Source: Escherichia coli (GTDB taxonomy: Bacteria > Pseudomonadota > Gammaproteobacteria > Enterobacterales > Enterobacteriaceae). Taken from it: DNA of 554 bases. Shown here piece by piece: positions 1-554 of this stretch (position 1 is its first letter; every line of letters begins with the position of its first letter). Made by a program: the position numbers and the translations under genes. The stretch lies in the NCBI RefSeq assembly GCF_003334765.1, contig NZ_QOWT01000112.1; one strand, 5' to 3'. The notes under the pieces were generated by a model. The model did no database searches and had not been told where the DNA came from. It saw only the letters and a list, made by a program, of their open reading frames with translations.

Positions 1-554
1 ATCACCAGGTCAGCCGAGAAGCCCAGGCACGCCAGGTCTTTCAGTTCATCACGGGTCATCGGGCCGGTGGTGTCCTGTGAACCTACAGAAGTCATTTTCG
101 GTTCGCAGTACGCGCCCGGACGAATGCCTTTCACACCGCAGGCACGACCTACCATTTTCTGCGCCAGCGAGAAGCCGCGATCGCTCTCAGCGACATCTTT
201 CGCCTGACGGAACACATCACTGTGCGGCAGGCCAAGTGCTTCACGCGCTTTGGTGGTCAGGCCACGCCCGATAATCAGCGGAATACGGCCGCCAGCACGC
301 ACTTCATCAATCAGCACGTCGGTTTTCAGTTCGAAGGTTGCCAGCAGTTCGCCGGTTTCGTGGTTACGCACTTCACCTTTGTACGGGTAAACGTCAATTA
401 CGTCGCCCATGTTCAGGTTAGAGACGTCGACTTCGATTGGCAGTGCACCCGCATCTTCCATCGTGTTAAAGAAGATTGGTGCAATTTTACCGCCGAGGCA
501 CAAACCACCGCCGCGTTTGTTCGGCACATGTGGAATATCATCGCCCATAAACCA
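1..554 (-). CDS. acnB: Aconitate hydratase B (aconitase 2 / 2-methylisocitrate dehydratase), internal fragment, partial at both ends; codon phase set by codons at 552-554 (Trp) down to 3-5 (Val), with positions 1-2 being the first two bases of the next codon
   Basis: Seen in sequence: the reverse complement reads as 184 sense codons with no stop across the full window, and codons are those preferred in enterobacteria (CTG Leu, CCG Pro, CGT Arg, GGC/GGT Gly, AAA Lys, GAA Glu). Established knowledge, from memory: the translated peptide matches E. coli AcnB at about residues 255-439, including the ...[28 protein letters not shown](M) segment at the start of catalytic domain 1. No alignment could be run; the residue numbering is approximate. 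Confidence 0.9.

Follow-up and report, generated by a model that had tools for sequence, protein, structure and literature searches.

The DNA analysed here, which we call the window (the whole stretch, 554 nucleotides long), is in itself an ordinary stretch of a well-understood enzyme gene, that of aconitase B (acnB), and we have high confidence that it derives from a second, island-borne copy of that gene in Escherichia coli. The best overall explanation, which we regard as probable, is that it represents an internal segment (codons 255–438) of a functional accessory second acnB, the last gene of a lactonase-MFS-citCDEFXG-acnB module. The first-pass annotation saw no novel system in the window; that judgement stands for the window in isolation, but not for the gene to which it belongs, which lies within an operon for which we found no description. 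Its implicit assignment to the housekeeping TCA-cycle locus is not supported, as all exact and 99.8% matches lie in a second acnB behind citG.

Identity of the window and of the acnB copy it represents

On the minus strand, positions 3–554 form a single open frame with no stops, and each of the remaining five frames contains 1–15 stops, bearing out the earlier description of one uninterrupted minus-strand frame. The 184-aa product is 100% identical (E = 1e-122) to residues 255–438 of E. coli aconitate hydratase 2 (PDB 1L5J) in a colinear alignment without gaps. It also matches NCBIfam TIGR00117 (acnB) at profile positions 246–428 and, through query residues 1–128, the Pfam model Aconitase_2_N (PF06434) at model positions 78–204 of 204 (E = 5.6e-56), confirming that the window is wholly internal to acnB. 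Its TIGR00117 score of 367 bits lies under the cutoff of 1287.2 only because the product is a fragment. The window comprises the following features:

Window 3–554, minus strand: acnB codons 255–438, from the reading frame, 1L5J and TIGR00117; the gene is intact, with 865 codons
Window 1–2, minus strand: first two bases of codon 439
Window 171–554, minus strand: AcnB residues 255–382, the C-terminal two-thirds of Aconitase_2_N (swivel, domain 4), from PF06434
Window 3–170, minus strand: AcnB residues 383–438, where the catalytic aconitase domain starts, as placed by matches of the complete island protein to aconitase/IPM-isomerase large-subunit models from residue 383 onwards
Window 63–80, minus strand: conserved S413-Q-D-T-T-G418 motif (SQDTTG), from the translation
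Window 78, 105, 135, 138, 147, 159, 231, 291, 339, 399, 453 and 477: the 12 synonymous differences from K-12, from base-by-base comparison

The SQDTTG motif presumably has the substrate-binding role that it plays in aconitases. Compared with AcnB, the window contains no frameshift, stop or insertion and no intergenic DNA; these defects, together with membership of a different protein family, were what the first-pass annotation had named as grounds for abandoning its call, and none was found. Rfam gave no match at E <= 1 on either strand of the window, no repeats were found in it, and a scan for promoter-like sites was empty, with one weak terminator-like match at chance level, in agreement with the earlier view that the window holds no promoter, terminator or small RNA. 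Open reading frames in alternative frames were discarded as genes, the longest being 65 aa and none having any support.

The allele was assigned against 5,426 complete E. coli genomes. A match to the window was present in all of them (5,426/5,426), and in only 50 did it reach at least 99% identity. Thirteen genomes matched at 100% and eight at 99.8%, and every one of these had two acnB places. An 11.3 kb query served to locate the module, and the module coordinates so obtained enclosed every one of the 13 exact and eight near-exact (99.8%) matches. In strains 746, SCU-109 and Santai, whose modules we inspected and found to agree in architecture, the window-matching copy was a second acnB directly downstream of citG and not the yacH-acnB-yacL gene, and an IS66 remnant follows the exact-match copies; these copies lie elsewhere than between yacH and yacL and are without the promoter and terminator of their own that mark the housekeeping gene. 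The window is an exact match to nt 763–1316 of the island acnB of strain 746 (window 3–554 corresponding to nt 763–1314). The collection as a whole held 35 extra acnB places, made up of 31 full and four partial modules. No exact match to the window occurred in the plasmid collection, which returned only chromosome-like records with housekeeping alleles at <=98.9%.

The first-pass annotation had expected near-100% identity to acnB of K-12 MG1655; the family was right, but the figure was lower, at 542/554 (97.8%), with all 12 differences third-position and synonymous. The best single-copy matches (99.5%) came from pig ETEC/O139 strains and were true housekeeping yacL-acnB-yacH loci. This nearest housekeeping allele differs from the window at three positions only (219, 339 and 453), and the differing positions identify the window as the 746-type island allele and not a sampled housekeeping allele. 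It is improbable that the window instead comes from an ordinary housekeeping acnB (yacH-acnB-yacL) of an E. coli lineage absent among the complete genomes: although the pig ETEC/O139 alleles are just three synonymous bases off, the window's protein segment is identical to K-12 AcnB, and acnB alleles recombine, so that the same tract could occur in some housekeeping gene, an exact match at the housekeeping locus was seen in 0 of 5,426 complete genomes, and the 13 exact and eight one-mismatch matches are all in the island module.

The complete island protein is an AcnB by the same measures. It scored 1716.2 bits against the TIGR00117 cutoff of 1287.2, and it has the AcnB-specific domain order, with Aconitase_2_N in the window product and catalytic-domain models from residue 383. 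It also keeps Cys710, Cys769 and Cys772 (outside the window; E. coli numbering), the three 4Fe-4S cluster ligands of AcnB. Compared with K-12 AcnB, eight of 865 residues differ (99.2% identity) against 84 nucleotide differences (3.2%), giving a dN/dS of 0.03 and identifying purifying selection. The island acnB is intact, and as part of the overall explanation favoured above we consider it likely that it is functional and encodes a normal aconitase B. Its product would be expected to have aconitase and 2-methylisocitrate dehydratase activity, and mRNA-binding capacity as an apo-protein. Judged by its sequence, the accessory paralogue is a bona fide AcnB that departs from the standard gene only in lying away from the housekeeping locus.

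Architecture, island setting and mosaicism of the module

The module is an IS-bounded unit of ~11 kb carried by about 0.6% of complete E. coli genomes (about 35/5,426), in which nine genes lie on one strand in the order lactonase, MFS, citC, citD, citE, citF, citX, citG and acnB. In the locus fetched from strain 746 (L001), it and its surroundings are laid out as follows:

L001 13620–13648: hairpin 3' of island acnB; the same sequence occurs in six other fetched loci (L003, L004 and L016–L019)
L001 13719–16316, minus strand: island acnB (WP_001596151.1), containing the exact window
L001 16342–21573, same strand as acnB: citC, citD, citE, citF, citX and citG
L001 21579–22928, same strand as acnB: MFS transporter
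L001 22960–23757, same strand as acnB: amidohydrolase (Amidohydro_2/LigI-type lactonase)
L001 23843, minus strand: operator-like palindrome
L001 23880–24605, divergent: GntR/HutC-type regulator

Intergenic gaps within the module range from -26 to +31 nt, and the nine genes are presumably co-transcribed. The six genes citCDEFXG are annotated as intact in strains 746, SCU-109, Santai, 10, ES1, SWHEFF_58 and SM107. Homology to the K-12 cit operon (97.8% identity) covers L001 16361–21567; it sets in 6 nt into citC and ends 19 nt short of the citG stop codon, and the module cit genes reach up to 98.8% DNA identity with the housekeeping operons of other E. coli. Neither citT nor citAB occurs inside the module, which has the MFS transporter and the GntR/HutC regulator instead. 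The junction with acnB is precise: the spacer between citG and acnB is 25 nt, with GGAG 8 nt before the acnB ATG, and homology to the K-12 acnB locus starts at the second nucleotide of the initiation codon (GTG in K-12, ATG in the island) and ends 23 nt past the stop, the K-12 promoter region and terminator both being missing from the island copy. A scan of the module for consensus promoters and terminators remained at chance level.

About 70 nt downstream of the island acnB stop lies a perfect hairpin with a 13-bp stem, AGAACTCCGTCTA-ATC-TAGACGGAGTTCT (full sequence AGAACTCCGTCTAATCTAGACGGAGTTCT), found in 7/7 E. coli module copies examined; this conserved element could be a terminator or the end of a mobile element. 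In strain 10 the MFS gene (L016 14081–15484) is annotated as 54 nt longer than in other carriers and overlaps the lactonase gene, probably through a difference in start-codon calling or a small sequence change.

The module behaves as part of a mobile island, with a patchy distribution (31 full and four partial copies in 5,426 genomes), flanks formed by IS66, ISEc38 or IS100 remnants, and insertion into at least three distinct flanking contexts, in regions of the pathogenicity-island type. In strain 746 the surrounding island is large and mosaic, with the kps capsule genes on one side of the module and a tyrosine integrase on the other, and malX/malY, Ag43 and toxin-antitoxin modules of the CP4 type are also present. 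The same island (L022 and L023; record 872000–975000) contains duplicated CP4-type blocks (cbtA/cbeA, antirestriction, radC, Ag43), the PAI marker malX/malY, sul2-ISCR2, a pap remnant, and an apparently defence-related block with genes for dGTPase, thymidylate synthase, MazG-like protein and DEAD-box helicase. Truncated modules, consisting of acnB, citG, citX and part of citF, occur in three genomes whose acnB is 100% identical to the window, which shows the operon to be decaying in some lineages:

NZ_CP106756.1 649570–655777: truncated module
NZ_CM128600.1 835803–841654: truncated module
NZ_CM128599.1 2219349–2225200: truncated module

The lactonase, transporter and regulator are foreign, and the cit and acnB parts are of Escherichia type. 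Divergence between module variants amounts to 1.5–3.9% in acnB and in patches of citC, citE, citF, citG and citX, against 0–0.8% in the lactonase, MFS and GntR genes, which are without a housekeeping twin. The modules of ES1 and SWHEFF_58 are almost identical, yet they are 65 bases apart in the 3' two-thirds of acnB, and the island acnB alleles have a block structure. In the 746-type allele, roughly nt 800–1300 are near-identical to the pig-ETEC housekeeping allele, and the window (nt 763–1316) falls in that stretch. The pattern of divergence, together with the blocks within acnB, indicates repeated recombination between island and housekeeping alleles. All island alleles nevertheless have in common their island-specific ends, an ATG-TTA-AAA start and a C-terminal RVIFPSVV. 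The island allele of SWHEFF_58 is evenly about 4.5% from housekeeping alleles; that it might be a plain housekeeping allele introduced by whole-gene conversion was considered and rejected, its best housekeeping match being 97.1%. In Santai and SM107 (L004 and L019), nearly all departures of the module from the 746 type are in citE (2.2%) and citC (1.6%), the genes equivalent to L001 19302–20210 and 20518–21573, respectively. Parallel to acnB, these differences indicate recombination tracts exchanged with the housekeeping cit operon.

Recurrence in other genera and the proposed pathway

The association of this lactonase with citrate lyase and aconitase genes is not confined to E. coli, and recurs with the following arrangements (a slash separates the regulator from the genes beside it):

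Enterobacter: GntR / lactonase-MFS-citCDEFXG, without acnB
Salmonella enterica subsp. salamae and Citrobacter amalonaticus: GntR / lactonase-CitMHS-citCDEF(X)G-acnB-oadGAB
Klebsiella oxytoca: lactonase-CitMHS-cit-oadGAB arrangement, with an AcnB-like gene, PrpF, two more aconitase-family genes and an Iso_dh gene upstream
E. fergusonii: GntR / lactonase-CitMHS, with a second lactonase-CitMHS-aconitase-PrpF cluster nearby
Enterobacterales metagenome contigs (L020, L021): GntR / lactonase-MFS cassette inserted at the housekeeping acnB-yacL locus
Pseudomonas and Paraburkholderia: regulator, MFS and lactonase only

The Enterobacter module is without acnB, so AcnB is not obligatory for the cassette. 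On one metagenome contig (L020 3–9351) the cassette lies between acnB and yacL, and on the other (L021 9079–16251) directly upstream of acnB; insertion at acnB-yacL is a possible route for linking acnB to the cassette. In K. oxytoca (L009/L010 1–8966), the run of aconitase, PrpF, aconitase, Iso_dh and AcnB-like genes upstream of lactonase-CitMHS-citCDEFG-oadGAB looks like a larger supercluster for the catabolism of tricarboxylate isomers. The second cluster of E. fergusonii (L011 13009–20795) comprises LysR, an unrelated beta-propeller lactonase (PF10282), CitMHS, an aconitase, PrpF and another aconitase, and lies about 2 kb from the cassette of GntR, Amidohydro_2 lactonase and CitMHS.

The module AcnB of S. 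salamae is 94.5% identical to that of E. coli, and the AcnB-like protein of K. oxytoca is only 72% identical to E. coli AcnB; the lactonase and CitE/F of the S. salamae module are 95–98% identical to their K. oxytoca counterparts. The module AcnBs form no single lineage, and the termini peculiar to the E. coli copy recur in none of the others, pointing to separate captures or to homogenisation within each host. Descent of the island acnB from the Salmonella/Citrobacter module AcnBs was considered separately and rejected, as the island N- and C-termini and spacers do not match.

The regulatory region is also common to these cassettes. A palindrome, AGTTGyATAGTCAACT (candidate GntR operator, AGTTGCATAGTCAACT), lies between GntR and the lactonase gene in all the enterobacterial cassettes and is absent from the remainder of the 484 kb of fetched DNA, in which about 0.3 occurrences would be expected by chance. 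It is found across eight taxa, with two copies in several:

L001 23843, minus strand: operator-like palindrome of strain 746
L007 9897; L009 9879; L020 3409; L021 9847: operator-like palindrome
L011 9874 and 9898; L012 9891 and 9914; L013 9885 and 9904: operator-like palindromes

This conservation supports a common regulator-operator pair and, with it, a common effector.

The lactonase belongs to Pfam Amidohydro_2 (PF04909, E = 1e-43), its nearest solved structures are 2FFI (E = 1e-67) and 4I6K, followed by LigI, and an alignment to LigI (4D8L) identified conserved HxH (DxHxH), DH and DWPH motifs. Against the 4-sulfomuconolactone hydrolase equivalog NF042924, the sole named NCBIfam equivalog, it scored 136.8 bits, well short of the cutoff of 500. 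The transporter is of the anion:cation-symporter type and scored under all NCBIfam cutoffs.

From gene content, the likely physiological role of the module would be fermentation of a tricarboxylate lactone. We propose a scheme in which the MFS transporter would import the lactone, at best guess isocitrate lactone; the lactonase would open it; operon-encoded AcnB would convert the resulting isocitrate to citrate by way of cis-aconitate; and citrate lyase would split citrate into acetate and oxaloacetate. An acnB inside the operon would allow aconitase to be co-induced with citrate lyase, independently of the housekeeping acnB promoter. Since ArcA represses that promoter and citrate lyase works anaerobically, a second acnB within the operon would be of benefit. 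Island AcnB and citrate lyase share 99–100% identity with the housekeeping enzymes and have presumably retained the same specificities, leaving isocitrate lactone as the simplest substrate, and aerobes with the transporter and lactonase only fit a product belonging to central metabolism. Plant, wine, urine and gut metabolomes are reported to contain isocitric lactone. We put forward tentatively, with distinctly less than even weight, the full reading of an undescribed enterobacterial pathway that ferments a tricarboxylate lactone of plant or dietary origin, in the simplest case isocitrate lactone, and for which several genera have repeatedly captured their own acnB as a co-regulated aconitase; isocitrate lactone as the specific substrate is likewise a possible more than a probable choice. 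Neither the module, nor a second E. coli acnB, nor an isocitrate lactonase turned up in full-text searches, whose coverage was incomplete and whose silence is weak evidence.

A competing reading accepts a real catabolic operon but assigns it another substrate, such as the hydroxycitrate lactones (hibiscus or garcinia acid), a pyrone or muconolactone tricarboxylate, or plain isocitrate or aconitate with the lactonase in a side job; we consider this quite possible and place it only somewhat short of even. In its favour, 2-pyrone-4,6-dicarboxylate and 4-sulfomuconolactone are the substrates of the closest relatives of the lactonase to have been characterised. K. oxytoca and E. fergusonii have, in addition, PrpF, further aconitases, an Iso_dh gene and another lactonase of unrelated type, hinting at a broader range of tricarboxylate isomers, and Enterobacter lacks acnB. 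However, the near-identity of island AcnB and citrate lyase to their housekeeping counterparts fits conversion of isocitrate through citrate to oxaloacetate and acetate, and the aerobic cassettes with only transporter and lactonase imply a product that enters central metabolism. It is very unlikely that the island acnB is a mere passenger, a duplicated housekeeping gene trapped between IS elements and functionally unconnected to its neighbours, since against the IS-bounded position in a highly mosaic island rich in pseudogenes, the three carriers with truncated modules and the Enterobacter cassette without acnB stand a precise junction (homology from the second start-codon base onwards, a new ATG, and a Shine-Dalgarno sequence within the 25-nt spacer), a dN/dS of 0.03 over alleles diverged by up to 4%, and the independent placing of acnB behind citG in S. 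salamae and C. amalonaticus, with the cassette adjoining acnB in three further contexts.

If the proposed pathway of tricarboxylate lactone fermentation is correct, the window is part of its dedicated aconitase. The module points to an uncharacterised catabolic cassette shared across genera, with a testable substrate hypothesis, and this cassette may open a nutrient niche to some E. coli lineages of the gut and of extraintestinal sites. The module also illustrates how a gene of core metabolism can be taken up by a horizontally mobile operon and, through recombination, stay close to the resident copy, and it calls for caution in annotation and in analyses of the MLST or pangenome type, as about 0.6% of E. 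coli carry two recombining acnB genes. We regard the surrounding operon as mildly novel and as a modestly interesting lead.

Comparison with known systems

The closest known relative of the island gene is acnB of K-12 (b0118, 1L5J), with which its product has in common a length of 865 aa, the domain order and the Fe-S cysteines, with 100% identity over the window segment. In contrast to the K-12 gene, which is monocistronic in the order yacH-acnB-yacL, the island copy closes a cit-type operon within an IS-bounded island, starts with ATG instead of GTG, has the island ends (L-K-E at the start and C-terminal RVIFPSVV) and is without the native promoter and terminator.

The lactonase resembles LigI and 4-sulfomuconolactone hydrolase (COG3618) in its Amidohydro_2 fold and its HxH, DH and DWPH motifs, and 2FFI is itself described as a 'putative PDC hydrolase'. 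Its match to LigI is nevertheless weak (E ~ 1e-24), and unlike the LigI group it adjoins genes for citrate lyase and aconitase, not for aromatic degradation.

Known enterobacterial citrate-fermentation clusters take the form citCDEFXG-citT with citAB/dpiBA in E. coli, and citS-oadGAB-citAB plus citCDEFG in Klebsiella and Salmonella. The E. coli module resembles them in its complete citCDEFXG set (97.8–98.8% DNA identity to the housekeeping operon), and at the protein level its CitE and CitF are 100% and 99.6% identical to those of the housekeeping citrate lyase; the Salmonella, Citrobacter and Klebsiella versions of the module also include oadGAB. The modules differ from these clusters in being without citT/citS and CitAB, and in having an MFS or CitMHS transporter, a lactonase, a GntR/HutC regulator with its candidate operator, and acnB.

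Follow-up and report, generated by a model that had tools for sequence, protein, structure and literature searches.

Does a 554-nucleotide stretch of Escherichia coli DNA (hereafter the window) that encodes a Gln-Asp motif of an aconitase belong to a functional enzyme, does the motif occupy the position of the substrate-binding glutamine of mitochondrial aconitase, and from which copy of acnB was it sampled? A single frame is open across the whole window, running on the minus strand from position 554 down to 3 and comprising 184 codons without a stop; every other open reading frame is at most 65 amino acids long and was taken to be due to chance. The encoded peptide is identical to residues 255–438 of PDB 1L5J chain A at all 184 positions (184/184, E = 1.2e-122). 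The window therefore holds an internal fragment of the acnB coding sequence, codons 255–438 of 865 (3..554, minus strand), that exits both window ends. The fragment corresponds to positions 246–428 of the TIGR00117 model and scores 367 bits, which lies below the cutoff because only a fragment is present. A full-length gene with an exact match to the window reaches 1716 bits against a TIGR00117 cutoff of 1287 and 1575 bits against an NF006690 cutoff of 782, i.e., it passes both AcnB equivalog models, in agreement with the gene identity proposed in an initial annotation made from the letters of the window. An Rfam scan of both window strands gave no match at E ≤ 1. The gene itself is ubiquitous, being annotated in all complete E. 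coli genomes surveyed (5426/5426).

Translation of the reverse complement reads G-S-Q-D-T-T-G from minus-strand codons 83–63, as the initial annotation had stated; this reading is not a matter of chance, and the numbering of the motif as fragment residues 158–164 is likewise correct. Because the window protein matches 1L5J 255–438 at every position, the motif can be assigned to G412-S413-Q414-D415-T416-T417-G418 of AcnB (residues 412–418; 63..83, minus strand), with the Gln414 codon CAG at 77–75 and the Asp415 codon GAC at 74–72 (together 72..77, minus strand). The window represents an internal part of a working acnB gene and extends from the end of domain 4 through the linker into domain 1, of which it includes the first 56 residues.

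To place the motif within the domain architecture, we analyzed both the full-length protein and the fragment. Pfam assigns Aconitase_B_N to residues 4–156, Aconitase_2_N to residues 168–382, and Aconitase (PF00330) to residues 472–818 of the full-length protein, a layout that agrees with the published AcnB order of HEAT domain, domain 4, linker, and domains 1-2-3 (PMC8184944) and with the permuted order that had been claimed. On the fragment, Aconitase_2_N (PF06434) alone was detected (residues 1–128, model positions 78–204 of 204, E = 5.6e-56), which marks the C-terminal part of the swivel region, i.e., domain 4 and linker, residues 255–382 (171..554, minus strand). The large-subunit model NF001614 (aconitase/3-isopropylmalate dehydratase large subunit) covers AcnB 383–823 (model positions 2–414 of 415, E = 1e-51). 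Subunits of isopropylmalate isomerase (IPMI) match on either side of this boundary. Fragment residues 9–94, corresponding to AcnB 263–348 (273..530, minus strand), match residues 71–160 of 3VBA_A, a separate IPMI small subunit equivalent to domain 4 (phmmer, E = 0.0046), and a phmmer search with AcnB 374–563 matched the N-termini of archaeal IPMI and homoaconitase (HACN) large subunits (4NQY at E = 4.7e-9, 4KP1, and 4KP2). In these alignments AcnB 379 falls opposite residue 19–23 of the large subunits; since the IPMI/HACN N-termini align from there, they mark where domain 1 begins. Because Aconitase_2_N ends at 382, NF001614 starts at 383, and IPMI subunits match either side, we conclude that the window crosses the junction between domain 4 and domain 1, as had been claimed, and locate this junction at residue 382/383, window position 170/171. 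The remaining 56 residues (AcnB 383–438; 3..170, minus strand) form the start of the catalytic, large-subunit-like region.

The position of the motif within domain 1 required some correction. GSQDTTG is the earliest conserved active-site loop in domain 1, but it lies ca. 30 residues in, and not at the start of the domain as initially described. Moreover, a Pfam scan, which had been proposed as a check, recovered Aconitase_B_N, Aconitase_2_N, and Aconitase on the full-length protein but left the motif in the gap at residues 383–471: the PF00330 match begins at residue 472 with model position 102 of 463, and the motif is outside its envelope. We regard this gap as a limit of sensitivity and not as counterevidence, because the NF001614, IPMI/HACN, and 3VBA matches place the region. 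The motif is thus inside the catalytic-domain envelope as defined by NF001614 and the IPMI/HACN alignment, not by PF00330. In the alignment to the IPMI/HACN large subunits, VGSQDTTGP of AcnB lies opposite AMVHDITGP and AMTHDGTTP of the large subunits.

In the pig-heart aconitase–isocitrate structures, Gln72 of mitochondrial aconitase (mAcn) forms a hydrogen bond to a carboxylate group of the substrate, which sits in the cleft that separates domains 1–3 from the swivel domain. A direct phmmer comparison of AcnB with mAcn did not reach the motif region. As pairwise phmmer of AcnB against the PDB reaches mAcn in domain 3 only, we built a family profile. An exhaustive search for AcnB-like proteins returned 4199 proteins at E ≤ 0.001; 16 near-full-length representatives with 32–72% identity were picked without regard to the motif, resulting in a profile of 17 sequences. 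Searched against the PDB, this profile matched mAcn at E = 1.4e-19, and its segment containing SQD aligned to VAMQDATAQM of mAcn with posteriors of ca. 0.8–0.99 over the motif columns, although the domain-1 stretch of the alignment is marginal when taken alone (independent E = 0.0069) and becomes unreliable a few columns downstream. The numbering of the mAcn chain was checked (L64-R-P-D-R-V-A-M-Q72-D73-A-T...C99-D100-H101). On the basis of the profile alignment and this verified numbering, Gln414 and Asp415 are the positional equivalents of Gln72 and Asp73, which upholds the proposed homology of SQD to the AMQD of mAcn around Gln72. The further comparison with an LMQD motif in AcnA and IRP1 was right for AcnA, but IRP1 contains ILQD (and IRP2 LLQD).

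The representatives also revealed how the motif is distributed relative to other catalytic positions. SQDTTG is kept in 10 of the 17 AcnB-like representatives, and all of these (10/10) retain D497-S498-H499, Cys710, Cys769, Cys772, N775, and R791; the three cysteines of aconitase B are the ligands of its [4Fe-4S] cluster. Six of the 17 are without the motif, and in each of them (6/6) the D-S-H triad is missing as well, along with two of the three cysteines that bind the cluster, suggesting that these motif-less AcnB-like sequences are apparent pseudo-enzymes. In one of the 17 (P0002), Gln is replaced by Pro with all else intact. Since motif and catalytic residues are lost together, we consider the loop part of the catalytic apparatus. 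By analogy with mAcn, Gln414 would contact the substrate in AcnB. To our knowledge, Gln72 alone is listed as an active-site residue at this site; the adjacent Asp is conserved, and we know of no established substrate contact for it. A structural role is more likely for Asp415, an acidic residue common to the superfamily, and the initial label “Gln-Asp active-site motif” gives the Asp somewhat too much weight. A literature search on aconitase Gln72 found no open-access text. The residue class at the Gln position is Gln in AcnB, AcnA, IRP1, and mAcn and His in IPMI and homoaconitase, i.e., judged from these sequences, Gln at the motif tracks the substrate class and is aconitase-specific.

We next asked which acnB copy the window represents. 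At least 99% identity to the window was found in 50 of 5426 complete E. coli genomes. All genomes with an exact match (13) or a match at 99.8% (8) have two places encoding acnB (21/21), and the exact match proved to be an acnB linked to citrate lyase (cit) genes both in strain 746, from a dog in Scotland, and in strain CE2050, from a gull in Australia. Among genomes with a single copy, the best reach 99.5%, corresponding to 3 differences in 554 positions, and represent canonical alleles of swine enterotoxigenic E. coli (ETEC); the one such genome examined more closely has its match at the canonical yacH-acnB-yacL locus. The genes specific to the island that carries the cit-linked copy occur in 33 of the 5426 genomes (ca. 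0.6%), are always chromosomal, and are at least 99% identical; genomes bearing the island also carry two citF copies. The sampled window is thus most likely the accessory copy and not the housekeeping acnB, an assignment made by exact match only. A plasmid origin was considered and rejected: the E. coli matches in PLSDB are records of 0.4–4.9 Mb that are apparently mislabelled chromosomes, and none reaches 99%.

On the island, a divergently oriented GntR regulator gene is followed by an array of genes for an Amidohydro_2 protein and an MFS transporter and by citC, citD, citE, citF, citX, citG, and acnB. The island acnB, which closes the array, starts 25 nt after citG with its own GGAG ribosome-binding site. 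The hydrolase belongs to PF04909 (Amidohydro_2), with 4-sulfomuconolactone hydrolase as its best NCBIfam match (E = 8e-40, below cutoff), and the MFS protein resembles organic-anion transporters. The island further carries an integrase as well as IS3, IS21, IS66, and ISL3 elements. Its segment from citC to citG is collinear with that of K-12 and 97.8% identical over 5207 nt, and homology to K-12 acnB (96.5%) sets in at base 2 of the start codon and ends ca. 27 nt past the stop. From these comparisons, the island operon is best described as a mosaic of E. coli-like genes. The literature searched contains no description of a second acnB or of a lactonase/citrate-lyase/aconitase cluster.

For an assessment of divergence and selection, the K-12 allele and the swine ETEC allele served as canonical comparators. 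The island acnB differs from K-12 at 84 of 2598 nt and at 7 amino acids (dS 0.128, dN 0.0039, omega 0.03). The changes are E3K, I71V, R638H, G858R, Q862P, T863S, and A864V, and ATG replaces the GTG start; within the window, all differences are synonymous (12/12). When compared with the ETEC allele, the island gene gives an omega of 0.04. The canonical alleles themselves are 54 sites (2.1%) apart, with zero amino-acid changes. The island gene encodes the full 865 amino acids with all catalytic motifs intact, including, in the full-length protein, Cys710, Cys769, Cys772, and D497-S498-H499, sites that are outside the 554-base window. The full reading frame, the intact motifs, and an omega of ca. 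0.03 are in line with the initial description of the enzyme as functional and not degraded, and they support the view that the island acnB is intact and under purifying selection, with aconitate hydratase/2-methylisocitrate dehydratase activity predicted. As a simple explanation for its divergence, an origin in a foreign species was rejected, since the island copy is 96.8–97.3% identical to E. coli canonical alleles that are themselves 2.1% apart.

Three other explanations of these data were weighed. The similarity of SQD to MQD might be due to chance and not reflect positional equivalence to Gln72/Asp73: a Q-D dipeptide is short, Pfam leaves the motif region unaligned, and pairwise phmmer to mAcn falls short of it. 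However, three independent alignments agree in register, namely the phmmer match to IPMI/HACN (E = 4.7e-9), the alignment of the AcnB profile with mAcn, and NF001614 over 383–823. The spacing to a downstream (D/C)-H motif is also near-equal, with 30 residues in AcnB (Q414–H444) vs 29 in mAcn (Q72–H101), and the loss of the motif together with the catalytic residues argues in the same direction, making chance resemblance scarcely credible. More weight can be given to the idea that the window stems from the housekeeping yacH-acnB-yacL locus of some E. coli lineage. Canonical acnB is present in every E. coli genome, the window contains no island-specific flank, the swine ETEC alleles differ from it at only three positions, and a canonical allele outside the sample could in principle equal it. 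Nevertheless, we consider this origin unlikely given that every match of at least 99.8% occurs in a two-copy genome, that the cit-linked copy provides the exact match in both genomes inspected, and that no single-copy genome among the 5426 exceeds 99.5%.

Even if the window derives from the island, the sampled copy could be a redundant, decaying duplicate in which the motif has merely not been mutated yet. The island acnB sits among pseudogenes and IS fragments, and all 7 of its amino-acid changes are unique to it, as against none at the 54 sites that separate the canonical pair. An Enterobacter homologue of acnB downstream of citG, moreover, is reduced to 42 codons and contains a stop. Decay is difficult to reconcile with an open frame of full length in which every catalytic motif is intact, with the gene's own ribosome-binding site behind citG, and with an omega of 0.03–0.04, although the latter may partly predate duplication or reflect gene conversion. 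The gene is also identical in sequence in the unrelated dog and gull isolates, and the citG-acnB layout with an intact 865-aa gene is found in Citrobacter amalonaticus as well. We therefore regard decay as very improbable, if not quite to the degree of a chance motif. Overall, we hold with high confidence, as far as the sequence comparisons go, that the window is a fragment of a functional acnB in which Gln414, the homologue of Gln72, lies in a domain 1 loop, and that the sampled copy is most likely the accessory one at the end of an operon.

The accessory copy may also be regulated differently. For canonical acnB, RyhB targets the ribosome-binding site by base pairing, the sequence UUUAAAAA, which spans the stop codon, is cut by RNase E, and apo-AcnB binds a stem-loop just past the cleavage site (PMC4150767). 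The leader of the island acnB differs from the canonical one; because homology begins at the start codon, the island gene is without the native promoter and 5' leader. At its 3' end, the equivalent of the cleavage site is UUUAAGAA, and the stem-loop has 3 pairs (-3.1 kcal/mol) as compared to 5 GC-rich pairs (-9.6 kcal/mol) in the canonical gene, values that are descriptive in view of the short sequences. The island acnB probably escapes iron-dependent control by RyhB and apo-AcnB.

Related arrangements occur in other Enterobacterales. In C. amalonaticus, a GntR gene is followed by genes for Amidohydro_2 and CitMHS, citCDEFXG, an AcnB gene, and then oadG and oadA; the linked AcnB has 865 amino acids, is 88% identical to E. 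coli AcnB, and contains an intact SQDTTG. The Enterobacter sp. array comprises GntR, Amidohydro_2, MFS, citDEFXG, and then the 42-codon N-terminal AcnB remnant with its stop codon, which has the island-specific E3K and the GGAGTTAA junction in common with the E. coli island. A scaffold of the Klebsiella oxytoca type consists of GntR, Amidohydro_2, CitMHS, citCDEFG, and oadGAB, and upstream of its GntR gene are two other aconitase-family genes, PrpF, an Iso_dh gene, and a 73% identical AcnB paralogue. The motif of this paralogue reads GSPDTSG, i.e., Gln414 is replaced by Pro, the same change as in P0002, while the other catalytic motifs are intact. On a further enterobacterial contig, the module of GntR, Amidohydro_2, and MFS genes adjoins an AcnB gene whose C-terminus is canonical, with a YacL-family gene close by. 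The linked AcnB proteins of the E. coli island, C. amalonaticus, and the K. oxytoca-type scaffold all score above the AcnB equivalog cutoff (3/3).

From these arrangements we infer a dedicated route of import, hydrolysis, isomerization by AcnB, and cleavage by citrate lyase. Its parts would be the GntR regulator, a LigI-type Amidohydro_2 hydrolase, an organic-anion transporter, CitCDEFXG, and AcnB, with an oxaloacetate decarboxylase in some species. In such a scheme, a tricarboxylate lactone or related compound, e.g., isocitrate lactone, would be imported, the Amidohydro_2 hydrolase would open the lactone ring, AcnB would isomerize the hydrolase product to citrate, and citrate lyase would split citrate into acetate and oxaloacetate. 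In E. coli, gene conversion may have made the interior of the island acnB uniform with the resident gene, the island copy would escape post-transcriptional control by RyhB and apo-AcnB, and the Gln72 equivalent could act as a specificity switch, with Pro taking its place in the paralogue of the K. oxytoca-type scaffold. The combined proposal, in which the accessory acnB is a working part of an Enterobacterales catabolic operon for a lactone-to-citrate route, with a gene-converted interior and a Gln specificity switch, is tentative, and we think it rather less likely to be right in full than wrong in some part.

The findings differ in what they contribute. Motif and junction are already known, textbook features of AcnB structure that hold nothing new, and they add little beyond showing that an annotation made from sequence only was right. 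The accessory-operon context is the sole part that might merit more work, and its value is modest: a second, intact acnB wired to citrate lyase, a lactonase-like hydrolase, and a transporter hints at an undescribed route of tricarboxylate utilization. In addition, the Gln72 equivalent is flagged as a candidate specificity position, occupied by Gln in aconitases, by His in IPMI and homoaconitase, and by Pro in one clade of AcnB paralogues.

Among known systems, the closest is E. coli AcnB itself (1L5J; TIGR00117, bifunctional aconitate hydratase 2/2-methylisocitrate dehydratase), an 865-aa protein of the order HEAT-4-1-2-3 that shares its catalytic motifs with the sampled copy. K-12 acnB has its native promoter and leader, whereas the sampled copy terminates a citrate-lyase operon carried by a mobile island. 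The mitochondrial enzyme (pig/bovine; 7ACN, 1C96, 1ACO) has homologous domains 1–3, in which V-A-M-Q72-D73-A-T corresponds to V-G-S-Q414-D415-T-T of AcnB. It differs by the order 1-2-3-linker-4 and by being without a HEAT domain (PMC8184944). Sequence similarity between the two in domain 1 is detectable by profile only, and Asp100-His101 of mAcn stands against Cys443-His444 of AcnB, which is outside the window and was aligned transitively through IPMI. AcnA (RVLMQDFTGVP), IRP1 (RVILQDFTGVP), and IRP2 (RVLLQDFTGIP) (2B3X, 3SN2, 6VCD) have Gln-Asp in the same loop as AcnB, yet their domain order is 1-2-3-4 and the Gln is preceded by Met or Leu, as opposed to Ser in AcnB. After AcnB itself, the nearest solved relatives of its domains 1–3 are the large subunits of IPMI and homoaconitase (LeuC, HacA; 4NQY, 4KP1, 4KP2), matched at E = 1e-34 with full-length AcnB and at E = 6e-59 with the profile. 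These enzymes have domain 4 as a small subunit of its own, and the Gln position is occupied by His (VHD, THD; LVHE in E. coli LeuC), consistent with the different arm of their substrates. At the operon level, the K-12 citCDEFXG-citT operon for citrate fermentation shares the citC–citG segment collinearly with the island but has citT in the place taken by acnB, and a dpiBA-facing promoter region instead of the GntR regulator, Amidohydro_2 gene, and MFS transporter.

The exact DNA match of the whole window is a second acnB copy, not the housekeeping gene. This copy (locus L001, positions 2719–5316, in NZ_CP023353.1) is the terminal gene of an operon in which a divergent GntR gene is followed by genes for an Amidohydro_2 hydrolase and an MFS transporter and by citCDEFXG (L002, positions 18719–29605, in the same record; a second example, L006, is in NZ_CP073621.1). 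The operon is carried by an IS-rich island with an integrase, and the island copy has the same sequence in a dog isolate from Scotland and a gull isolate from Australia. Among 5426 complete E. coli genomes, island-specific genes occur in 33, compared with 35 extra acnB places. A few acnB duplications in these genomes are of another kind. Three acnB places fell on plasmid-labelled records; the E. coli "plasmid" matches in the plasmid database PLSDB are records of 0.4–4.9 Mb and are probably mislabelled chromosomes or chromosome fragments.

The flanks of the island copy (L001, positions 2690–2718 on the 3' side and 5317–5376 on the 5' side) were compared with positions 1555–1615 and 4214–4253 of L003. 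The native leader, where RyhB pairs, is absent from the island copy, the RNase E site reads UUUAAGAA rather than the UUUAAAAA of the comparator, and the stem-loop bound by apo-AcnB is weaker (-3.1 kcal/mol, against -9.6 kcal/mol in the comparator). Judged from these flanking sequences, the iron-dependent control that acts on acnB after transcription (PMC4150767) probably does not reach the island copy. Within the protein, five of the seven private amino acid changes, E3K, G858R, Q862P, T863S and A864V, lie at the extreme termini (residue 3, L001 positions 5308–5310; residues 858–864, positions 2719–2745), and E3K is shared with an Enterobacter AcnB remnant. This terminal clustering, together with the shared E3K, is consistent with gene conversion to the resident acnB, which would have homogenized the interior and left ancestral island sequence at the ends.

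Several Enterobacterales likewise link an AcnB gene to genes for citrate lyase, an anion transporter and a LigI-type, lactonase-like Amidohydro_2 hydrolase. This is so in Citrobacter amalonaticus (L014, 9136–20804), where acnB directly follows citG as in the E. coli island, in an Enterobacter sp. (L010, 8133–16572), on a K. oxytoca-type scaffold (L011, 1–18795), and at L012 (3–5682), where the adjoining AcnB gene has a canonical C-terminus. A literature search found no published description of this linkage, and the genes may constitute an uncharacterized utilization pathway for a tricarboxylate or lactone.

The K. oxytoca-type scaffold encodes an AcnB paralogue (L011, 5377–7965) that belongs, with the AcnB-like protein P0002, to a clade reading GSPDTSG or SPDDAG at the position of AcnB 412–418. 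Since proline replaces the Gln72 equivalent while the Fe-S cysteines, D-S-H triad and other motifs are kept, the pattern suggests altered substrate specificity at the very residue marked in the initial annotation. Six metagenome AcnB-like representatives in our family alignment A1 (P0028, P0035, P0039, P0043, P0048 and P0080; 744–838 amino acids) retain full length at ~32–40% identity, yet in all six SQDTTG and the D-S-H triad are gone and only one of the three cluster cysteines is left; these proteins look catalytically dead.

Just past the low-coordinate end of the window in L001, AcnB carries Cys443-His444 (SFCH), and Cys443 is kept in all 11 AcnB-family representatives that retain the remaining catalytic residues. 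Isopropylmalate isomerase and homoaconitase large subunits instead have Asp-His (FDH) at this position, and mitochondrial aconitase has Asp100-His101. Since the profile-to-mitochondrial aconitase alignment is unreliable there, the equivalence is drawn only through transitive alignment.
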